Origin: Candidatus Omnitrophota bacterium
GTDB lineage: Bacteria; Omnitrophota; Gorgyraeia; B26-G9
DNA: 64,000 bases
NCBI GenBank assembly: GCA_043826565.1
Contig: JBDRPX010000034.1
Coordinates: 1,096-65,095 of the forward strand
Direction of reading: 5' to 3'
The notes below the pieces were generated by a model. That model saw nothing but the letters and a program-made list of their open reading frames with translations. It was not told the origin of the DNA and did no database searches. The position numbers and the translations under genes were made by a program. Shown here one piece after another: positions 1-64,000 of the stretch. Every line of letters starts with the position of its first letter. The first letter of the stretch is position 1.

Positions 1-1155
1 GATCTCACCTAACAATTGGTCTGGGTTTATTATCCCATAATGCGCAGAAGGAAAATAATTATCTATAAACGCAAGCGCAAACTGCTGAATATCGGAAAAA
101 TTTTCATGGAAAGACTGCTCATTATCAAACATCATCGGCACATCCGCGTCCTTAACCGGCTGGTGATTGGCCCGGTGGAAATCATATTTTCTGATAAGTA
201 TCGCCAAAACCAGATTCCGGGTAAACGCCTTTCGAAAATCTTTGCGCATGACTTCTGCATCCTGCAGACGATAATCTCCGCTTATCCGCACTAAATGAAT
301 ATCCTGAGGTGTCGCTCCCACATATTTAGCCAAAGCCTGCGCCTGACGGCCTGCCGGCAGGATAATATCACAGACATTTGCCTGGATTTCTCGGCCGAAC
401 CGAAATGCAATATATTCACGAGTTGGATCATTTTTCTCCGGCCAGATAAAATCTCCTTCCTGTACTTTTTCCGGACGGTATTTAGTCCGGACAAAAAACA
501 ATGCCCCGTCCCTTTTCCTGATCACGATCCGGTCCTGATACTCTAATGTCTTGATTCCCAACTGATCTTTTAACCAGGAATAGTCATCGATACGTGCCGG
601 CGCATATTCGCACCATTCCGGAAGAGTTGACAATGCGGCAAGCTTCCCCGTTCCGGCAGCAATATCAGCCGCAGCCTGTTCTATAGTCGATAAAAATTTT
701 TCCAGAGAAAAAGGTTTATGTAAATAATAATGTCCCCCCATAGAAGCGACATCGGCATCTTTTAAATCATAACCGGAAACAATCAATATCCTTATTCCGG
801 GTGTAATCGAACGTAAAATATGGCCGCGGCCTTTAGCCGCTTCCGGATTGAGGATCGCCAGCTGCGGCGGATTATCCCGAAGATCCTGTTCGTCAAAAAC
901 AGAAAACAGTTCATACCCCTGATCTGCCAACTGCCCCTTAAAAAAGCTAAACATCATTTCCGCCGTATTGGAACGTTCTTCCCAATAAATTCGCTTCAGC
1001 CTTGCCGGCCGATATCCGGCAAAACTTTTCTGTATTGATTCAACATCAACACTAACCGCCGGCGATAAGCACCAGGCACAGTCAACAAACAATAATGTCT
1101 GAATGACAACAAAACATATGATCCGAATTGAGTTTTTTTGCTTTGCTTTATTCAT
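1..1155 (-). CDS. Partial CDS (3' end beyond window) for a secreted protein of the VQxFL-leader / LSP-motif family; function unknown
   Basis: My translation of the reverse strand gives an open frame from the ATG at 1155 to the window edge. It is absent from the ORF track because no stop lies in the window. The N-terminus MNKAKQKNSIRIICFVVIQTLLFVDCAWC-LSPAVSVDVESIQKSF has the same Gln-containing signal h-region and the LSP-x-phi-x-phi-x4-phi-x3-F motif as the 8031-21748 cluster. The small + strand ORFs at 16-1038 overlap it and are spurious. Confidence 0.55.
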   Translation of the reverse strand, partial: MNKAKQKNSIRIICFVVIQTLLFVDCAWCLSPAVSVDVESIQKSFAGYRPARLKRIYWEERSNTAEMMFSFFKGQLADQGYELFSVFDEQDLRDNPPQLAILNPEAAKGRGHILRSITPGIRILIVSGYDLKDADVASMGGHYYLHKPFSLEKFLSTIEQAAADIAAGTGKLAALSTLPEWCEYAPARIDDYSWLKDQLGIKTLEYQDRIVIRKRDGALFFVRTKYRPEKVQEGDFIWPEKNDPTREYIAFRFGREIQANVCDIILPAGRQAQALAKYVGATPQDIHLVRISGDYRLQDAEVMRKDFRKAFTRNLVLAILIRKYDFHRANHQPVKDADVPMMFDNEQSFHENFSDIQQFALAFIDNYFPSAHYGIINPDQLLGEI

Positions 1156-1290
1156 TTATATTTAACCTAATCTCCTATATTTAAAATAGTGTTAAAGTAT
1201 ATCATGTTTATCTTTGCCTTGCAAGCAAACCGCTGCTTTTAAAATTTACACAACTAATTGTAAAAACTCAAGATGGAATATTTTTATAAT

Positions 1291-1319
1291 TTTATATCCT
1301 TGACAGTGATTAGCTGCGA
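1291..1319 (+). promoter_or_regulatory. Sigma70-like promoter for fhs (TTGACA-N17-TATAAT)
   Basis: cTTGACAgtgattagctgcgaatTTATAATga is a near-consensus -35/-10 pair with a 17-nt spacer, about 120 nt upstream of the fhs start. Confidence 0.4.
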
Positions 1320-1438
1320 ATTTATAATGATTTTAACTGTTATAATAATTGACCCGCCACAAGACGCGGCGAGGTTTAATTCGTCTCGCCATTGTCCGCT
1401 TAAAGCGGCCGCTTGGCGGACTCATTAAAGGAGATATC

Positions 1439-3133
1439 ATGCAAAGTGACCTGGAAATTGCCCAATCAATACAATTAGCGCATATTACAAAAATCGCCGC
1501 GGATATCGGTATCCGTGAAGATGAGTTGGAGCTCTATGGACATTATAAAGCTAAAATCTCCTTAAGCCTTTTAGACCGGCTCAAAGACGAACCTAACGGT
1601 AAATATATTGATGTTACCGCGATCACTCCCACTCCCTGGGGAGAAGGAAAAACTCTCAATACGATCGGACTTTCTTTAGGCCTGAATAAAATCGGCAGAA
1701 GCGCGATTTGTTGTATCCGGCAACCTTCCTTAGGCCCGGTTTTCGGAGTCAAAGGCGGCGCTGCCGGCGGCGGGTATTCGCAGGTATTGCCCATGGAAGA
1801 TTTTAATTTACATTTAACCGGTGATGTCCATGCTATCGGAATGGCCCATAACTTATGCGCAGCTTTTTTAGATAATCACATTCAAAAAGGCAATGCTTTA
1901 AACATTGATCCGCAAAGTATTACCTGGCGCAGAGTAATTGATGTCAGCGATAGATTTTTGCGCAATGTTGTCATCGGTCTCGGCGGGCCGGAAAACGGAT
2001 TTTTGCGGCAAACCGGATTTGATATTACCGAAGCCAGCGAAGTAATGGCGGTATTAGCCTTAACCTCATCTTTAAAAGAACTGCGCGAAAAATTAGGAAA
2101 AATATTCTTAGGTACAACCTATGAAGGCAAACCCATCACTCCGGAAGACATAAAAGTTGCCGGAGCTATGGCCGTATTATTAAAAGACGCGATCAAGCCC
2201 AATCTTATTCAAACTACCGAACAAACCGCGTGTCTTGTCCACACCGGCCCATTCGGAAATATTGCTCACGGAAACAGTTCCATCCTTGCCGACAAGATGG
2301 CCTTAAAACTGGCTGATTACGTGGTTACTGAAAGCGGTTTCGGTGCAGATTGCGGCGCGGAAAAATTCATGGATATTAAATGCCGCTACAGCGGATTAAC
2401 TCCGGATTGTGTGGTTTTAGTGTGTTCGGTAAGAGCGCTAAAAATGCATAGCGGACATTACCATGTTGTTTCCGGCCGGCCTCCGGAGAAAGAACTCACT
2501 CAGGAAAACTTGCAAGCAGTTGAACTTGGATGCTGTAATCTGGAAAAACAAATTGCGAATATCCGGGCATTCGGAGTCCCGGTAGTCGTAACCATTAACC
2601 GCTTTTCTACTGATACCGACGCGGAAATTGAAATTATCAAACGAAAAGCCTGCGAATTCGGAGCCGAAGACGCGATCATCAGTATGGCTCATGCCCAAGG
2701 CGGAGAAGGAGCAAAAGAACTTGCCGAGGCAGTAGTAAAAGCAGCGGACAAACCAAGCGAGTTTAAATTTTTATACCCTCTGGATATTCCCATAGAGGAA
2801 AAAATCGAAATTATCGCCCGGGAAATGTACGGAGCAAAAGGAGTAAAATATCATCCGGCCGCGCAAAAGAAAATCAAACAATATACAGAACTGGGATTTG
2901 ATAAACTACCTATCTGCATGGCAAAAACACATCTCTCTCTTTCTCACGATCCAACACTAAAGGGCCGGCCGACAGATTTCATCCTGCCCATAGAAGACAT
3001 CCGGGCCTCCGTAGGCGCCGGTTTTATTTATCCGCTTTGCGGGAAAATGCGCACTATGCCGGGATTACCTTCTGTGCCGTGCGGAACTAATATGGATATT
3101 GATGAGAACGGCAAAGTCAGAGGAATGTTTTAA
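1439..3133 (+). CDS. fhs: Formate--tetrahydrofolate ligase
   Basis: Full-length match to the FTHFS family (PTPWGEGKTLNTIGL P-loop region; length about 565 aa). An AAAGGAG RBS lies 7 nt upstream of ATG 1439. The track ORF starting at 1349 is an in-frame extension into the leader. Confidence 0.9.
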   Translation: MQSDLEIAQSIQLAHITKIAADIGIREDELELYGHYKAKISLSLLDRLKDEPNGKYIDVTAITPTPWGEGKTLNTIGLSLGLNKIGRSAICCIRQPSLGPVFGVKGGAAGGGYSQVLPMEDFNLHLTGDVHAIGMAHNLCAAFLDNHIQKGNALNIDPQSITWRRVIDVSDRFLRNVVIGLGGPENGFLRQTGFDITEASEVMAVLALTSSLKELREKLGKIFLGTTYEGKPITPEDIKVAGAMAVLLKDAIKPNLIQTTEQTACLVHTGPFGNIAHGNSSILADKMALKLADYVVTESGFGADCGAEKFMDIKCRYSGLTPDCVVLVCSVRALKMHSGHYHVVSGRPPEKELTQENLQAVELGCCNLEKQIANIRAFGVPVVVTINRFSTDTDAEIEIIKRKACEFGAEDAIISMAHAQGGEGAKELAEAVVKAADKPSEFKFLYPLDIPIEEKIEIIAREMYGAKGVKYHPAAQKKIKQYTELGFDKLPICMAKTHLSLSHDPTLKGRPTDFILPIEDIRASVGAGFIYPLCGKMRTMPGLPSVPCGTNMDIDENGKVRGMF

Positions 3134-3220
3134 TCTTGTCACAGGTCCCAGGTCACAAGAAAAAACTAAATTTTTTTATCAAACCTGCAACCTGAGACTT
3201 GTAACCTGCAACCTTAAATC

Positions 3221-5110
3221 ATGTTTAAGATTTTAAAATTATACCTTGAGCAAAATTTAAGCCCGGAAAAACTTTTCACAGAACTTGTCGAATTCGGGTA
3301 TGAACGAACCGGAAACATATCGCAAAAAGGTGAATTTGCCGGCCGCGGCGATATTATAGATATTTATCCGATCAATTATGAAAATCCCGTACGTATTGAA
3401 ACCGAGTTTGACAAAATCACAAAAATATTTTCTTTTTCAGCCATCAGCGGCAAAAAAGAACAAGGACAAAATCCGCTGATTATTCTGCCGCATAAGACAT
3501 TCTCTTCTGCTGTTACCGCCGGGCGATTATCCATAAACAAATTTGAAGAACTGGAGAAAGGCGATTTAGTTGTTCATGTTGATCACGGGATCGGTAAATA
3601 TTTAGGGATCACAGATCTTAAGGGTAAACCGCATATAAAAATTGAGTATGCGGAAAAGGATAAACTCTACGTACCCGTAAAACAAAAAAATCTTCTGCAA
3701 AAATATATCGGGTTTACCGGGAACTCTCCCCGTCTGCATAAACTCGGCGGAAAAATCTGGCAGAATACCAAAACAAAAACAAAACAGGGTGTTACCAGCT
3801 TTGCTTTAGACCTATTAAAAATACAGGCAAAACGTGCCGCTCTTTCCGGCTATGCTTTTCCTAAAGATACAGACTGGCAAAATGATTTTGAAAAAAAATT
3901 CCCTTATCAGGAAACTCCGGATCAGCTAACTGCCAGTGAAGATGTTAAGCAGGATATGGAGTCATCCAAACCCATGGACCGGCTGCTTTGCGGTGATGTC
4001 GGTTATGGAAAAACAGAAGTAGCTTTTCGGGCGGCCTTTAAAGCTCTCATGGATAATAAGCAGGTGGCCATGCTCGTGCCGACAACAATCCTCACGGAAC
4101 AGCACTATCATAATTTCACCGAACGCGTCCGGGACTTCCCGGTAAATGTACAAATGCTCAGCCGCTTTAAAAAAGCCTCCGAACAGGATGAGATCGTTAA
4201 AGATTTAAAAAAAGGAAAAGTTGACATCGTGATCGGCACACACCGCCTTTTGTCCGATGATATCCGGTTCAAAAATTTAGGCCTGATCATTATCGACGAA
4301 GAACAACGCTTCGGGGTAAAAGCAAAAGAAAAATTAAAACATTTAAGAGAACTGGTCGATGTCCTCACACTAACCGCGACACCTATCCCCCGCACTTTAT
4401 ACATGTCTCTTTTGGGGGTTAAAGATATGTCAACCATAAATACTCCTCCGGAAAAACGTCAGCCTATTGAAACGTTCGTGTGTGTATATGACGAAGAAGT
4501 GGTGCGGAATGCTTTGCAAACCGAAATCGAAAGAAAAGGGCAAGTCTATTTTATCCACAACCGGATAAAAGATATTCAGACAATTCATGAAAAAGTAAAA
4601 AATCTTGTTCCCCAAGCCCGCGTTGCCATCGGACACGGCCGCATGCATGAAAAAGACCTCGAGCAGGTAATGATCGACTTTATCGAACATAAAATCGACA
4701 TTTTAATATCAACAACCATAGTTGAATCCGGGCTCGACATTCCTAATGCCAACACATTAATTGTCAATAACGCGCATAATTTCGGCCTGGCCGATCTTTA
4801 TCAACTGAGGGGAAGAGTCGGCAGATTCGACAGAAAAGCCTATGCTTATTTTCTTACTCCCAAGCACGCAACCTTCAATCCGGAAGCAAAAAAGCGCCTT
4901 AAATCAATACAAAAATTTACCGCCTTAGGCTCAGGATTTAAAATTGCCATGGAAGACCTGGAAATCCGCGGTGCCGGTAACCTGCTCGGTGAAAAGCAGC
5001 ATGGCTATATAATATCCGTAGGTTTTGATTTCTATTGCCAGTTACTCTCCGGCGCCATTGATCAACTGAAAAAAGCAGAAATCAGAAGTCAGAAAACAGA
5101 TAACAGATAA
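3221..5110 (+). CDS. mfd: Transcription-repair coupling factor, short form; retains the RNAP-interaction domain and SF2 helicase core but lacks N- and C-terminal modules
   Basis: GEFAGRGDIIDIYP is a UvrB-homology / Mfd D2 remnant. VVHVDHGIGKYLGI...LYVPV is the CarD/TRCF RNAP-interacting domain. The helicase motifs CGDVGYGKTEVA, DEEQRFGV and QLRGRVGR follow. At 629 aa it is far shorter than the roughly 1150-aa E. coli Mfd, and there is no room upstream (an 87-nt gap after fhs). Confidence 0.75.
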   Translation: MFKILKLYLEQNLSPEKLFTELVEFGYERTGNISQKGEFAGRGDIIDIYPINYENPVRIETEFDKITKIFSFSAISGKKEQGQNPLIILPHKTFSSAVTAGRLSINKFEELEKGDLVVHVDHGIGKYLGITDLKGKPHIKIEYAEKDKLYVPVKQKNLLQKYIGFTGNSPRLHKLGGKIWQNTKTKTKQGVTSFALDLLKIQAKRAALSGYAFPKDTDWQNDFEKKFPYQETPDQLTASEDVKQDMESSKPMDRLLCGDVGYGKTEVAFRAAFKALMDNKQVAMLVPTTILTEQHYHNFTERVRDFPVNVQMLSRFKKASEQDEIVKDLKKGKVDIVIGTHRLLSDDIRFKNLGLIIIDEEQRFGVKAKEKLKHLRELVDVLTLTATPIPRTLYMSLLGVKDMSTINTPPEKRQPIETFVCVYDEEVVRNALQTEIERKGQVYFIHNRIKDIQTIHEKVKNLVPQARVAIGHGRMHEKDLEQVMIDFIEHKIDILISTTIVESGLDIPNANTLIVNNAHNFGLADLYQLRGRVGRFDRKAYAYFLTPKHATFNPEAKKRLKSIQKFTALGSGFKIAMEDLEIRGAGNLLGEKQHGYIISVGFDFYCQLLSGAIDQLKKAEIRSQKTDNR

Positions 5111-5207
5111 AAAAGATAAAAAAGAACTTAAAAGAACTCAAAACACTATTGTTTTACGCCTGTTCCTGTGATATAATTATAATTCGTACAATCTTAGAGG
5201 ATAAAAC

Positions 5208-6182
5208 ATGTTTAAACAAACTCTCCTATTAATCATTATTTTAACAGTATTTTTCGGCCAAGATCATGTGCAGGCACAATTTACCGAAAAAATACTGGCG
5301 GTAGTCAACGGGGAAGCAATAACCCAAACCGATGTTGACGAAATCCTTGCGCCGATCTATCTCCAATATAAAAGTTCCTATCAGGGCCCGGCGCTTATAA
5401 AAAAAATGGAGACTGCTAAAACGGATATTTTAAATCAGCTTATTGAAGATAAACTTCTCCTGCAGCAAGCGCTAAAGCAGGAGCTTACGGTAGACGAAAA
5501 AGAGATCGACCAATTAGTTAAGAAACTTGAAAGCAATTTTCAAACCGCAGAAGAGTTTGAGAATATACTAAAAACCCAGGGAATCACCTTAAGCGATCTA
5601 AAAAAAAGATATAAAGAGCAGCTGCTGATTAAGAAAGTCGTCGGCAAAGAAATATTAAGCAAAATACTCATCTCTCCTAAAGAAATCTCTGCGTATTATG
5701 ATCTCCATAAGGAAGATTTCAAAGTCCCCGAACAAGTCAAACTAAGAAATATCTTTATTGAAACATCCAATGTCGCGGAAGAAAATTTGGAAATTGAGAA
5801 AAAAGTAAAAGATACATACGAGCAGTTAAAGAACGGCGTGGAATTTGTCGAGCTGGTAGAAAAATATTCCGAAGCACCTAATGTCGTTGATGCCGGAGAA
5901 ATGGGATTTATGAAACGCGGCAGTATGCGCGAAGAAATCGAAAACGCGGTTTTTGATTTAGAACCGGGTAATTTCACCTCTCCGATAAAAACCGCGTCCG
6001 GATATTATATCTTTAAAGTAGAAGGAAAAAAAGAAGCGCAGATCCAGCCGATGGAAAAGGTTCAGAATGAAATCCGCAATGCTATATTTCAAGAGAAGTC
6101 CAAACAGAAACTTAAAAAATGGATAGATGAATTAAAAGAATCAACCTTAATTGAGGTAAAAAAAGATGAAAAAAAACGCTAG
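5208..6182 (+). CDS. surA: SurA-like periplasmic chaperone / parvulin-type peptidyl-prolyl isomerase
   Basis: Signal peptide, a SurA N-terminal domain, and a parvulin PPIase domain (GEMGFMKRGSM...SGYYIFKV). It sits in the conserved surA-pdxA-rsmA arrangement. Confidence 0.75.
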   Translation: MFKQTLLLIIILTVFFGQDHVQAQFTEKILAVVNGEAITQTDVDEILAPIYLQYKSSYQGPALIKKMETAKTDILNQLIEDKLLLQQALKQELTVDEKEIDQLVKKLESNFQTAEEFENILKTQGITLSDLKKRYKEQLLIKKVVGKEILSKILISPKEISAYYDLHKEDFKVPEQVKLRNIFIETSNVAEENLEIEKKVKDTYEQLKNGVEFVELVEKYSEAPNVVDAGEMGFMKRGSMREEIENAVFDLEPGNFTSPIKTASGYYIFKVEGKKEAQIQPMEKVQNEIRNAIFQEKSKQKLKKWIDELKESTLIEVKKDEKKR

Positions 6183-7218
6183 AATAGGAATAACCCTGGG
6201 AGATCCGGCCGGGATTGGAACAGAGATAACTTTAAAAGCATTAAAAGACAAAAAATTACGGGCATCCGCTAGTTTCGTGCTTATCGGAGACTATAGTAAT
6301 GTCGTACATACACAGCGTCAACTTGATATGTCGCTTAACTATCACATCCTTTCGGATATCGGACGCCTTAATCTAAGCGATGAGTTAATAAACTTCGTTA
6401 ATCTCGGCAATATCACATTTAATATCCCTTTTGGAAAAGTTGACGAACGTTGCGGCAAGGCAGCCTATGAATACATTAATATGGCTTGTCTTTTACTCCG
6501 CTCACATAATAACCTCGATGGTTTGGTTACCGCTCCCATTAACAAGGAAGCCATGAACCTGGCCGGATTTAAGTACCAGGGACATACCCAGCTTCTGGCG
6601 CAGCGTTTTAATGCCCGCTATGTAAGGATGATGTTCGCGGCTGAACAAATGCGTGTGGTTCTCGTTACCATACACATACCGCTTAAAAATGTCCCTGGAT
6701 TAATAACAAAAAGAGAAATACTGGACACTATTTTTGCCACACATAGAGCAATGAACATACATTTTAAAATCAAACGGCCTAAAATTGCGGTTTGCGCTTT
6801 AAACCCGCATGCTTCGGAAGACGGTTTATTCGGGACTGAAGAAAAAGAACATATTATTCCGGCAATAGCAAAAGCCCGGTCGCAAAAAATAAAAGTCGAA
6901 GGCCCGGTTCCCGCGGACATTGCTTTTTGGAAAGCAAAACAAGGCGAATATGACGCGGTTATTGCCATGTATCACGATCAGGCGTGTATTCCGTTTAAAA
7001 CTTTATATTTTGACAAAGGAGTTAATGCCACTCTCGGACTGCCTTTCGTACGCACCTCACCTGATCATGGAACTGCTTTTGATATCGCCGGTAAAGGAAA
7101 AGCCGACCCTACGGCAATGAAGGAAGCGATCAAGCTGGCCGTGGAAATGGCTTCAAATATGCCGCGCAAGCGCAAGAAAAAGAAAGTATATGTCCCAACC
7201 ATCAGCCGTTCTCGCTAA
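6166..7218 (+). CDS. pdxA: 4-hydroxythreonine-4-phosphate dehydrogenase
   Basis: PdxA motifs ITLGDPAGIG and SPDHGTAFDIAGKGKADP. Confidence 0.85.
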   Translation: MKKNARIGITLGDPAGIGTEITLKALKDKKLRASASFVLIGDYSNVVHTQRQLDMSLNYHILSDIGRLNLSDELINFVNLGNITFNIPFGKVDERCGKAAYEYINMACLLLRSHNNLDGLVTAPINKEAMNLAGFKYQGHTQLLAQRFNARYVRMMFAAEQMRVVLVTIHIPLKNVPGLITKREILDTIFATHRAMNIHFKIKRPKIAVCALNPHASEDGLFGTEEKEHIIPAIAKARSQKIKVEGPVPADIAFWKAKQGEYDAVIAMYHDQACIPFKTLYFDKGVNATLGLPFVRTSPDHGTAFDIAGKGKADPTAMKEAIKLAVEMASNMPRKRKKKKVYVPTISRSR

Positions 7219-8038
7219 ATATAAAGTTCGCCCTAAGAAAAGGCTTGGACAAAACTTTCTGGATGATGAAAATGCGCTTAATCAAATTGCCTCCGCCGCC
7301 GGAATATCTAAAGAAGATCATGTCTTGGAGATCGGCGCCGGTATTGGGAATTTAAGTATTCTTTTAGCCGAAAAAGCCGGTAAGTTCTATGCTTTGGAAA
7401 AAGATAATTCCTTAGAAAAAATACTCAAAAAAACACTCGTCAAATCAGATAACTCTAAAATTATCATATCGGATATTCTCCAATTCAACTTAGACAGTAT
7501 TTATAAAGACAAAAAGCTTATCGTTGTCGGAAATCTTCCTTATTATATAACCTCTCCGATACTGCTGCATTTAATAAAGCAAAAAACCTGCATAAAGACA
7601 ATCCTGATAACCGTGCAAAAAGAAGTCGCCAAACGGATTACCGCCTCTGCCGGGAATAAGGATTACGGAAGATTAAGCTGCCTTTTACAATTTTACGCCA
7701 AAGCAGAATTACTGGAAATATTTCCTAAAAGACTCTTTATCCCTCAGCCGAACGTGGATTCCGCTCTGGTAAAGCTTGATATTTTGGACAGCCCGTCCAT
7801 TGACGTAAAATCAGAAGAAATGTTTTTTAAGGTCGTAAAAGCTATATTCAGCCACCGCCGAAAAACACTGCTAAACAGCATGCTCGCCTCCGGCAGCCTG
7901 GGATTAAGCAAAGAAGTTTTGGGAAAAACTTTAGAACAGCACGGGATATCTCCGGCAATCCGCGGAGAACAACTAAGCCTTAAAGAGATCGGTAAACTAG
8001 CCGATGCTTTTGACTTAGTTATCAAAAAGATCAAATAG
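7190..8038 (+). CDS. rsmA: 16S rRNA (adenine1518/1519-N6)-dimethyltransferase
   Basis: LGQNFL, the EIGAGIGNLS SAM-binding motif and GNLPY. Confidence 0.85.
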   Translation: MSQPSAVLAKYKVRPKKRLGQNFLDDENALNQIASAAGISKEDHVLEIGAGIGNLSILLAEKAGKFYALEKDNSLEKILKKTLVKSDNSKIIISDILQFNLDSIYKDKKLIVVGNLPYYITSPILLHLIKQKTCIKTILITVQKEVAKRITASAGNKDYGRLSCLLQFYAKAELLEIFPKRLFIPQPNVDSALVKLDILDSPSIDVKSEEMFFKVVKAIFSHRRKTLLNSMLASGSLGLSKEVLGKTLEQHGISPAIRGEQLSLKEIGKLADAFDLVIKKIK

Positions 8039-9716
8039 AACTGCCGGTCATAATCTCATTCTGTAACCCGAAGAAAGGCACCAAATCCAACACAATACTG
8101 CTTTGCACCATATCTTCAGTAACTAAGCCGCTTTCTAAAACTATCTTGCGCAGATACCGGTCCCATCTTACCTGCAATTCCTCATCAATAAATTTAAAGC
8201 CGCTGCTCAGGTAAAATAGTATTGCTTTAGAACTAAGTCCGTCCGGATTTGCTATTTGCCAACTGGACATCCTGACTTTTTCTGCTCCTAGAACTGTCCG
8301 GACCATTTCCAAAAATGCGCGAAAAGCACTTTTACTTCGGCTGCCGTGATGACGGTATTCTTTAAAAACATGAAAAGTAAGCACTGCTGTTTTCGGCTCG
8401 TTAGATATCAAACCCAACTCTACACTTCCATAACCAATAACTTCATCATTATGCATAACCGCCAAATAGTATGCTTCCGGGTCATAAACTCCAGGATATC
8501 CCTCATCCTGCCCAAGTAATATTGTTTTAACATCGTCTTTACCCTCAGCGATATAAACATGATTAGCATCCACATCCAATGCTGAGTTAAGTATTGATCT
8601 GTTACGATCCTCTAAGGCAGTTGCCAGATCATCCGCTAATCTCCTTGCCGATAAATCCCCGGCTTTTTTCACAGTAACCTTAGAAATCATATTATTATCG
8701 ATATTGATCGATGCCCGCGATGCTAAATTCTCAATCAATGTTCCGGTAAACAGTGCCGCCTGATGCGGATTAATATGCAGGGGAACTCCTAAATAATGAC
8801 GGCTTAACTCTGAACTATTGATAAAAAAACACACCTCGCTGCGTTCACAAACCGATATTATCGGCGGCGCCATTTGCTGAAAACTGTCTTTAGCTTTGTA
8901 CTCATCCATTTCGGCAGCTGTCCCCACAATAATATCAATATCCAGATCGGTAACTCCTCCGTTAACCGGAGAACTCTCCAGCTCTCTGAGTCCCAATATT
9001 GTTTCCGGAATATTAACATGCTTCGTTTTCGCATTATCCGGCGGTCCTAAGCGGTTTATTTTAACCAAATGGCTCGCCATCCCTGTAGTGACCAAATATC
9101 CCAGATAATCTGCCGGGCTCAATTTTGAAATACCGAATTCAATTTCTTTCTGCCAATCACAATTTTGTTTACGGTGAAGCGGTTTGTTCTGATGCGGCCC
9201 GAAATCTCCGTGCGCGTCAAGATGACGCCACTCTACCCCGCCGCGATCAATAATCTCCTGGGCTTTTTCCCGATAATGTTCAAAGAAAAAAGAATATGAC
9301 ATATTATGCTGGCCGCCCCAATAGATCTTTTTATTATTCGCAAGCGTTATCACAACATAATACTCTCCGCCGACTTTATATTTCGTGCCGTTCAAATAAA
9401 CTTCCAGCACCGGATAAATAACTGCCTGTCCCGGTTTTTCAAAATCAAACTGTTTCTGTTCGATAACCGCGTCAGAAAAAATAAATTCCTTATCAATCTT
9501 AATAACAAAATCCTCTTCAACCAAAGGTCTGGGAATAGAATCACTGTTGTATTTAGGGAGAAGATCATCTAAGGCATTGAAAAAACTTTTCTTAAGCAAA
9601 ACCTGCTCAATATTTATTGAAGGAGATAATTTATCTGTAGAAACAGGTCCGGCAAATAAATTTGCCGGTATCGATAGAACTAATATTATGAGGATTATTT
9701 TTTTTAATAATTTCAT
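8031..9716 (-). CDS. Secreted protein with C-terminal GNAT acetyltransferase fold; member of the VQxFL-leader / LSP / [AS][IL]-COOH family
   Basis: Likely start at the internal ATG (MKLLKKIILIILVLSIPANLFA signal peptide). The mature N-terminus is GPVSTDKLSPSINIEQVLLKKSF. The C-terminal roughly 110 aa resemble a GNAT domain (VIGYGSVEL...HGSRSKSAFRAFLEMV). The tail is ...TGSSI. Confidence 0.6.
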   Translation of the reverse strand: MKLLKKIILIILVLSIPANLFAGPVSTDKLSPSINIEQVLLKKSFFNALDDLLPKYNSDSIPRPLVEEDFVIKIDKEFIFSDAVIEQKQFDFEKPGQAVIYPVLEVYLNGTKYKVGGEYYVVITLANNKKIYWGGQHNMSYSFFFEHYREKAQEIIDRGGVEWRHLDAHGDFGPHQNKPLHRKQNCDWQKEIEFGISKLSPADYLGYLVTTGMASHLVKINRLGPPDNAKTKHVNIPETILGLRELESSPVNGGVTDLDIDIIVGTAAEMDEYKAKDSFQQMAPPIISVCERSEVCFFINSSELSRHYLGVPLHINPHQAALFTGTLIENLASRASINIDNNMISKVTVKKAGDLSARRLADDLATALEDRNRSILNSALDVDANHVYIAEGKDDVKTILLGQDEGYPGVYDPEAYYLAVMHNDEVIGYGSVELGLISNEPKTAVLTFHVFKEYRHHGSRSKSAFRAFLEMVRTVLGAEKVRMSSWQIANPDGLSSKAILFYLSSGFKFIDEELQVRWDRYLRKIVLESGLVTEDMVQSSIVLDLVPFFGLQNEIMTGSSI

Positions 9717-9744
9717 ATTATTTAATAGCAAATTACAATCAACA

Positions 9745-12700
9745 TTATATCGCTTGCTCAATAACTTCAAAACTATAACCATGTTCCATTCCAGTTCTAT
9801 CCCCATGAGAAACAGTTTCAATATTAGCTATAAATTGCTGCCTTATCGAATCCGAAGGAATAACATCATCCATTTCTACCGAGGGAACTCCTTCCAAAAG
9901 AGAAAGTAAATTCCTTATACGGGAGATCACACCCTGAAAAGCCATGGCAGAATCACCGTTTTTTTCTGTTCTTATATTTGTGTCGGCAATCCCGATAAGC
10001 GTACGCTGTAACAGCGGTTCCAAACGAGCTTTTAAAATCGGCAGTTCATAAGCTGAATAACTATTAAAGGTCACGTCCGCATTTACCCAGCTTGTATAAG
10101 TATACGCCAGCTGAGCGTTTCTTCGCAACGGCCATTGCTGGACAATATCAACTACTTTTCTGCCCAAATTTACATGGCTAAGTATATGCCGCATAAAACG
10201 CAGATCCAATGATGTCAATGGACGGTTTCCGGATAATTTAAAATTCGGCGCAGTATTCACGAAAACACGGTAAAGCTGTTCATCTTTTAAAACTCCGGAT
10301 TTTCCGGCGATCTCATCGGATAAAGCATAATCCCCTTCGATCACATACAGATCATCATTTTCCAGAGTTATTGTTTCCCTGACAAATTCTCCGTCTTTTC
10401 TGACCACTACATGCAATACCTTAATATCCGGATCTAAAATCCGGCGAATAATATCCTTCATCCGGATGACCCGGGCATTATATATCTCTTCCTGGTTAAG
10501 CTCTTTTTCCTCCTGAAGAAAATCTGTATACTGCCTTAACAGCATATCAATATGGATCATCTTTACTTTTCTGCCTTTTTCCTTTAAATCCTGAGCTACC
10601 CTTTTGGAAAAAGATATTTTTCCGCTGGTAGTCGGCCCGCTGACCAAAACAAAACCTCTTTTTCCCGGCGAAAATTCTTCATCAATACTATCTACAATAC
10701 GCCCGATCTCTTGGGTATGCTTTTCCTCGTTCTTTCGGATCAGTTCACCCAGTTTATTTTCCCGGCAAACCTGCTGTAAATGCTCCAGCGTACGCGGCTG
10801 AAGCCCCAGCTCACCATATCCCCGGTAAGGAATTCTGCCGGTCTTAGAAAATATCCTCTGCAGCCGCGGACTGCGGGCAATTTCCGCATCAATAACTCTG
10901 GCCATACTCAAAATAAAAGCCGCCTGACGCAGATCCGTCTTATATTTTTTAGCGATTTCTAAAACTGTGATCGTTTCGCTTTCAATCCGCTCTTCAAGCA
11001 TTTTATCCACACTGGTTTCTTCCCAGGCCTTACCTTCAATATTCTGCAGCCATTCAAAATAAGAAACCGTAACCCCTCCGACATTTGCTAAAATATCCGG
11101 AATGATCAGAATACCTTTATTTCGCAAAATCGGATCCGCTTCCGGAGTAGTCGGATTATTCGCTAATTCCAGAAGAATATCACAATTAACATCTGCGGCA
11201 TTAGCTATAGTGATCTGATTCTCTATCGCCGCCGGCACTTTTACATTTGTATGCACTTTCCAGAAAAGCGACTGTTTTTCTTCTTCCTGTTGTAAAATTT
11301 GATACACCCAATCCTGATAATCACCAAATCTTTCATCGATCACAAGTTCGGAAGCATTTTTTAACTGCCGGAATTTCAAGGTAACCTTTCCGCCTTTTTT
11401 ACTGACATATCCGTTTTCGATCAGATTTGCCAAAAGCTCCTTTGCATCCGAAGTAATTCGGGAAAAATCCGTTTCCGCCACACTGCCTTTTAAAAATTGC
11501 GTTCCGGTCCTGTCCAGAAAATCCTGGGAAACTGTACTAAACTCGTATAGTCGGTCATCGGACTTTTTACCCAGCACTTCCATTAATTCTTCCAAAGGAA
11601 TACCCTGAGGATTATAAAGCGTTCCGGTATGGTCCTGCCATAAATTCAACTGCGCTCCGGCAGTATTAATTGAACACGCGTAATACTCTCCCACATTACC
11701 TCCGCCCTGAACTCCCATGGTCATTTCCCGAATATCTTTACTAAACAATGCCTTTGCCCTCGCACTCAATTGACGGCCAACCGCATCACTGGAAACATCT
11801 ATTAACTGCGGAAAATGATTCAACATTGACCGCAAAGCTAAAAATCCGCCAAACCCGGTAGCTTTAGTCCTGCCTTTTGATCCGCCTTTCTCCACCGGCT
11901 TACCGGTTATAACTCCCAGTTCCGAGGCATCCAGAATGCCGAACATATCCGCGCGCTTAAGTCTTAAATAATAATTTAAATATGGTGTTTCTAATGGATC
12001 TTCGGAATTTTTAGATTTTACTTTCAGCAGCCCTCTTTCCATTCTCTTATCATCTATTTTACGGCTCCTGGCCTGGATTCTTAAATATTCATCCACAAAA
12101 ACAGCCATCATATCTGCTCCTGTACCCACATCCGGTGCCGGTACATCAATATAAGGTCCCACTGCTCCTTTTTTGGTAAGCTCCCGGGCAAAACCCCGGA
12201 CAATATATGCTTTAAGAGTGTCTGCCTTTTCTGCATAATCCGCGCTTTCCTGTAAGATCTTCTTAATTTCCTGATTTAAAAATTCTCTTAGTCCCGTATC
12301 TTCACCAGTACTGGTATAATGCATCAGTTCACCGAGAGCTTCTAAAAGAACCTCCTGGATATCCCGCCCCAGACTGTCTATAAAACCTTTCCTATCTTCT
12401 ATCTCCTGCCCGATAGCCTGAGAAAATCGCCTTAGTTTTTCTGCTTTGTCTTTTAATCCTTTAGCCTCTTTTTCATACCCTGAGATAACATTATTAACTT
12501 TATCTTCGATAACAACATCGCCTTTTCCTCCGCCGTAAGGGATACCGATCACGGCATTTTTTACCGTCATCAATGTCGCCAAACCCGCAGCTGTAGCCTT
12601 TGCCTCTTCCAATGTTTCTCCATGAACAAGAAGCCAGCGGAATCCGCCTTTAGACGGCCCCAAAGCATCACTTTGCGAAACACGAAATCCCCAAACTTTT

Positions 12701-13110
12701 ATTTTTTTTCCATCCGGCATAGGAATTTTGAAAGTAACGGTAGTAACTCTATTCGGATCCAGCAATATATTTCTCGGCTCTTTTAAACGGCTGGCTACCA
12801 GCAGATCATGTACCTTTCTGGATAAAAAACCTTTTTCATTAATAGACTCATCAACAAATACCGGATCAAGTCCGATCATTTCTGCCGCGGCCTGATAATG
12901 GATTTTTGCCGATTCCAGAATAGAAGGAGTTTCCCCGTCATGACGCGCAGCCAATATCATTTCTTCATTTCCCGGCATAAACGCCGCTCTGACAGCATTA
13001 ATCTCCAGGTGCACTGTCGGCGCTAAAGTATCACTTTGACGCATATCTGCCCAGGCAATCCCCGAAGAAAGAAATGTTTGTATAGTCACTGCTGCAATAA
13101 TCCTTAGCAT
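9745..13110 (-). CDS. Secreted fusion protein: Glu/Leu/Phe/Val-dehydrogenase-like domain plus uridine-kinase/PRK-like P-loop domain; family member
   Basis: Signal MLRIIAAVTIQTFLSSGIAWA; mature N-terminus DMRQSDTLAPTVHLEINAVRAAF. GDH-family signatures are present: LGPSKGGFRW (the K-G-G-x-R catalytic loop), IPYGGGKGDV, and the GGGNVG Rossmann motif. Downstream, LVSGPTTSGKISF (Walker A), YVIEGDYAL and LDLRFMRHI resemble uridine kinase / phosphoribulokinase. The tail is ...EVIEQAI. Confidence 0.65.
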   Translation of the reverse strand: MLRIIAAVTIQTFLSSGIAWADMRQSDTLAPTVHLEINAVRAAFMPGNEEMILAARHDGETPSILESAKIHYQAAAEMIGLDPVFVDESINEKGFLSRKVHDLLVASRLKEPRNILLDPNRVTTVTFKIPMPDGKKIKVWGFRVSQSDALGPSKGGFRWLLVHGETLEEAKATAAGLATLMTVKNAVIGIPYGGGKGDVVIEDKVNNVISGYEKEAKGLKDKAEKLRRFSQAIGQEIEDRKGFIDSLGRDIQEVLLEALGELMHYTSTGEDTGLREFLNQEIKKILQESADYAEKADTLKAYIVRGFARELTKKGAVGPYIDVPAPDVGTGADMMAVFVDEYLRIQARSRKIDDKRMERGLLKVKSKNSEDPLETPYLNYYLRLKRADMFGILDASELGVITGKPVEKGGSKGRTKATGFGGFLALRSMLNHFPQLIDVSSDAVGRQLSARAKALFSKDIREMTMGVQGGGNVGEYYACSINTAGAQLNLWQDHTGTLYNPQGIPLEELMEVLGKKSDDRLYEFSTVSQDFLDRTGTQFLKGSVAETDFSRITSDAKELLANLIENGYVSKKGGKVTLKFRQLKNASELVIDERFGDYQDWVYQILQQEEEKQSLFWKVHTNVKVPAAIENQITIANAADVNCDILLELANNPTTPEADPILRNKGILIIPDILANVGGVTVSYFEWLQNIEGKAWEETSVDKMLEERIESETITVLEIAKKYKTDLRQAAFILSMARVIDAEIARSPRLQRIFSKTGRIPYRGYGELGLQPRTLEHLQQVCRENKLGELIRKNEEKHTQEIGRIVDSIDEEFSPGKRGFVLVSGPTTSGKISFSKRVAQDLKEKGRKVKMIHIDMLLRQYTDFLQEEKELNQEEIYNARVIRMKDIIRRILDPDIKVLHVVVRKDGEFVRETITLENDDLYVIEGDYALSDEIAGKSGVLKDEQLYRVFVNTAPNFKLSGNRPLTSLDLRFMRHILSHVNLGRKVVDIVQQWPLRRNAQLAYTYTSWVNADVTFNSYSAYELPILKARLEPLLQRTLIGIADTNIRTEKNGDSAMAFQGVISRIRNLLSLLEGVPSVEMDDVIPSDSIRQQFIANIETVSHGDRTGMEHGYSFEVIEQAI

Positions 13111-13144
13111 CTTTCGATTCCTTGAAACCATCTCTCATTCTCCT

Positions 13145-14218
13145 TTAAATAGAATATTCTACTAATTTATTTATTTCCAAATCCGCTAAAAATTTCCCCA
13201 CAACTTTTAAATCATCCGCCGATAAATACTCAAGATCTTCCCTGAGTCCGTTATAATCATCTTTCCCATGTATTCCCCAGCCGATCTTAAAAACAAAAGC
13301 TTTTAAATATACTTCGTCATTTGTTCCCAGCATTTGTCTGGCAATATTAATAAGCTTATCCCGGCGATCCGCATATTCCCAGGCATTAAATTCATCTTCT
13401 CCAAAAAAATGTCCGCGCCTTAACGAATTTACCACAACTGCTTTTACATACGATTGATAATCCCGTTTATTACCCTGCAGGTTTCTCTTCTCAAAAAAAG
13501 ATTTTACCATATATTCTCTGCCGGAAAACCGTTCCGCAAGATCATTGATCGTCACTCCCGGACGCGGAGATAAAACCAATCCTTCCATAGGCTGTCGATG
13601 ATACCAGAGAAAAAACCGGAGTTCTTTCATTGTGATATCTCCTATAATATCTTCCGCTTCCCACTTACTTCTCCAATCCGCAAATTTTTTAAGCCCGTGC
13701 TTGCTTTGCAGCAAACTTACCAGTTCATCATATCGCCGTCTTATCCGAAAATCACGCATATTTACACTGCGCGTAAGCCGTTCCGGAGAAAACATCTCAC
13801 TAATTATATCCCGCCAATTATAAAGAATGTCCATTTCACTAAAAAACTTGATCCCAATACTTTTAACTAAAAAACTCTCTTGAAGTTTTTCAATTATCTG
13901 CTTGCGGGTATCGGAAACCAGTCCTCCATATTCTCCGCCTTTAAGCCAGACTATCGAAAACCCCTGATCTTCAACATCTCTCTGTTTAATTTCATCCAAT
14001 ACGGCTAAAAGATCTGCTTTATTATTCTGTAATAACGCAAAACTATTTTTAAGAACTTCCCCATTAACTTTAATCTCCGGAGATAATGTATCAATTTGCG
14101 GCTGCGCACAAGCATTTCCTAATATCAAAAACGCCTGGACAAACACCAGGCAAATAATCCCCGCATTATTATTAATTTTCACAATTTTTATTAATCCTTT
14201 TCTAAAGGGATCGCGCAA
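13145..14218 (-). CDS. Secreted hypothetical protein; family member
   Basis: Signal ...AGIICLVFVQAFLILGNACA; mature N-terminus QPQIDTLSPEIKVNGEVLKNSF; tail ...NKLVEYSI. No recognisable catalytic domain. Confidence 0.5.
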   Translation of the reverse strand: MRDPFRKGLIKIVKINNNAGIICLVFVQAFLILGNACAQPQIDTLSPEIKVNGEVLKNSFALLQNNKADLLAVLDEIKQRDVEDQGFSIVWLKGGEYGGLVSDTRKQIIEKLQESFLVKSIGIKFFSEMDILYNWRDIISEMFSPERLTRSVNMRDFRIRRRYDELVSLLQSKHGLKKFADWRSKWEAEDIIGDITMKELRFFLWYHRQPMEGLVLSPRPGVTINDLAERFSGREYMVKSFFEKRNLQGNKRDYQSYVKAVVVNSLRRGHFFGEDEFNAWEYADRRDKLINIARQMLGTNDEVYLKAFVFKIGWGIHGKDDYNGLREDLEYLSADDLKVVGKFLADLEINKLVEYSI

Positions 14219-14921
14219 TTAAATTCTGCTTCTGATCATTTCGAAAATCTCTTCTTCGGCTTCTTACCGGGCTCTTTAATCCTAAAGCTCTCGCTAAATG
14301 TCTTTCAAAACCAAAAATCCGGCCTTTATCGCCTTTTGCCCGTAATGCCTCTCTGACCTCCCGCACAGACACAGGAAAATACGCATGGACGGAATCAGTA
14401 AGCAAGAAAACTAATTCCCGCACCGTAAAATTGTCGATCGTCTCCGTTATTCCGGGATTTGAAAGAATCCCGACAGCAGTAAAATATCCTAAGCTTTCGG
14501 CTATTTCCGGATCAACATCTTCTAAATCTTCGGCCGGATCCCATTCTTGAGCAAGCATAGCTCTTTGATGGCGATGCTCTCTTCTTTCTAACATGATTAA
14601 ATGATCTTGAGATGGCCGCTTTCCCCGGCGGTTATTCAAGCGTCTGGATATTCCGGTTAACCGGGGAGCATTCTGATGCTGCATCTGGGCAATAGTTGCT
14701 TCATATTCATCGTCCGAAAGTTTTTTAGCGGCAAGCTGGGAAAATACCTGCTGCAGCAGCTGCGCATTAATTGATATTTCCGGCGATAAAGTTGATGGCT
14801 GTTCCCGATCAGATAAAAAAGAAATTTCTCCGGCTAGGGCAATATTCATTGTTAGAAACAATTGCACAAGCACACATCCGATAACCCGCAAATACAATCT
14901 TCTCATTAAATCCTCCTTCAT
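14202..14921 (-). CDS. Secreted hypothetical protein; family member
   Basis: Signal MRRLYLRVIGCVLVQLFLTMNIALA; mature N-terminus GEISFLSDREQPSTLSPEISINAQLLQQVF; tail ...NLIARSL. It overlaps the downstream family member by 17 nt. Confidence 0.5.
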   Translation of the reverse strand: MKEDLMRRLYLRVIGCVLVQLFLTMNIALAGEISFLSDREQPSTLSPEISINAQLLQQVFSQLAAKKLSDDEYEATIAQMQHQNAPRLTGISRRLNNRRGKRPSQDHLIMLERREHRHQRAMLAQEWDPAEDLEDVDPEIAESLGYFTAVGILSNPGITETIDNFTVRELVFLLTDSVHAYFPVSVREVREALRAKGDKGRIFGFERHLARALGLKSPVRSRRRDFRNDQKQNLIARSL

Positions 14922-15020
14922 TCATTTTCCAATTATTTGTTTATTATAATTTCTTTTTATCTTTTACTTTTTTAATCCCTATTCCCTATACGCTAACCGC
15001 TCTACGCTATACGCTGATTT

Positions 15021-16481
15021 TTATATCGCCTGCTGCACAAGTATCGGCAGTATCGCCGCCTGTTCGTCAAACTCCGGTAAACCATCCTCTGTTTCAACAC
15101 CGATAACTACATCCGCGGGAAAAATTGAAGGCTCTCCATTCAAAACCGCCTGCCATTCCGGCCTTTGTATTTCAAATAATATCGCCGCCAAATCCGATAA
15201 ATGGTCTGTTTGACGAAGCGCACGATAAGCCTGCTCCAAAGTCCCGGGAACATCCGGATGTGATTTTTTCCATTGCCTGGTTTTGGTATTGATAATAAAA
15301 TAACTTGAGGAACCGCCGGAGGCTTTATACGCGATTGCTATCTCACGGCCTCCAGACCTTGCCATTATTTCTACTTTAGTAATCTTAAACGAAGATGCTG
15401 TTGGCGAATCAGCAACGCTTATGGGAATTATCTGCTTAACTTCTGTTGCCATCTCTACAGAAATTGTACTCTTTTTGGAATCTGCTGTTCCTTGAGCCGC
15501 CGGATTAACATCAGCATCAGTTTCTCCATCAAGCGGCTGTAATCTGAAACCGGTAAAACTTCCGCTCGCATCCGGATCAGCATCAGCAGGATCAGCATCA
15601 GCAGAATCATCAGCCAATCCATCTTCATATTTATCCGCCATCATACTTTCAGCAATCGCAGTATCCATGGCTTCTGTTATCCGGTCTGTATGTTGTTTAA
15701 ATACTTCACCATCAATATGTTTATGTTGGAACAAAACCAGTAAAACCCTGTTCTCCCGGGAAAGCCCCTGCTCTCTTTGCTCGGGCATATTCATATTTTC
15801 TTTTTGCACATCAATTATAAGCCCGGATATATGCGCCACAGAAGTGTAGAATGCTGCCTTATTTCGCAATATCCCTGCGGAGATAACCGCGATATTATTT
15901 TTTATCCGGATAGCTCTGGTCCGCTGGATTTCTTTACCTTGCATACGCAATAGAAAAGTACCGTCCTTTTCTATTCCAAACGCGCAATGCGCCGCCTGTT
16001 TCGGCAAATGTGTTACTATGTATAATTCCGGAGCCATAACAATTGTTTTTCCGCTATAGCTATATAACCGCATCCTTGCCTGTATAACCATCTTTTTAAG
16101 CGCTTCATCCTGTTCGGCATTACCCAGACTACTCGCGGTTTTTTTGCCGTCTTTATATACTTCTATAGAACACTCTCCGGTTTTCCCATTGAGAATTTTA
16201 ATTTTAATATATTCCCCGCCCGGAGAACGCATTGCCTTTAAAAACGAGTGGTGTTCTTGCGGAGTTATATCTCCTTCTGATGAATAGTTTGTTCTTAATT
16301 CCAAATTGTACGCTGCGAATTTTTGGGCAAATTTTTGCAAATCAGAAATACTGACCTTTGGCGCCAGGGTTGCACTCAGTTCATTCTTACGCGTTGACAA
16401 ATCCGCGGCCTGCGCGTTCTGCACACACAGGAATACTTGAAACACCATCCACACTGCTGTTTTCCTGATTATTTTTTTCAT
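15021..16481 (-). CDS. Secreted hypothetical protein with an acidic (D/A/P-rich) linker; family member
   Basis: Signal MKKIIRKTAVWMVFQVFLCVQNAQA; mature N-terminus ADLSTRKNELSATLAPKVSISDLQKFAQKF; tail ...LPILVQQAI. Confidence 0.55.
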   Translation of the reverse strand: MKKIIRKTAVWMVFQVFLCVQNAQAADLSTRKNELSATLAPKVSISDLQKFAQKFAAYNLELRTNYSSEGDITPQEHHSFLKAMRSPGGEYIKIKILNGKTGECSIEVYKDGKKTASSLGNAEQDEALKKMVIQARMRLYSYSGKTIVMAPELYIVTHLPKQAAHCAFGIEKDGTFLLRMQGKEIQRTRAIRIKNNIAVISAGILRNKAAFYTSVAHISGLIIDVQKENMNMPEQREQGLSRENRVLLVLFQHKHIDGEVFKQHTDRITEAMDTAIAESMMADKYEDGLADDSADADPADADPDASGSFTGFRLQPLDGETDADVNPAAQGTADSKKSTISVEMATEVKQIIPISVADSPTASSFKITKVEIMARSGGREIAIAYKASGGSSSYFIINTKTRQWKKSHPDVPGTLEQAYRALRQTDHLSDLAAILFEIQRPEWQAVLNGEPSIFPADVVIGVETEDGLPEFDEQAAILPILVQQAI

Positions 16482-16527
16482 TTTTCTCCGATCTTTACAC
16501 TTTACACTTTTAACTTTTAACTTATTT

Positions 16528-17982
16528 TTATATCGCTTGCTGCACTAATTGCGCACCAGTAACATTAATGGGAAATATTACTTTTTCCTGAGTCAGCACA
16601 GGAACTATGTTTGTCTGAATAATCCGGGGATTACACGGTAAAATAATAATAAATTTTGCTCCGGTAATTTCACCCTGAATATCCCGGCAATTCTCTGCGC
16701 TTAAAGTTCCGCCAAAATATCTTTCAATGATCCGGCGGCAAAGCGAAAGTCCCAGACCATGAGCTGTCCCATTACCCGCTCTGGTGCTGAATCCTTCGGA
16801 AAAAATCAGATCAATTACCGCAGCTTCCTGGTTATCGGCATTTTCATGAGCTTCTGTCCACATTCCCAATACCTTTGCCTGCTTGATCAAATCAGTAATT
16901 AAAAACCCCTTCCCATTATCCGTAAATTCAAATATTATGTTATCTTTTGTCTTTTTCGCTTCTACAGTACAATCAAACATTTTATTTTGGCCGTTCATGG
17001 CATGGGCTAATAAATTTCTTTGTAAATTTTTAACAACAAATTCAAACCCATCGCGATATCCAAAATATTCTAACGGCTCAATTTTCCCTTTATACAAAAC
17101 CTGCGCTTGCACAACTTCCGCCAGATCAAACCGTTCCTGTTTAATGCCTTCGATAACCACATTAAGCCGTTTAATCATAAAATCAATAAAATCAAGCGCA
17201 CCCTGTGCCGCCCTTTTTAGAAATTTATCAGCCCCAGGCCGTTCCGCAATTTTTTTCAGCCATTCATAAGATGTATTAACCTCATAAACCGAGCTTAAAA
17301 GTACCATTACACCTCGCGGATCAGTAACATGATTATGCGCAAGCATATCTTTAATTCTGGATAATTTGGTAAATAGATCCCGGCAAATAGAAATAATTCT
17401 TTCTATTTCTTCAAGATCATCACTTTTAACAACATCCAGATTGTTTTCCTGATGCAAAAGATCTCCCAGCTGATGAAAAACCATACCAAACTCAACATGA
17501 ATCCGCTCAACTGTAGAAAATCCCATTTCTTTGCGATTAAAAATTGCCGCGGCATATTCACCAAAATCAGTAAAACTGTATCTTGTTCCCCCCTTTGCTC
17601 CTTTGTTTTTAAGATCCGGGATAAGATATCCCTTTTCTACAAGCTCGCTAAATCTCTGTTCAATCTCTTCAACAGATAAATTCCGGGCCGCAACCCGCTT
17701 AAAACGCCTCGCGGTTATCCTGGCCTCCTGGGCAACTTTATAGAGATCGGCATTCGTAACAATTTTTTCAAAAACATCGATCCAGTCACTTTGCTCTATA
17801 GTAATTTTTTGAACATCAAACTGTTGAAATGCGGACTGAAACTGCGGGATAAAAATATTTAGTTGCGGAGAGAGATTGTCTTCTGCCCAAACAACCTGCC
17901 CAAGCATAAGCATTTGAATAACAATAGCAATAAGCACTATGTTTAATCTTAATTTTTTAGATATAAAAAAACCGGTTTTCAT
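16528..17982 (-). CDS. Secreted histidine-kinase-like (GHKL) ATPase domain protein; family member
   Basis: Start taken at ATG 17982, which has a GGAG 6 nt upstream. Signal MKTGFFISKKLRLNIVLIAIVIQMLMLGQVVWA; mature N-terminus EDNLSPQLNIFIPQFQSAFQQF. The C-terminal HATPase_c shows G1 DNGKGF and G2 GLGLSLCRRI boxes and a possible degenerate H-box, LAHNHVTDPRG. The tail is ...AQLVQQAI. Confidence 0.6.
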   Translation of the reverse strand: MKTGFFISKKLRLNIVLIAIVIQMLMLGQVVWAEDNLSPQLNIFIPQFQSAFQQFDVQKITIEQSDWIDVFEKIVTNADLYKVAQEARITARRFKRVAARNLSVEEIEQRFSELVEKGYLIPDLKNKGAKGGTRYSFTDFGEYAAAIFNRKEMGFSTVERIHVEFGMVFHQLGDLLHQENNLDVVKSDDLEEIERIISICRDLFTKLSRIKDMLAHNHVTDPRGVMVLLSSVYEVNTSYEWLKKIAERPGADKFLKRAAQGALDFIDFMIKRLNVVIEGIKQERFDLAEVVQAQVLYKGKIEPLEYFGYRDGFEFVVKNLQRNLLAHAMNGQNKMFDCTVEAKKTKDNIIFEFTDNGKGFLITDLIKQAKVLGMWTEAHENADNQEAAVIDLIFSEGFSTRAGNGTAHGLGLSLCRRIIERYFGGTLSAENCRDIQGEITGAKFIIILPCNPRIIQTNIVPVLTQEKVIFPINVTGAQLVQQAI

Positions 17983-18310
17983 TCTCAGCTCCATAGCTGT
18001 TTTAAACGACAATTTTTCACACACTTATTACAAAGTTAATAAAAGCTCTAAAGTATACCATAAGTTTATATATCCTGCAATGTCAGAACCGGACTTTATG
18101 AAAAAATTTTATCACACCTAACATATTGAAAATAAATGTGATATAATTTAGGTAGTAAATGTTTTTTATCATTTGAAAGACCCCTTGATTCTGGGATTTA
18201 AATTCAGTAAAAAAATAGTGCGCGTCACTTGTAAACTATATATTAATATGGTATACTTTTTTAACTATTTTAACTCGCAATTAAACTTGATTCTAACAAG
18301 GAAATTATTT

Positions 18311-21300
18311 ATGATAACTCCAATAAAGACAAACAATAAAGCGCTAAAGAAAATTTTCGCGCTGATACTTGTTCAAATATTCCTATTTACCGGGATAGTC
18401 CAGTCCGCTCCTCAGGAATTCCTAGCGCCGTCAGTCCAGGTAACCCATGATGCATTTAAAACAGCCTTTGGAAATGCTACAACAACTATAAGAGGCCCAC
18501 GGGATACATTTCGGGAAACTGAAAATCCTCCGGCACCTTTATATGTAATTCCCGGACACGGCATGGATGTACGATTTCCTTTTATCGGCTCTGGAAAAAT
18601 CAATAATCGACTACGTACGTATAAAGAAGATTTAGTGCTCAGCACCATTGCAGCCCGTAACGCTAGAGCTGAAGCTTTTCTAAACACTGGAGATAAAGCA
18701 AATTTTATTTTTATAGATTTACATCTAGCCGACCATCTCTTAAGCACCTTCCCGCCAGAACATACAAATCAGGCATCGAAAGAAAGACTTATTCAGCAGC
18801 TGGAAGACTACACCTTACTCTTAGAAAAATTCTTAAATAATAATAAACAAGGTAATTACGCCTCCATATCAAATCCCGAAGGAGCTCATCACACAGAAAT
18901 ACTCACGCTTTCTTTAACAGAAATGAATGTGATTAATTTTGTATCACAACAGTTTAATGCTCACATTACACATTCTGCTACAGATAGCGGTGATCTTGTT
19001 GGCCGGACAAATGGAAAATGGGTAATGGTTGGATTATATGAATTTCAAGGACAGGAAACTTATAACCCAATTCCGTTGGATAACATATCCGATTCCCAGC
19101 TACCAAAACACTGCAAATGTACAGTAGTGGATTTAACCTCGAGAAAACTAGAGAATATGAAACTATTACGCAAAGCAAATGCACGTTACCATAAACAACG
19201 TCCTTTAGAAAACATAACTGATGAAGTTCGAGCTGAGATACGAAATGGATTTGAAGTTCACGGCGTTCCTAATGGTATTGGGAGAAAAGTCGTGCATGGA
19301 ACTATGGTTGTTGCGGATATTATAGATTCCCGTCCGGACTTATCATATCCAATGCCCCCATACTCCCCGGAAAATTTTCGAACTGCACGAGGAGAATTAA
19401 GACTTGCAACATCTAAAATTTATGAGAGTTTTAGTTTTCAGGATAACAATAAAGATAGAGCTCGCAAGATTCTTTCTTCCGCCATAAAAAATGCCAGCAC
19501 AGAATCCGGACGTACCGGATTCAACCCAACTCTTTTCTTTCTAGCTAGTATTAGAGATGTAATTCTGCAACTTAACACTGCAGAAGACAAGACTTTGAAA
19601 GAAGATTTAGCCAATATCTCCAAACAGATATCTGATACTATTTACCCCCCATTACATGCCTCTTTCGATGATGATCAGATAAAACCTCAAAGTAAGAAAG
19701 AAAATAATCTGGCTAAAGCTGCAAAAGAATACCTGGATAATTATTTAGCAAAGGAAAAACAATATAGAAAAGCAAAAGAAGCTCTTGTACCACAAATACA
19801 AGCTGAAAAAAGCATAGAAGTAATAGAACTCGAAAAGCAAATAGCAGAACAATCAGCACTAAGAACAAAATCAACAGATGACACAATTAGAGAACAATAC
19901 ATAGACACTATTAATAAACTAGAAATACAATTAGAATCAGTTAAAAGCGACAAGCTAAAAGCTCTTGAAGACAACTTCAATAAACAAAAAACTCTTGAAG
20001 AAGATATGCACAAATATTGGGGCCTTGGGAAAAGCGTATGGCATGTTGCAGTAAAAATTTTAAGAGAACAAGATTGTTCTATTCCAGAAGCAATTTTCAG
20101 AGCTGCTAATCCTTATTGTGTATATCTAATGCGTTATGCAGATAGTGATCACTTTGCGGGATCATATACTACCTTTGCTGAAATATCCAGTGAACTTCTT
20201 TCAAACTGGGAAATAGTAACCAATGCTCCGATAACCCGGAAAGTCTCTTTAAAAAATGTTCCTGAAAATAAACCTTTTATTCTCTTCTTGCCCAGAGATT
20301 TAAAAAACCCAACTGAATATTTTGAACTTCGTGATAAATATCCAAACATGGTAGCTATCATCAGCCGCGCCGGATTGAAGCACTATGGAACCTCGGCTAA
20401 ACAAGAACGCTTTCCAGTACTTAATGAAGCTGCTTCTCTTGTCAATGGACGTAGAGTCTCTACCCGACAGGCAATCGAGGGAAATGAGCCGGCTATTCTT
20501 GACACTGAAACACATATTTTGAAATTATGGCCAACAAGGGAAGAGCTTATTGCTGCACAACTAGAAGAAAAAATGGAACAAGCAGAGGAAATATTTCTCA
20601 ATCGAAGGATTTCTCTACCAGTTGTAACCACCGATGGAGTATCTGTCCAGGTTATGGCCAATCTTGATCGAGCTGAAGATGCCTCTAAATTAGCGAAGCT
20701 CGGCATAAAAAATGTCGGTCTTTACCGCACAGAATATGCTTATATGCAGCGTGGAGACATAACCGAAAATGAATGGGTAAGAATCTTTACCACCCTGGTA
20801 CAGGATTCTCAAGCAGATTTTATCAGCATGCGATTAGCAGACCGTAAAGTTACCGGAAAAGGTGAAGACATAAAAAATGTACCTGCATTCGGTAATAGTT
20901 CTGAAGAAGGTATCCGATTTCTACTTTTTGATAGTGTTGGCAGAAATATTGCGCTAACCCAGTTGCGAGCAGCAATGCGCGTATATGCTAAACATAAAGT
21001 AATTGGAGCTATGTTCCCGATGATCTCAACTACCGATCACGGAACCCGCGCACTGGCACTTTTCGATGAAGCTAAACAAAATCTCATTGATAAAGGGCTC
21101 GTAACAGAGCGTGACCTCGAAGGATTTAACAAGGGGTTAATGTTTGAAACACCATCTGCAGTAGATGCAAGCAAAGGATTAATGGAACGATTTTCTTTCG
21201 GGAGCTTTGGTTCTAATGATTACACCTCATTATCCGAATCTTTTTCGCGCGGTGATGAAGGATCAACAGAGCGTCTCACGGAATTTACCCCGAACATATT

Positions 21301-21748
21301 ACATGCTTCAGCAAAACTGGTTCAATCTGGTATGCCAGAAATAACAAGTGGACGTACCTCTAATTTCCCCCTATCTATCTGTGGAAATGTCGCTTCAAAC
21401 CCTTATTATCTACTCTATGCTGCATATGCAGCTTCTAAAGGAGGATTAATAAAACCAAGTGTTGGCCTGGGAGAAACAGCAAAGGTAATGGAATTCATCC
21501 GTCATATTGATACACGAAAATTAGCTGAAATTTTTGAAGATTCCCGGACACAAAATGATGAAATCACCTTAAAAACAGCTTTGACTCCGGAAGTAGAGCG
21601 AATCACAAAGGAAATCGCACTAGCTACTGATGCTGTATTTCAGGAAATAATGTTTAATACACCTGTTGAATCTTCATCAGATGATTCAATTTCGGGATTT
21701 CCGGCAACTCAGTTCACTCAGATGGATCTCATAGAACAGGCAATATAA
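18311..21748 (+). CDS. Large secreted protein with central coiled coil and C-terminal PEP-utilising-enzyme (PPDK / enzyme I-like TIM barrel) domain; family member
   Basis: Real start at ATG 18311: MITPIKTNNKALKKIFALILVQIFLFTGIVQSA; mature N-terminus APQEFLAPSVQVTHDAFKTAF. The PEP-utilisers barrel motifs are GLYRTEYAYM and FSFGSFGSNDYTSL. The tail is ...QMDLIEQAI. Confidence 0.7.
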   Translation: MITPIKTNNKALKKIFALILVQIFLFTGIVQSAPQEFLAPSVQVTHDAFKTAFGNATTTIRGPRDTFRETENPPAPLYVIPGHGMDVRFPFIGSGKINNRLRTYKEDLVLSTIAARNARAEAFLNTGDKANFIFIDLHLADHLLSTFPPEHTNQASKERLIQQLEDYTLLLEKFLNNNKQGNYASISNPEGAHHTEILTLSLTEMNVINFVSQQFNAHITHSATDSGDLVGRTNGKWVMVGLYEFQGQETYNPIPLDNISDSQLPKHCKCTVVDLTSRKLENMKLLRKANARYHKQRPLENITDEVRAEIRNGFEVHGVPNGIGRKVVHGTMVVADIIDSRPDLSYPMPPYSPENFRTARGELRLATSKIYESFSFQDNNKDRARKILSSAIKNASTESGRTGFNPTLFFLASIRDVILQLNTAEDKTLKEDLANISKQISDTIYPPLHASFDDDQIKPQSKKENNLAKAAKEYLDNYLAKEKQYRKAKEALVPQIQAEKSIEVIELEKQIAEQSALRTKSTDDTIREQYIDTINKLEIQLESVKSDKLKALEDNFNKQKTLEEDMHKYWGLGKSVWHVAVKILREQDCSIPEAIFRAANPYCVYLMRYADSDHFAGSYTTFAEISSELLSNWEIVTNAPITRKVSLKNVPENKPFILFLPRDLKNPTEYFELRDKYPNMVAIISRAGLKHYGTSAKQERFPVLNEAASLVNGRRVSTRQAIEGNEPAILDTETHILKLWPTREELIAAQLEEKMEQAEEIFLNRRISLPVVTTDGVSVQVMANLDRAEDASKLAKLGIKNVGLYRTEYAYMQRGDITENEWVRIFTTLVQDSQADFISMRLADRKVTGKGEDIKNVPAFGNSSEEGIRFLLFDSVGRNIALTQLRAAMRVYAKHKVIGAMFPMISTTDHGTRALALFDEAKQNLIDKGLVTERDLEGFNKGLMFETPSAVDASKGLMERFSFGSFGSNDYTSLSESFSRGDEGSTERLTEFTPNILHASAKLVQSGMPEITSGRTSNFPLSICGNVASNPYYLLYAAYAASKGGLIKPSVGLGETAKVMEFIRHIDTRKLAEIFEDSRTQNDEITLKTALTPEVERITKEIALATDAVFQEIMFNTPVESSSDDSISGFPATQFTQMDLIEQAI

Positions 21749-21799
21749 AAAATAGCGTGTAGCGTAGAGCGAGTAGCGTTTAGAAATCCTCTTAGCAGA

Positions 21800-22741
21800 T
21801 TATACACGACAGATTGCCGATTGCATATGGCAAATTACTGATTTTAAAGTTATTTCCTCATTCATGGCGATCCAGCAAATAGACGGTTCCTGCTGACGGA
21901 ACCAGGTTAACTGGCGTTTAGCATATCGGCGGGAATCACGTTTTAAGATATCTTTGGCTTCTTCTTGGGAGCATTCATTATTAAGATAAGCCCCGATCTG
22001 TTTTATACCCAAACCCTGGGCCGCGGTCCGGCTTAAAGACAAGGCGCGTAATTTTTTAACTTCTTCGACAATTCCCGCTTCAAACATCTCATCAACCCTT
22101 TGTTCGATCCGGCTGTATAACTCCCAGCGGTCCCACTCAAGTCCGAACAATTTGTAATCACACCAATCGCCGATCCCCTCGGTTTTTGTCTGCAGACTGG
22201 ATATTGATTCCTTATTGATTTCATAAGCTTCTAAAGCACGGATGATCCGCAAGGAATCATTGGGATGAATTCTTTCCGCGGCCTGCGGGTCAACTTCTTT
22301 TAAACGTTCATGTAAAAACACACTGCCCTTTTTACCGACGGTCTTTCTTAATTCCTTACGTAACAGAGGATCCTTTCCCCCATCGGCAAACAACCCCCGG
22401 GTAAGTGATTTCACATAAAGCCCGGTACCTCCGGCAATGATCGGGATCTTCTTGCGCTCACTTATTTCCTTGATCAATCTTTGCGCGTGCGCGCAAAAAA
22501 TAGCCGCGCTATATTCTTCCTCAGGATTTAGAATATCAATAAGATGATGCGGAACTTTTTTAAGGAGTTTTTCCGAAGGCTTGGCACTGAGAATATCCAT
22601 TCCCCGGTATACCTGCATAGAATCCGCAGAAATAATTTCTCCGTTGATTTTCTTGGCTAATTCCACAGCAACTTCCGACTTCCCGCTTGCTGTCGGCCCA
22701 ACGATAAATATCACTGGCTGTTTAGTTGATTTTAATTGCAT
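21800..22741 (-). CDS. miaA: tRNA dimethylallyltransferase
   Basis: IVGPTASGKS P-loop, ADSMQVYRGMDI and overall MiaA length. Confidence 0.85.
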   Translation of the reverse strand: MQLKSTKQPVIFIVGPTASGKSEVAVELAKKINGEIISADSMQVYRGMDILSAKPSEKLLKKVPHHLIDILNPEEEYSAAIFCAHAQRLIKEISERKKIPIIAGGTGLYVKSLTRGLFADGGKDPLLRKELRKTVGKKGSVFLHERLKEVDPQAAERIHPNDSLRIIRALEAYEINKESISSLQTKTEGIGDWCDYKLFGLEWDRWELYSRIEQRVDEMFEAGIVEEVKKLRALSLSRTAAQGLGIKQIGAYLNNECSQEEAKDILKRDSRRYAKRQLTWFRQQEPSICWIAMNEEITLKSVICHMQSAICRV

Positions 22742-22827
22742 ATTGCAAATCCCATATTGCAGATTTTATATTCTAAAATCTATTTTAATTTTCAATTTTC
22801 AACATTCAACACACAATTTTCAATTTA

Positions 22828-23595
22828 CTACGGGAACATATGGGTTGGTAAATGTTCTTTTGTTCTTAACCGCTCTTCTTCATATTCCGCGGCGATCCGG
22901 GAAACAAATTTTCCCACTCGCACGCGATATAAAGTTTGACCGTTCGACAGTAATTCGGTTATATATGCATCATAGTTTTTATTTTTTAGATCTGCCTGTA
23001 AATCCCGCGCATTCTGCTGATTCGTAAACGAACCAGTCTGTACGGTAAAAAAATTACCGCCGCTGGAATCACGCGACACAATTTCGTTTTCAAAGCTTTC
23101 CGGATATTCCCGCTTTAATCTGTTAAAATATTCTTCCGAACTTACCCATTCACTTTGTTTTTGATATGCCTTTCCGATCTTATAATAAAGCATAGCTTGA
23201 TAATTATCATTTTTATATTGATTAAGCACCTGCTCATAAACACTTATAGCCTGATCAAACAACTGCTGATTAAAATATGTATCGCCGATACCCATATATA
23301 TTTCTATACTTAATTCATCTTCCGCGCAATCCAGAGCCTTCTTAAAAACCTCTCTGGCCTCTTTATATTCATCAAGGCTGATCAAGGTCACTCCCTGTAA
23401 ATATAAAGCCTCGGCTTTTTCCGGCCCCTGGGTTTTCAAAGCCATACTCCGGCTTTTATCCAAAGCATCCGCGGAATCTCCGCGCAGAAGAGCGGAAACT
23501 ATATTATCCGCCTGCTTACTCAACGCATAAGCGTAACTTGTTGCAGTGTTAAATATTACTAACAAAACTAAAAATATAAGAAGAAACTTTTTCAT
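22828..23595 (-). CDS. Periplasmic TPR-repeat protein with C-terminal SPOR (peptidoglycan-binding) domain
   Basis: Signal MKKFLLIFLVLLVIFNTATSYA, TPR-like helices, and a C-terminal FTVQTGSFTNQQNARDL...YRVRVGKF that is typical of SPOR. Confidence 0.6.
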   Translation of the reverse strand: MKKFLLIFLVLLVIFNTATSYAYALSKQADNIVSALLRGDSADALDKSRSMALKTQGPEKAEALYLQGVTLISLDEYKEAREVFKKALDCAEDELSIEIYMGIGDTYFNQQLFDQAISVYEQVLNQYKNDNYQAMLYYKIGKAYQKQSEWVSSEEYFNRLKREYPESFENEIVSRDSSGGNFFTVQTGSFTNQQNARDLQADLKNKNYDAYITELLSNGQTLYRVRVGKFVSRIAAEYEEERLRTKEHLPTHMFP

Positions 23596-23642
23596 GCTAA
23601 CCTCAATTTGGACAATTGACAATAGACCATAGACTATAGACC

Positions 23643-24005
23643 TTAAACTATTTCTTTTTCAACTGCAGAAATCAAACCATACAAAGTTCTTGCTAAAGAT
23701 TGGAATAAATTTTCAATATTTTTAAAAATCAAATCTTCTACATACCCCAATTCATTTGCTAATTGAATCAAACACTCAACTTCTGCCATAGAACCTCTCG
23801 CTATATATAAAAAGTTTAAATAATCCTTTTTATGCTGCCTACTAGCTCCTTCTGCAATATTAGCCATTATAGAAACCGCTGCTCTTCGCAACTGAGAAGT
23901 CAATCCATACATTTCATCTTTAGGAAAGTTTTTAGTTGCCTGATAAATAAAAAGCACCAATTTGCTTGCTACTTCATAAGCTTTTATTTTTTTATAATCT
24001 CTCAT
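23643..24005 (-). CDS. Four-helix-bundle protein of the 23S-rRNA-intervening-sequence (IVS) protein family
   Basis: MRDYKKIKAYEVASKLVLFIY...LRRAAVSIMANIAEG is characteristic of the TIGR02436 / IVS family. It is flanked by imperfect inverted repeats (gaccatagactatagacc at 23622-23639; ctatagtcaatggtcc at about 24027-24042). Confidence 0.6.
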   Translation of the reverse strand: MRDYKKIKAYEVASKLVLFIYQATKNFPKDEMYGLTSQLRRAAVSIMANIAEGASRQHKKDYLNFLYIARGSMAEVECLIQLANELGYVEDLIFKNIENLFQSLARTLYGLISAVEKEIV

Positions 24006-24069
24006 ACTATTAATCTTTTTTAGTCTATAGTCAATGGTCCTGCATATCCCCACATTGACACATCATTGT

Positions 24070-25374
24070 CTATTGTCTAGACCTATATAATTTTTTCTGA
24101 AACTGCAACAGCACCTGATTTCTCTGTTTTTTAACCTCTACCGCAACATCATCTTCCAACCCCGCGGCTTTGGTATGCGGCCGGGGTGAATATTTAAAAA
24201 TATAAGCGGCGTCAAATTTAATTTCTTTAAATAAATTAAAAGTATCCTCAAAATCAGCATCGGTTTCTGTAGGAAACCCTACCATAACATCTGTCGTCAG
24301 TTTTAAACCCGGAACTATGTCCCGGCCTTTTTTTACTAATTCAATATAATGCTCCCGGGTATAACCGCGGTTCATCAGCTTTAAAATTTTATTTGATCCG
24401 GACTGCACCGGTAAATGCAGGAATTTTTTACATTTATCTAATTCCGCCATAGATTTAAACATTTCTAATGATGCGTCTTTAGGATGCGAAGTCACAAAAT
24501 CAAACTTCTTTAAACCTTTAATATCATTCACCATCCTCAGCAAATCAGTAAAGGTTACAGGTTTCATGTTACAAGTTTCATGTTTTTTATTTTTTTGCTT
24601 TTCTACCTGTGACCTGTAACTTGCAACCTGGGACTGGTAGCTATTCACATTCTGCCCCAGCAATGTGATCTCTTTTACTTCTTTATTAACCAATCCTTTG
24701 ATTTCCTTTAGGATATCCTCTGCCGGACGGGAACGCTCCCTTCCTCTTACATATGGCACAATACAGTATGAGCAGAAATTATTGCACCCTTCGGCAATGA
24801 TTACATTACAATGGGATTTATCCGCGATATACTCGGTATTATAAACAACCTCATCCCGCTGTTCCTTGCCCACAGCCAGGCCTTTGGAAAATTCTGTAGT
24901 CATATCCGCAAGCAGTCCGGGTATGGAATTAATATTATTCGGGCCTACGACCAGATCGATCAATGGCGATCTCGCGAACGCGGATTGCTGATAGTTCTGC
25001 GCCATACATCCGATCAAACCCACAATAACTTTTTTAGCTTCAGGCTTCAGGCTACAGGCTTCAGGGGCAAAACCATTAGTATTTTTTTTATACTCTTTGT
25101 TTTTAAAACTTGTAGCTTGCAGCTTGTGGCTTGAAGCTTTTAGCTTTTTAATTCTGCCGATCTCAGACCACACCTTATCCTCGGCCTTTTGCCGCACCGA
25201 ACAGGTATTAAACAAAATCACATCCGCCTTTGCCGGAGAATCCACCAGTTTATAGCCGTGCTTGATCAGCATCCCCGCAACTAGCTCAGAATCCCTGTCG
25301 TTCATCTGGCAGCCGAAAGTCCTGATGTAGATTTTTTTAGGCATATTTTTGTAAGTTTTTGATTCTTTTGACAT
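24070..25374 (-). CDS. MiaB/RimO-family radical-SAM methylthiotransferase carrying in-frame repeat-derived insertions and lacking a clear TRAM domain
   Basis: N-terminal MTTase domain (IYIRTFGCQMNDRDSE...FNTCSVR), and a radical-SAM CNNFCSYC motif. Two low-complexity insertions (KLKASSHKLQATSFKNKEY...PEACSLKPEAKK and SYQSQVASYRSQVEKQKNKKHETCNMKPV) are encoded by 7-mer tandem repeats. Confidence 0.7.
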   Translation of the reverse strand: MSKESKTYKNMPKKIYIRTFGCQMNDRDSELVAGMLIKHGYKLVDSPAKADVILFNTCSVRQKAEDKVWSEIGRIKKLKASSHKLQATSFKNKEYKKNTNGFAPEACSLKPEAKKVIVGLIGCMAQNYQQSAFARSPLIDLVVGPNNINSIPGLLADMTTEFSKGLAVGKEQRDEVVYNTEYIADKSHCNVIIAEGCNNFCSYCIVPYVRGRERSRPAEDILKEIKGLVNKEVKEITLLGQNVNSYQSQVASYRSQVEKQKNKKHETCNMKPVTFTDLLRMVNDIKGLKKFDFVTSHPKDASLEMFKSMAELDKCKKFLHLPVQSGSNKILKLMNRGYTREHYIELVKKGRDIVPGLKLTTDVMVGFPTETDADFEDTFNLFKEIKFDAAYIFKYSPRPHTKAAGLEDDVAVEVKKQRNQVLLQFQKKLYRSRQ

Positions 25375-25422
25375 TGTGATTTTCTTTCTGTTTCTGAAAG
25401 CAAAAAACTGTTATAACCTGTT

Positions 25423-26355
25423 TTATTTCGATTTTTCTAAAACGCTTCTTAATTCATCAACTGCTTTCTTATGTTTGCCAACACTCATCTTCGATAAGTT
25501 AACTAGTTTCCATTTAACAGCTGGCATATCTTTTGCTCTTTCAACGCCTAACAGATCCCATTTGGGTTTTTGTTCCTTGAAAGACAAAAGAAAGGTGCGT
25601 TCATCATCAGTTAACTTCTTATTAATCTCTTTGATTAGTGTTTTTCTAACACTTTCCAATTCCTCATATTTTACCCCAAATGATGTCATCCCCGAGAACT
25701 CATTTTCAAAAACCAATTTCATGTCTTTAAGGTTCGGAGACAGCAATTCAGAAATTGGACGATTATGACTGATCAGATAAACAAGGAACGCTTTACGTAC
25801 TTCGTTTGTAATGCCTTCGTTGTGAAGCAATAACATTATATCAAAAATATCTCGAGGGTGTTGACGATCAAGTGCCGCACAAATCTTAGATCCATAAAGC
25901 TCAGCAAACGACAATGTCTTAATAGTTACGAATTTCTCAAAAATATCTTCCGCTTTTTTGCAAATATCTTTTTCTTCACAATTAAATAACGCTCCGCGAA
26001 TAACTTGATTCGGCTCGATCTTGACGATTGCGTTTCGCCTTTTAACAAAAAGCTTTGTTGTAAAATTATTAGGAGTTTCTATTTTCTCTTCAATTTGTAC
26101 AGCTGGTAAACTTGTAGAAATTCGCCCGGATATCAACTTCAACTTCTCACTTATCTCTTGCAACGTTTTCTCTCGAGAACCAACATTTAAATAAGTAAGA
26201 TCAATATCAACAGAAAGGCGCGGCATATCCTGCACAAAGAAGTTAATTGCCGTGCCACCATGCAAAGCAAAGCTGGGATCTTCAGCCATATACGGAAGAA
26301 TCGATATCAAAAGATCTGCTTGTTGATAAAATAAATTTTTATCCATATCTTTCAT
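25423..26355 (-). CDS. abiEii: AbiEii/AbiGii-family nucleotidyltransferase (type IV toxin-antitoxin / abortive-infection toxin)
   Basis: HGGTAINFF...SVDIDLTY matches the nucleotidyltransferase motifs of the DUF1814/AbiEii family. The AbiEi-like gene follows directly. Confidence 0.7.
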   Translation of the reverse strand: MKDMDKNLFYQQADLLISILPYMAEDPSFALHGGTAINFFVQDMPRLSVDIDLTYLNVGSREKTLQEISEKLKLISGRISTSLPAVQIEEKIETPNNFTTKLFVKRRNAIVKIEPNQVIRGALFNCEEKDICKKAEDIFEKFVTIKTLSFAELYGSKICAALDRQHPRDIFDIMLLLHNEGITNEVRKAFLVYLISHNRPISELLSPNLKDMKLVFENEFSGMTSFGVKYEELESVRKTLIKEINKKLTDDERTFLLSFKEQKPKWDLLGVERAKDMPAVKWKLVNLSKMSVGKHKKAVDELRSVLEKSK

Positions 26356-27120
26356 TTATTTAGGAACGACTATTTTATATTTACTATTATAATGACCATT
26401 TTTAGCAAGAGACCTCTTCCCTGTTCCAAAGCTAACCTTTTCAAGATTTAGTTTATTAACCCACGCATGATTATGCTTCTCAGCTAAATACATGAAAAGT
26501 CTTTTTGCCTTAACTGAACCGCATTTTTCTAAGAGATTCTGAACCATATGTGGACGTAGCGTTACAAGACCAGACAATATATGATCTAATTCATCAAAAG
26601 ATTCCCGTATAGGAACATCATAACAAAACTCTAATGCCGCTCTTTCAGGTGAAGATATTTTGATATCGTAATTACCTGCATTATATGTTGTAAGACCCAA
26701 GGATATATCTTTTCCAAAAAGATCGGTCATTACATAACGGATTTCCACTTCCCATTTATAGCTTTTAAACCATGCCGGAAGCTTTTCGTTTTTAGAACCG
26801 AAAAGTACTATTTTTGATTGCTTTAAATTTGCCGGGAGGTAATGTGCGTTTCCTTGTAGTTGGAGAGCAGTTTTCCCCGAGGGATGAACAGACATGTTTA
26901 AATGTGATTGTAAAGCATAAAGTCCACTACTCCACTCAACATTTTCACCAGCCCTTTTAAAAGCACCTTGGCCTATTCGTTCTATCCAGCCAGTCTTAAC
27001 GTAAGTATCAGCTAATTGACGATATACACCCTGCCTCTCAAGGCCAGCGTAAACAACAACAGTATTTTTAGGCCAATTCTTAAGCAAATTGTTTATTATA
27101 CTTCTATTTTGTCTACTCAT
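26356..27120 (-). CDS. abiEi: AbiEi-family antitoxin / transcriptional regulator
   Basis: The N-terminal winged-helix-like region and its size match the AbiEi_4 family. Stop and start are adjacent to abiEii (26355/26356). Confidence 0.65.
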   Translation of the reverse strand: MSRQNRSIINNLLKNWPKNTVVVYAGLERQGVYRQLADTYVKTGWIERIGQGAFKRAGENVEWSSGLYALQSHLNMSVHPSGKTALQLQGNAHYLPANLKQSKIVLFGSKNEKLPAWFKSYKWEVEIRYVMTDLFGKDISLGLTTYNAGNYDIKISSPERAALEFCYDVPIRESFDELDHILSGLVTLRPHMVQNLLEKCGSVKAKRLFMYLAEKHNHAWVNKLNLEKVSFGTGKRSLAKNGHYNSKYKIVVPK

Positions 27121-27354
27121 AATAGACAGTTTAGCATAATTTTAAACTAATGTCAAGGTTTTCTTGCAGAATTTTATGGTTTGAAAAGATGCTATTTTGT
27201 CAATCTATTATAGACATCTAGGAATAATTATAAACCCTGAACCCTAGCGCCATATACAGTTCAGTAACATGAGTTTACAATTCGAGAATATTTGCTAATA
27301 CCCATTTTATTACACCCACACATTAACTAAAAAACAATTACTGTTTTGCTATCC

Positions 27355-27440
27355 CTGAAGGTCATTGGTCATCCGAAAGTTCGGATGAAGAAAGTCTTTT
27401 TCATAATGTGCCCATTATATACGGAAGGAATTATTATCCA
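27355..27440 (-). promoter_or_regulatory. Conserved promoter plus 11-codon sORF module, copy A (sORF 27369-27404, MKKTFFIRTFG*)
   Basis: The reverse strand reads TTGGAT-N16-TATAAT, then 9 nt, then ATG AAA AAG ACT TTC TTC ATC CGA ACT TTC GGA TGA. It is about 85% identical to copy B at 32238-32330, and the differences preserve the peptide. Confidence 0.4.
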
Positions 27441-27455
27441 ATAAAACTGCTTTTA

Positions 27456-29420
27456 CTAATATCTTAAAGCCTCTATGGGATTTAACTGCGATGCCTTACG
27501 GGCGGGCCAAAGGCCAAAACCTAAGCCTACAGCAATTGAAAAGCCTGTAGCGAGGATAATAGAAAAAAGTGAAACTCTCGTTGTCCAACCGGCAAAAATC
27601 GATACAAGAAAAGCCATGCCCATGCCAAAAATAATACCTAAAATTCCACCAGTGAAAGTCATAACTACTGATTCAATAAGAAACTGCATCATTATATCTT
27701 TCTTACGTGCCCCTAAAGCCTTGCGCAATCCTATTTCCCTGGTACGTTCGGTTACCGAAACAAGCATAATATTCATAATGCCTATTCCGCCCACAAGAAG
27801 AGAAATAGCCGATATAAACCCCAAAAGCATGGTCATCGTTTTTGTCATACCCTGAAGCGCTTTCTGAATCTCAGCCATATTCATGATATTAAAAGATTCT
27901 TCCTGATCTTTTTTAAGGCGATGACGATTGATTATAAGATTACTAATAGCTTCTTTAGCCTCATCCATAAAATCAATATCATCTATTTCCACATCAATAG
28001 AATCAACATATTCTTTACCCAATAATCGATACATCGCCGTAGTAACAGGAATTATTACCACATCGTCCTGATTCCCCATCGGGCCTCCCGCGCCTTTTTC
28101 CGGCAATACTCCAATCACTTTAAAATTTACACGATTTATTTTAATAGTTTCCCCAACAGGGTCATCATAGCCAAAAATTTCTTTTGCAACGCTAAGCCCG
28201 AGCAAAGCTAACTTCTTACGACTCCTTACTTGTTCCTCTGTAAAAAAACTTCCCGCGATAGGCACCGATGATTTCATTTCTGCGTAACCGGTTCCCGTCC
28301 CTTGAATCCGTGTATTCCAATTTTTATTTTTGTATACTACCTGTCCTCGTCCCGAGACTGAAGGAGACACTCTTCTTACTTGTGGAATTTTTAATATTTC
28401 CTCTGAGTCCTTAATAGTAAAACGAGTTATTGATCCTGACTCTAAAGATACCCCTCCCATTCGACGTGCACCGGGACGAATAGTCAGGATGTTTGTCCCC
28501 AAAGAAGAAAGTTCATCAGAAATAGATTCTTTTGCTCCTTGACCTAATGCCAGCATAGCAATTACCGCTGCCACACCAATAAGAATTCCCAGCATAGAAA
28601 GAAAAGACCTCAGCTTATTGGAAAAAATAGCCCGGAACCCCTGCTGCAAATTATCCGTAATTTCAGTCATACGAAAACCATTATTCTGACCGGGGTCCTT
28701 ACTATTAAAAAACTCTTTTTCCGGCATTTTCGCATCTTTTTGAAATTCATTATTATTCATCTTATCGGAAACAATCTTTCCATCGCGCATATAAATAATC
28801 CGTTTTGCTTTCTCGGCTATTTCGAGTTCATGAGTAACCATTACAATTGTCTTACCTTCCTGATTCAGTTCTTTCAAAATCGCAATGATTTCTTTTTCGC
28901 TTTTTGTGTCTAGGTTTCCGGTAGGCTCATCGGCAAAAATAATCAAAGGATCATTCACTAAAGAACGAGCAATAGCTACCCTCTGCTGTTGTCCACCGGA
29001 AAGTTCATTCGGCCGATGAAGCGCCCGGTCGGATAACCCGACAGCTTCTATTTTTTCAGCGGATTTTTGTTTTAAGGCTCTCTTACCCCCATAGATCAAA
29101 GGCAGTTCCACATTCTCAATAGCAGTCAACCGGGAAAGTAAATGAAACTGCTGGAAAACAAAACCAGCCAAACGATTCCTTAATTCAGCCAAGTCATCGT
29201 CAGTAAATCCGGACACATCTCTTCCTCTTAATAAATACATTCCTGAATCCGGCCTATCCAAAAACCCCAAAAGATGAAGAAGTGTAGATTTTCCGGAACC
29301 GGATGGCCCCATGATAGCAATAAATTCCCCTGAAGAAATCTTCAAGGACACATTCCGTAAAGCCTGAACTTCTACTTTCCCCATGGCATAGTTTTTACTA
29401 ATATTTTTTAATTCGATCAT
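27456..29420 (-). CDS. macB: MacB-type ABC transporter (fused ATPase plus FtsX-like permease)
   Basis: Walker [18 protein letters not shown] and Walker B in the N-terminal half; a large periplasmic domain and 4 TM helices of FtsX type in the C-terminal half. Start taken at MIELKN, which has an upstream AAAAGG. Confidence 0.8.
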
Positions 29421-29433
29421 TTTGACCTTTTGA

Positions 29434-30393
29434 TTATTTCTTTTTCCTGTCAAATTTCGGTATAAAAGGGTTCCTCCCAGATTCCTTGTTTTCGGGAAGC
29501 AGATATTTTTTACTTGTTATTACTATAATATCACTTGCTGTTACCCCGGAAAGAACCTCAATATTCTCATCGTCAGAAACCCCTAGTTCAACCTTTTGTT
29601 TAACGATCTTATGTTTATCATGTTTTACTAAAACAAATTTTTCATCTTTATCTTCTATAACCGCTTTAACCGGGATACATAAAACATTATCTTTACTTTT
29701 GGTAACTATATCCACATTCGCGCTCATGCCCGAACGAAAAACATCAGGAATATCAGCCGGTAAAATATCAACCTCATAAATAGTAACATTGTTTAGAACT
29801 GTAGCTTCATATGATATATGATCAACTTTCGCTTTAACTTCTATTTCAGGGTAGGCATCCAAACTAACTATAGCCTCATAACCAATTTTTACCTCTCCGA
29901 TATCTGTCTCATCAACATCTGCTTTTACTATGAGACGATCCGATAAAACAATAATAGCATCATTAGCAACTACTGTCTGCCCCGGCTCAACTGCTCTCAC
30001 AATCACCACTCCATTGATTGGCGCAATTAGCGGAGTGGCATTATAAACTTTTTTCCAGTACCCCAATTCTTCCTTGTTGTTAAGATATGCTGCATCTAAA
30101 AGCGTTGCCCTTTCTGTTGAACTCATTAAAGCAAGGATATCACCGGTTTTGACTTTCTCCCCTTCTTTAACTAAAATTTCTTCTATTCTGCCGCCTATCG
30201 GCGGTTTGATCTCCAAACGATTCTGAGGTTCAACCTCTCCTGTTGTTGATATTATAGTTCGGATATTTCCATGCCCAGGCACTATTTCCCGGGCAGATTC
30301 CGGAAAATCATCTTTTTTACCCTGTTTCATAAATATAATTACTATAATAAAAGCAATAGCTAATAAACCAATATACCTCTTTTTATTTATCAT
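29434..30393 (-). CDS. macA: HlyD/MacA-family periplasmic adaptor (membrane fusion protein)
   Basis: N-terminal TM anchor, lipoyl/beta-barrel adaptor topology, and genetic linkage to macB and the outer-membrane factor. Confidence 0.75.
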   Translation of the reverse strand: MINKKRYIGLLAIAFIIVIIFMKQGKKDDFPESAREIVPGHGNIRTIISTTGEVEPQNRLEIKPPIGGRIEEILVKEGEKVKTGDILALMSSTERATLLDAAYLNNKEELGYWKKVYNATPLIAPINGVVIVRAVEPGQTVVANDAIIVLSDRLIVKADVDETDIGEVKIGYEAIVSLDAYPEIEVKAKVDHISYEATVLNNVTIYEVDILPADIPDVFRSGMSANVDIVTKSKDNVLCIPVKAVIEDKDEKFVLVKHDKHKIVKQKVELGVSDDENIEVLSGVTASDIIVITSKKYLLPENKESGRNPFIPKFDRKKK

Positions 30394-31654
30394 ATTCCAA
30401 TATTCCTCCTCTTGCCTGAATCCAGTTAGCTTCGGTAATTAACATGCTTGCCCGAGAATCCAAAAAAGATTTCTTAGTGGATACCAAATTATCTTCTATG
30501 ATTATCCAGTCATTGAATGATATAAGACCGGCTGAATACTGAGCATTGGCTATTTTTGCCCGTTTTTCGGCAGCTTCAAGGTATTTTTGCCGCACAGAGA
30601 TATTATCTATTGCGTCCTGGAATTCTACCCAGGTTTTTTCCAATGTAAAAAGAATGCCATCACGCCCGCTTTGTTCATCAGCCTTAGCTTGATTTAATTC
30701 AGCTTTGGCTTTTGAAACTTTAGCTATACGGCTTCCTCCTTCAAATAAGGGAAAAGACAAACTTATTCCAGCTGACCATTGTTCTGCGCTCGGAGGCCAT
30801 GAAGAATCGCTCTTCCCTAAAGATCCATCCAAATAAACCTGAGGGGAAAAATCAGCCTTAACCGACTTAACCCCAAACCGAACTGCTTCTCTTTTAGCAA
30901 TAAGTTCCTTGAGCAAAGGAGTATTATCCGCTAAATAGTCAAAATCAGGTTTTACTCTATCAATTTCTGTAATTTCAAAATCACCAATGACTTTAATCGG
31001 CGCAAACCTCTTTCGGCCTAATTCCTTCATTAATTGTCTTTGCGCCAGCGTAATATTTCTTTTTGCCTGCATAACCTCAAGCTCCGCCTGCGCTAAATCC
31101 GCCTCAGCAGTTAATAAGGAACCTTCGTGTTCTCGGCCCGCCTCATATCGCAATCTTACAAGCTCTAAATTCTGGTTTCTGCGTAATGCGATATCCTCGG
31201 TTATAGACAAGAGTGCCTGAGCCCTGAGAAGCCCGGCAAAAGCCGTACTTAAATTCAGTCTTACATTAGAAGAGGTCACTGCATAGTCATATTGTGATGC
31301 CTTTATATTTTCTGAGGCAGCTCCAACATCATTGGATGTTTTAAAGCCGTCGAATAATAACTGTTTTCCGGTTACCCCATATGAATAAGTATCGCTTGTA
31401 CTCCTTGTTACACCGGTATCTACTCCTGTTCTCCTGCTATTGACCTCGCTGCTGATCTGAGGCAATGTAGAACTTCGAACAATTTCCTTATCTGCCCGAA
31501 ACTGTTTTAATTTTCCTGCTGCTGAAATAAGATCCGGATGGTTCTTAGCCGCCTCAGAAACACAATCATTCCATGTCATGCCATCCTCTGCATAAGCATC
31601 AGGCAAAAGAAAACTCAAAAATAATATTGTCATAGCGCCTTTTACAATTATCTT
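30383..31654 (-). CDS. TolC-like outer-membrane efflux factor
   Basis: Signal peptide (MKIIVKGAMTILFLSFLLPDAYA), two repeated alpha-helical/beta segments typical of the OMF family, and an operon with macAB. Confidence 0.7.
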   Translation of the reverse strand, partial: KIIVKGAMTILFLSFLLPDAYAEDGMTWNDCVSEAAKNHPDLISAAGKLKQFRADKEIVRSSTLPQISSEVNSRRTGVDTGVTRSTSDTYSYGVTGKQLLFDGFKTSNDVGAASENIKASQYDYAVTSSNVRLNLSTAFAGLLRAQALLSITEDIALRRNQNLELVRLRYEAGREHEGSLLTAEADLAQAELEVMQAKRNITLAQRQLMKELGRKRFAPIKVIGDFEITEIDRVKPDFDYLADNTPLLKELIAKREAVRFGVKSVKADFSPQVYLDGSLGKSDSSWPPSAEQWSAGISLSFPLFEGGSRIAKVSKAKAELNQAKADEQSGRDGILFTLEKTWVEFQDAIDNISVRQKYLEAAEKRAKIANAQYSAGLISFNDWIIIEDNLVSTKKSFLDSRASMLITEANWIQARGGILEYDK

Positions 31655-31721
31655 CATCGACAGATACCTCTTTATTTCCAATATCTAAAATAGTTCAAGT
31701 TCTGGGAGAAATATGATAGTG

Positions 31722-31970
31722 CTAACTTTTATTTTTCTTTTTGATCTCTTTTTTCATTGTAGTTAAATGCCCCTCTAAAAGTCCTAAAAACTTATTAAAT
31801 TCTTTTTCAGGAATAAGACTAATCACTTTTTCATGATGTGGTGGCCCGGAAATAATCACAACACTATCTCCTGATTTAATACCCAGCGCCTTCCTTGCTT
31901 CTGCAGGAATAACTATTTGTCCTTTTGTCCCCACTAATGCCTTGCCAAAAAACTTCGGTGAGCCTTTCAT
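31722..31970 (-). CDS. AbrB/MazE/SpoVT-family DNA-binding protein (antitoxin-like)
   Basis: GQIVIPAEARKALGIKSGDSVVI is a looped-hinge (swapped-hairpin) motif. No partner toxin is visible. It has its own TTGACA-N17-TATGCT promoter at about 32030-32060. Confidence 0.55.
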   Translation of the reverse strand: MKGSPKFFGKALVGTKGQIVIPAEARKALGIKSGDSVVIISGPPHHEKVISLIPEKEFNKFLGLLEGHLTTMKKEIKKKNKS

Positions 31971-32237
31971 TCTTTCCTCCTTTATTTATCATGTGTCCTC
32001 AAACAAAGCTAAGTATGACTTGTATGAAATGTACTACCTTACATACAAAGCATACCCTATGGTCAAATAATTGTCAAGTACGTTTTATAATTTTTCCCTT
32101 TTAAGGGGGGCTTTGAGCGCAGGTAAGCGAAAACACGACGTGGTTGAGCCCGAGCTCTAGGGAGGGCGAACGGTATATTCAAGTCAATTCAGGTAAGAAA
32201 ATGTAAGAAAGGAAGGGTTTGAGCACTTTGTAGAGCG

Positions 32238-32330
32238 CAATCCAAGGGTCATCCGAAAGTTTTTATATAAAATGTCTTTTCCATAGTTTATTCATTATAT
32301 AATCTGAGAGGAATTTAGGCAAGCTTTATT
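32238..32330 (-). promoter_or_regulatory. Conserved promoter plus 11-codon sORF module, copy B (sORF 32249-32284, MEKTFYIKTFG*)
   Basis: The reverse strand reads TTGCCT-N17-TATAAT, then 9 nt, then ATG GAA AAG ACA TTT TAT ATA AAA ACT TTC GGA TGA. It is paralogous to copy A. Confidence 0.4.
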
Positions 32331-32338
32331 GAAACTCT

Positions 32339-35191
32339 TTAGTTTTGAGGAACGTCCGGTTTCGGGACAAAATCCGCTTCATTGCCAAGCAGATAAATGC
32401 TGTTGCCGTTATACCCGGAAGTTTGGGTTGTCCCTCCGGAAACCGGCTGCGGCGGCCGGGTAGTTTGCGTAGGCGTAGCGCTATTACTGCGCGGCGGTTT
32501 ATAAGTAGGAATATTTGATGTCGGACTGGGAATATTCGGAAAATTAATCGGAGTGTTCCCTGATGCCGGAGGATTAACACTCAGACCTCCTCCGGTACGG
32601 GTATTTGGGCTCTTATCTTTCGGCTTATACGGGAAATTTCTCAGTATCGGTTCCAATTGTCCAATAATCCCTCCGATATCCGGGGGAGTTTGCTGCGGCT
32701 GCGGATTCTGTCTTACCGGCGGACTAATCGGCAGCTGCGGTACCTGCGTAATCACCGGGTCAGGAGTTGTCTGCAAGGTGCCGTATGAAGGAACATCCGG
32801 TTCAGGTGTTACAGGACGTACGGTATGTACCGGTTCCCAGCCGGTTGTTTCCCCAAAACCAGGGTCATCATCAGCCTCTCCGGTTGAATCTTGCTTTTGA
32901 TTAAAGTCAACATCAACGCGCACGCTGTTGCCGTTGAAATCCTCACCAAAAATTACAGTTCGACGATGCACCATGCTTCGGTCCTGCGTGCCGTAACTGG
33001 CGGTGCGCTGATGAATACTGCCTTCGCTGCCGGCATTGATAAAAATTTTCTCGTGTAAATCTTCTTTAACGATTTTTCCTTCTCCCAGTATTTCCATACG
33101 ATTAAGAATCACCCCGACATTTTCCGCCTTAATCACAATATCATACTCCCAATTGCAAAATGTTATTGATGTTTTGGAAAGATCTTTGGTAACATTCGCG
33201 ATCGCCCCGGTAAGCACTGCTTTTTCCTGCGACTTAAGCATGATCGTCCACTGCGCTTCATGAGCAAACGGCAATTCCCCTTCATAAGAAGAGTAATTCT
33301 TGCATTGCGCAGTAACCTTAGCTTTCTTATTTTCCTGAGAGATATATTTATCATCAAAAGAAAGCTTGAATTTCCCGTCTTCCTGCGTGACAAAATCCCG
33401 GCGGATACCGTCGACCATGGCCGTTACCTGCGCCCCGGATACCGGCTTGGTTTTCATGCTTGCGCCCCAAAACTGATCGCTTTTTTCACTGATCGATTCG
33501 CACTGCACCGTACCGCTGATGATCACCGGGCCGAAATCAAAAAGCGTCAAAGTGATTTTTTCATCTTCCGCCACCCAGCTGCCTTCTTTGGGTTCCTGTT
33601 TTTGAACCGTAAATTCCTTGATCTTGTCCGGAGCACGTTCACCTTTTTCTTCCGTGATTTCAAACTTATTAGACTGGCCTTTTAATATGTTGATCGCACC
33701 GACCCGGTCGCTTTTAAGCACCTCCTGCAGTTTTATCGCTTCAACTTTTATTTCAGATAAAGGAATATCACATACCGCTATGCCCGAGTCCGGCACATTA
33801 TTATAACTGCCTTCGACCACAACCCGCAGAAACGCTCCGGACTTATCCGAAAAACGCAGCTGTCCCTGTTCTTCTTTCAGTCCTTTAACGCGTACCGTAC
33901 CTTCCAGTTTTTTCCACTCACTGGTCTGGCTCTTACTGATCGTGTCCTTGATCGTGCCGGCAAAATTACCGGATAAAAATCCCGGGGCTTTAGCCTCTAT
34001 GCGCACCTTCACATTCTGCGCCAAATCTTCCGGTTCAAGGTTCTGTACACGCACCTTAATATAATATTCATCTTCTTTGCCCTTAGCTTTAACCAGCACA
34101 ATATCTTCGGGCTTTACCAGCAAAGCGCTAAAGCTTCCCCGCCAAAGAGTATACGTTGCCTGGATCGCCCGCGACCAAGCTTTAAACGGCGCCTGCATAT
34201 CCGTGGTAATCACCGAGTACGTATCCAAAGAAACGTTTACTCTTTTGCGGATGCTGCCTACTAATGTATCCGGATTCTGCTGCAGTGTCGTTTCCAAAGT
34301 GCGCATCCTCTGCTGGAAATCATCCGCGCTGAAATACACATCAGGATCTTTCCGGTCCAAAACGTTTCTCGTTTCCAAAGCCAGGTCCTTTGCCAGCTGT
34401 TCCGCGGATTTATCTTTTTTCCAGAACGGGCTGATAAATCGGTTGTTTATATTTATGGAGATCCAATCCAGCGGAGTGAAAATATATTTTCCTTCAATAA
34501 GACCTTCGTAGACAAAGTGAGTACTGCCCATGACCGGCTGCATATTCGGGCCGTCATAATACAAAGGATCAAACCAGTTGGTATTTGAATCCGTATCTTC
34601 CTTTGCCCTTTCCACCAAAAGACGCCACTGCTCCGGAGTATAACTCTGACGATAAGAACCGGTAATATCCGGTCCGGGAACTATGTTTGCATTTATCTCC
34701 GAACGCGGCTGTCCGCTGACATGGAAAGAACAATTCATATCCTGAATAAAATGCGCGCTGTATGCCGCGTATTTTGCCGCGCGCTCCATAAGATCCTCAG
34801 CTCTTGCTTTATTATCGTATTTGGCCAGATCCTGCAAAGAATGCTTCAGCCCATTAAAATTAGTCTGCACGCTTTTCGGAGCAGATCCGGCTCCGGTGCG
34901 GGGATTATAATAATGTTCATCGTACTTTGAATTCGCGGGATTATCCGGGCCCTTTCCCTGCTTTGAAGAATCAATACGCGAATACTCGAATATTTTTTTC
35001 CGGTCAGGGAATTTTATTTCCTTAAACACCGGATGCTTTTCCAACTCATCATAGGCTTTATCATTAAGAAACTCATGCGTGGCCAGGCCCTTTGCACTGG
35101 GATGGTCCAGAGAACTCCACGCGCAGGCCAAAGACAAACTTATATTTAAAAATAAAGCACTCAGAAGTACAATACTTAAAAATTTTTTCAT
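32339..35191 (-). CDS. Large secreted protein with N-terminal Zn-dependent phospholipase C / S1-P1 nuclease-like domain and C-terminal Pro/Thr/Gln-rich tail
   Basis: Signal MKKFLSIVLLSALFLNISLSLA. The mature N-terminus begins CAWS...H, matching the N-terminal Trp zinc ligand of PLC/P1. DEHYYNP and AHFIQDMNCSFH (H-x3-D-x5-H) match Zn-PLC metal-site spacing. The C-terminal roughly 180 aa are low complexity. Confidence 0.5.
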   Translation of the reverse strand: MKKFLSIVLLSALFLNISLSLACAWSSLDHPSAKGLATHEFLNDKAYDELEKHPVFKEIKFPDRKKIFEYSRIDSSKQGKGPDNPANSKYDEHYYNPRTGAGSAPKSVQTNFNGLKHSLQDLAKYDNKARAEDLMERAAKYAAYSAHFIQDMNCSFHVSGQPRSEINANIVPGPDITGSYRQSYTPEQWRLLVERAKEDTDSNTNWFDPLYYDGPNMQPVMGSTHFVYEGLIEGKYIFTPLDWISININNRFISPFWKKDKSAEQLAKDLALETRNVLDRKDPDVYFSADDFQQRMRTLETTLQQNPDTLVGSIRKRVNVSLDTYSVITTDMQAPFKAWSRAIQATYTLWRGSFSALLVKPEDIVLVKAKGKEDEYYIKVRVQNLEPEDLAQNVKVRIEAKAPGFLSGNFAGTIKDTISKSQTSEWKKLEGTVRVKGLKEEQGQLRFSDKSGAFLRVVVEGSYNNVPDSGIAVCDIPLSEIKVEAIKLQEVLKSDRVGAINILKGQSNKFEITEEKGERAPDKIKEFTVQKQEPKEGSWVAEDEKITLTLFDFGPVIISGTVQCESISEKSDQFWGASMKTKPVSGAQVTAMVDGIRRDFVTQEDGKFKLSFDDKYISQENKKAKVTAQCKNYSSYEGELPFAHEAQWTIMLKSQEKAVLTGAIANVTKDLSKTSITFCNWEYDIVIKAENVGVILNRMEILGEGKIVKEDLHEKIFINAGSEGSIHQRTASYGTQDRSMVHRRTVIFGEDFNGNSVRVDVDFNQKQDSTGEADDDPGFGETTGWEPVHTVRPVTPEPDVPSYGTLQTTPDPVITQVPQLPISPPVRQNPQPQQTPPDIGGIIGQLEPILRNFPYKPKDKSPNTRTGGGLSVNPPASGNTPINFPNIPSPTSNIPTYKPPRSNSATPTQTTRPPQPVSGGTTQTSGYNGNSIYLLGNEADFVPKPDVPQN

Positions 35192-35204
35192 AACAAGATC
35201 CCTA

Positions 35205-36611
35205 TTACCGGATAGTAAATTTTGCGGATCTGCCGGCAAAGGCATTTCCGTATTTAATCGTAACCTGTAGCTCATACTCGCCGGCTTGCTTCGCCGCGGT
35301 TAACCCTATTTTGGCAGCGCTGCGCAGTCCGTTCGAAGCCTGAAAATCCGTAGTTTTGCTGTATTTAATTTCCCCTTCCTTGAGTATTGCATATGAAATA
35401 GCTATTGGCAAAATATCATCAAGGAGCGCGCTGTCACCTGCGGTATAATCAATCTCCAGAAAAAACTCTTCTCCCGGAGATACTTTTCCAGGATTTACTT
35501 TAACATCATGAATGACCACGCCCTGCTCAGCAACCAGTTCCTGGCTTTCAGCGGTATTCCGCTGTAAGCGTATATCTTTGGTAAAAAGCTGGTCTTGACG
35601 CACGCCGGTAACATGTATCTTTCCATTGGAGGCATTGACCCTGGCGATCACATCCTGGGAAGTCTTGACCGCGCTGTTATCGATATTAAGAATAATATCT
35701 TCTTTCTGCAGCCCGGCTTTTTCCGCGGCTGAGCCCGGAGCAATATCTTTGATATATATGCCTGCGCTATAACCTATATCCAGCAGATGTTTCGCCAGCG
35801 CCTGAGAAGGTGTTTCCATGATCACGCCTAAGATATATTTACTTTGTAAAGATACTGTCTGCTGCAATGCCATCCCCGGCAATGCTGTTTGAGCAAGCGA
35901 TTGCATTTGCGGCTGCTCCGGCATCACGCATTGCAAATATACCGGAAGATATTTCAGGGTTGCGTAATTCCAGCGATCTACTTCCACATGCATTTTTCCG
36001 GCCGCGCAAAAACCCACATTGTGGTATTGCTGCGGCAGCACGCCCGTGGCAAATACTTGTCGCCGATTAATAAAGAAAAACGTTCCCTGATCTTTCTTAA
36101 ATACAACCGCCAGCGTATTATATTCTCCATGCCGCAGGAGAACATCGCTGGCTGTCCAATCACAGATCACATTCGGCTGGCCGTTAATCATCTGGTCAAT
36201 ACGAAACTGTTTATTGCCGGAGATCAAAAAACGGTAGTATTCTACAGCCCGCGGCGCAACCGCCCAGACAAAACCAAAACCCTGCTCCGGAAAGCCTTCT
36301 TTCGTGCGCATTGTCACTTCCACGGAAAAGTCGCGATTGCGCGTGATCGCGGTCATAAGCAGGAAGGACAAATATCCTGCATCGGTCTTACCGATCACGT
36401 GATACGCGCCGTCTTTGTAAAATGTCTGGCCGTACTGGTCATTAGATTTTTTAAACCCGCCGCGGAAGGCGCTCTTGAACTCATACTCATAATGAACGCT
36501 CTGCTCAAATAAAGCATAGGAAACTGGAGACAGAAAAAAAGAAAAGATAACTGATAGGATAACGGTTAAGAAGATAATGTAAAAAAAATTCCTCAGCGTC
36601 ATAATTCCCAA
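35205..36611 (-). CDS. Membrane-anchored PDZ-domain protein
   Basis: N-terminal TM/signal segment; central PDZ domain (GIYIKDIAPGSAAEKAGLQKEDIILNIDNSAVKT). Confidence 0.55.
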   Translation of the reverse strand: MGIMTLRNFFYIIFLTVILSVIFSFFLSPVSYALFEQSVHYEYEFKSAFRGGFKKSNDQYGQTFYKDGAYHVIGKTDAGYLSFLLMTAITRNRDFSVEVTMRTKEGFPEQGFGFVWAVAPRAVEYYRFLISGNKQFRIDQMINGQPNVICDWTASDVLLRHGEYNTLAVVFKKDQGTFFFINRRQVFATGVLPQQYHNVGFCAAGKMHVEVDRWNYATLKYLPVYLQCVMPEQPQMQSLAQTALPGMALQQTVSLQSKYILGVIMETPSQALAKHLLDIGYSAGIYIKDIAPGSAAEKAGLQKEDIILNIDNSAVKTSQDVIARVNASNGKIHVTGVRQDQLFTKDIRLQRNTAESQELVAEQGVVIHDVKVNPGKVSPGEEFFLEIDYTAGDSALLDDILPIAISYAILKEGEIKYSKTTDFQASNGLRSAAKIGLTAAKQAGEYELQVTIKYGNAFAGRSAKFTIR

Positions 36612-36796
36612 GTATAATATATGCCGGTGTTTTTGTCAATCCGGAATCTATTTCAACCCTAACCCCTTAGCAATGCCCGCGCCGTAATCTTTAGCTATTT
36701 TTTTAACCAGTCTTTGCTGCTCACCTTCCGGTAATAAGCGCTATAGATTGCCCGGCTGAACATAAAGCGTCCATTTAGGATAATCTCTATTTCTTA

Positions 36797-39376
36797 TTAT
36801 TTAAAAAAACATATGACTTTCTGTGAAATCACATCCGACATTATTCTTAACCCGCTAGCTTCAACATCATATACTCCAATAATATCTTTATACTTAACTG
36901 CCTGAGGAATGAGTTCTGGGAATAAATTTTTTAATTTCACAAACCATTCATGATTGAACAAAACACCTTTCTTTTCCGGGAACAAGGCAATGTAGAATAT
37001 ATTGGTTTCCACTAAGTCCTGAAAAAAATGTGTTCCTAAGGATAACTCCGGCATTAGATTTCCCGCGGGAAAAGCAATCTCCACAAGTATTGACACATTA
37101 TTAATTTCGGCAAACTTGACCGGCACCCCTAAAGATGGAGTTGTTGTACCCCATCTGCCCGGCCCCATAAGCATCGTTCCCCTCTGATCTTTATTTTCTA
37201 TCGCTCTATTTAAATTTCCGACTAGGCGGCCGACCTCATACTTATCTACCCAGGGCAAATCTATATATTTCTGCGGATCAACATAAATAATTCTTTGGAT
37301 CTTTTGAGAAAAATTACCGCCCAAAAAATACCCTTGTGAGTCAAAAAGTATATCTTTCTTATTTATTTTATCCGGCATTTGAATCCTTTTACCTACTCCC
37401 CATGTTTGCAAAGGCCGGCACTGAAGAAGACTTATTTTAAATAGATTATCTTCAATGAAATTCACGGTAAATTCTATCTCAACCGGATAATGGTAACTAG
37501 ACTCAAGTATCCCGAGTACCTTCTTAAAAGTTTCCGCAAAAGTATTATCGCTAAATATCCGATCAAGTGTCAATATCCAGTATTCTTTGTCCGGCTCATT
37601 AGTTTTATTCATCAAACTCATCGATTCATAATCTTTTACGGCAATCCGATCGATATCGATATCGATATCGATTCTTGCGTCAATTAACGTCTGAAAAGGA
37701 ATTGTTCCGAAAATATTTTCTTTTATGTTTATCAAATCTACGTCGTGCTGGGAAAATTTTCTTAAATCACTCTTTTCCGAATAAGGCCGGCGTAAAGGCT
37801 CATCCAAGGCAACCATCCTGGGATAATCACCTTCAACGCGGTTAACCGCCCGCGTGCCCAAGCCAAAAACCAGCCGCAACATCCCGGCTTTGGGATCCAT
37901 GCTTTCGTTCCAAACATATGTATTATGGGACACACCCACTCCGGCTAAATCAGGAAAAAAATATTCACTATGGTTTGCTCCGGAAACCCGCTGTACCAAA
38001 AGAGCCATTTGCTCATCTAATTTGTCCAGGCCTCTTTGTTTTCTGTAAACCAGAGCATCTTCACTCATCGTGCTGGCGTAAATCTTTTTTACGGCTTCGG
38101 CAAATTGGATATACCTCTGCTCAGGACTTCCCTGATTAGCCAAAAAAATACTTTCATATTTGCCGGCAAAAGCATTGCCAAATCCGTCTTCTAAAAGTGA
38201 ACTTGAACGTATGATAATCGGAGAAGCGCCGAAATATTCTATGATCTGCTGAAACTGCTCCATGATCTCCGGAGAAAAAGAACCAAAAAGCATTTTTTCT
38301 CCTAAGATTTTCGCGACTAAGAAATACCCTTCTTTTTCTCTTTGCTGCACACGAAGCTTCCACCATTTATTTTGGACGATATATGAGTAAAAGATATCCG
38401 ATCCTATATAAAATGAATCATGCGGCTCGGACAGCTTCGGCCAATCCAACAATTTACTTTGGGCCAGGATATTGCGGGCCAGGAGCATGCCGGCTGTTTT
38501 CCCTCCGATAAACCCTGTTCCGATCAATCTTGATTTTATAGCGATAAGCTCTGAAAGTGAGAAGTGTTTCATCGCTAAAGATAAGATCTTTTTATTCCTG
38601 CTTATCATTATACCGGAGAGCTTTTTCATAATATCTTTTATTTCTTCTTTTGAAGCCCGGCTGTCGACTATCTCCTGGGCTGTTAAAAATAACCTGTCCC
38701 AATAATCAAGGTTCCGCTTAGCACTCTCAATACCCTTTTCGCTAATATGCGATAAGATCTCTACGGCATTAACACTATCGGTAATCGGAATAAAATTATC
38801 CTTATCTTTCTTATGCGGAAGAAACATGGTCGGTGAATAGCGGTCCCATACTTTCAAGGGATGAATGTAGCAGCTGCCTTGGCAGCGATAAACATCTATA
38901 AGCAGCTGGGTAGTTTCACGTATGCGGGCTATAGATTTAAAAGAATGATTATTGCGCAAAATCGAAAAATAGGTAAAAGTTTTAAGCTCATAAAGATAAG
39001 GACAGGTAACCATAAAAAAATTCCCGATCATAATATCTGAAGCCCAGGCGGAAAGAAGCTCGGAAAGACAATCAAATATATAATAAGAACCTTGCCCTTC
39101 CCGGGTAATAATATTATTCACTTTAGCCGTAAATGATTCAAATCCGGCTAGCGGGTTAAGCTCATAACGCTTAACCTTATCTGATTGTTTAATAAGCTCT
39201 TTATGTGAAGCAAAACGTATGTAAATAACCTTCTTATTTTCCCCTAATGCCTGACGCACAAAAGGCTTAACCAAGTCAATGTAATCGTTTAAGTTATCTA
39301 TCTGCCAAACGACATTATCGCCTTTGCGAAGGCCGGTAATTACATTATCCAAACCTTTTATTCCGGTACTTATCAT
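36797..39376 (-). CDS. Cytoplasmic multidomain protein with PPDK/PEP-synthase N-terminal ATP-grasp (nucleotide-binding) domain and a degenerate KaiC/RecA-like N-terminal domain
   Basis: GFIGGKTAGM and IIRSSSLLEDGFGNAFAGKYES match the PPDK_N (PF01326) GGK and RSS..ED..SFAG motifs. The N-terminal GIKGLDNVITGLRKGDNVV resembles KaiC/RadA but has no Walker A. There is no signal peptide. Confidence 0.55.
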   Translation of the reverse strand: MISTGIKGLDNVITGLRKGDNVVWQIDNLNDYIDLVKPFVRQALGENKKVIYIRFASHKELIKQSDKVKRYELNPLAGFESFTAKVNNIITREGQGSYYIFDCLSELLSAWASDIMIGNFFMVTCPYLYELKTFTYFSILRNNHSFKSIARIRETTQLLIDVYRCQGSCYIHPLKVWDRYSPTMFLPHKKDKDNFIPITDSVNAVEILSHISEKGIESAKRNLDYWDRLFLTAQEIVDSRASKEEIKDIMKKLSGIMISRNKKILSLAMKHFSLSELIAIKSRLIGTGFIGGKTAGMLLARNILAQSKLLDWPKLSEPHDSFYIGSDIFYSYIVQNKWWKLRVQQREKEGYFLVAKILGEKMLFGSFSPEIMEQFQQIIEYFGASPIIIRSSSLLEDGFGNAFAGKYESIFLANQGSPEQRYIQFAEAVKKIYASTMSEDALVYRKQRGLDKLDEQMALLVQRVSGANHSEYFFPDLAGVGVSHNTYVWNESMDPKAGMLRLVFGLGTRAVNRVEGDYPRMVALDEPLRRPYSEKSDLRKFSQHDVDLINIKENIFGTIPFQTLIDARIDIDIDIDRIAVKDYESMSLMNKTNEPDKEYWILTLDRIFSDNTFAETFKKVLGILESSYHYPVEIEFTVNFIEDNLFKISLLQCRPLQTWGVGKRIQMPDKINKKDILFDSQGYFLGGNFSQKIQRIIYVDPQKYIDLPWVDKYEVGRLVGNLNRAIENKDQRGTMLMGPGRWGTTTPSLGVPVKFAEINNVSILVEIAFPAGNLMPELSLGTHFFQDLVETNIFYIALFPEKKGVLFNHEWFVKLKNLFPELIPQAVKYKDIIGVYDVEASGLRIMSDVISQKVICFFK

Positions 39377-39405
39377 ATTAATAGTCTCTTCCCTGATTGT
39401 GCAAA

Positions 39406-40461
39406 CTATTCCTGAAAAAGCTTTCTATATTCTCCATAACCTTCTTTTTCTAAATCTTCTTGAGGAATAAAACGCAAAGCCGCGGAGTTCATGCAATAAC
39501 GCAATCCCGCTGGTTTGGGGCCGTCATCAAAAACATGGCCCAGATGCGAATCCGCGTTTTTGCTTCTGATCTCTGTTCTTACAGAAAACAAACTTCGGTC
39601 TTCTTTCTCCACAATATTAGCCGGCTCTAAAGGCTTGGTAAAACTTGGCCAGCCCGTACCGGACTTATATTTATCCAGCGAACTAAACAAAGGCTCTCCG
39701 GAAACAATATCAACATAAATACCTTCTTTTTTATTATCCCAGTATTCGTTTTTAAACGCCGGTTCTGTACCACACTCTTGAGTAACTCTATATTGCATTG
39801 GTGTAAGTTTTTTCTTAATTTTTACTTCCGGCGGTTCTTCATACTCCCCGAAGTTATTAACCGTCTTATCGCTCCATTTTTCTTTAATGAAATTCTCCCG
39901 GCCGGAACCTTTTTTATAAGCATTATATTTAAGCGGGCATGTTTTATAATAATTCTGATGATACCCTTCTGCCTTATAAAAAGCAGCTGCCTCTAGTATT
40001 TCCGTAACAACTGGTTTATCAAATATCCTTGATTCTTCGAGTTTTCTTTTTGACTCTTCCGCCAACTGTTTTTGCTCTTCATCCTGATAAAAAATAGCGG
40101 TCTTATATTGCGAACCTTTATCGGCAAATTGTCCGCTTGCGTCAGTCGGGTCAATCTGGCGCCAAAACACATCCAGAAGTTTCTCGTATGTTATTTTTGC
40201 CGGATCATATATCACCTGAACCGCTTCCATATGTCCGGTTTTACCCGAGGATACTTCTTCATATGAAGGATTTTCTTTCCGGCCGCCGGTATATCCCGAG
40301 ATAACTTCTTTTACGCCATCCAACTCCTCAAAAGGTGATTCCATACACCAGAAACATCCGCCGGCAAAAACCGCTTTATTCAACTCATTTGCAAATGAAT
40401 TAACCTGCATAAGCCCCCCCATGATTAAAAATAGGCTCACAAACCATAGTGCTTTTTTCAT
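39406..40461 (-). CDS. msrAB: Periplasmic bifunctional peptide-methionine sulfoxide reductase MsrA-MsrB
   Basis: Signal peptide; MsrA GCFWC motif; Msr[10 protein letters not shown] plus CGTEPAF / GWPSF motifs. Confidence 0.85.
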
Positions 40462-40492
40462 TTAAAACTCCCCGCGGCATTAATTAAACTAA

Positions 40493-41173
40493 CTACTCAC
40501 AATCATCATCTAATTTTTCATAATGATGTTTTATAACTTTAGCATTGATCATGTAAACAACGTCCTCGGCAATATTGGTAGCATGATCACAAATTCTTTC
40601 TAAGTGGCGGGCAATCAGAAGCAGCGGCACTGCCCGCGTCGCGCTGGAAGCATCTTTACTCATGTAATCATTGATCAGCTCTTCCTGAATTAAATTCCTC
40701 AGATCATCCGCTTCGGAATCGGAAAGTATCACTTTTTTAGCTAAATTTTCGTCACTGTTTACAAAAGAATCAATAACATCTTTGACCATTCTTCTGGCAA
40801 CTTCAGTTAACTTAGGAATATCAATCAGCGGTTTTAATATCGGCTTATCGCTAAGTTCCAGAACCCGCTGGGCGATATTTACCGCCAGATCCGCGATTCT
40901 TTCTAACTCCGCGTTAACTTTCATTCCGGTGGTGATAAAACGCAGGTCGCGTGCCATAGGCTGATAGCGGGCGATCAGATCAATACATTTCTCATCTATT
41001 GCCAGCTCCAAGTTATCAATATCGGCATCTTTATCAATAATACTTCTGGCTACCTCAGCATCTCTGTTCTTCAATGCTTCAATAGATTTATAGATCGCTT
41101 CCTCAGCTAAAGCGCTCATCTTAAGAATATCTTTATTTAATTCTTTCAATTCCTGATCAAAATGTCTTTCCAT
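40493..41173 (-). CDS. phoU: Phosphate signalling complex protein PhoU (copy 1)
   Basis: Two PhoU repeats. The C-terminal half is almost identical to PhoU copy 2 (45639-46304). Confidence 0.85.
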   Translation of the reverse strand: MERHFDQELKELNKDILKMSALAEEAIYKSIEALKNRDAEVARSIIDKDADIDNLELAIDEKCIDLIARYQPMARDLRFITTGMKVNAELERIADLAVNIAQRVLELSDKPILKPLIDIPKLTEVARRMVKDVIDSFVNSDENLAKKVILSDSEADDLRNLIQEELINDYMSKDASSATRAVPLLLIARHLERICDHATNIAEDVVYMINAKVIKHHYEKLDDDCE

Positions 41174-41246
41174 AATAAACCCCTTCTTTTATCGGCTCTT
41201 TCGCAATTAATGTGATATTTTCTTTGTTTTTATTTTATAATCGATT

Positions 41247-41440
41247 GCCAAATCAAAATTCAAAAAGCAAAAGTCAAAAATACAAGGCAAAATTAAAAAG
41301 TTATTTACCCAATTTTTATTTTTCACTTAGCATTATTTTTCTTAAGAATTTTATACTCAATAATATTCAACAATTGTATCTTTAAACTTTTGATTTTTTA
41401 ATTGCACTTTTGAGTTTTGATCTTTGACTTTTGAATTTTC
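41247..41440. repeat. MITE-like inverted-repeat element, copy A, between pstB and phoU
   Basis: Arms of about 50 nt: caaaattcaaaaagcaaaagtcaaaaatacaaggcaaaattaaaaag, and on the other side cttttgattttttaattgcacttttgagttttgatctttgacttttgaattttc. They are imperfect reverse complements with an AT-rich core of about 100 nt between them. The right arm is 37/39 identical to copy B (54708-54747). Confidence 0.4.
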
Positions 41441-42195
41441 TATCCGTATCTTCCGGTAATATAATCTTCCGTACGTTTATCGCGCGGAGCATTGAATATT
41501 TTCTGAGTTTCCCCGGATTCGATTAACTCGCCTAAAAGCATAAAACCCGTATTATCGGAAACCCGCGCCGCCTGCTGCATATTATGCGTTACGATTATTA
41601 TAGTATACTTGCTCTTAAGTTCACGCATTAATTCCTCGACTCTCTCGGTTGCCTGCGGGTCCAAGGTCGAACAAGGCTCATCCATTAATAATACATCCGG
41701 CTTAACCGCGATCAGCCGGGCAATACAAAGCCTCTGTTTTTGTTCCAATGATAATTTCAAAGCCGGTTCATTAAGCTTGTCTTTTAATTCGTCCCACAAA
41801 AGCACATCGGAGAGGCTTCTTTCGACAATTTCATCTAACGTGTCTCTGGTTACTTTTTCGGCATGGATTTTTTCTCCAAAAACAATATTCTCATAAATTG
41901 ACAAGGGAAATGGATTAGGCCTTTGGAAGACCATTCCTACTTTTTTACGTAAAACAACCAGATCGGTATGAGCATCCAGAATATTCTCATCATCAATTAA
42001 AACTTCTCCCTGTGTACGCACTCCTTCGATCAGATCATTCATCCGATTAAACACCCGCAGTAATGTTGACTTACCGCAGCCCGAAGGCCCGATTATCGCC
42101 GTGATCCGGTTCTGCGCAAAAGACGAATTAATATTCTTTAAAGCCGGAAACGTCCCATACCAGAAATTTAAATTTTTAGTGATTATCTTTTGCAT
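41440..42195 (-). CDS. pstB: Phosphate ABC transporter ATP-binding protein (second of two tandem PstB)
   Basis: Walker [11 protein letters not shown]-loop, [13 protein letters not shown] signature, and Walker B. Confidence 0.9.
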
Positions 42196-42941
42196 TATCC
42201 GAACTTTCCTCTGATATAACCATCAGTACGTTTGTCGTGCGGAGCAGTAAACATCTTATCGGTCTTATCCAGTTCGATAAGCTCCCCATTTAGAAAAAAA
42301 GCAGTTCGATCTCCTACTCTCGCTGCTTGCTTCACATTATTAGTTACTAAAACAATAGTGTATTTTTGTTTTAATTTAACCATAGCCTCTTCGACCTTTG
42401 CCGTAGAAATAGGGTCCAGCCCGGAGCAAGGCTCATCAAATAAGATAACTTCCGGCTCAACCGCCAGAGTTCTGGCGATACAAAGCCGCTGCTGCTGGCC
42501 CCCAGATAATTTAAAAGCTGATTCATTTAATCTATCCTTAACCTCTTCCCAAAGATAAGACTCCTGCAAAGACTGCTCTACTTTATTTTTCAATGTTTTT
42601 TTATTATCCAAGCCATGCATTCTTACTCCATAAGCCACATTATCAAAAATTGACAAAGGCAACGGCAAAGGCAAGGCAAATACCATCCCCACCCGCTTAC
42701 GCAGTAATTCCGCATTAATTTCTTTTATATCTTGATTTTCCAGTTTTACTGTTCCGGTCATCTTTAAATTTTGATTTAAATCATTCAAGCGATTAAGCAT
42801 TCTCAAAAAAGTTGTCTTACCGCTGTTAGACGGCCCGATAATGCTTAAAATTTCATTTGCTTGAATTTGCAAATTTATATGTTTCAAGGCAGCTACAGAA
42901 TCAAACCAAATATTAAGGTCTTGGATATCAAACTTTACCAT
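42195..42941 (-). CDS. pstB: Phosphate ABC transporter ATP-binding protein (first of two tandem PstB)
   Basis: [22 protein letters not shown]; its stop overlaps the start of the next pstB (ATGA). Confidence 0.9.
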
Positions 42942-43783
42942 TTTTTCTTCTTCCTGAATTTAGTCCGGATAACTATTCCCACTAAATTCATGCATAAAAC
43001 TAAAGCTAATAAAACAAACGCTGTCCCATACCTTATTTTCTCATCGACATTAGGCACCTGAGTAGAAATAACATACAGATGATACGGCAATGCCATGGCC
43101 TGATCAAAAATTGACTTTGGTAAACGCGGCAGATAAAAAGCCGCCACAGTAAAAAGGATCGGCGCGGTTTCTCCCGCGGCCCGGCCTAAACCTAAAATAG
43201 TTCCGGTTAATATACCAGGTATGGCATTGGGCAACACAATGTGCCGAATAGTCTGCCATTTACTCGCACCTAAAGATAAGCTTACCTCGCGAAAAGAATC
43301 CGGCACACTTTCTAAAGCTTCGCGCGAAGTAGTAATGATCACCGGCAGAATCATGATTCCCAAAGTAAGAGAACCAGAGAGAATCGATGCTCCGAATTTG
43401 AAAAATACCACAAAAAGCGCTAAGCCGAAAAGTCCGTAAACTACCGATGGTACTCCGGAAAGATTGACAATTGCCAGACGAATAATCCGGGTAAGTATAT
43501 TATCTTTGGAATATTCACTTAAATATATCGCGGCCAAAAGCCCTATAGGCAAAGCAAAAAGAATCGCTCCGCTAACTAAATATAATGTTCCGACTATTGC
43601 CGGAAATATTCCTCCGGCGCGCATACCCTGCCGAGGCATAGCCGAAAGAAATTCCCAGCTAATCCCGGGTAATCCTTTTTGAATAATAATAACCACGATC
43701 ATCCCTACCGGAACTACGATTAAAAGTGTGGCTAAGAGTAATAAGAAAAAAGCGATTTTTTGAGTTCGATGCGGGTTTCGCAT
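42935..43783 (-). CDS. pstA: Phosphate ABC transporter permease PstA
   Basis: 6-TM permease with the EAA-like loop (ALSLGASKWQTIRHIVLP). Confidence 0.85.
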   Translation of the reverse strand: MRNPHRTQKIAFFLLLLATLLIVVPVGMIVVIIIQKGLPGISWEFLSAMPRQGMRAGGIFPAIVGTLYLVSGAILFALPIGLLAAIYLSEYSKDNILTRIIRLAIVNLSGVPSVVYGLFGLALFVVFFKFGASILSGSLTLGIMILPVIITTSREALESVPDSFREVSLSLGASKWQTIRHIVLPNAIPGILTGTILGLGRAAGETAPILFTVAAFYLPRLPKSIFDQAMALPYHLYVISTQVPNVDEKIRYGTAFVLLALVLCMNLVGIVIRTKFRKKKKW

Positions 43784-44646
43784 TATTGTCCTTTATGTAA
43801 AAACAGATCCGCGGTTACATTTATCGCAAAACTGATAACAAACAAAACTATACCGATAGCAAATAAAGCAAAATAATGTTCACTGCCGACAACAGCTTCT
43901 CCCATTTCCGCGGCAATTGTCGCAGTCAGAGTTCTCACCGGAGCTAAAATACTATTGGGAATAACCGCAGCATTACCTGTAATCATCATTACTGCCATTG
44001 TTTCCCCAATTACCCTACCGATGCCTAGCATGATTGCGGCCAAAATACCGCTGGAAGCTGCCGGAAGCATTACCCTCCAGATGGTCTGCCATTGAGTCGC
44101 GCCTAAAGCTAATGCACCTTCCTTATATGTTTTGGGAACTGAATATAAAGCATCCTCGGCAATGGAAACTATGGTCGGCATAGCCATAAAAGCCAGCATT
44201 ATTGAACCGGATAAAGCAGTTAAGCCGGTGGGTAAATGAAATACGTTCTTTACTAAAGGCACTAAAGTTACCATGCCGATAAAACCTAAGACAACACTGG
44301 GAATAGCAGCCAATAATTCAATCCCAGCCTTAAGAATCTCTTTGATTTTTAAAGGAGCGATTTCTGCAATATAAATCGCACAGCCAACTCCAATGGGAAT
44401 TGAAATAATTGCCGCGCCCACTGTAATTAAAAAAGAACCCAGAATCAAAGGCAGAATACCTAATTGCGGCGGTTCAGAAATAGGATACCAGCTCTTACCT
44501 AAAAGAAACTTAAAAGGGCTGACTATTTTAAATACCGCAATTCCTTCTCTAAGTAGAAAAAGGAAAATCAAAACCACAAAGAATATGGAAGCTATTCCGC
44601 AGAGAAGTATAAGTTTCTCAATAATAAATTCTTTAAGTTTACGCAC
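43783..44646 (-). CDS. pstC: Phosphate ABC transporter permease PstC
   Basis: 6-TM permease, ALALGATQWQTIWRVMLP. Confidence 0.85.
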   Translation of the reverse strand: MRKLKEFIIEKLILLCGIASIFFVVLIFLFLLREGIAVFKIVSPFKFLLGKSWYPISEPPQLGILPLILGSFLITVGAAIISIPIGVGCAIYIAEIAPLKIKEILKAGIELLAAIPSVVLGFIGMVTLVPLVKNVFHLPTGLTALSGSIMLAFMAMPTIVSIAEDALYSVPKTYKEGALALGATQWQTIWRVMLPAASSGILAAIMLGIGRVIGETMAVMMITGNAAVIPNSILAPVRTLTATIAAEMGEAVVGSEHYFALFAIGIVLFVISFAINVTADLFLHKGQ

Positions 44647-44659
44647 AAAGCTCCTTGAG

Positions 44660-45517
44660 TTATCTACTCACCGGCACAAAATCAGTTGCTAAGACAATAT
44701 CCTGGCCTTCTTTCGAAAGCGCAAAATCCACGAATTTTTTTACCAGGCCTTTAGGAGTATCATTGGTGTAAAGAAATAAAGGCCGCGATATGGGATATTT
44801 ACCGTTTACGACATTTTCAATCAACGGAGAAACATACTCTGATTTTTCATCTTGCGCTACAGCCAAAGCTTTTTGTTTTGGAGAAATATAGCCCATTCCA
44901 TAATATCCAATAGCCGTTGGATTACCCTCAACTTCATCAGCAATAGCCTGTGAAGAAGAAAGCAGTAAAGCCGCAGGAGCAAATTCTTCTTTCCGAGTCG
45001 AGTCATTATTTCTTAATACATGTTCTTTAAAATAAACATGTGTTCCGGAATTAACTTCGCGCGAAAGAATAACTATTTTTGCATCCATGCCGCCAAGCTC
45101 TTTCCAATTCATGATTTTACCGGTAAAAATTCCCGCTAACTGGTCAATGGTAAGTTTGCTCACCGGATTATTCGGATTGACCACAACCGCCAGCCCATCC
45201 AAACCAACTTTAATCTCATTCGGTTTTATTCCTCTTTGATTAGCTAAAGTAATTTCTTTCCCTTTAATATTTCTGGAAGCCATGGCAATCTCACAAGTCC
45301 CACTGATCAGACTAGCCAGGCCAGTACCAGATCCTCCTCCGGTAACCGCAATAAAATCTGCGGGATTTTTATCCATATATTCTTCAGCCCAGGCCTGCCC
45401 CAGATTTACCATAGTATCCGAACCTTTAACCTGGATCATATCCTCGGCATATACAAAACTACTACACAACACCAAACTTATTATTAAACCTATTAAACCA
45501 ATCCTAATTTTTTTCAT
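44660..45517 (-). CDS. pstS: Periplasmic phosphate-binding protein PstS (copy 1)
   Basis: Signal peptide, TGGGSGTG and SREVNSGT motifs of the PBP superfamily. Start taken at MKKIRIG, which has an AGGGGAG RBS. Confidence 0.85.
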   Translation of the reverse strand: MKKIRIGLIGLIISLVLCSSFVYAEDMIQVKGSDTMVNLGQAWAEEYMDKNPADFIAVTGGGSGTGLASLISGTCEIAMASRNIKGKEITLANQRGIKPNEIKVGLDGLAVVVNPNNPVSKLTIDQLAGIFTGKIMNWKELGGMDAKIVILSREVNSGTHVYFKEHVLRNNDSTRKEEFAPAALLLSSSQAIADEVEGNPTAIGYYGMGYISPKQKALAVAQDEKSEYVSPLIENVVNGKYPISRPLFLYTNDTPKGLVKKFVDFALSKEGQDIVLATDFVPVSR

Positions 45518-45578
45518 TATCTCCCCTTTCTTCAAAGTCTAAATACAATATTTAATATTTAATTTATTGTATTAGGCG

Positions 45579-45612
45579 ATTGTGACAATTGTGTGACAAT
45601 TGTGTGACAAGT
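45579..45612 (-). promoter_or_regulatory. Pho-box array: three direct TTGTCAC heptads at 11-bp periodicity, upstream of pstS copy 1
   Basis: The reverse strand reads TTGTCAC-ACAA-TTGTCAC-ACAA-TTGTCAC. This is the same 7+4 architecture as the E. coli Pho box (CTGTCAT-N4-CTGTCAY). Confidence 0.5.
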
Positions 45613-45638
45613 TTAAGGAGATAAGGATCGGTTATATT

Positions 45639-46304
45639 TTACAATTCTTCATAATGATGTTTGATGACTTTTGCATTGATCATGTAAACAACGTCCTCGG
45701 CAATATTGGTAGCATGATCGCAAATTCTTTCTAAATGGCGGGCAATCAACAATAAAGGAACTGCCCGGGTAGCAGTAGCGGCGTCTTTACTCATATAATC
45801 ATTGATCAGCTCTTCCTGAATTAAATTCCTCAGATCATCCGCCTGAGAATCGGAAAGTATCACTTGCTTAGCTAAATTTTCGTTTTTATTAACAAAAGCA
45901 TCAATAACATCTTTGACCATTTTCCTGGCTACCTCAGTCAATTTCGGAATATCGATCAGCGGTTTTAATATCGGCTTATCACTAAGTTCTATTACCCGCT
46001 GGGATATGTTTACGGCCAGGTCCGCGATCCGCTCTAATTCCGCATTGATCTTCATCCCGGTAGTTATAAACCTCAGATCCCGCGCTATAGGCTGCTGTAA
46101 AGCCAAAAGAGAGATTGCTGTTTCTTCCACGGCTAATTCTAACTCATCGACCTTTTGGTCATTTTGAATTACGGACTGGGCTAATTCCATATCCCTGTTC
46201 TTTAATGCCTCTACAGATTTGAATATCGCCTCTTCCGCAAGAACCGCCATTTTTAAAATATCCATATTTAATTTTTTCAGATCATCATCAAAATGCCTTT
46301 TCAT
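45639..46304 (-). CDS. phoU: PhoU (copy 2)
   Basis: Two PhoU repeats. The 3' half is about 90% identical at nucleotide level to copy 1. Confidence 0.85.
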   Translation of the reverse strand: MKRHFDDDLKKLNMDILKMAVLAEEAIFKSVEALKNRDMELAQSVIQNDQKVDELELAVEETAISLLALQQPIARDLRFITTGMKINAELERIADLAVNISQRVIELSDKPILKPLIDIPKLTEVARKMVKDVIDAFVNKNENLAKQVILSDSQADDLRNLIQEELINDYMSKDAATATRAVPLLLIARHLERICDHATNIAEDVVYMINAKVIKHHYEEL

Positions 46305-46317
46305 AAAACCCCTTTTC

Positions 46318-47121
46318 TTATCCGAATCTTCCGGTTATATAGTCTTCCGTAATTTTTTTAGACGGCTTAGTAAAGATCGTACTGGTGATATTATATTCAA
46401 TTAATTCTCCCATCATGAAAAATGCCGTATAATCGGAGATCCGCGCCGCCTGCTGCATATTATGGGTGACAATGATTATGGTATATTTTTTCTTTAATTC
46501 GTGAATTAATTCTTCCACTTTCGCTGTCGCGATCGGATCAAGCGCGGAAGCCGGCTCATCCAGCAGTAATATTTCCGGTTCCACGGCCAATGCCCGCGCG
46601 ATACATAACCTTTGCTGCTGGCCTCCGGATAAATCAAAAGCGCTCCGGTTAAGCCGGTCCTTTACTTCTGTCCACAAAGCCGCGTCTTTTAAACTCTTTT
46701 CTACTTTCTGAACAATATAATCTTCGTCTTTTATTCCGTTAACTCTCAAGCCGTAGGCAACATTCTCAAAAATTGATTTTGGGAAAGGGTTAGATTTCTG
46801 AAAAACCATTCCTACATTACGCCTTAGATCCACAACATCAATTTCTTTAGTAAAAATATTATCTCCGTCTATCTTGATCGCTCCTTCATAACGTATCCCG
46901 GGGATCGTATCATTCATCCGGTTAAAACAACGCAAAAATGTAGACTTACCGCATCCGGACGGGCCGATAATTCCCACGACAACATTTTCCTTGATATCGA
47001 GACTGATCCCTGCAAGCGCCTGTACGGATTCATAATAAAAACTAAAATCACTTACAATAATTTTTGTTTTATTGTTCTTAATATTGCTCGTCGCGCTTGC
47101 CCGGGAAATGGATATACTCAT
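46318..47121 (-). CDS. pstB: Phosphate ABC transporter ATP-binding protein (third PstB)
   Basis: [22 protein letters not shown]. Confidence 0.9.
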
Positions 47122-47972
47122 TTAATTTTTACCTTTCTTAACTTATACCTTGTAAGTATTGCGAAAAAATTCATACAAAAGATCAAAGCGATCAAAACCA
47201 GTGCCGTGCCGTAAGCTAAAGGCCGCACTTTTTCGATCGCGTGATGCTGTGTCGCCATAATATAGAGATGATACGGTAAAGCCATAAATTGATCGGAAAA
47301 TGATTTTGGTAAGAACGGCAGAAAAAAAGCCGCTCCGGTAAATAAGATCGGCGCGGTCTCACCGGCCGCGCGGGAAAGCCCCAAGATCGTTCCGGTCAGC
47401 ATCCCCGGGATCGAATAAGGCAGAACATTGGTACGGATCGACTGCCATTTTGTAGCGCCTAAGGCCAAGGCTCCGTCACGATATGCCTGCGGGACATTTT
47501 TTAATGCTTCTTCACTGGCGGTAATTGTCCAGGGAAGGGTCATCAGCCCGAGGGTTAAACCCGCGGATAAAATTGAGGTATTTAACCGCATTAACTGAAC
47601 AAACAAAACAACTCCAAAAAGCCCGTAAACGATCGAAGGCACTCCGGATAAATTACGTATCGACATCCGGATCAAGCGGGTGATCCTGCCCTTTTTTGCG
47701 TATTCATGCAGATAAATAGCACAGCCCATGCCTAAAGGAATGGATAGAACCGCGGTAATTAATGTAACCAGGAACGTTCCCACAATTGCCGGGAATATTC
47801 CTCCTTCGGTCATGCCTTTTCTGGGCATAGCGCTTAAAAATTCCCAGTTTATAACTCCCGCTCCTTTTTTAAAAATATCATTAAGGATCACCGCTAAAAT
47901 AAAGATAACGATCCCCATACAAACTCTTAAGAGAAGAAATCCGAAAAATTGTTCTGTTTTACGATTTTTCAT
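47118..47972 (-). CDS. pstA: PstA (copy 2)
   Basis: Permease paralog with [18 protein letters not shown]. Confidence 0.85.
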
Positions 47973-48889
47973 CGGTTCACCTTTTCGTATTTATTTAAAA
48001 TAATATCCGATGATAAATTTACAAGAAATGTAATAATAAATAAGACCAATCCTAAAGCAAACAAAGCATAATAATGCGTAGTATTATAGGCCACTTCTCC
48101 TAATTCAATGGCAATTGATGAGGTTAATGTCCGTACCGGGCCTAAAAAGCTTTCCGGCATAGCCGGAGCGCATCCGGTAGCCATAAGCACAGTCATTGTC
48201 TCTCCGATTGCGCGGCCCATTCCCAGCATACAAGCGGCAATGATCCCGGACAGTCCAGCGGGTATTTTCACCAAGATAACTGTCTGCCATTTTGTAGCGC
48301 CTAAAGCTAAGGAAGCCTGATAATACGAATCCGGAATATTTGTTAATGTATCCTCAGAAATACTAATGATCGTCGGCAAAGACATGACCGCCAAAAGGAT
48401 CGAACCGTTCAATCCATTTAGCCCGTTATGCGTGCCGAAGACCTTCGCGAGGACCGGGCCGAGCAGAACTATGCCCAGGAATCCGATAACCACAGACGGA
48501 ATACCCGCAAGAATCTCGATTATCGGCTTAGCGATCTCCCTGACCCTGGGACTGGCAACATCGGATAAATATGCTGCTGTACCAACCCCTAGCGGGATCG
48601 CAATGATCAAAGCGCCTAAAGTAACCATTAACGTACTCAGCAGCATGGGAATGATCCCGTATTCTTCTTTAACATATGAAGTTGGATTCCATTGACTGCC
48701 AAGCAGAAAATCCTTTAGATTTATCTCCTGAAAAGCCGGGATAGATGTAAATATCAAAAGCGTAAATATTCCGATCATCACAATAACGGAAATAATCCCG
48801 TTAAAGAAGAAAAAACCATGGATAAGCTTTTCCTGTAAAGCTCTGCTTATCCATGGTTTTCTTTTATTTCTTCCCAAAACATTCTGCAT
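47969..48889 (-). CDS. pstC: PstC (copy 2)
   Basis: Permease paralog with [19 protein letters not shown]. Confidence 0.85.
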   Translation of the reverse strand: MQNVLGRNKRKPWISRALQEKLIHGFFFFNGIISVIVMIGIFTLLIFTSIPAFQEINLKDFLLGSQWNPTSYVKEEYGIIPMLLSTLMVTLGALIIAIPLGVGTAAYLSDVASPRVREIAKPIIEILAGIPSVVIGFLGIVLLGPVLAKVFGTHNGLNGLNGSILLAVMSLPTIISISEDTLTNIPDSYYQASLALGATKWQTVILVKIPAGLSGIIAACMLGMGRAIGETMTVLMATGCAPAMPESFLGPVRTLTSSIAIELGEVAYNTTHYYALFALGLVLFIITFLVNLSSDIILNKYEKVNR

Positions 48890-48893
48890 TTAT

Positions 48894-49772
48894 TTATAAT
48901 CCTACTTTAGAATTCAATTCCTCATACTCCTGCGGGATCTGAAAAAAACCTTCCTCTTCAACAATTTCCTGTCCCTGCGCGCTTAACTCAAACGCGAGAA
49001 AAGCTTTTACCGCCCCGGTTGGAGTTCCATTGATATATTGATTCAAAGGACGGGATATCGGGTAGTTGCCGCTTTTAACATCAGCTCCGTTTAGCGGACT
49101 GGCATAAACTCCGCCGGCCCGGGCCGCGACTTTCAGCACATTTAAACCTGTCGCTTCTTTAACATAACCAACCCCCACATAACCGATACCGGAACGATCC
49201 TGTTTCACCGCTTCCACGATCTGAGCGTTTCCGTTCATTCTATTCATTTTCTGGGAATAATCACCTTTTAAAACAGCGTCCCTGAAGAAAACAAATGTCC
49301 CGGAATTAGACTGGCGTCCGTATAAGGTTATGGACATATCTGCTCCGCCGACTTCCTTCCAGTTAGTTACTTCTCCCCGGAAAATTTTGCCGATCTGATC
49401 TACAGTCAGCTGGGTTACAGAACTGCTGCCATTGGTAATTACACTCAACCCGTCCATCGCGATAACAACACGATTGACCTGAACTCCGTTATCTGTAGCC
49501 TGAGCAACTTCTGTTGATTTCATTAATCGGGACGCATTAGCGATATCACACTTTTTATTGATCAGCGCGGCAACACCTGTTCCTGATCCGCCTCCGGTAA
49601 CCGCTATATACTGGCCGGGATATTCTTCCATGTAAATTTCCGACAATCTCTGCACCAGGTTTATTAATGTATCCGAACCTTTGATCTGTAACATATTTTC
49701 GGCATACGCGAAACTGTTCATAAGCATTAAGCTGATGACTAAGCCGGCGAGCCCTATACTAAGTTTTTTCAT
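48894..49772 (-). CDS. pstS: PstS (copy 2)
   Basis: Signal peptide, TGGGSGTG, SNSGT. Confidence 0.85.
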   Translation of the reverse strand: MKKLSIGLAGLVISLMLMNSFAYAENMLQIKGSDTLINLVQRLSEIYMEEYPGQYIAVTGGGSGTGVAALINKKCDIANASRLMKSTEVAQATDNGVQVNRVVIAMDGLSVITNGSSSVTQLTVDQIGKIFRGEVTNWKEVGGADMSITLYGRQSNSGTFVFFRDAVLKGDYSQKMNRMNGNAQIVEAVKQDRSGIGYVGVGYVKEATGLNVLKVAARAGGVYASPLNGADVKSGNYPISRPLNQYINGTPTGAVKAFLAFELSAQGQEIVEEEGFFQIPQEYEELNSKVGL

Positions 49773-49848
49773 TTTATTCTTCTCCTGTTAATAAGTTTAC
49801 TTTGTTATTGTTATAGTAGTGTTACATCGCCGCAACACTACTGTTACG

Positions 49849-51126
49849 TTAAAACTTCAATACCATATCTATCTGATATAAATCCTGATCATACTTTGTA
49901 GTTCCGGCTATTGATTCAGTTTTGTAATAATCAAACCCTAGAATTACGTTTTTAGCTACGGCATACTGCATAATAAATTCATAGCCTTTAGCATTTGTCT
50001 GCCCGCCTAAGAAATCAGAATCCGGTAAAAAGTCCGGCCAGGCATCTTTTTCCAGTTCCCGATAAAGCACTTTTGACTGCCAGGTGCCGGGATTCTTAAC
50101 CTTCTTATCCCCGAATTTGATCCCCGCCAGATAACCTGTATTATCCGTAGAAGGGTCGCTATTGCTGATATAGTCACCGAATACCGCGACATAATTAATG
50201 ATCTCATCAACTTCCGCGTCTTCCTGTAAATTCACTCCTAATTCCGTGCTGAACCCTACGGAATCATAATCATACTTAAATGATGCCGGCGTTGTGCTGG
50301 TACTGTTTGTGCCGCCGCCGTCAACAATATTAGAATATGGAAGCCCTTCAATAGAATTAAAAGTGTAATAATTCAAAGAACTCTTTAAAGTCACGCTTTC
50401 ATTAGCTTCCCAAATAAATCCCGGCTGAAAAATAAACATCGACGGTTCCGCTCCGCTGCTTACTTCATCAATAATAAAATAACCGGTATTCAGAAAAATT
50501 TCGGTTGACGAATCCAAAGGTAAATTACTCTTAACAAAAACACCTTCCGGGTTAATATCTCCGTCCCAAAGCAGGTCGGAAGCCAGCCATAAAGTGTTTT
50601 TCAGTTTGATCTTTCCGCCCATGACATCGACATTGTTATTTAAAGCATATGTCCCGAACGCATAATCAAGCATAATCCCTTTGGAAGAAAAATTATCCTG
50701 AAATGTCTGATTAGTTGAACGCGGGTCTGTACCGCCGGAAGCTAAACCAAAATCAACTTTCCAGCCATCGGTAACTCGGGCTTCGGCACCCAAACGAAAC
50801 CGCACTCTGGCTCTTTCTCTTTTCGCTTTGGTAACTCCGGAAGTTTTGGCCGTATCTTTTTCTTCATTCTGATAACGCAATCTCAAATCGCCTTTGAACT
50901 TCATGGTTTGGATCCAGGCCGGCAGCGTTCCTGATTTTCCTTCGGCAATTTCTTTAGCTACCGCTGTTTTGGTTTCATCAAGCAATATTTGAGCTTCCAC
51001 CGGGCTAAGCACATCTTTCTCCACTAATTTATTAACAAGCAGATCCACTTCTCCGGCAAAAGTCTTACCGCAGACAGCCGATAAAGCAATACTCAGCATA
51101 ATTGTTAAAAACACTATTTTCTTCAT
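49849..51126 (-). CDS. Outer-membrane beta-barrel porin, probably phosphate-selective (OprO/P-like), in the Pho operon
   Basis: Signal peptide, alternating amphipathic beta-strand pattern, C-terminal ...MVLKF-COOH. It sits between phoBR and pstS. Confidence 0.6.
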   Translation of the reverse strand: MKKIVFLTIMLSIALSAVCGKTFAGEVDLLVNKLVEKDVLSPVEAQILLDETKTAVAKEIAEGKSGTLPAWIQTMKFKGDLRLRYQNEEKDTAKTSGVTKAKRERARVRFRLGAEARVTDGWKVDFGLASGGTDPRSTNQTFQDNFSSKGIMLDYAFGTYALNNNVDVMGGKIKLKNTLWLASDLLWDGDINPEGVFVKSNLPLDSSTEIFLNTGYFIIDEVSSGAEPSMFIFQPGFIWEANESVTLKSSLNYYTFNSIEGLPYSNIVDGGGTNSTSTTPASFKYDYDSVGFSTELGVNLQEDAEVDEIINYVAVFGDYISNSDPSTDNTGYLAGIKFGDKKVKNPGTWQSKVLYRELEKDAWPDFLPDSDFLGGQTNAKGYEFIMQYAVAKNVILGFDYYKTESIAGTTKYDQDLYQIDMVLKF

Positions 51127-51144
51127 TATTAAAACCTCCTTTAA

Positions 51145-51393
51145 TTAATTACTGCATTCTTTTCTGAAACGATGTATATTTTTCTCAATATGTCTCATCG
51201 ATTCTTTAAAATACCAACCGTTATATCTTTTAGCGTTTTCAACACTGCTTAATACATTATTCAATGTCGTAAGCTGTAAACGCAGAAATCTAGCCATATA
51301 ATCCTGCTGCAATCTTGAAAGTTTTTTAACTTCTCTTTCTGATTGTCTATGAAAATTCTGAGCAAAAATCATATGACCCATGTTAAAATCCAT
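51145..51393 (-). CDS. Small hypothetical protein (82 aa) between phoR and the porin
   Basis: An ORF only; Lys/Arg-rich and helical; no recognisable family. Confidence 0.3.
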   Translation of the reverse strand: MDFNMGHMIFAQNFHRQSEREVKKLSRLQQDYMARFLRLQLTTLNNVLSSVENAKRYNGWYFKESMRHIEKNIHRFRKECSN

Positions 51394-51489
51394 TCTTCAC
51401 CTCCTTTCCTTTCTTTGTTCTCAAGATAAAGGATACAATCATTATGTGAAGAACATATGACAAACAAGTAAAGATTTGATATTATGGGT

Positions 51490-53277
51490 TTAAGCTTGAG
51501 GAATGGTAAAACTAAAGGTCGAGCCCTGTTCTTCCAAGCTCTCAACAGAGACTTCGCCATCATGGGACTGGATAATATGTTTGGCAATGGAAAGCCCTAA
51601 ACCGGTACCGCCTAATTCGCGGGAACGCGCTTTATCGACCCGGTAAAAACGCTCAAAAAGACGAGGCATATCTTTCGGCGGGATACCGATCCCGGTATCC
51701 TGAATATCCACCTGAATAAATTTATTTATTGCACAAGCAGAGATAGATATTTCACCGTTTGGACGGTTATACTTTATCGCATTATCAATAAAATTAAGTA
51801 AAACCTGTTTTATTCTGGTTTCATCAACAAAAATATCCGGCAAATTTTTCGGAATGTTAATTTTCGCAATGATTGATTTTTCATCTATCTGCTGTTTTAA
51901 ACTGGAGACAACCTTCTCAATAATCGGTAATAATTTACAAGCCTTCTTCTCCATCAAAAGCTTACCGGACTCTATGCGGGAAAGATTAAGCAGATCATCA
52001 ATCAGGTTCGCCAAACGATTTGAATCAGCCAGAATAATCTCCAGAAAATCCCGGGCATTATCCTGATCCTTAATCGCTCCGGAGAGTAAAGTCTCGGCAA
52101 AACCTTTAATACTGGATATGGGAGTTCTTAGTTCGTGCGATACATTCGCCACAAAATCCTGCCGGATCTTTTCCAGCTTTCTTAGGTTTGTCACGTCATG
52201 GAAAACTAAAACCGCGCCTTCAATGTTTTTATTTTTTTTAATCTGAGTCGCGTGTATTAGTAATACTTTTTCTTCGGGGAGCAAAGTCGCGATCTCTTTG
52301 GAAACAAGCCCCTCTTGAGTATGCAGTGTTTTATCAACTATTTCCTGTATCTGCAGATTGCGGATCACTTCAATTGGATCTCTCCCTGAATAATCTTCCT
52401 CAATATTCAGCAGTTTGATCAGCGACTGGTTAATTAATAAAATTTTTCCTTCGCAATCAACAACCATAACTCCTTCGACCATGCTTAAAAAAATCGCTTC
52501 TAAACGGGACTTGCTTTCGTTTACTTCTTCGATTCTCAATTTTACCTGCTCAGACATATTATTAAAAGCCGCAGCCAGGTCTCCGATCTCATCATTGGAT
52601 CTAAGATATATTTTTTTAGAATAATTCCCTCGCGCAATATCCTGCGCTGCCCAGGATATTTCACTTATCGGCCGCGAAATAAACAAAGAAGCCCAATAAC
52701 TAACTAACACAGCCAAAATAAACGCAGCTAAAAGAGAAACTACCAAAAGATGCTTTAAGTGCCTTAATAAATCATCTATTTCCGAAAGCGGCATAGCTAA
52801 ACGAATAATACCTTGGGTATCATTCTTATTAAATACCACAGCGATATAAAGAAGATCTTTTTGTATGGTCGTACTAAATCTCCGGACTTGGCCAATCCCG
52901 GACGCAAGAGCTTGCTGTACTTCCGGCCGGTAGAGATGGTTTTCTACATTAACCAGAGCGTCTCCGGATAAATCAGAATCACCGTAAACAATGCCGTCAA
53001 GACCGATAATTGTAACCCTGAGATCTAGATCTTTGCCAATCGTATCTGCGATTGCATCTAAATCATAAGATTTGGCATTCGCTACCGGAACATCTGCTAA
53101 ATACGATTTACTCAATTCCAGTTCTTTAATAAGATTAGTTTTTATCCGGTTATAGGTATACTTTTGAAGATTATTGCTTAGGTAAAGAAAAACTCCCCAA
53201 AGAATAATCGCGCTGATTATCATAAAAATAAAAGTAGTTTTATGATGGATATTGATCCGCACCCTAATCTCCTTCAT
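51490..53277 (-). CDS. phoR: Phosphate regulon sensor histidine kinase
   Basis: Two TM helices, HAMP, PAS, the HisKA H-box SHELRTP and HATPase_c (DTGIGI, GGTGLGLSI). It overlaps phoB by 14 nt. Confidence 0.85.
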   Translation of the reverse strand: MKEIRVRINIHHKTTFIFMIISAIILWGVFLYLSNNLQKYTYNRIKTNLIKELELSKSYLADVPVANAKSYDLDAIADTIGKDLDLRVTIIGLDGIVYGDSDLSGDALVNVENHLYRPEVQQALASGIGQVRRFSTTIQKDLLYIAVVFNKNDTQGIIRLAMPLSEIDDLLRHLKHLLVVSLLAAFILAVLVSYWASLFISRPISEISWAAQDIARGNYSKKIYLRSNDEIGDLAAAFNNMSEQVKLRIEEVNESKSRLEAIFLSMVEGVMVVDCEGKILLINQSLIKLLNIEEDYSGRDPIEVIRNLQIQEIVDKTLHTQEGLVSKEIATLLPEEKVLLIHATQIKKNKNIEGAVLVFHDVTNLRKLEKIRQDFVANVSHELRTPISSIKGFAETLLSGAIKDQDNARDFLEIILADSNRLANLIDDLLNLSRIESGKLLMEKKACKLLPIIEKVVSSLKQQIDEKSIIAKINIPKNLPDIFVDETRIKQVLLNFIDNAIKYNRPNGEISISACAINKFIQVDIQDTGIGIPPKDMPRLFERFYRVDKARSRELGGTGLGLSIAKHIIQSHDGEVSVESLEEQGSTFSFTIPQA

Positions 53278-53992
53278 CGAATCGATAGCCGATACCTCGG
53301 ACAGTTTCGATCAACTTGCCGGCTTTACCTAATTTTTCCCTGAGACGTTTTATATGTGTATCAATGGTGCGCGTGGTAACATCCGAAGCCATATCCCAAA
53401 CATTTTCCAGTAATGCATCTCTGGATTGAACCCGGCCCTTTTTTTTAATAAGCATAACTAAAAGTTTAAATTCCAGATGAGTTAAAACCACTTCTTTTTT
53501 GTCTACTGTTACTTTATGGCGGGAAATATCCACAATTATTTTATCCACTGTTAAGATATCTTTTTCATTTTCCTGTGGTTTTCCGCGTTTCAAGACAGCT
53601 TTTACCCTTAAAATAAGCACTCGGGGGCTAAACGGCTTAACCACATAATCGTCTGCGCCTAATTCAAAACCCACGACTTTATCCACTTCTTCACCCTTAG
53701 CTGTAAGCATGATAACAGGAATTTTCGCCATGTTCTTGTTTTGCTTGATCTGCCGGCAAGTTTCAAACCCATCCATTTTCGGTAGCATAATATCCAAGAT
53801 GATCAGATCAATTGATTCTCGATCTAAAATTTCCAAAGCATCTTCACCAGTTATCGTTAATGTGCAATCAAATCCGGCTTTTTCTAAATTATACTTAATA
53901 AGCTTGGAAATATGCTTATCATCTTCAACCACAAGAATTTTTTGCTTCGTCACGTTTATCTCTCCTAATTGTTTATCCTTGTACTGCATCAT
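53264..53992 (-). CDS. phoB: Phosphate regulon response regulator (OmpR/PhoB family)
   Basis: Receiver domain (ILVVEDD...DLIILDIMLP...K) and a winged-helix trans_reg_C domain. Confidence 0.85.
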   Translation of the reverse strand: MMQYKDKQLGEINVTKQKILVVEDDKHISKLIKYNLEKAGFDCTLTITGEDALEILDRESIDLIILDIMLPKMDGFETCRQIKQNKNMAKIPVIMLTAKGEEVDKVVGFELGADDYVVKPFSPRVLILRVKAVLKRGKPQENEKDILTVDKIIVDISRHKVTVDKKEVVLTHLEFKLLVMLIKKKGRVQSRDALLENVWDMASDVTTRTIDTHIKRLREKLGKAGKLIETVRGIGYRFDEGD

Positions 53993-54019
53993 ATATTATC
54001 TAATATTAACATGAAATTC

Positions 54020-54048
54020 AAGTTACGGTTTTGTGACCTTTTTGTGAA
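54020..54048 (-). promoter_or_regulatory. Pho-box-like 7+4 heptad array upstream of phoB
   Basis: The reverse strand reads TTCACAA-AAAG-GTCACAA-AACC-GTAACTT, 11-bp phased, directly upstream of phoBR. Confidence 0.4.
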
Positions 54049-54058
54049 TCTTCCAATT

Positions 54059-54499
54059 TTATTTTCCTTTGGAATCTTTTTTCTTTTTTTTCTTTAAACT
54101 CAGGCTGTATTTGCCCGCGCCGATTAGAATAAAGCTTAAGAAAACAATACCCAGCTCAATCGCATGCGAAGCTCCGGCAAAACCATCCCCATTTTTAAAA
54201 TGAAAAATCGCGGCCACAGTCATGGTGACTGACAGCAAAACACAAGCCGATTTAAGCATAAACCCCGTGATCAAACATATTCCCCCAACCATTTCCGAAA
54301 AAGCCGCCATAAAACCCCAGAAAGCCGGGGCAAAAGTAATTCCCAGATTAGCCATAGCCTTGCCTAATCCCGCCCATTGTTCCGGTCCGGCGAGAATTTT
54401 CGGCCACCCGTGAATAATAAACATTATTCCCAACCCAACCCGCAGGATCAACAACCCCGCATCCCGATACTTATCCCCAACATTAGCCTTCATAAGCAC
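54059..54499 (-). CDS. DoxX-family membrane protein
   Basis: LRVGLGIMFIIHGWPK is the DoxX signature; four TM helices. Confidence 0.7.
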   Translation of the reverse strand: MLMKANVGDKYRDAGLLILRVGLGIMFIIHGWPKILAGPEQWAGLGKAMANLGITFAPAFWGFMAAFSEMVGGICLITGFMLKSACVLLSVTMTVAAIFHFKNGDGFAGASHAIELGIVFLSFILIGAGKYSLSLKKKKKKDSKGK

Positions 54500-54582
54500 C
54501 TCCTGGTATTTTTAAACATATTCCCAAAGTATAGGTTAATTCAATATTTATCAGTAAGTTTTTCTAAATAACCTACTTTATA

Positions 54583-54748
54583 AGTCAAAAATCAAAAGGT
54601 AAAATTCAAAAATTCAATTCAAAATTTAAAACTTACTTATTATCATAAATTCATGTTATTAAAAATAAAGGGAATTAAAATCTTTTTTGATTATTTTTGA
54701 CTTTTAACTTGCACTTTTGAGTTTTGACCTTTGACTTTTGAATTCCCT
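54583..54748. repeat. MITE-like inverted-repeat element, copy B
   Basis: aagtcaaaaatcaaaaggtaaaattcaaaaattcaa ... cttgcacttttgagttttgacctttgacttttgaattccc. The right arm is 37/39 identical to copy A (41401-41440). Confidence 0.4.
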
Positions 54749-54758
54749 ACTCTTGACA

Positions 54759-55877
54759 TTACCTATTTAATAGATTGCTAATAATTCCCAATTTATTTTT
54801 AAGCGTTACGGAACGAAAAATACACATCAGATAATGCAGTTTAACTGCCAAAAATCCCTTTACCTTAAACCCCAGCACAATACCGCAGGCTTTATTATTC
54901 GCCATGGGAATAATATAACCTAAATCCCGGGGGCTATATTTCAAAAACGTCAGCTTATCCATATTTCTGATCACATTCATAGCCGCGGTCTCTCCCTGCA
55001 TAATCGCGAACTGAACCGACATGCGCAAAGCAGCAGGATCCTGCTTAAAATGCGCTGTATCTCCGCAGCAAAAGCAATTATTGCTTAAACGCAGGTATTC
55101 ATCGACAAATATCCTGCCCTGAGAATCAACATCCGCGGTAATATTTTTTAGAAAATCCTGAGCTTTCACTCCCGCCGCCCAGATCAGCATAGCTTTATCA
55201 AAGCACTCTTTGTTCTTAAGCACAACCTTATTCTCTAAAGCGGATTCTACCTCTGAATCCACCCGCATTTCCACACCAAGGGCAGATAAATTATTAATAA
55301 CATACTCCCGCATATATTCGGGAACCAGGCCCAGGAATTTCTTGGATTTTTCGATGATAATAATTTTTTTAGTTTTTCTTTTCCTTATAAAATAACGATG
55401 GATATTCGTAGCGATCTCAATTCCCGTATAACCGCCGCCGCTAATCACAAAAGTATCAAATTCATCAGAATCTAAATTATTCAAAATGATTTTCGCGTCT
55501 TCAATATCGTCAAGTTTAAACGCGGATTTACTTAGCGGGATATTATTGTAGAAATTAGTTTGGGAGCCCGCGGCAATGATCAGATAATCATAATAAATAT
55601 TTTCTTCAGCAAATGAGACTTTATTTTCTTTAAGATCAATTCCGCTGACACAGCCGTGGATAAACTTAAAGGAAAACTTTTCTGCCAGAACAGCTAACTC
55701 CGCGGATAAAAATTCATAATTTATCCGGCAGCTTAAAATATCCGGCAATAAGGGAAGAAAAACAGTTTCTTTCTTCCGGTCAATCAGCACAACCTCAACC
55801 TGCTCCTTATACTTCTTCAGGTATGCGGCCGCGGCTAGCCCGCTAAATCCTCCGCCGATAATCACGATACGTTTCAT
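54759..55877 (-). CDS. NAD(P)/FAD-dependent oxidoreductase (type-II NADH dehydrogenase-like pyridine-nucleotide disulfide oxidoreductase fold)
   Basis: IVIIGGGFSGLAAA dinucleotide-binding motif and a second Rossmann GGGYTG motif. Its end overlaps the prenyltransferase gene. Confidence 0.65.
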   Translation of the reverse strand: MKRIVIIGGGFSGLAAAAYLKKYKEQVEVVLIDRKKETVFLPLLPDILSCRINYEFLSAELAVLAEKFSFKFIHGCVSGIDLKENKVSFAEENIYYDYLIIAAGSQTNFYNNIPLSKSAFKLDDIEDAKIILNNLDSDEFDTFVISGGGYTGIEIATNIHRYFIRKRKTKKIIIIEKSKKFLGLVPEYMREYVINNLSALGVEMRVDSEVESALENKVVLKNKECFDKAMLIWAAGVKAQDFLKNITADVDSQGRIFVDEYLRLSNNCFCCGDTAHFKQDPAALRMSVQFAIMQGETAAMNVIRNMDKLTFLKYSPRDLGYIIPMANNKACGIVLGFKVKGFLAVKLHYLMCIFRSVTLKNKLGIISNLLNR

Positions 55878-56809
55878 ATTATTAGGTCCAATACTATAAG
55901 TACTCCGGTTACTGTTTGGCTAAGAATCGTTAATTTAGAAGCCTCCACCAGTTTGTCCTTATTATTATAATCCTTTTTGAGAATAGTACCAGCTTTAACG
56001 ACTAAAGGAATACAGACAAGCACTCCCAGGCAGATAAGCGACAATACGCCCCTTTGGATATTTATTAAAACCAAAATCATCCCCGTAAACACCAGAATAT
56101 AATAAAGAACATAAGCATATTCTGCCCCGGTCAGCTTGACCCAGGTGAATTTTTTAGCTTTTAAGTCTTCTTGATAATCCGGCACTTCATTGCAAAAAAG
56201 AATTGCCGCGGTTAATAAGCCGAACGGTACAGACAAAACAAAAGCAGACATACTGGGGAAAATATGGCTTTGAATAAAATATCCTCCCATGACCAGGGCC
56301 GGGCCGAATAAAGTAAAAATAACCGGCTCGCCTAAATACCTATAGGAAAACCGCAAAGGCCCGTGAGAATACGAAACCCCGAGAAACAGAATAATCATAT
56401 AAAATCCAACTACGGACGCGCTCTTTAGCAGAACAATAAGCAAAAACACCGAGAGCAAAGCCAAAGCAAAAACACCGATAGATGCCTTTAAATATGACTT
56501 TTCACTCAAGACTTTTTCCTGGATAAGCTTAGAGCCTCCGAAAAAACCGTAAAATTTCATATCCTGCCAGTCGCAGCCGGATCTTGAATCCGCGTAATCA
56601 TTGATCAAATTAGCACCCAGATGCGTAGCCATCACAGCCGCCAGTCCCACGCTAAACTTAAGGAAATCAATCCTGGCATTAAAAAGAAATGTTCCGGCGA
56701 TAAAAGGCAGGATGCTCGCGGTAATAAACGGAAGCCGTAAAGCCCGGATCCAGCATTTTACCCAACTGATTTTATCTTGAGATATATCCTTCACTTTTAA
56801 TTGTTCCAT
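55874..56809 (-). CDS. menA: UbiA-family prenyltransferase, MenA-like (1,4-dihydroxy-2-naphthoate polyprenyltransferase)
   Basis: NDYADSRSGCD (the NDxxD motif), 8-9 TM helices, and a polyprenyl synthase gene next to it. Confidence 0.6.
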   Translation of the reverse strand: MEQLKVKDISQDKISWVKCWIRALRLPFITASILPFIAGTFLFNARIDFLKFSVGLAAVMATHLGANLINDYADSRSGCDWQDMKFYGFFGGSKLIQEKVLSEKSYLKASIGVFALALLSVFLLIVLLKSASVVGFYMIILFLGVSYSHGPLRFSYRYLGEPVIFTLFGPALVMGGYFIQSHIFPSMSAFVLSVPFGLLTAAILFCNEVPDYQEDLKAKKFTWVKLTGAEYAYVLYYILVFTGMILVLINIQRGVLSLICLGVLVCIPLVVKAGTILKKDYNNKDKLVEASKLTILSQTVTGVLIVLDLII

Positions 56810-56835
56810 ATTAGTATATATGATATCATAGTCTC

Positions 56836-57873
56836 ATGTTTAACAAACTAAAAAATAAATTAGACTCAGAATTAATAAAATTTATCGCTTATACCAATAT
56901 CCGCTATGGACTTTCCGGGATCTCCCCCCTGCTGTTTGATAATATGAAGCAATTTATTTTACGCGAAGGCAAAAGAATCCGGCCCATACTTTTTATCGTC
57001 GGCTATAAGGGGTTTTCTCAGAAAAATCCCAAAAACCTTTTCCGCAGTGCCCTGGCCATAGAACTTTTACATGACTTCCTGCTGGTCCATGACGACATTG
57101 TGGATAACTCGGACTTGCGCCGGGGTAAACCTTCCATGCATAAATTAATGGAACAAAAAATAAAAAGTAAAAAAGCCGGTTTTTCCGGTAAAGACCTGGC
57201 CATGATCACCGGAGACATCATGTACGCTATTGCTATTGAAGCTTTCCTGGCCATAAATGAAAATCCTCAGCGCAAAGAAGCCGCCTTGCGGAAGTTTATT
57301 GCCACCGCCTGTTATACCGGCTGCGGTGAATTTATTGAACTGCTCTACAGCCTTGAGGATATCAGCAAAATAAAAAAAGACCAGATCTATAAGATCTATG
57401 ATTATAAAACCGCTTATTATACTTTCACCGCTCCTTTGATCACCGGAGCGATCTTAGCCGGCGCATCAAAAAAGCAAACTGATAAACTGCATAAATTCGG
57501 CATAGCTTTGGGCCGGGCGTTTCAGATCAAAGACGATATTCTCGGCATATTTGCCCAGGAAGCAAAAACCGGAAAATCAAGCTTAAGTGATCTGCAGGAA
57601 GCTAAAAAAACCCTGCTTATCTGGCATGCTTACACTCATGCGAATACAAGAGAGAAAAATCAGCTTAAAAAAATCCTCGGCAAAACCAAGATCACCCTAA
57701 AAGACCTTGAGATTAGCCGTAAGATAATTATTAATACCAAAAGTCTGGAATACGCGAAAACTCAGATCAGGATTTTATTAGGACAGGCGCAAACAACGAT
57801 GCGGGATTTAAATATGCGTCCGGTATATAAAAAAGCACTTCTTGATTATACCCAGCGCATATTAAACATCTAA
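56836..57873 (+). CDS. Polyprenyl diphosphate synthase (trans-isoprenyl diphosphate synthase)
   Basis: FARM LLHDFLLVHDDIVD and SARM FQIKDDILG. Confidence 0.8.
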   Translation: MFNKLKNKLDSELIKFIAYTNIRYGLSGISPLLFDNMKQFILREGKRIRPILFIVGYKGFSQKNPKNLFRSALAIELLHDFLLVHDDIVDNSDLRRGKPSMHKLMEQKIKSKKAGFSGKDLAMITGDIMYAIAIEAFLAINENPQRKEAALRKFIATACYTGCGEFIELLYSLEDISKIKKDQIYKIYDYKTAYYTFTAPLITGAILAGASKKQTDKLHKFGIALGRAFQIKDDILGIFAQEAKTGKSSLSDLQEAKKTLLIWHAYTHANTREKNQLKKILGKTKITLKDLEISRKIIINTKSLEYAKTQIRILLGQAQTTMRDLNMRPVYKKALLDYTQRILNI

Positions 57874-57876
57874 AGT

Positions 57877-58737
57877 TTACTTCAGAGAAGTTTCAACCTC
57901 ATTAGCCAGATAATTTTTCGGGTCTTTTTCTAAAGCCATACGCAAATATTTTTTTAAATTCTCCATATCCCCCTGACGCTGATATACCTGGCCCAGACGT
58001 ACATAAGCGTCAATAATATGCGGATCAAGCTCTATTGTTTTTTTTAAATATTCTTCGGCTTTATCAATATCCCCTCCGGCAATGGCCGGAGCCAGTAAAT
58101 AAAAACTTCCCAAACCAAAATAAACTCCGGGAAATTCCGGGAGCAGGCTTCTCGCTCTTTTTAAATTAGGAAATACCTGTAATCCATAAACCGCTTTGGC
58201 GATCGGCCCTCCGGTATCCGCAAGCATGCCCTTAGCTCCGGCGCAAATTAAATAAGCCCGCGTATAATTACTAATATCCACATTTTCTTTTCCCTGCCGG
58301 ATAACCTGATCCGCCAGCCGGACAGCTTGTTTGTAATTCTTTAAACTGAATTCCAGATAAGCCAGGGTAATATATGCCGGAGAAAATTCCGGATCGGCTT
58401 TAATGATCTCCTGCAGTTTAGTTTGGCTTTCGGCTAAATTATATTCACTTCTTTGTATTTCGCTCATGCCCCATTTAGCTTCGATCGACTGCGGGTTGAT
58501 CTTGAGCATTTTCAAAAATATTGCCTTCGCCTGATCCGGCTTATATTCATTAAGATAAACCAAGGCCAAAACATACAAAGAATCCAGCGAACTTTGATTT
58601 ACCCCGACTAATTCTTCGGCTTGGCTGATATTCAGCTTGTCCGCGGATTCATGGAGCATTTTCCAATCCAGGCCATAGCCATAAACACATTGTCCCAGGC
58701 AGAGAAAAACTAATAAAGTTATTTTAAGTTTTTTCAT
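57877..58737 (-). CDS. Secreted TPR-repeat protein
   Basis: Signal MKKLKITLLVFLCLGQCVYG; multiple TPR-like helix pairs. Confidence 0.55.
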   Translation of the reverse strand: MKKLKITLLVFLCLGQCVYGYGLDWKMLHESADKLNISQAEELVGVNQSSLDSLYVLALVYLNEYKPDQAKAIFLKMLKINPQSIEAKWGMSEIQRSEYNLAESQTKLQEIIKADPEFSPAYITLAYLEFSLKNYKQAVRLADQVIRQGKENVDISNYTRAYLICAGAKGMLADTGGPIAKAVYGLQVFPNLKRARSLLPEFPGVYFGLGSFYLLAPAIAGGDIDKAEEYLKKTIELDPHIIDAYVRLGQVYQRQGDMENLKKYLRMALEKDPKNYLANEVETSLK

Positions 58738-58828
58738 AGATTTATGGTAATTATATGTTGATAAATGATAATTGAGTATTGAAAATAGATAATATGGAAA
58801 ATATTTTTGTTTTTACAATGTTTAACTC

Positions 58829-58935
58829 TCTATGGTCTATGGTCTATGGTCTATGGTCTATGGTCTATGGTCTATGGTCTATGGTCTATGGTCTATGGTC
58901 TATGGTCTATGGTCTATGGTCTATGGTCTATGGTC
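58829..58935. repeat. Heptanucleotide tandem array (TATGGTC/TGGTCTA) of about 15 units
   Basis: A perfect 7-bp tandem repeat. It supplies the last codons and the TAG stop of the radical-SAM gene (..ADHRP*). Confidence 0.9.
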
Positions 58936-60540
58936 AGCTTCTAACATATTTAACTTAATTACTGGTTCTTTCTTTTTATTTAAATGGCCTTGCGCGGATT
59001 GGACCTTTTGCAAAAAATTGTCTTTCTTAAATCCCGCTTTCCATTTTTTTAAAACGATCCAGCCGCCGAAACGAATCAAAGAATTACGCCACGGCCGATA
59101 CCATCTTCGCCATCCGGCCCGGATATTATGCAAAAAGAAAACTAGTGAAGGAAAGGAAAATATATTCAGCCCGATCATAAACATATATTTAAACTCATAA
59201 AACCGGCCCATGATTTTTTTAACCGAATAAAGCATATCTTCGGCACTCAGCGGTTCATCCGGGGTAAATAGCGGAAAATTCCCGTCATAATATTCCCAGC
59301 CCACATCCGCCATAGGATAAACCCGGTTTTGTTTAATTAATCTCTCCCGCAATTCTGTGCCCGGCAAAGGCACCGGCAATAAAACCTGGATCGTGTCCAG
59401 TTTGGCCTTTTGAATAAAGCGCCGGAAATACCGAATGCGTTTTTTCGCGGACATCTTAAAAGAAACATTTTCCTGCATCGGATAACCGAAGATAAACATG
59501 CCGTGGACGAGAAAACCCATTTTACTATACACTCTGGTTAAATTGATCATCTCCCGCGGATTAATATGTTTATTCATGGCATTTAATTCTTCTTCTATCG
59601 GCGATTCATAGCCGATCGCCACCATGTTTACCCCGGCCGCGCGCATGGCTAAAAGAAGCTCGGTATCTTTAGCCTTGTCTAAGCGTATCTGCGTAATTAA
59701 ATCCAGCCTTCGGTTAATGCTTTTCTGGTAATGCGTTAACATGCGGCAAAAACGTATTGTTTCCTCACGCTGCTGGCCAAAAAGGTCATCCACGACAAAG
59801 AAGGCTTTGGCATTTTGCGTTTCGACCAAAGCACTGATCTGCTGAAGCAGCCGCTCCGGAGTGGCGCAGCGCGGTTTATCTCTTACCGTACAAAATTCAC
59901 AATTCATTCCACAGCCGCGGATTCTTTCTACCGGATATACTTTTAAGTCCGCGTAACGCAGCAGCGAAAAATCCGGCAAAGGCAGGCTGTCAAAATCAGT
60001 GATCTTTTCTCTTTCCGGGTTTACAATGATTTTTTCTTTATCTTTATAAGCAATGCCCTTAACCGCACGCAAATCTTTTTTATCTTTTAAGGCCGGGATC
60101 AGCTCTCTGATCGTATACTCACCTTCGCCGATAACCACATAATCAATATTTGAATTTAAAGCTTCCGCGATATTATCCTTAGCAAAATGCTGGCCGCCGG
60201 CAATCGTAATAATGCCTTTGGCTTTATAAAAACCGGCAAGTTCATATAATCGGGGGATGGTACTGGTTAAGCCGCCATAGAAACCAATAATATCCGCGGG
60301 CCTAAGTTTTTGCAGCAGTTCGTGGTCGGCACCTTTTTCCGGATTTTTCGGAGCATTGCGGTGAAGGTTATTTTCATCAATAACCTCAACATCCCAGCCT
60401 TCGATCTCATTGACCACACTGGCAATAGTAATGGGGCCTAAAGCCGTGGTTTTCCTGGCGATACCCGAGTAGATATTAAACGCGGGAAACGCCGGAAGAA
60501 TAATGCGAAATCTATATCTTTTTTTAACCAGATCAACCAT
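58921..60540 (-). CDS. B12-binding-domain radical SAM protein
   Basis: N-terminal cobalamin-binding Rossmann-like domain, radical-SAM CGMNCEFC, and a basic/aromatic C-terminal extension that runs into the heptamer array. Confidence 0.75.
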   Translation of the reverse strand: MVDLVKKRYRFRIILPAFPAFNIYSGIARKTTALGPITIASVVNEIEGWDVEVIDENNLHRNAPKNPEKGADHELLQKLRPADIIGFYGGLTSTIPRLYELAGFYKAKGIITIAGGQHFAKDNIAEALNSNIDYVVIGEGEYTIRELIPALKDKKDLRAVKGIAYKDKEKIIVNPEREKITDFDSLPLPDFSLLRYADLKVYPVERIRGCGMNCEFCTVRDKPRCATPERLLQQISALVETQNAKAFFVVDDLFGQQREETIRFCRMLTHYQKSINRRLDLITQIRLDKAKDTELLLAMRAAGVNMVAIGYESPIEEELNAMNKHINPREMINLTRVYSKMGFLVHGMFIFGYPMQENVSFKMSAKKRIRYFRRFIQKAKLDTIQVLLPVPLPGTELRERLIKQNRVYPMADVGWEYYDGNFPLFTPDEPLSAEDMLYSVKKIMGRFYEFKYMFMIGLNIFSFPSLVFFLHNIRAGWRRWYRPWRNSLIRFGGWIVLKKWKAGFKKDNFLQKVQSAQGHLNKKKEPVIKLNMLEADHRP

Positions 60541-60644
60541 TGTATATCCGGGTAATGATTATTGAAAATTGAGTATTGATAATTGAATATTGAAAGTAGA
60601 TAATAGAAAAAATATTTTTACAATGTCCAACTCTCTATGGTCTA

Positions 60645-60775
60645 TTCTCTATTGTCTATTCTCTATTGTCTATTCTCTATTGTCTATTCTCTATTGTCTA
60701 TTCTCTATTGTCTATTCTCTATGGTCTATGGTCTATGGTCTATGGTCTATGGTCTATGGTCTATGGTCTATGGTC
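60645..60775. repeat. Compound heptamer array: about 6 units of (TATTCTC TATTGTC) then about 8 units of TATGGTC, upstream of the radical-SAM gene
   Basis: Direct reading of 60645-60775. It lies in the promoter region of gene 58921-60540. Confidence 0.9.
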
Positions 60776-60807
60776 ATTATCTTTTCTCTCTACTCGCTAT
60801 TTATATA

Positions 60808-62433
60808 TTATACTCCAACAGCATATAATTCTTCACGTTGTTTTTTTATAGACTCATTAGCCAGATACTCATCTAAAGTATAACGCGGCCGGTCAATATA
60901 CCCCTGCGGAGTTATCTCCACAATGTGATCCGCCACGGACTGCACGATCGCATGGTCATGCGAAGCCAAAAGCAAAGTACCCTTAAACCGCACCAAGCCG
61001 TCATTAAGCGCGGTAATTGATTCCAGATCAAGATGATTCGTCGGTTCGTCCAATATCAGAGTGTTTGCCTTAGAAAGCATAACTTTAGCCAGCATACAGC
61101 GCACCTTTTCTCCACCGGAAAGCACTCCCACTTTTTTAAACACATCATCACCGCTAAACAACATCTTTCCTAAAAAACTACGCATGAAATTTTCATCCGT
61201 ATCCTTTGAATATTGCCGCAGCCAATCGATCAAAGATAAGTCCTGTTGAAAATACGGGCCGAAATCTTTGGGAAAATAACTATATTTTACGGCCGGGCCC
61301 CATTTATATTCTCCGGAATCTGCTTCGGTTGCTGCGGTCAATAATTCAAACAGCGCAGTCTTGGCCGCGTCATTAGGCCCTAAAAAGGCTACTTTTTCTC
61401 CTTTGTTTATCTGCAGGGTAAAATCTTTAAACATCTGCTCTTGGGAAATTGTCTTACTCAATTTTGTCACACTTAATAAATTATCTCCGCTGTCTTTTTC
61501 AAAAGCCAGGTCAATATACGGATATTTGCGCGACGAAGGTTTGATCTCCTCAAGATTAAGTTTTTCCAAAGCTTTCTTGCGCGAAGTTGCCTGACGCGAT
61601 TTGGAAGCATTCGCGCTAAACCGGGCAATAAATTCCAGCAGTTCTTTACGTTTTTCTCCGACCTTGTGGTTTTTATCCTGCCGCTGGCGCAGAGCTAATT
61701 CCCGCGACTGTGACCAAAAGCTGTAATTACCGGTATAGAGTTCAATTTTGTTAAAATCAATATCCGCCATATGCGTACAGACTTTATCTAAGAAATGCCG
61801 GTCATGAGAAACAATAACCGCGGTATTGTTAAACTCGATCAAAAATTCCTCCAGCCACATACAGGTTTCCATATCCAAATGGTTCGTCGGCTCATCCAAA
61901 AGCAATACATCGGGATTACCGATCAAAGCCTGGGCTAAAAGCACGCGCACTTTCATATTGGCATTAAGCTGTTTCATTTTCTGCTGATGCAACTCATCTT
62001 TAACGCCCAGATTACTTAAAAGTTTACCGGCTTCAGATTCAATGCTCCAGCCGTCCATTTTATTAAAGTCTTCTTCGAGTTCGGCCAGGCGATGCCCGTC
62101 AGCATCGGTAAAATCACTTTTCGCATAGATCAATTCGCGCTCGAGCATAATATCATAAAGATGTTTATGCCCCATGATCACGGTATTTAAGGCGGTTTCT
62201 TCATTAAAAGCAAAATGGTCCTGCCTTAACACAGAAATGCGCTGTCCCCGCGGCACAGAAACGGTTCCGGCACTTGATTCAATTTCTCCGGAGAGGATTT
62301 TTAAAAATGTTGATTTTCCGGAGCCGTTAGCTCCGATCAATCCATAGCAATTGCCGTCGGTAAAGATGAGGTTCACATCTTTAAACAAAGGCTCTTTGCC
62401 GAATTGTAAGGTTACGGAATTTACTTTGATCAT
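60808..62433 (-). CDS. ABC-F family ATPase (EttA/Uup-like translation factor); two ABC domains, no TM
   Basis: Two Walker A boxes (GANGSGKST; GPNDAAKT) and two signature motifs (LSGGEK..), with a PtIM-like linker. Confidence 0.8.
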   Translation of the reverse strand: MIKVNSVTLQFGKEPLFKDVNLIFTDGNCYGLIGANGSGKSTFLKILSGEIESSAGTVSVPRGQRISVLRQDHFAFNEETALNTVIMGHKHLYDIMLERELIYAKSDFTDADGHRLAELEEDFNKMDGWSIESEAGKLLSNLGVKDELHQQKMKQLNANMKVRVLLAQALIGNPDVLLLDEPTNHLDMETCMWLEEFLIEFNNTAVIVSHDRHFLDKVCTHMADIDFNKIELYTGNYSFWSQSRELALRQRQDKNHKVGEKRKELLEFIARFSANASKSRQATSRKKALEKLNLEEIKPSSRKYPYIDLAFEKDSGDNLLSVTKLSKTISQEQMFKDFTLQINKGEKVAFLGPNDAAKTALFELLTAATEADSGEYKWGPAVKYSYFPKDFGPYFQQDLSLIDWLRQYSKDTDENFMRSFLGKMLFSGDDVFKKVGVLSGGEKVRCMLAKVMLSKANTLILDEPTNHLDLESITALNDGLVRFKGTLLLASHDHAIVQSVADHIVEITPQGYIDRPRYTLDEYLANESIKKQREELYAVGV

Positions 62434-62641
62434 CTTACTTCATACTCCTGGTATAATTTAAATAATATTATACCTGATTACAGAGAATACTTAATTCATT
62501 AGTAAAAGGCATCCTGAACTTTATAAAATGTCTTTAATTTCCCAGGAAACGGATATTATATACTGGATTGGTTTATTATGCAAGAAAATGCGTCAGGAGA
62601 TCATTTCCGCGAATAGCATTCGTACTCCGGCTTAGAAATTT

Positions 62642-62830
62642 TTAGAATTTGTGACCTAAAGATATTTCGACCGCTCTCCCCGGACGGGCAAGAGGACGCG
62701 TGACTGTTCCGCCAACCTCATAAGCTTTATCCAGAACATTCGTAAGCGTAAGACGGCTATCCCAGTCTTTTACATTATAATTAAGGCTTAGATCCATAGT
62801 CGCCCATCCTTTTACCGCGTCAGCTCCGGT
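62642..62830 (-). pseudogene. Remnant: C-terminal roughly 60 codons of a TonB-dependent receptor
   Basis: ...DLSLNYNVKDWDSRLTLTNVLDKAYEVGG...GRAVEISLGHKF-COOH matches the terminal beta-strands and C-terminal Phe of TBDRs. No upstream TBDR body is present: the DUF1848 gene starts at 62865. Confidence 0.55.
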
Positions 62831-62864
62831 AATAGAATCGCTTGTTCTAACTTTTGAATAACGC

Positions 62865-63743
62865 CTACCCCTCACCCCGGGGGTGCGATTTTGGGGTATT
62901 TGTGGCATAACAATATTTACATCCAAACCGGCAGGTATTATTGCTTCCTATATCTTTGGACTTAACGCAGCCGCAGGCTTTTCTTTGCGCCGGGTCTTTA
63001 GAAGAAGTTACTTTGCGATCAATGATTCTCTGGATTAGCGCATTATCAATACATTTACCATGCTCTATGCCATAACAGGATAAATCCATCGGCTCCGCGC
63101 AGGTAACTACCCGGATCCCCTTCTCCGGCATAGATGATCCGATCCATTTCCCTAGTTCTAAATATGTTTTTGCTTCAAAAGCATGATCATCTAAAGTAAA
63201 AGTCTTGCTGGTTTCTTTTTCCAGGCGAATTTTTGTTTTTCGGTATGGATCAATAAAGCTTATAACCATTTGTTCTGTTTTTCCTTTAAGCTTTCCGAAT
63301 ATTTTTTCTATTTGATCTTTATGCCATGGCAAAGGCGTTAGATTAGAAAATAGTATCGGGTCATATCGCCAAATCACTTTTTCTTTTCCTATTCTATCGC
63401 TGAGTTCAAGAAATGTTTTGATCGCTCTATCCACAGACGGACATTTAGGGTCGATTTCCCGGGGATACCCCAGGATCGTATATTGGAAATAGTATTTATA
63501 TCCCCGTTCATCAAGCTCGGATAAATATTTCATTAAAGGCCCGGGGTCACGCGTCCAGAAAACGATTATTTCCACATCTTCCGGACGCAGGCTGATAGGT
63601 TTAGTTTTTTGTTTGGGATACATAGGATTGGGAACAATACAATATCCTTGCCTGATCCTATTCATAAACCACTCCGAATAAAAAGCAGGGATATCTGTTC
63701 TGCGGCTGGCGCTAATTATGGTTTTATGTTTTCTGTTCATCAC
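62865..63743 (-). CDS. DUF1848-family protein (Cys-rich C-terminus)
   Basis: IISASRRTDIPAFY start and C-terminal CGCV...CRFGCKYCYA match my recollection of the DUF1848/PF08902 family. Confidence 0.55.
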   Translation of the reverse strand: MMNRKHKTIISASRRTDIPAFYSEWFMNRIRQGYCIVPNPMYPKQKTKPISLRPEDVEIIVFWTRDPGPLMKYLSELDERGYKYYFQYTILGYPREIDPKCPSVDRAIKTFLELSDRIGKEKVIWRYDPILFSNLTPLPWHKDQIEKIFGKLKGKTEQMVISFIDPYRKTKIRLEKETSKTFTLDDHAFEAKTYLELGKWIGSSMPEKGIRVVTCAEPMDLSCYGIEHGKCIDNALIQRIIDRKVTSSKDPAQRKACGCVKSKDIGSNNTCRFGCKYCYATNTPKSHPRGEG

Positions 63744-63786
63744 GATCCCGCTTCACAGGATAAAGGCAAGGTTCGTCACTATGTGT

Positions 63787-64000
63787 CTAAAGTTCCATCA
63801 AATTTTCCTCGACGGAAACTTTCATCTTAAAATAAAAACCCAGATAAATGGCTGCGGACATAATTCCAAAGCCCAACAAAACATGAATCAGCTCCAGCCT
63901 CAATATGCCGGGTCTGATAATATGTGAACAGTTAAAAAAAGTGATTCCTCCCAAGAAAGCATTTATAATAGTTATAAGCACACAACTATTAATAAATCTT
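63787..64000 (-). CDS. Partial CDS (N-terminus beyond window) for a hydrophobic membrane protein
   Basis: The open frame continues to the window edge; the translated segment is a TM helix hairpin. Function unknown. Confidence 0.3.
   Translation of the reverse strand, partial: RFINSCVLITIINAFLGGITFFNCSHIIRPGILRLELIHVLLGFGIMSAAIYLGFYFKMKVSVEENLMEL

Follow-up and report, generated by a model that had tools for sequence, protein, structure and literature searches.

Gene order and repeat elements

The window analysed here, a 64-kb stretch of Omnitrophota DNA, carries an intact miaB gene on its minus strand (24070..25374; Pfam UPF0004 and Radical_SAM) and, upstream of it on the same strand, two gene cassettes and two copies of a short repeat element. 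Read along the miaB strand, the first half of the locus consists of a gene for a 978-aa protein, copy 2 of the element (an attL-like junction between a native arm and an arm called P', both described below) and a cassette with AbrB, TolC, HlyD and MacB genes, and the second half consists of copy 1, an AbiEi-AbiEii cassette and an attR-like junction between an arm called X and the miaB body. All three sites are in direct orientation, and the ...ACTTTCGGNTG core is intact in each of them.

The cassette next to miaB (cassette A, 25423..27120) is a type IV toxin-antitoxin or abortive-infection pair, composed of AbiEi (254 aa, 26356-27120, minus strand) and AbiEii (25423-26355, minus strand), both assigned by Pfam; miaB is the next gene after AbiEii. 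Its GC content is 35.5-36%, against 40.5% for the window, and its AbiEi has homologues at 75-94% identity in several candidate phyla, compared with 64-69% for the best MiaB homologues from other organisms. The contexts of the AbiEi homologue P0273 show no link to miaB or to a large serine recombinase (LSR). As a separate observation, the ~115 nt upstream of abiEi (27123-27236, minus strand) contain GGTTTATAAT-type repeats and a TTGACA-17-TAAACT promoter-like site, and they are conserved before 80%-identical abiEi genes that stand in unrelated chromosomal contexts with no abiEii partner (L216-L225). This region is probably an AbiEi autoregulatory region.

The second cassette (cassette B, 27456..31970) sits between the two junctions and may be either cargo or native. 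It encodes, all on the minus strand and by Pfam assignment, an AbrB/MazE-like regulator of 82 aa (31722-31970), a TolC-like OEP (30383-31681), an HlyD-like adaptor (29434-30393) and a MacB-type ABC transporter (27456-29453); GC content does not separate this efflux cassette from the chromosome. Copy 1 of the element thus has the MacB gene upstream and the AbiEi gene 247 nt downstream, and copy 2 has the gene for the 978-aa protein upstream and the AbrB/MazE-like gene 277 nt downstream. The genes upstream of miaB are not conserved between lineages, making this region a synteny breakpoint in the clade. The window MiaB, taken from either start codon, had no exact match in a look-up, and the sole other assembly of the locus (L201, Logan SRR26275510) is 100% identical and has the same arrangement. 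On the other side of miaB, between it and a SPOR/TPR gene, we noted a 23S-rRNA-IVP or bAvd-like four-helix-bundle gene (23643-24053, minus strand) with a GC content of 31%; miaB and the SPOR/TPR gene are adjacent in L202, L208 and L209, and the four-helix-bundle gene looks like another small insertion.

Each element holds a 12-codon short frame (sORF) on the minus strand: sORF1 at 27369-27404 (ATG AAA AAG ACT TTC TTC ATC CGA ACT TTC GGA TGA, encoding MKKTFFIRTFG) and sORF2 at 32249-32284 (ATG GAA AAG ACA TTT TAT ATA AAA ACT TTC GGA TGA, encoding MEKTFYIKTFG). A -10 hexamer TATAAT ends 9 nt ahead of both start codons (27414-27419 in copy 1 and 32294-32299 in copy 2, minus strand). The -35 of copy 2, TTGCCT (32317-32322, minus strand), completes a TTGCCT-17-TATAAT promoter with 10/12 matches, the sole copy to pass our promoter scan; that of copy 1, TTGGAT (27436-27441, minus strand), is weak. 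Aligned over ~100 nt the copies are ~74% identical, and the pattern AAAAGACNTTNTNNATNNNAACTTTCGGATGACC, with 27 specified bases, occurs exactly twice in the window, at the two copies, and never in 100 shuffles of the window. Sequence, alignment and pattern therefore bear out the earlier note in its description of two shared minus-strand elements, and Pfam agrees with the flanking genes that it named. It also gave each element a sigma70-like promoter, of which the TATAAT 9 nt before both ATGs is borne out, the -35 of copy 1 being weak. Where it counted four codon differences between the sORFs we find six, three of them synonymous (ACT/ACA, TTC/TTT, ATC/ATA) and three conservative (K/E, F/Y, R/K).

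No tRNA or tmRNA was found by a scan of the window, and an Rfam scan of 24-36 kb returned nothing relevant. Copy 1 contains a perfect 8+8 palindrome, CATCCGAA-CT-TTCGGATG (27370-27387, minus strand), formed by the codons for I-R-T-F-G; it is missing from copy 2 and from the other sites and is probably coincidental.

Homology of the elements to the start of miaB

MiaB-type methylthiotransferases begin with the peptide that both frames share, M[KE]KTF[FY]I[RK]TFG. The resident miaB, 2 kb farther downstream, contains …KKIYIRTFGCQMN… and its product reads MPKKIYIRTFGCQMN, with the UPF0004 domain starting at KIYIRTFGC (...MPKKIYIRTFGCQMNDRDSE). Both sORFs align with this gene codon for codon as far as the Gly, after which the TGC of the Cys codon is replaced by TGA. 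The closest homologues of the window MiaB are annotated MiaB proteins from Omnitrophota MAGs, and the N-termini of close homologues include MKKTFFLKTFGC, METFYIKTFGC and MKNTFYIKTFGC. When we scanned a metagenome collection with a degenerate DNA pattern for KTF[FY]I.TFG followed by TG, we obtained 121 matches at 120 loci, and 116 of the 121 run on as ...TFGC..N..D[ST] methylthiotransferases, with 2 more ending at contig ends; a scan of viral contigs for the peptide-level pattern gave no match. Beyond the point at which the homology breaks off, copy 2 is unrelated to miaB and copy 1 is weakly similar to it for about 8 codons, and both copies are, as their sequences read, fragments and not functional miaB genes. 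Recoding of the TGA, with selenocysteine at the Cys codon, was considered and rejected, given that copy 2 does not continue as MiaB and that TGA ends 3/30 long ORFs.

The promoter belongs to miaB as well. In three related genomes (L207, L208 and L209), which have no insertion and no recombinase nearby, this promoter stands at the same 9-nt distance from the same first codons, which lead into an intact miaB; these genomes represent the unoccupied attB. The left arm of copy 2 (B arm, 32250..32330, minus strand) corresponds to the native miaB promoter and first 11 codons, ending ...ACTTTCGGATG, and is identical to the uninterrupted L208 at 70/85 nt and to L207 at 65/85. The blastn matches of copy 2 to both genomes end exactly at base 32250, and its native-type match reaches as far as ...TTCGGATG. 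The left arm of copy 1 (27370..27441, minus strand) likewise consists of a miaB-type promoter and the first 11 codons, ends ...ACTTTCGGATG and breaks at the same position, with 56/85 nt identical to the native L208 arm; the copy 1 region has no blastn homologue among the comparison loci, so that its left arm is the more diverged. The two left arms are identical to each other at 57/85 nt, and copy 2 resembles the native arm of a different species (82%) more closely than it does copy 1.

LSR loci at miaB and the break point

In other relatives, an LSR gene (Resolvase, Recombinase and Zn_ribbon_recom domains) lies directly upstream of miaB (L001, L002, L169, L202/203/205 and L212-215), and L020 has an LSR remnant in this position. 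The 3' end of the LSR gene overlaps the miaB start, its last ~50 codons overlapping the element-borne miaB start in another frame; we refer to this ~160-180-nt stretch, made up of LSR C-terminal codons and the element-borne miaB start, as the X arm. A second copy of the X arm in LSR loci continues past the break as the P' arm, which in the recombinase frame encodes a tail, D(D/P)PW[IFL].LY[KR].[LAS]KPF..., conserved in nine sites. Many database LSRs of 568-583 aa carry this tail, and the 553-aa forms end at the miaB junction with ..S(A/V)R and a stop. Because P' encodes the LSR tail, the attP lies inside the recombinase's own 3' end. Past their tail-coding part, the P' arms share a GC-rich non-coding hairpin stretch, ..CACCGTTCGCC.C.GCTG..GCTCGCTGGGCCGCTCGCT..TACGATTCGGCT (L202:1100-1330, L210:11740-11907, L211:10330-10600 and window ~32100-32180 on the minus strand), with no Rfam match in the window. 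Homologues whose gene call opens at 'MN.RDSE' do not thereby reveal an LSR overlap: L209 and the window are called likewise and have no LSR.

The family comprises >120 clusters at least 63% identical, and those clusters with a named source come from MAGs labelled Omnitrophota/Omnitrophica, Nitrospirota, Elusimicrobia, Aureabacteria and Pseudomonadota. Its members are at most ~30% identical to the serine integrases of a phage collection, and viral contigs scanned for the LSR gave no match. The LSR islets of relatives measure 2-9 kb and carry type II and MmeI-type restriction-modification, SIR2-HerA, RES, HepT/MNT, DUF6036 and DUF4238 genes. Docking of this LSR family at the miaB 5' end is apparently widespread and undescribed; a literature search found no paper that names miaB as the target of an LSR, nor any that treats serine recombinases of Omnitrophota.

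Two other mobile gene arrangements were seen among these loci. One LSR island contains a diversity-generating-retroelement-like pair (RVT_1 and bAvd) and an IS110-family transposase (L210:981-2796 and 5954-6973), adjoining RES, HepT/MNT and DUF6036 toxin-antitoxin genes. In an Omnitrophota MAG (P0004; L206:987-1445 and 1336-2742), a Y1_Tnp gene of IS200/IS605 type overlaps a long N-terminal extension of miaB, MSGTKKNTPHFR..., which is common to P0005, so the start of miaB may be used by a second type of element as well.

LSR alleles occur in two states that differ at the break. P0128 (553 aa) and P0361 (575 aa) share residues 1-551 with 100% identity and diverge solely past the break, and so do P0134 and P0368 (100% identical over 551 residues), one member of a pair ending ..AR and the other continuing into the ..DPW.. 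tail. An identical P0128 LSR with its X arm is also found fused to one host miaB body in L212 and to a different one in L215. These pairs suggest that recombination at the break point is ongoing in relatives. In every LSR-bearing relative, moreover, an X arm flanks the recombinase module on either side, one inverted relative to the other, and the distal copy is always a full attP-like X/P' site in inverted orientation. The inverted arms are 100% identical over 157-178 nt in four lineages (L001:122-278 and 3661-3817, L169:5905-6071 and 8356-8522, L202:1388-1565 and 9819-9996, L213:8024-8201 and 11477-11654), and 91% and 76% identical in two others (coordinates L210:7351-7707 and 11477-11834, L211:6804-7147 and 10053-10414). 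A flip of the module would switch the LSR between tail-less and tailed forms and leave miaB undisturbed; the flip of the L212 module predicts exactly the tailed protein P0361. Segments flanked by inverted sites are present in L001, L169, L202, L210, L211 and L212, with L169 holding four sites of alternating orientation around three modules, and are not present in the window, where all sites are direct. The all-direct layout of the window, with its native arm, has no exact counterpart among the comparison loci, which counts against a role of LSR recombination in the window.

The window sites break where these loci break. Both copies are cut after ...ACNTTYGGNTG, inside the Cys codon of the TFGCQMN motif, and continue with ACC. 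One break base is shared by 18/18 aligned sites; that of both fragments is the break base of 8 attP-type and 5 attR-type sites in LSR loci, and the break is common to L169, L001, L202/203 and L210-L215. Element DNA past the break starts with A(C/G)C, so that TG(C/T) becomes the stop TGA, which closes both fragments as frames of 12 codons. A search for dyad symmetry did not single out a crossover dinucleotide.

Beyond the break, copy 2 continues with an element-derived right arm (P' arm, 32176..32249, minus strand) that begins at the A of the sORF TGA. It is identical to the attP-type site of L202 at 33/36 nt, the match amounting to 86% over 93 nt spanning the break, and its +1 frame still codes for the C-terminal tail of a recombinase, now orphaned (DDPWIALYKVLKPFLSYIFLPELT followed by a stop), with the tail-coding remnant spanning 32176-32253. 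Copy 2 is thus, on the evidence of these matches, a chimera of an attB-type left arm and an attP-type right arm with the switch at one nucleotide. The matching arm is found at miaB itself, whose present 5' arm (X arm, 25310..25407, minus strand) is element-derived, with codons up to ...ACTTTCGGCTG, and contains both candidate start codons (25374 or 25344). This arm matches the LSR-adjacent arm of L002 at 76/85 nt and that of L202 at 70/85, compared with 46-54/85 for native arms; by blastn it is 85-88% identical to the X arms of L002, L003, L202, L210 and L211, and its matches to attP copies end exactly at 25310. Resident miaB accordingly uses an element-supplied start (MSKESKTYKNMPKK...), the X arm being joined to the gene body at 25309 in an attR-like junction. 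At this site 98 nt of the X arm remain, the first ~70 nt having been lost.

Copy 1 is the weak point of the model. Its right arm (27334..27369, minus strand) starts ACC like the P' arms, and the next bases (ATGACCTTCAGGGATAGC) also resemble miaB codons 14-20 (M..RDS). It matches the P' arm of L001 at 24/36 nt and the window's own miaB at 22/36, and the LSR-frame tail is broken after 3 codons; the arm may be either a P' arm or a decayed continuation of miaB.

Origin of the elements and known integration systems

We interpret the two elements as displaced miaB 5' ends left behind at LSR-type cassette insertions, that is, as integration scars and not as a regulatory peptide, and we put the probability of this reading at about 85%. 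Each element would comprise a native-type promoter and the first 11 codons of miaB, whose start is probably leaderless. The break would be the crossover point of the LSR family, whose elements would integrate in the miaB 5' end and bring a replacement start. A tandem insertion at the regenerated miaB-proximal site could then have given the present order of junctions and cassettes; in copy 1, the efflux cassette would have supplied the miaB-mimicking left arm and the AbiE cassette the P' on the right. Loss of the recombinase gene, along with the first ~70 nt of the X arm, would have followed; with both gone, the array is probably frozen. This interpretation draws on the arm homologies, the common break, the empty sites, the LSR at the same site in relatives and the two states of the same LSR alleles, all of which we observed. 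Since neither an LSR gene nor a remnant was found in the 64-kb window (tblastn with two LSRs), we infer from the junction sequences that LSR recombination brought the islands into the window, and we also infer in what order events ran and that the recombinase disappeared afterwards. The window thus has an attL-type chimera in copy 2, a matching attR at 25310-25407 and no recombinase gene within its element, which would be either a recombinase-less remnant or dependent on a recombinase in trans. The stranded miaB promoters may read into the cargo.

Dependence in trans leads to another possibility, namely that the junctions are live sites of a cassette array served by an LSR elsewhere, in the manner of an integron or of SCC. 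The three modules and four sites of L169, the occurrence of the same LSR alleles in both site configurations, the modular and defence-rich cargo of relatives (RM, SIR2-HerA, RES, HepT/MNT) and the preserved ...ACTTTCGGNTG core at all three window sites are consistent with it. However, the X arm of the window is down to 98 nt, the right arm of copy 1 looks decayed and no alternative arrangement of the locus was seen, L201 being identical; we consider live sites unlikely.

A still less probable origin is that the elements are 5' pseudogene pieces of miaB generated by events that were not site-specific, through illegitimate recombination, replacement by homologous recombination following transfer from relatives, or local duplication, with no serine recombinase involved in this genome. 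In its favour, the window has no LSR, the right arm of copy 1 is as like miaB codons 14-20 as it is like P', and synteny within the clade breaks upstream of miaB. Against it, both fragments end at the very base used in the att sites of LSR loci, the attP right arm with which copy 2 goes on (33/36 nt) encodes the recombinase tail, the resident miaB start is an element-type arm, and the 74% identity of the copies is too low for a recent local duplication.

The reading to which the earlier note gave most weight, in which the sORF is a functional micro-peptide, leader or attenuator expressed from its own promoter and controlling the AbiEi and AbrB-like regulators, is largely refuted and retains hardly any credence: the promoter-like site with its ATG 9 nt past the -10, the synonymous or conservative differences between copies and the position of both copies upstream of DNA-binding genes speak for it, but native miaB has this peptide, promoter and 9-nt spacing, the frame closes at the point where element DNA takes over, 10 other contigs with 80%-identical AbiEi keep the proximal ~115 nt upstream and have no sORF element, each regulator has a TTGACA-type promoter-like site to itself, 250-280 nt downstream, the minus strand between sORF and gene (27121-27368 and 31971-32248) shows neither a terminator-like hairpin nor an Rfam match, and just two copies exist in the window. 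The peptide itself most likely has no function. An independently selected peptide, or a leader or attenuator for antitoxin-like regulators, is not what we find, given that peptide and promoter are those of native miaB and that an abiEi orthologue occurs with no sORF. The purifying selection that the note saw in the codons also has another source, the synonymous-biased differences being inherited from selection on MiaB, whose imprint the codon conservation is. Its further suggestion, the conserved end of a small mobile cassette, came close to the truth in that the elements are cassette or island junctions.

Returning to the integration-scar reading, it is tempting to extend it to the family as a whole, with the miaB start as the docking site of a widespread LSR family that flips its tail and module, defence cassettes that pile up there, and the window sORFs as array boundaries that would recombine if an LSR were supplied in trans. 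We regard this extension as possible and rather doubtful. In such a scheme, the attP in the LSR 3' end would overlap a mimic of the miaB start in another frame, recombination would give miaB a new start and swap the C-terminal tail of the LSR, flips between the perfect inverted 160-180-nt arms that bracket the recombinase module would alternate tailed and tail-less forms, and small defence cassettes would stack as an integron- or SCC-like array. The scheme would cover Omnitrophota and also MAGs labelled Nitrospirota, Elusimicrobia and Aureabacteria. More generally, the scar points to a large LSR family. Its members have in common a short target that is nearly universal in bacteria, the miaB codons for TFGCQMN, and a cargo of small defence and toxin-antitoxin genes in poorly studied candidate phyla. 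A self-altered C-terminus and inverted arms could bear on directionality in the absence of a separate excision factor, a question of interest for serine-integrase biology and genome-engineering tools. The analysis also removes a false lead: a sign of 'purifying selection' in a short ORF can mean no more than that a conserved gene has had its start cut off, and scars of this kind show exactly where an island begins or ends.

Several known systems share features with this locus. The CcrAB recombinases of SCCmec are LSRs that use one conserved housekeeping target and produce tandem cassettes with repeat junctions, including recombinase-less 'pseudo' cassettes. Their target is the 3' end of rlmH, where no replacement of promoter or start is needed, and their repeats measure ~15-20 bp; in the window the target is a 5' end, and the repeat comprises a promoter and 11 codons. 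In integrases of the SSV1 type, an archaeal tyrosine system, attP lies inside int, which is split in two on integration. Recombination thus alters the enzyme's own coding sequence in both cases, but the LSR loses only a 20-26-aa tail, replaced by ..AR and a stop.

SXT/R391 ICEs integrate in the 5' end of prfC and replace its start. Integration in the 5' end of a conserved gene with the start replaced is likewise described for dusA islands (Farrugia et al. 2015, PMC4482086). As at miaB, the target in both is a translation or tRNA-modification gene, the element gives it a new 5' end and the old 5' fragment is left at the far junction; the enzymes, however, are tyrosine recombinases, the target genes are others and the recombinase ORF does not overlap the target ORF. 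The serine recombinase of phage JC1 (Bcep22-like) integrates at the 5' end of rimO, whose product is a MiaB paralogue; in related Burkholderia prophages the integrase gene abuts or overlaps rimO after integration (PMC9144972). Here too the target of a serine recombinase is the set of first codons in a gene for a MiaB-family methylthiotransferase, although the gene is rimO and not miaB, the element is a 61-kb phage compared with the 2-9-kb islets described here, and the JC1 attP lies 41 bp upstream of the recombinase gene, in contrast to its location inside the 3' end of the LSR gene. Seen beside these systems, the window feature is an ordinary integration scar of a known kind.

Follow-up and report, generated by a model that had tools for sequence, protein, structure and literature searches.

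Two perfect 7-base tandem arrays, A and B, were found in the window (the whole 64,000-nt stretch of Candidatus Omnitrophota DNA analysed here), each preceding one of two adjacent genes. In the reading we favour, with a probability of about 0.55, they are solo heptanucleotide arrays resembling the STRR (short tandemly repeated repetitive) sequences, each belonging to a duplicated module of array plus promoter-like leader in front of a gene; they would evolve by slippage and exert a graded cis effect, if any. The region comprises the following elements.

58829..58935, minus strand: array A, 15 perfect heptamers, TATGGTC on the plus strand and GACCATA on the coding strand (TRF and exact parsing)
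60634..60775, minus strand: array B, 20 heptamers (TRF and exact parsing)
58738..58828, minus strand: leader of module A, AT-rich, from array A to the ATG of the TPR gene, with TTGTAA-18-TATTAT and degenerate TCAATAN heptamers
60541..60633, minus strand: leader of module B, AT-rich, from array B to the ATG of the radical-SAM gene, with TGGACA-18-TATTAT
57877..58737, minus strand: TPR-repeat protein gene, downstream of module A
58921..60540, minus strand: B12-binding radical-SAM gene, 539 aa, downstream of module B, its 3′ end in array A
60808..62433, minus strand: ABC-F ATPase gene, upstream neighbour of array B

Both arrays had been recognised from the letters alone as heptanucleotide repeats of the STRR kind, and TRF and exact parsing confirm them. 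For array A (58829-58935), TRF gives a period of 7, 15.3 copies, 100% matches and a score of 214, and exact parsing resolves positions 58831-58935 into 15 TATGGTC units, all perfect. The compound nature of array B (60634-60775), upstream of the radical-SAM gene, is equally clear: TRF describes it either with period 7 (20.3 copies, 89% matches) or with period 14 (10 copies, 96% matches), while the exact parse of 60636-60775 yields one TATGGTC, five TATTCTC TATTGTC pairs plus one TATTCTC, and then eight TATGGTC. The middle of B thus consists of 11 alternating TATTCTC/TATTGTC units, i.e., 5.5 perfect copies of a 14-mer. Taking at least three head-to-tail copies as a 7-nt tandem array, A has 15 units and B has 20. 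The query TGGTCTATGGTC, allowing up to 2 mismatches, occurs 31 times in the window, where shuffles predict 2.3 occurrences. Array B lies 32 nt downstream of the stop of the ABC-F gene. The two arrays share one orientation and read (GACCATA)n on the minus strand, which carries all the local genes.

On the sense strand both arrays are purine-rich; array A contains 43% A, 28% C and 15% G, and the 14-mer block of array B has more G than C. TAG occurs in all three sense frames of GACCATA and in none of the antisense frames. The sense RNA is predicted to be unstructured (MFE 0 over 107 and 142 nt), whereas the antisense RNA of array A has a predicted fold of -51.5 kcal/mol (z = -10). Formation of DNA hairpins by the arrays was ruled out, the MFE as DNA being 0 on both strands. 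Because the plus strand lacks stops, it carries open reading frames of the type (MVYGLWS)n at 58832-59200 and 60590-60883; these were rejected as genes, being antisense to conserved genes. Scans of the window with Rfam (gathering thresholds) and for tRNAs gave no matches.

The sequence-only reading had proposed that changes in copy number alter the C-terminus of the radical-SAM protein or the spacing of its promoter. It was right that array A supplies the end of this gene: the ORF terminates in ...LEADHRP*, and the last four codons and the TAG fall within the first two units. Since TAG is present in every sense frame, however, the C-terminus is insensitive to copy number; the ORF always runs into the array in one and the same frame, and as long as 2 or more copies remain its stop falls in unit 2. 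Furthermore, the conserved core of the protein ends near aa 526, about 13 residues before the array, and it is the 13-aa tail that enters array A. As to the promoter, array B lies upstream of the -35-like hexamer, outside the -35/-10 interval. All the promoter-like hexamer pairs that the two modules share lie between array and start codon; gain or loss of units would shift the upstream DNA in 7-bp steps and leave the -35/-10 spacing unchanged. A repeat in which unit changes shift the reading frame, or one between -35 and -10, as in a contingency locus, was found at neither array. A classical contingency locus, in which slippage toggles the radical-SAM gene or changes its C-terminus or promoter hexamer spacing, would suit perfect repeats that adjoin a gene and whose unit length is not divisible by three. 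Nevertheless, its C-terminal version is largely refuted by these results, the gene is a conserved and core-like one in Omnitrophota (about 70% identical across many MAGs) rather than a surface or variable gene, and we regard this explanation as very unlikely.

The layout is the same at both sites: an array is followed by an AT-rich, promoter-like leader of about 95 nt and then by the start codon, of the radical-SAM gene in one case and of the TPR gene in the other. The leaders of A and B are 83% identical over about 100 nt, and the junction, ACAATGTnnAACTCTC followed directly by TATGGTC, is identical in the two modules and present only at these two sites. Array and leader together are therefore a duplicated intergenic module. 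Both leaders contain the -10-like TATTAT, paired with a -35-like hexamer between array and ATG. The paired hexamers begin 4-12 nt past each array and are matches to the consensus only, in AT-rich DNA, where such promoter-like sites number 18 against 9.4 expected. No intrinsic terminator is predicted between the genes, and no clear Shine-Dalgarno sequence is seen before either start codon. A metagenome scan with the junction AATGTNNAACTCTCTATGGTCTAT returned 0 matches, and when the window was compared by blastn with all the loci fetched, none proved to be a close relative. The nearest orthologous radical-SAM loci (L001-L003, 73-77% aa identity) lack heptamer arrays and differ in gene order.

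The perfection of the units contrasts with the state of the flanks. The leaders have diverged by 17%, whereas the 107 nt of array A carry no substitution, although several would be expected in a static sequence; this, like the perfect 5.5-copy block of 14-mers in array B, points to recent slippage. Such perfect units next to diverged flanks suggest that slippage at A and B is probably ongoing. Under the favoured reading, the arrays would expand, contract and homogenise by slipped-strand mispairing in registers of 7 and 14 nt, much faster than by point mutation. Near gene ends, only the stop-rich, unstructured orientation may be tolerated. If the arrays have any effect, it would be a graded one in cis: they would influence how strongly the downstream gene is expressed, whether as DNA lying directly before the promoter or as an unstructured purine/A-rich leader between cistrons; neither on/off switching nor a change in protein sequence would be expected.

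The position of the arrays in front of promoter-like elements recalls heptad operators. The omega repressor polymerises on the heptads of pSM19035. TTTTGAT heptads, with ToxT/H-NS, are found at the ctxAB promoter of Vibrio cholerae (bioRxiv 10.1101/2021.05.14.444153). In these systems the heptads stand immediately upstream of the promoter and their number scales the output, and A and B likewise precede putative promoters; however, the known heptads comprise 3-10 units and have a known cognate protein, whereas A and B have 15-20 units. The arrays could be the sites at which a small DNA-binding protein assembles into a polymer along consecutive 7-bp units just upstream of the promoters, with copy number tuning repression or activation. 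The short distance to the -35-like hexamers would fit, and so would the units themselves, which match the quasi-palindrome T-N-G-W-C-N-A, a pattern that many neighbouring units of other genomes share (TGGTCCA, TAGTCTA, TGGACCA). A heptamer-binding factor has indeed been postulated in Nostoc (bioRxiv 10.1101/2022.06.06.494920). Nonetheless, the genes adjoining the arrays include no ribbon-helix-helix, HTH or other small regulator gene, heptamer units vary so widely between loci and genomes as to argue against one sequence-specific binder, and at other loci the arrays come within 6-40 nt of start codons and so must be transcribed. We consider such an operator improbable. Quasi-palindromy as a general property of heptamer units was also rejected; it fits the TGGTCTA/TGGTCCA family and not most of the cassette arms described below.

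Alternatively, the arrays could act at the RNA level within a polycistronic transcript, where a long, unstructured, A-rich segment with more C than G might serve as a ribosome standby or S1 site or as an entry platform for Rho or RNase, and might end read-through translation. The absence of predicted structure in the sense RNA, the base composition of array A, the stops in all three frames, the lack of a predicted terminator between the genes and the lack of clear Shine-Dalgarno sequences are all consistent with such a role, which parallels a proposal made for TAACTGA repeats (PMC4679880). However, the excess of G over C in the 14-mer block of array B makes it unlike a rut site, and about 95 nt, including a promoter-like element, separate each array from the start codon. 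An RNA-level function is, in our view, doubtful.

The heptamer signal is not confined to A and B. Within the window, a lag-7 periodicity is found in 8 of the 22 gaps between genes and in 1 of 185 coding windows, and lag 7 is the only lag with such an excess; the unit types include GACCATA, GACAATA, TCAAAAG, TGAAAAT, GTGTAAA and GCTTCAG. The sequence-only reading had suggested searching the genome for further (TGGTCTA)n loci. A search of GTDB contigs, with one genome per species, recovered 116 stretches of at least four units in Bacteroidota, Omnitrophota, Clostridia, Nitrospirota, Cyanobacteria and others; one identical heptamer unit therefore recurs in many phyla. Most arrays stand alone, 111 of 124 having no inverted partner within 900 nt. 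Where the stop of a gene faces the array, GACCATA is in the sense orientation at 49 loci against 25, a bias of only about 2:1 among loci that are not phylogenetically independent; in Omnitrophota this orientation is found in 6 of 6 cases. As with the radical-SAM gene, the TAG of the array terminates an ORF at several loci, L013, L091 and L041 among them. In viral contigs, (TGGTCTA)4 has 1 match and three scrambles of the same composition have 0, 0 and 3, counts that are too small to judge enrichment. That most (TGGTCTA)n arrays adjoin PF05635 genes was considered and rejected, as this holds for only 3 of the 116 loci.

Many (TGGTCTA)n arrays of other MAGs lie at contig ends (e.g., L006/L041 and L007/L091), and exact copy number cannot be verified in a MAG. 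The arrays could accordingly be an assembly artefact of a metagenome-assembled contig. Yet typical maximal k-mers and reads are longer than A or B, unique sequence anchors each array on both sides, and like arrays occur in isolate or closed genomes, namely Dyadobacter, Cnuella, a complete Saccharibacteria chromosome and Nostoc/Calothrix plasmids. An artefact is thus extremely unlikely.

Arrays A and B are ordinary members of a poorly understood class of heptamer repeats. The STRR heptanucleotides belong to heterocystous cyanobacteria such as Calothrix and Nostoc, an example being STRR2 with the unit TTGGTCA, and work by Vioque (1997) on STRRs in RNase P RNA is cited in PMC2858038. Like them, our arrays consist of tandem 7-nt units with a GGTC-type core, mostly intergenic and of several unit types per genome, and a locus of Nostochopsis (L069) carries (TGGTCTA)4. 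A and B differ in occurring in Omnitrophota, in their exact unit and in being tied to a duplicated leader module. Bacteria are enriched in heptamer SSRs, whose length differs among close relatives (PMC4692102); Cyanothece strains differ by indels in 7-nt steps (PMC4679880), and the output of the Nostoc recO promoter changes upon deletion of heptamer repeats (bioRxiv 10.1101/2022.06.06.494920). Parallels are also offered by the TAACTGA direct repeats in intergenic regions of Beggiatoaceae, Cyanobacteria and Bacteroidetes (PMC4679880). These also lie upstream of start codons in a forward orientation that contains stop codons, show a patchy spread across phyla, occur in near-identical intergenic regions duplicated within one genome and are absent from the orthologous spacers of close relatives (PMC4679880). 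However, they comprise 2-6 copies, usually a few nt from the start codon (PMC4679880), whereas A and B have 15-20 copies about 95 nt upstream, behind a promoter-like element. The intergenic GGGAATC and GGGGAYT heptamers of Xanthomonas and Nostoc are also SSRs and occur solo or as convergent inverted pairs, with 70-75 pairs per Xanthomonas genome; they are G-rich and capable of forming G-quadruplexes (PMC4692102), unlike (GACCATA)n/(TGGTCTA)n, whose DNA single strands are predicted to be unstructured.

A further member of the heptamer family in the window flanks a gene for an IVS protein, and related elements have no ORF.

23597..24085, minus strand: PF05635/TIGR02436 'IVS protein' gene (23643-24005; profile match E = 1e-35) with inverted arms
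41174..41445, minus strand: ORF-less hairpin element with heptamer arms of the TCAAAAG type, paralogous to 54500-54765
54500..54765, minus strand: second copy of the ORF-less heptamer-arm hairpin, paralogous to 41174-41445
24549..24640, minus strand: heptamer-arm palindrome, an in-frame insertion in a MiaB homologue
25030..25149, minus strand: second heptamer-arm palindrome, an in-frame insertion in the MiaB homologue

PF05635/TIGR02436 proteins are four-helix bundles related to Avd (PDB 2GSC, 2RLD) and are encoded in intervening sequences (IVS) of 23S rRNA genes. That the flanks of the local gene share units with A and B, in inverted repeats, had been noted earlier and holds: its arms, at 23605-23649 (GACCATA/GACTATA/GACAATA) and 24020-24085 (TAGTCTA/TGGTC/TTGTCTA), draw on the same unit family and pair in the predicted mRNA fold. 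This arrangement is widespread. Inverted heptamer arrays enclose PF05635 genes at 73 metagenome loci, in cyanobacterial plasmids and in the Azospirillum 23S rRNA IVS, a bona fide IVS in helix 45 whose arms are heptamer-periodic. At the 73 loci, the best-of-21 lag-7 score reaches 15.1 on the upstream and 14.7 on the downstream side, compared with 9.3 for controls; 48 of the 73 arm pairs score above the 99th percentile obtained with mismatched pairs, and the 5′ arm is purine-rich at 60. Comparison of filled with empty sites, both in Nostoc/Calothrix plasmids and in helix 45 of the Azospirillum 23S rRNA, shows the arms to be inserted together with the ORF as a single unit, of which they are the ends. 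Duplex energies of the cassette arms did not differ between sense and antisense (31 vs 41 loci, p = 0.54), and duplexes of 120-nt flanks are too permissive to decide on selection at the RNA level.

By comparison, A and B are partnerless solo arrays built from the unit family of cassette arms: the highest-scoring complement within 900 nt of them reaches only 10-11, where the threshold is 16, and no PF05635/TIGR02436 ORF lies beside them, their neighbours being the radical-SAM, TPR and ABC-F genes. They also stand outside rRNA genes, unlike the 23S rRNA IVS. It is conceivable, though we think it unlikely, that A and B go back to IVS-type insertion cassettes, as one-ended remnants or derivatives. 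The complete cassette would consist of a purine-rich 5′ heptamer arm, a short AT-rich leader, the PF05635 ORF and a complementary 3′ arm, and the arm with its leader would have been left behind or copied to become a portable leader/promoter of host genes. The bracketing of PF05635 genes by inverted arrays, the purine-rich 5′ arm, which resembles the sense strand of A and B, the insertion of arms and ORF as a unit and the shared unit family would all fit such an origin, as would the ORF-less hairpins of the window, two of them in frame inside miaB. On the other side, the leaders of A and B resemble neither that of the local cassette nor that of L120, the closest cassette, neither a 3′ arm nor a degraded ORF could be traced at A or B, and solo arrays far outnumber cassettes, with a PF05635 gene at so few of the (TGGTCTA)n loci. 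Moreover, we know of no transposition mechanism or enzyme for IVS-type cassettes, which also counts against this origin. The favoured reading of A and B as slippage-evolving solo arrays has gaps of its own: neutral slippage alone explains neither why a period of 7 rather than 6 or 8 is favoured in so many phyla nor why arrays are tied to PF05635 cassettes.

A broader and equally tentative proposal is that heptamer arrays are the terminal stems of an unrecognised cross-phylum insertion family ('IVS elements'), with a PF05635 gene in the loop or without an ORF, of which A and B would be one-ended or expanded derivatives captured with their leader as host expression modules. The landing sites would then be rRNA helices, intergenic spacers and even reading frames. 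If so, the STRR-type repeats, unexplained since 1990, and the PF05635 protein would have a common origin, and the protein might possibly be the heptamer-binding factor. Should solo arrays stem from cassettes or use the same machinery, it would become possible to test where STRR-type repeats come from. Taken by themselves, A and B are one more case of bacterial heptamer SSRs and extend the class to Omnitrophota; the larger point is that inverted heptamer arrays nearly always enclose PF05635 genes and that the arms and the ORF behave as a single insertion, whether in an rRNA gene or between protein-coding genes. In practical terms, heptamer arrays break MAG assemblies, yield spurious ORFs on the stop-free strand, here (MVYGLWS)n, and can provide the stop codons of real genes.

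The heptamer (7-nt unit) arrays that the sequence-only reading had described around the radical-SAM gene were confirmed by TRF and by unit parsing. Array A has a period of 7 and 15.3 copies, all perfect (score 214), and parses as TATGGTC repeated 15 times without mismatch (58831-58935). Array B is compound, as it is reported both with period 7 (20.3 copies, 89% matches) and with period 14 (10 copies, 96%); its units at 60636-60775 are one TATGGTC, five (TATTCTC TATTGTC) pairs plus one TATTCTC, and eight TATGGTC. Matches to a 12-mer of the unit, with up to 2 mismatches allowed, number 31 in the window vs 2.3 expected. The features of this locus are the following:

57877-58737, minus strand, TPR protein gene
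58829-58935, array A
58921-60540, minus strand, B12-binding radical-SAM protein gene
60634-60775, array B
60808-62433, minus strand, ABC-F ATPase gene

Read on the minus strand, the ABC-F stop is followed by 32 nt, by array B as (GACCATA)8 (GAGAATA GACAATA)5.5 GACCATA, by a 93-nt AT-rich leader and by the radical-SAM ATG. The radical-SAM gene extends into array A, (GACCATA)15, and the TPR ATG lies beyond it, after another AT-rich leader (91 nt). Sequence identity between the two leaders is 83%, and both have the junction ACAATGTnnAACTCTC|TATGGTC, found at no further site in the window. This identity and the common junction indicate that the repeated object is an "array + leader" module of ~200-235 bp, of which two copies lie in tandem gene spacers. 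A -10-like TATTAT is seen in both leaders, with a -35-like hexamer 18 nt before it (TGGACA in B, TTGTAA in A); these are consensus matches only, in AT-rich DNA where 18 such sites were found vs 9.4 expected. No intrinsic terminator was predicted between the ABC-F, radical-SAM and TPR genes.

The module flanks are 17% diverged, while array A has 0 substitutions in 105 nt, and in array B the eight terminal units and the 5.5-copy 14-mer block are perfect. Arrays of the same age as the flanks and just as static should have collected several substitutions; we therefore infer that homogenisation by slippage, in registers of 7 and 14 nt, is probably still going on. At the closest orthologous loci (73-77% protein identity) the arrays are lacking and the genes are ordered differently. 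The radical-SAM protein is conserved in Omnitrophota: one MAG protein at NCBI matches it at 100% identity, and very many others from Omnitrophota MAGs match it at ~70%; the neighbourhood of its gene is not kept in the two nearest relatives.

A change of copy number had been proposed to alter the C-terminus of this protein, and this does not hold. The conserved core ends at about residue 526 and is followed by a 13-residue tail, VIKLNMLEADHRP, to which array A contributes only DHRP and the TAG stop. GACCATA on the coding strand gives TAG in all three frames, so that, whatever the copy number, the protein stays the same provided that two units are kept. The opposite strand is stop-free in every frame, which generates spurious (MVYGLWS)n ORFs; two of these, at 58832-59200 and 60590-60883 on the plus strand, might be annotated by gene callers. 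As for the RNA, the sense-strand arrays are predicted to be wholly unstructured (MFE 0), whereas antisense (UGGUCUA)15 is predicted to form a hairpin through G-U pairs (-51.5 kcal/mol, z = -10). No folding of single-stranded DNA was predicted for either strand of the arrays.

Further (TGGTCTA)n loci, for which the sequence-only reading had proposed a search of the genome, were found in other genomes: a one-genome-per-species collection contains 116 stretches of (TGGTCTA)4, mostly in Bacteroidota. Ten loci are in Omnitrophota MAGs and many in each of two Clostridia MAGs; the other hosts are Nitrospirota, Armatimonadota, Acidobacteriota, Gemmatimonadota, Deinococcota, Saccharibacteria, Cyanobacteria, Planctomycetota, Pseudomonadota and one Nitrososphaeraceae MAG. 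The arrays are intergenic, lie next to related units (TGGTCCA, TAGTCTA, TCGTCTA, TGGACCA) and mostly stand alone, as for 111 of 124 no inverted partner lies within 900 nt. The neighbouring gene has GACCATA on its sense strand at about 2:1 (stop-facing genes, 49 vs 25), and in 6/6 of the Omnitrophota loci; the simplest explanation of this bias is that the orientation is stop-rich and unstructured. At several other loci an ORF ends in the array's TAG, as the radical-SAM gene does. In viral contigs, (TGGTCTA)4 gave 1 hit and three scrambles of the same composition gave 0, 0 and 3, counts too sparse to gauge any enrichment of this unit over other heptamers.

Arrays A and B are most likely solo heptamer SSR arrays, lacking an inverted partner, of a class like the STRRs (short tandemly repeated repetitive heptanucleotide repeats) of cyanobacteria, and they belong to an already known class of repeats. 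They sit in the duplicated module; slippage would keep them perfect, and the only orientation tolerated would be the one with translation stops and no folding. Heptameric SSRs are described as over-represented in bacterial genomes, solo or in convergent pairs, with lengths varying among close relatives (PMC4692102, in its account of a 2007 survey), and STRRs as present in Calothrix, even within RNase P RNA (Vioque 1997, as cited in PMC2858038). TAACTGA repeats, for which a translational role was proposed, resemble the heptamers of A and B in their patchy cross-phylum spread and duplicated repeat-rich spacers (PMC4679880). In Nostoc, deletion of heptamer repeats alters recO promoter output (bioRxiv 10.1101/2022.06.06.494920). 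Because of array position and these published precedents, we judge a graded, cis-acting effect on the gene downstream to be more likely than none; such a role is a proposal. The earlier interpretation is partly supported: the STRR-like kind of the arrays and their units at the IVS-protein gene stand, while a contingency locus does not, A and B having failed the tests of frame and hexamer spacing.

Heptamer periodicity is not limited to A and B. At lag 7, 16/21 or more matches are seen in 8 of the 22 intergenic gaps that are 40 nt or longer, vs 1/185 coding windows; at lags 5, 6, 8 and 9 none of the 22 does. The unit type varies by locus (TGAAAAT, GTGTAAA, TCAAAAG, GCTTCAG, GTTACAG), and some arrays are solo while others form inverted pairs. 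Where solo arrays preceding start codons were inspected by eye, their sense strand is purine-rich. The other heptamer elements of the window and their host genes are:

23643-24005, PF05635/TIGR02436 "23S rRNA intervening-sequence (IVS) protein" gene, with heptamer arms (span 23597-24085)
24070-25374, minus strand, MiaB methylthiotransferase homologue
24549-24640 and 25030-25149, in-frame heptamer-arm palindromes inside the MiaB homologue
41174-41445 and 54500-54765, paralogous intergenic hairpin elements without ORF, 76% identical

The two hairpin elements have TCAAAAG-type arms, nearly identical between the copies, and a predicted stem with one mismatch or interruption per heptad; the same heptamer type, as TTTTGAA/TTCAAAA, has been described in front of Nostoc genes (bioRxiv 10.1101/2022.06.06.494920). 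The MiaB palindromes, reminiscent of Rickettsia palindromic elements, leave the ORF open and add residues 74-107 (~34) and ~249-265 (~17) relative to PDB 7MJV.

The arms of the PF05635 gene pair in the predicted mRNA fold and are of the unit family common to A and B, which bears out the earlier remark that the array core recurs in the inverted repeats at the IVS-protein gene. A and B are not themselves complete IVS cassettes (inverted heptamer arms plus the PF05635 ORF), as both the partner arm and the ORF are absent. They could, though this is rather doubtful, be cassette derivatives with only one end: they have the unit family of the local cassette, a purine-rich polarity like that of a 5' arm, and the succession of arm, AT-rich leader and start codon; however, their leaders have no sequence likeness to those of cassettes, which are far fewer than solo arrays.

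The link of heptamer arrays to PF05635 cassettes is more interesting than the solo arrays A and B themselves. Only 3 of the 116 (TGGTCTA)n loci contain a PF05635 gene, which abuts the array in two. In a Chthonomonas MAG (L041, 1-560), an 18-unit (TGGTCTA) array at a contig end directly abuts a PF05635 gene whose stop codon is the array's first TAG, as in the window's radical-SAM gene; a second contig of this MAG (L006) ends in the same array, indicating that assemblies break at these repeats. With the reverse approach, 80 metagenome loci encoding PF05635 relatives were fetched (L120-L199), and nearly all have inverted heptamer arrays on both sides, the unit varying by locus and the downstream unit being the reverse complement of the upstream one. 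In the 73 distinct loci whose flanks were complete, mean best-of-21 identity at lag 7 was 15.1 upstream and 14.7 downstream, vs 9.3 in control segments and ~9 at every other lag; 29 upstream and 27 downstream flanks reached at least 17/21, vs 2/109 controls. Arm-pair complementarity exceeded the 99th percentile of mismatched pairs at 48/73 loci, and the 5' arm was purine-rich at 60/73. The bracket is also present in Azospirillum and in finished plasmids of cultured Calothrix, Nostoc punctiforme and Geminocystis. A limited literature search found no published description of this association, which may be new, its novelty not being proven. A figure legend on CRISPR-association results names "23S rRNA IVP" (PMC10910872); our guess is that heptamer arrays flanking IVS-protein genes could be mistaken for CRISPR-like arrays.

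Finally, two comparisons of filled and empty sites show that the arms and the PF05635 ORF were inserted together as one unit. In Nostocales plasmids (L201, L202), a cassette with both heptamer arms separates an integrase gene from its neighbour; in homologous plasmids where the cassette is absent (L206-L208), only 3 nt lie between these two genes. In pNPUN01 the 3' arm is duplicated. In Azospirillum lipoferum 4B, a 473-nt PF05635-encoding IVS on plasmid AZO_p2 (L205) replaces the 19-nt tip of a 23S rRNA helix, which by its position we take to be helix 45. The IVS ends in heptamer-periodic arms (GGACGGA/GGACAGA ... TCCGTCC/TCTGTCT), and it is absent from another 23S rRNA copy of the same strain, on AZO_p3 (L210), whose aligned flanks are identical.
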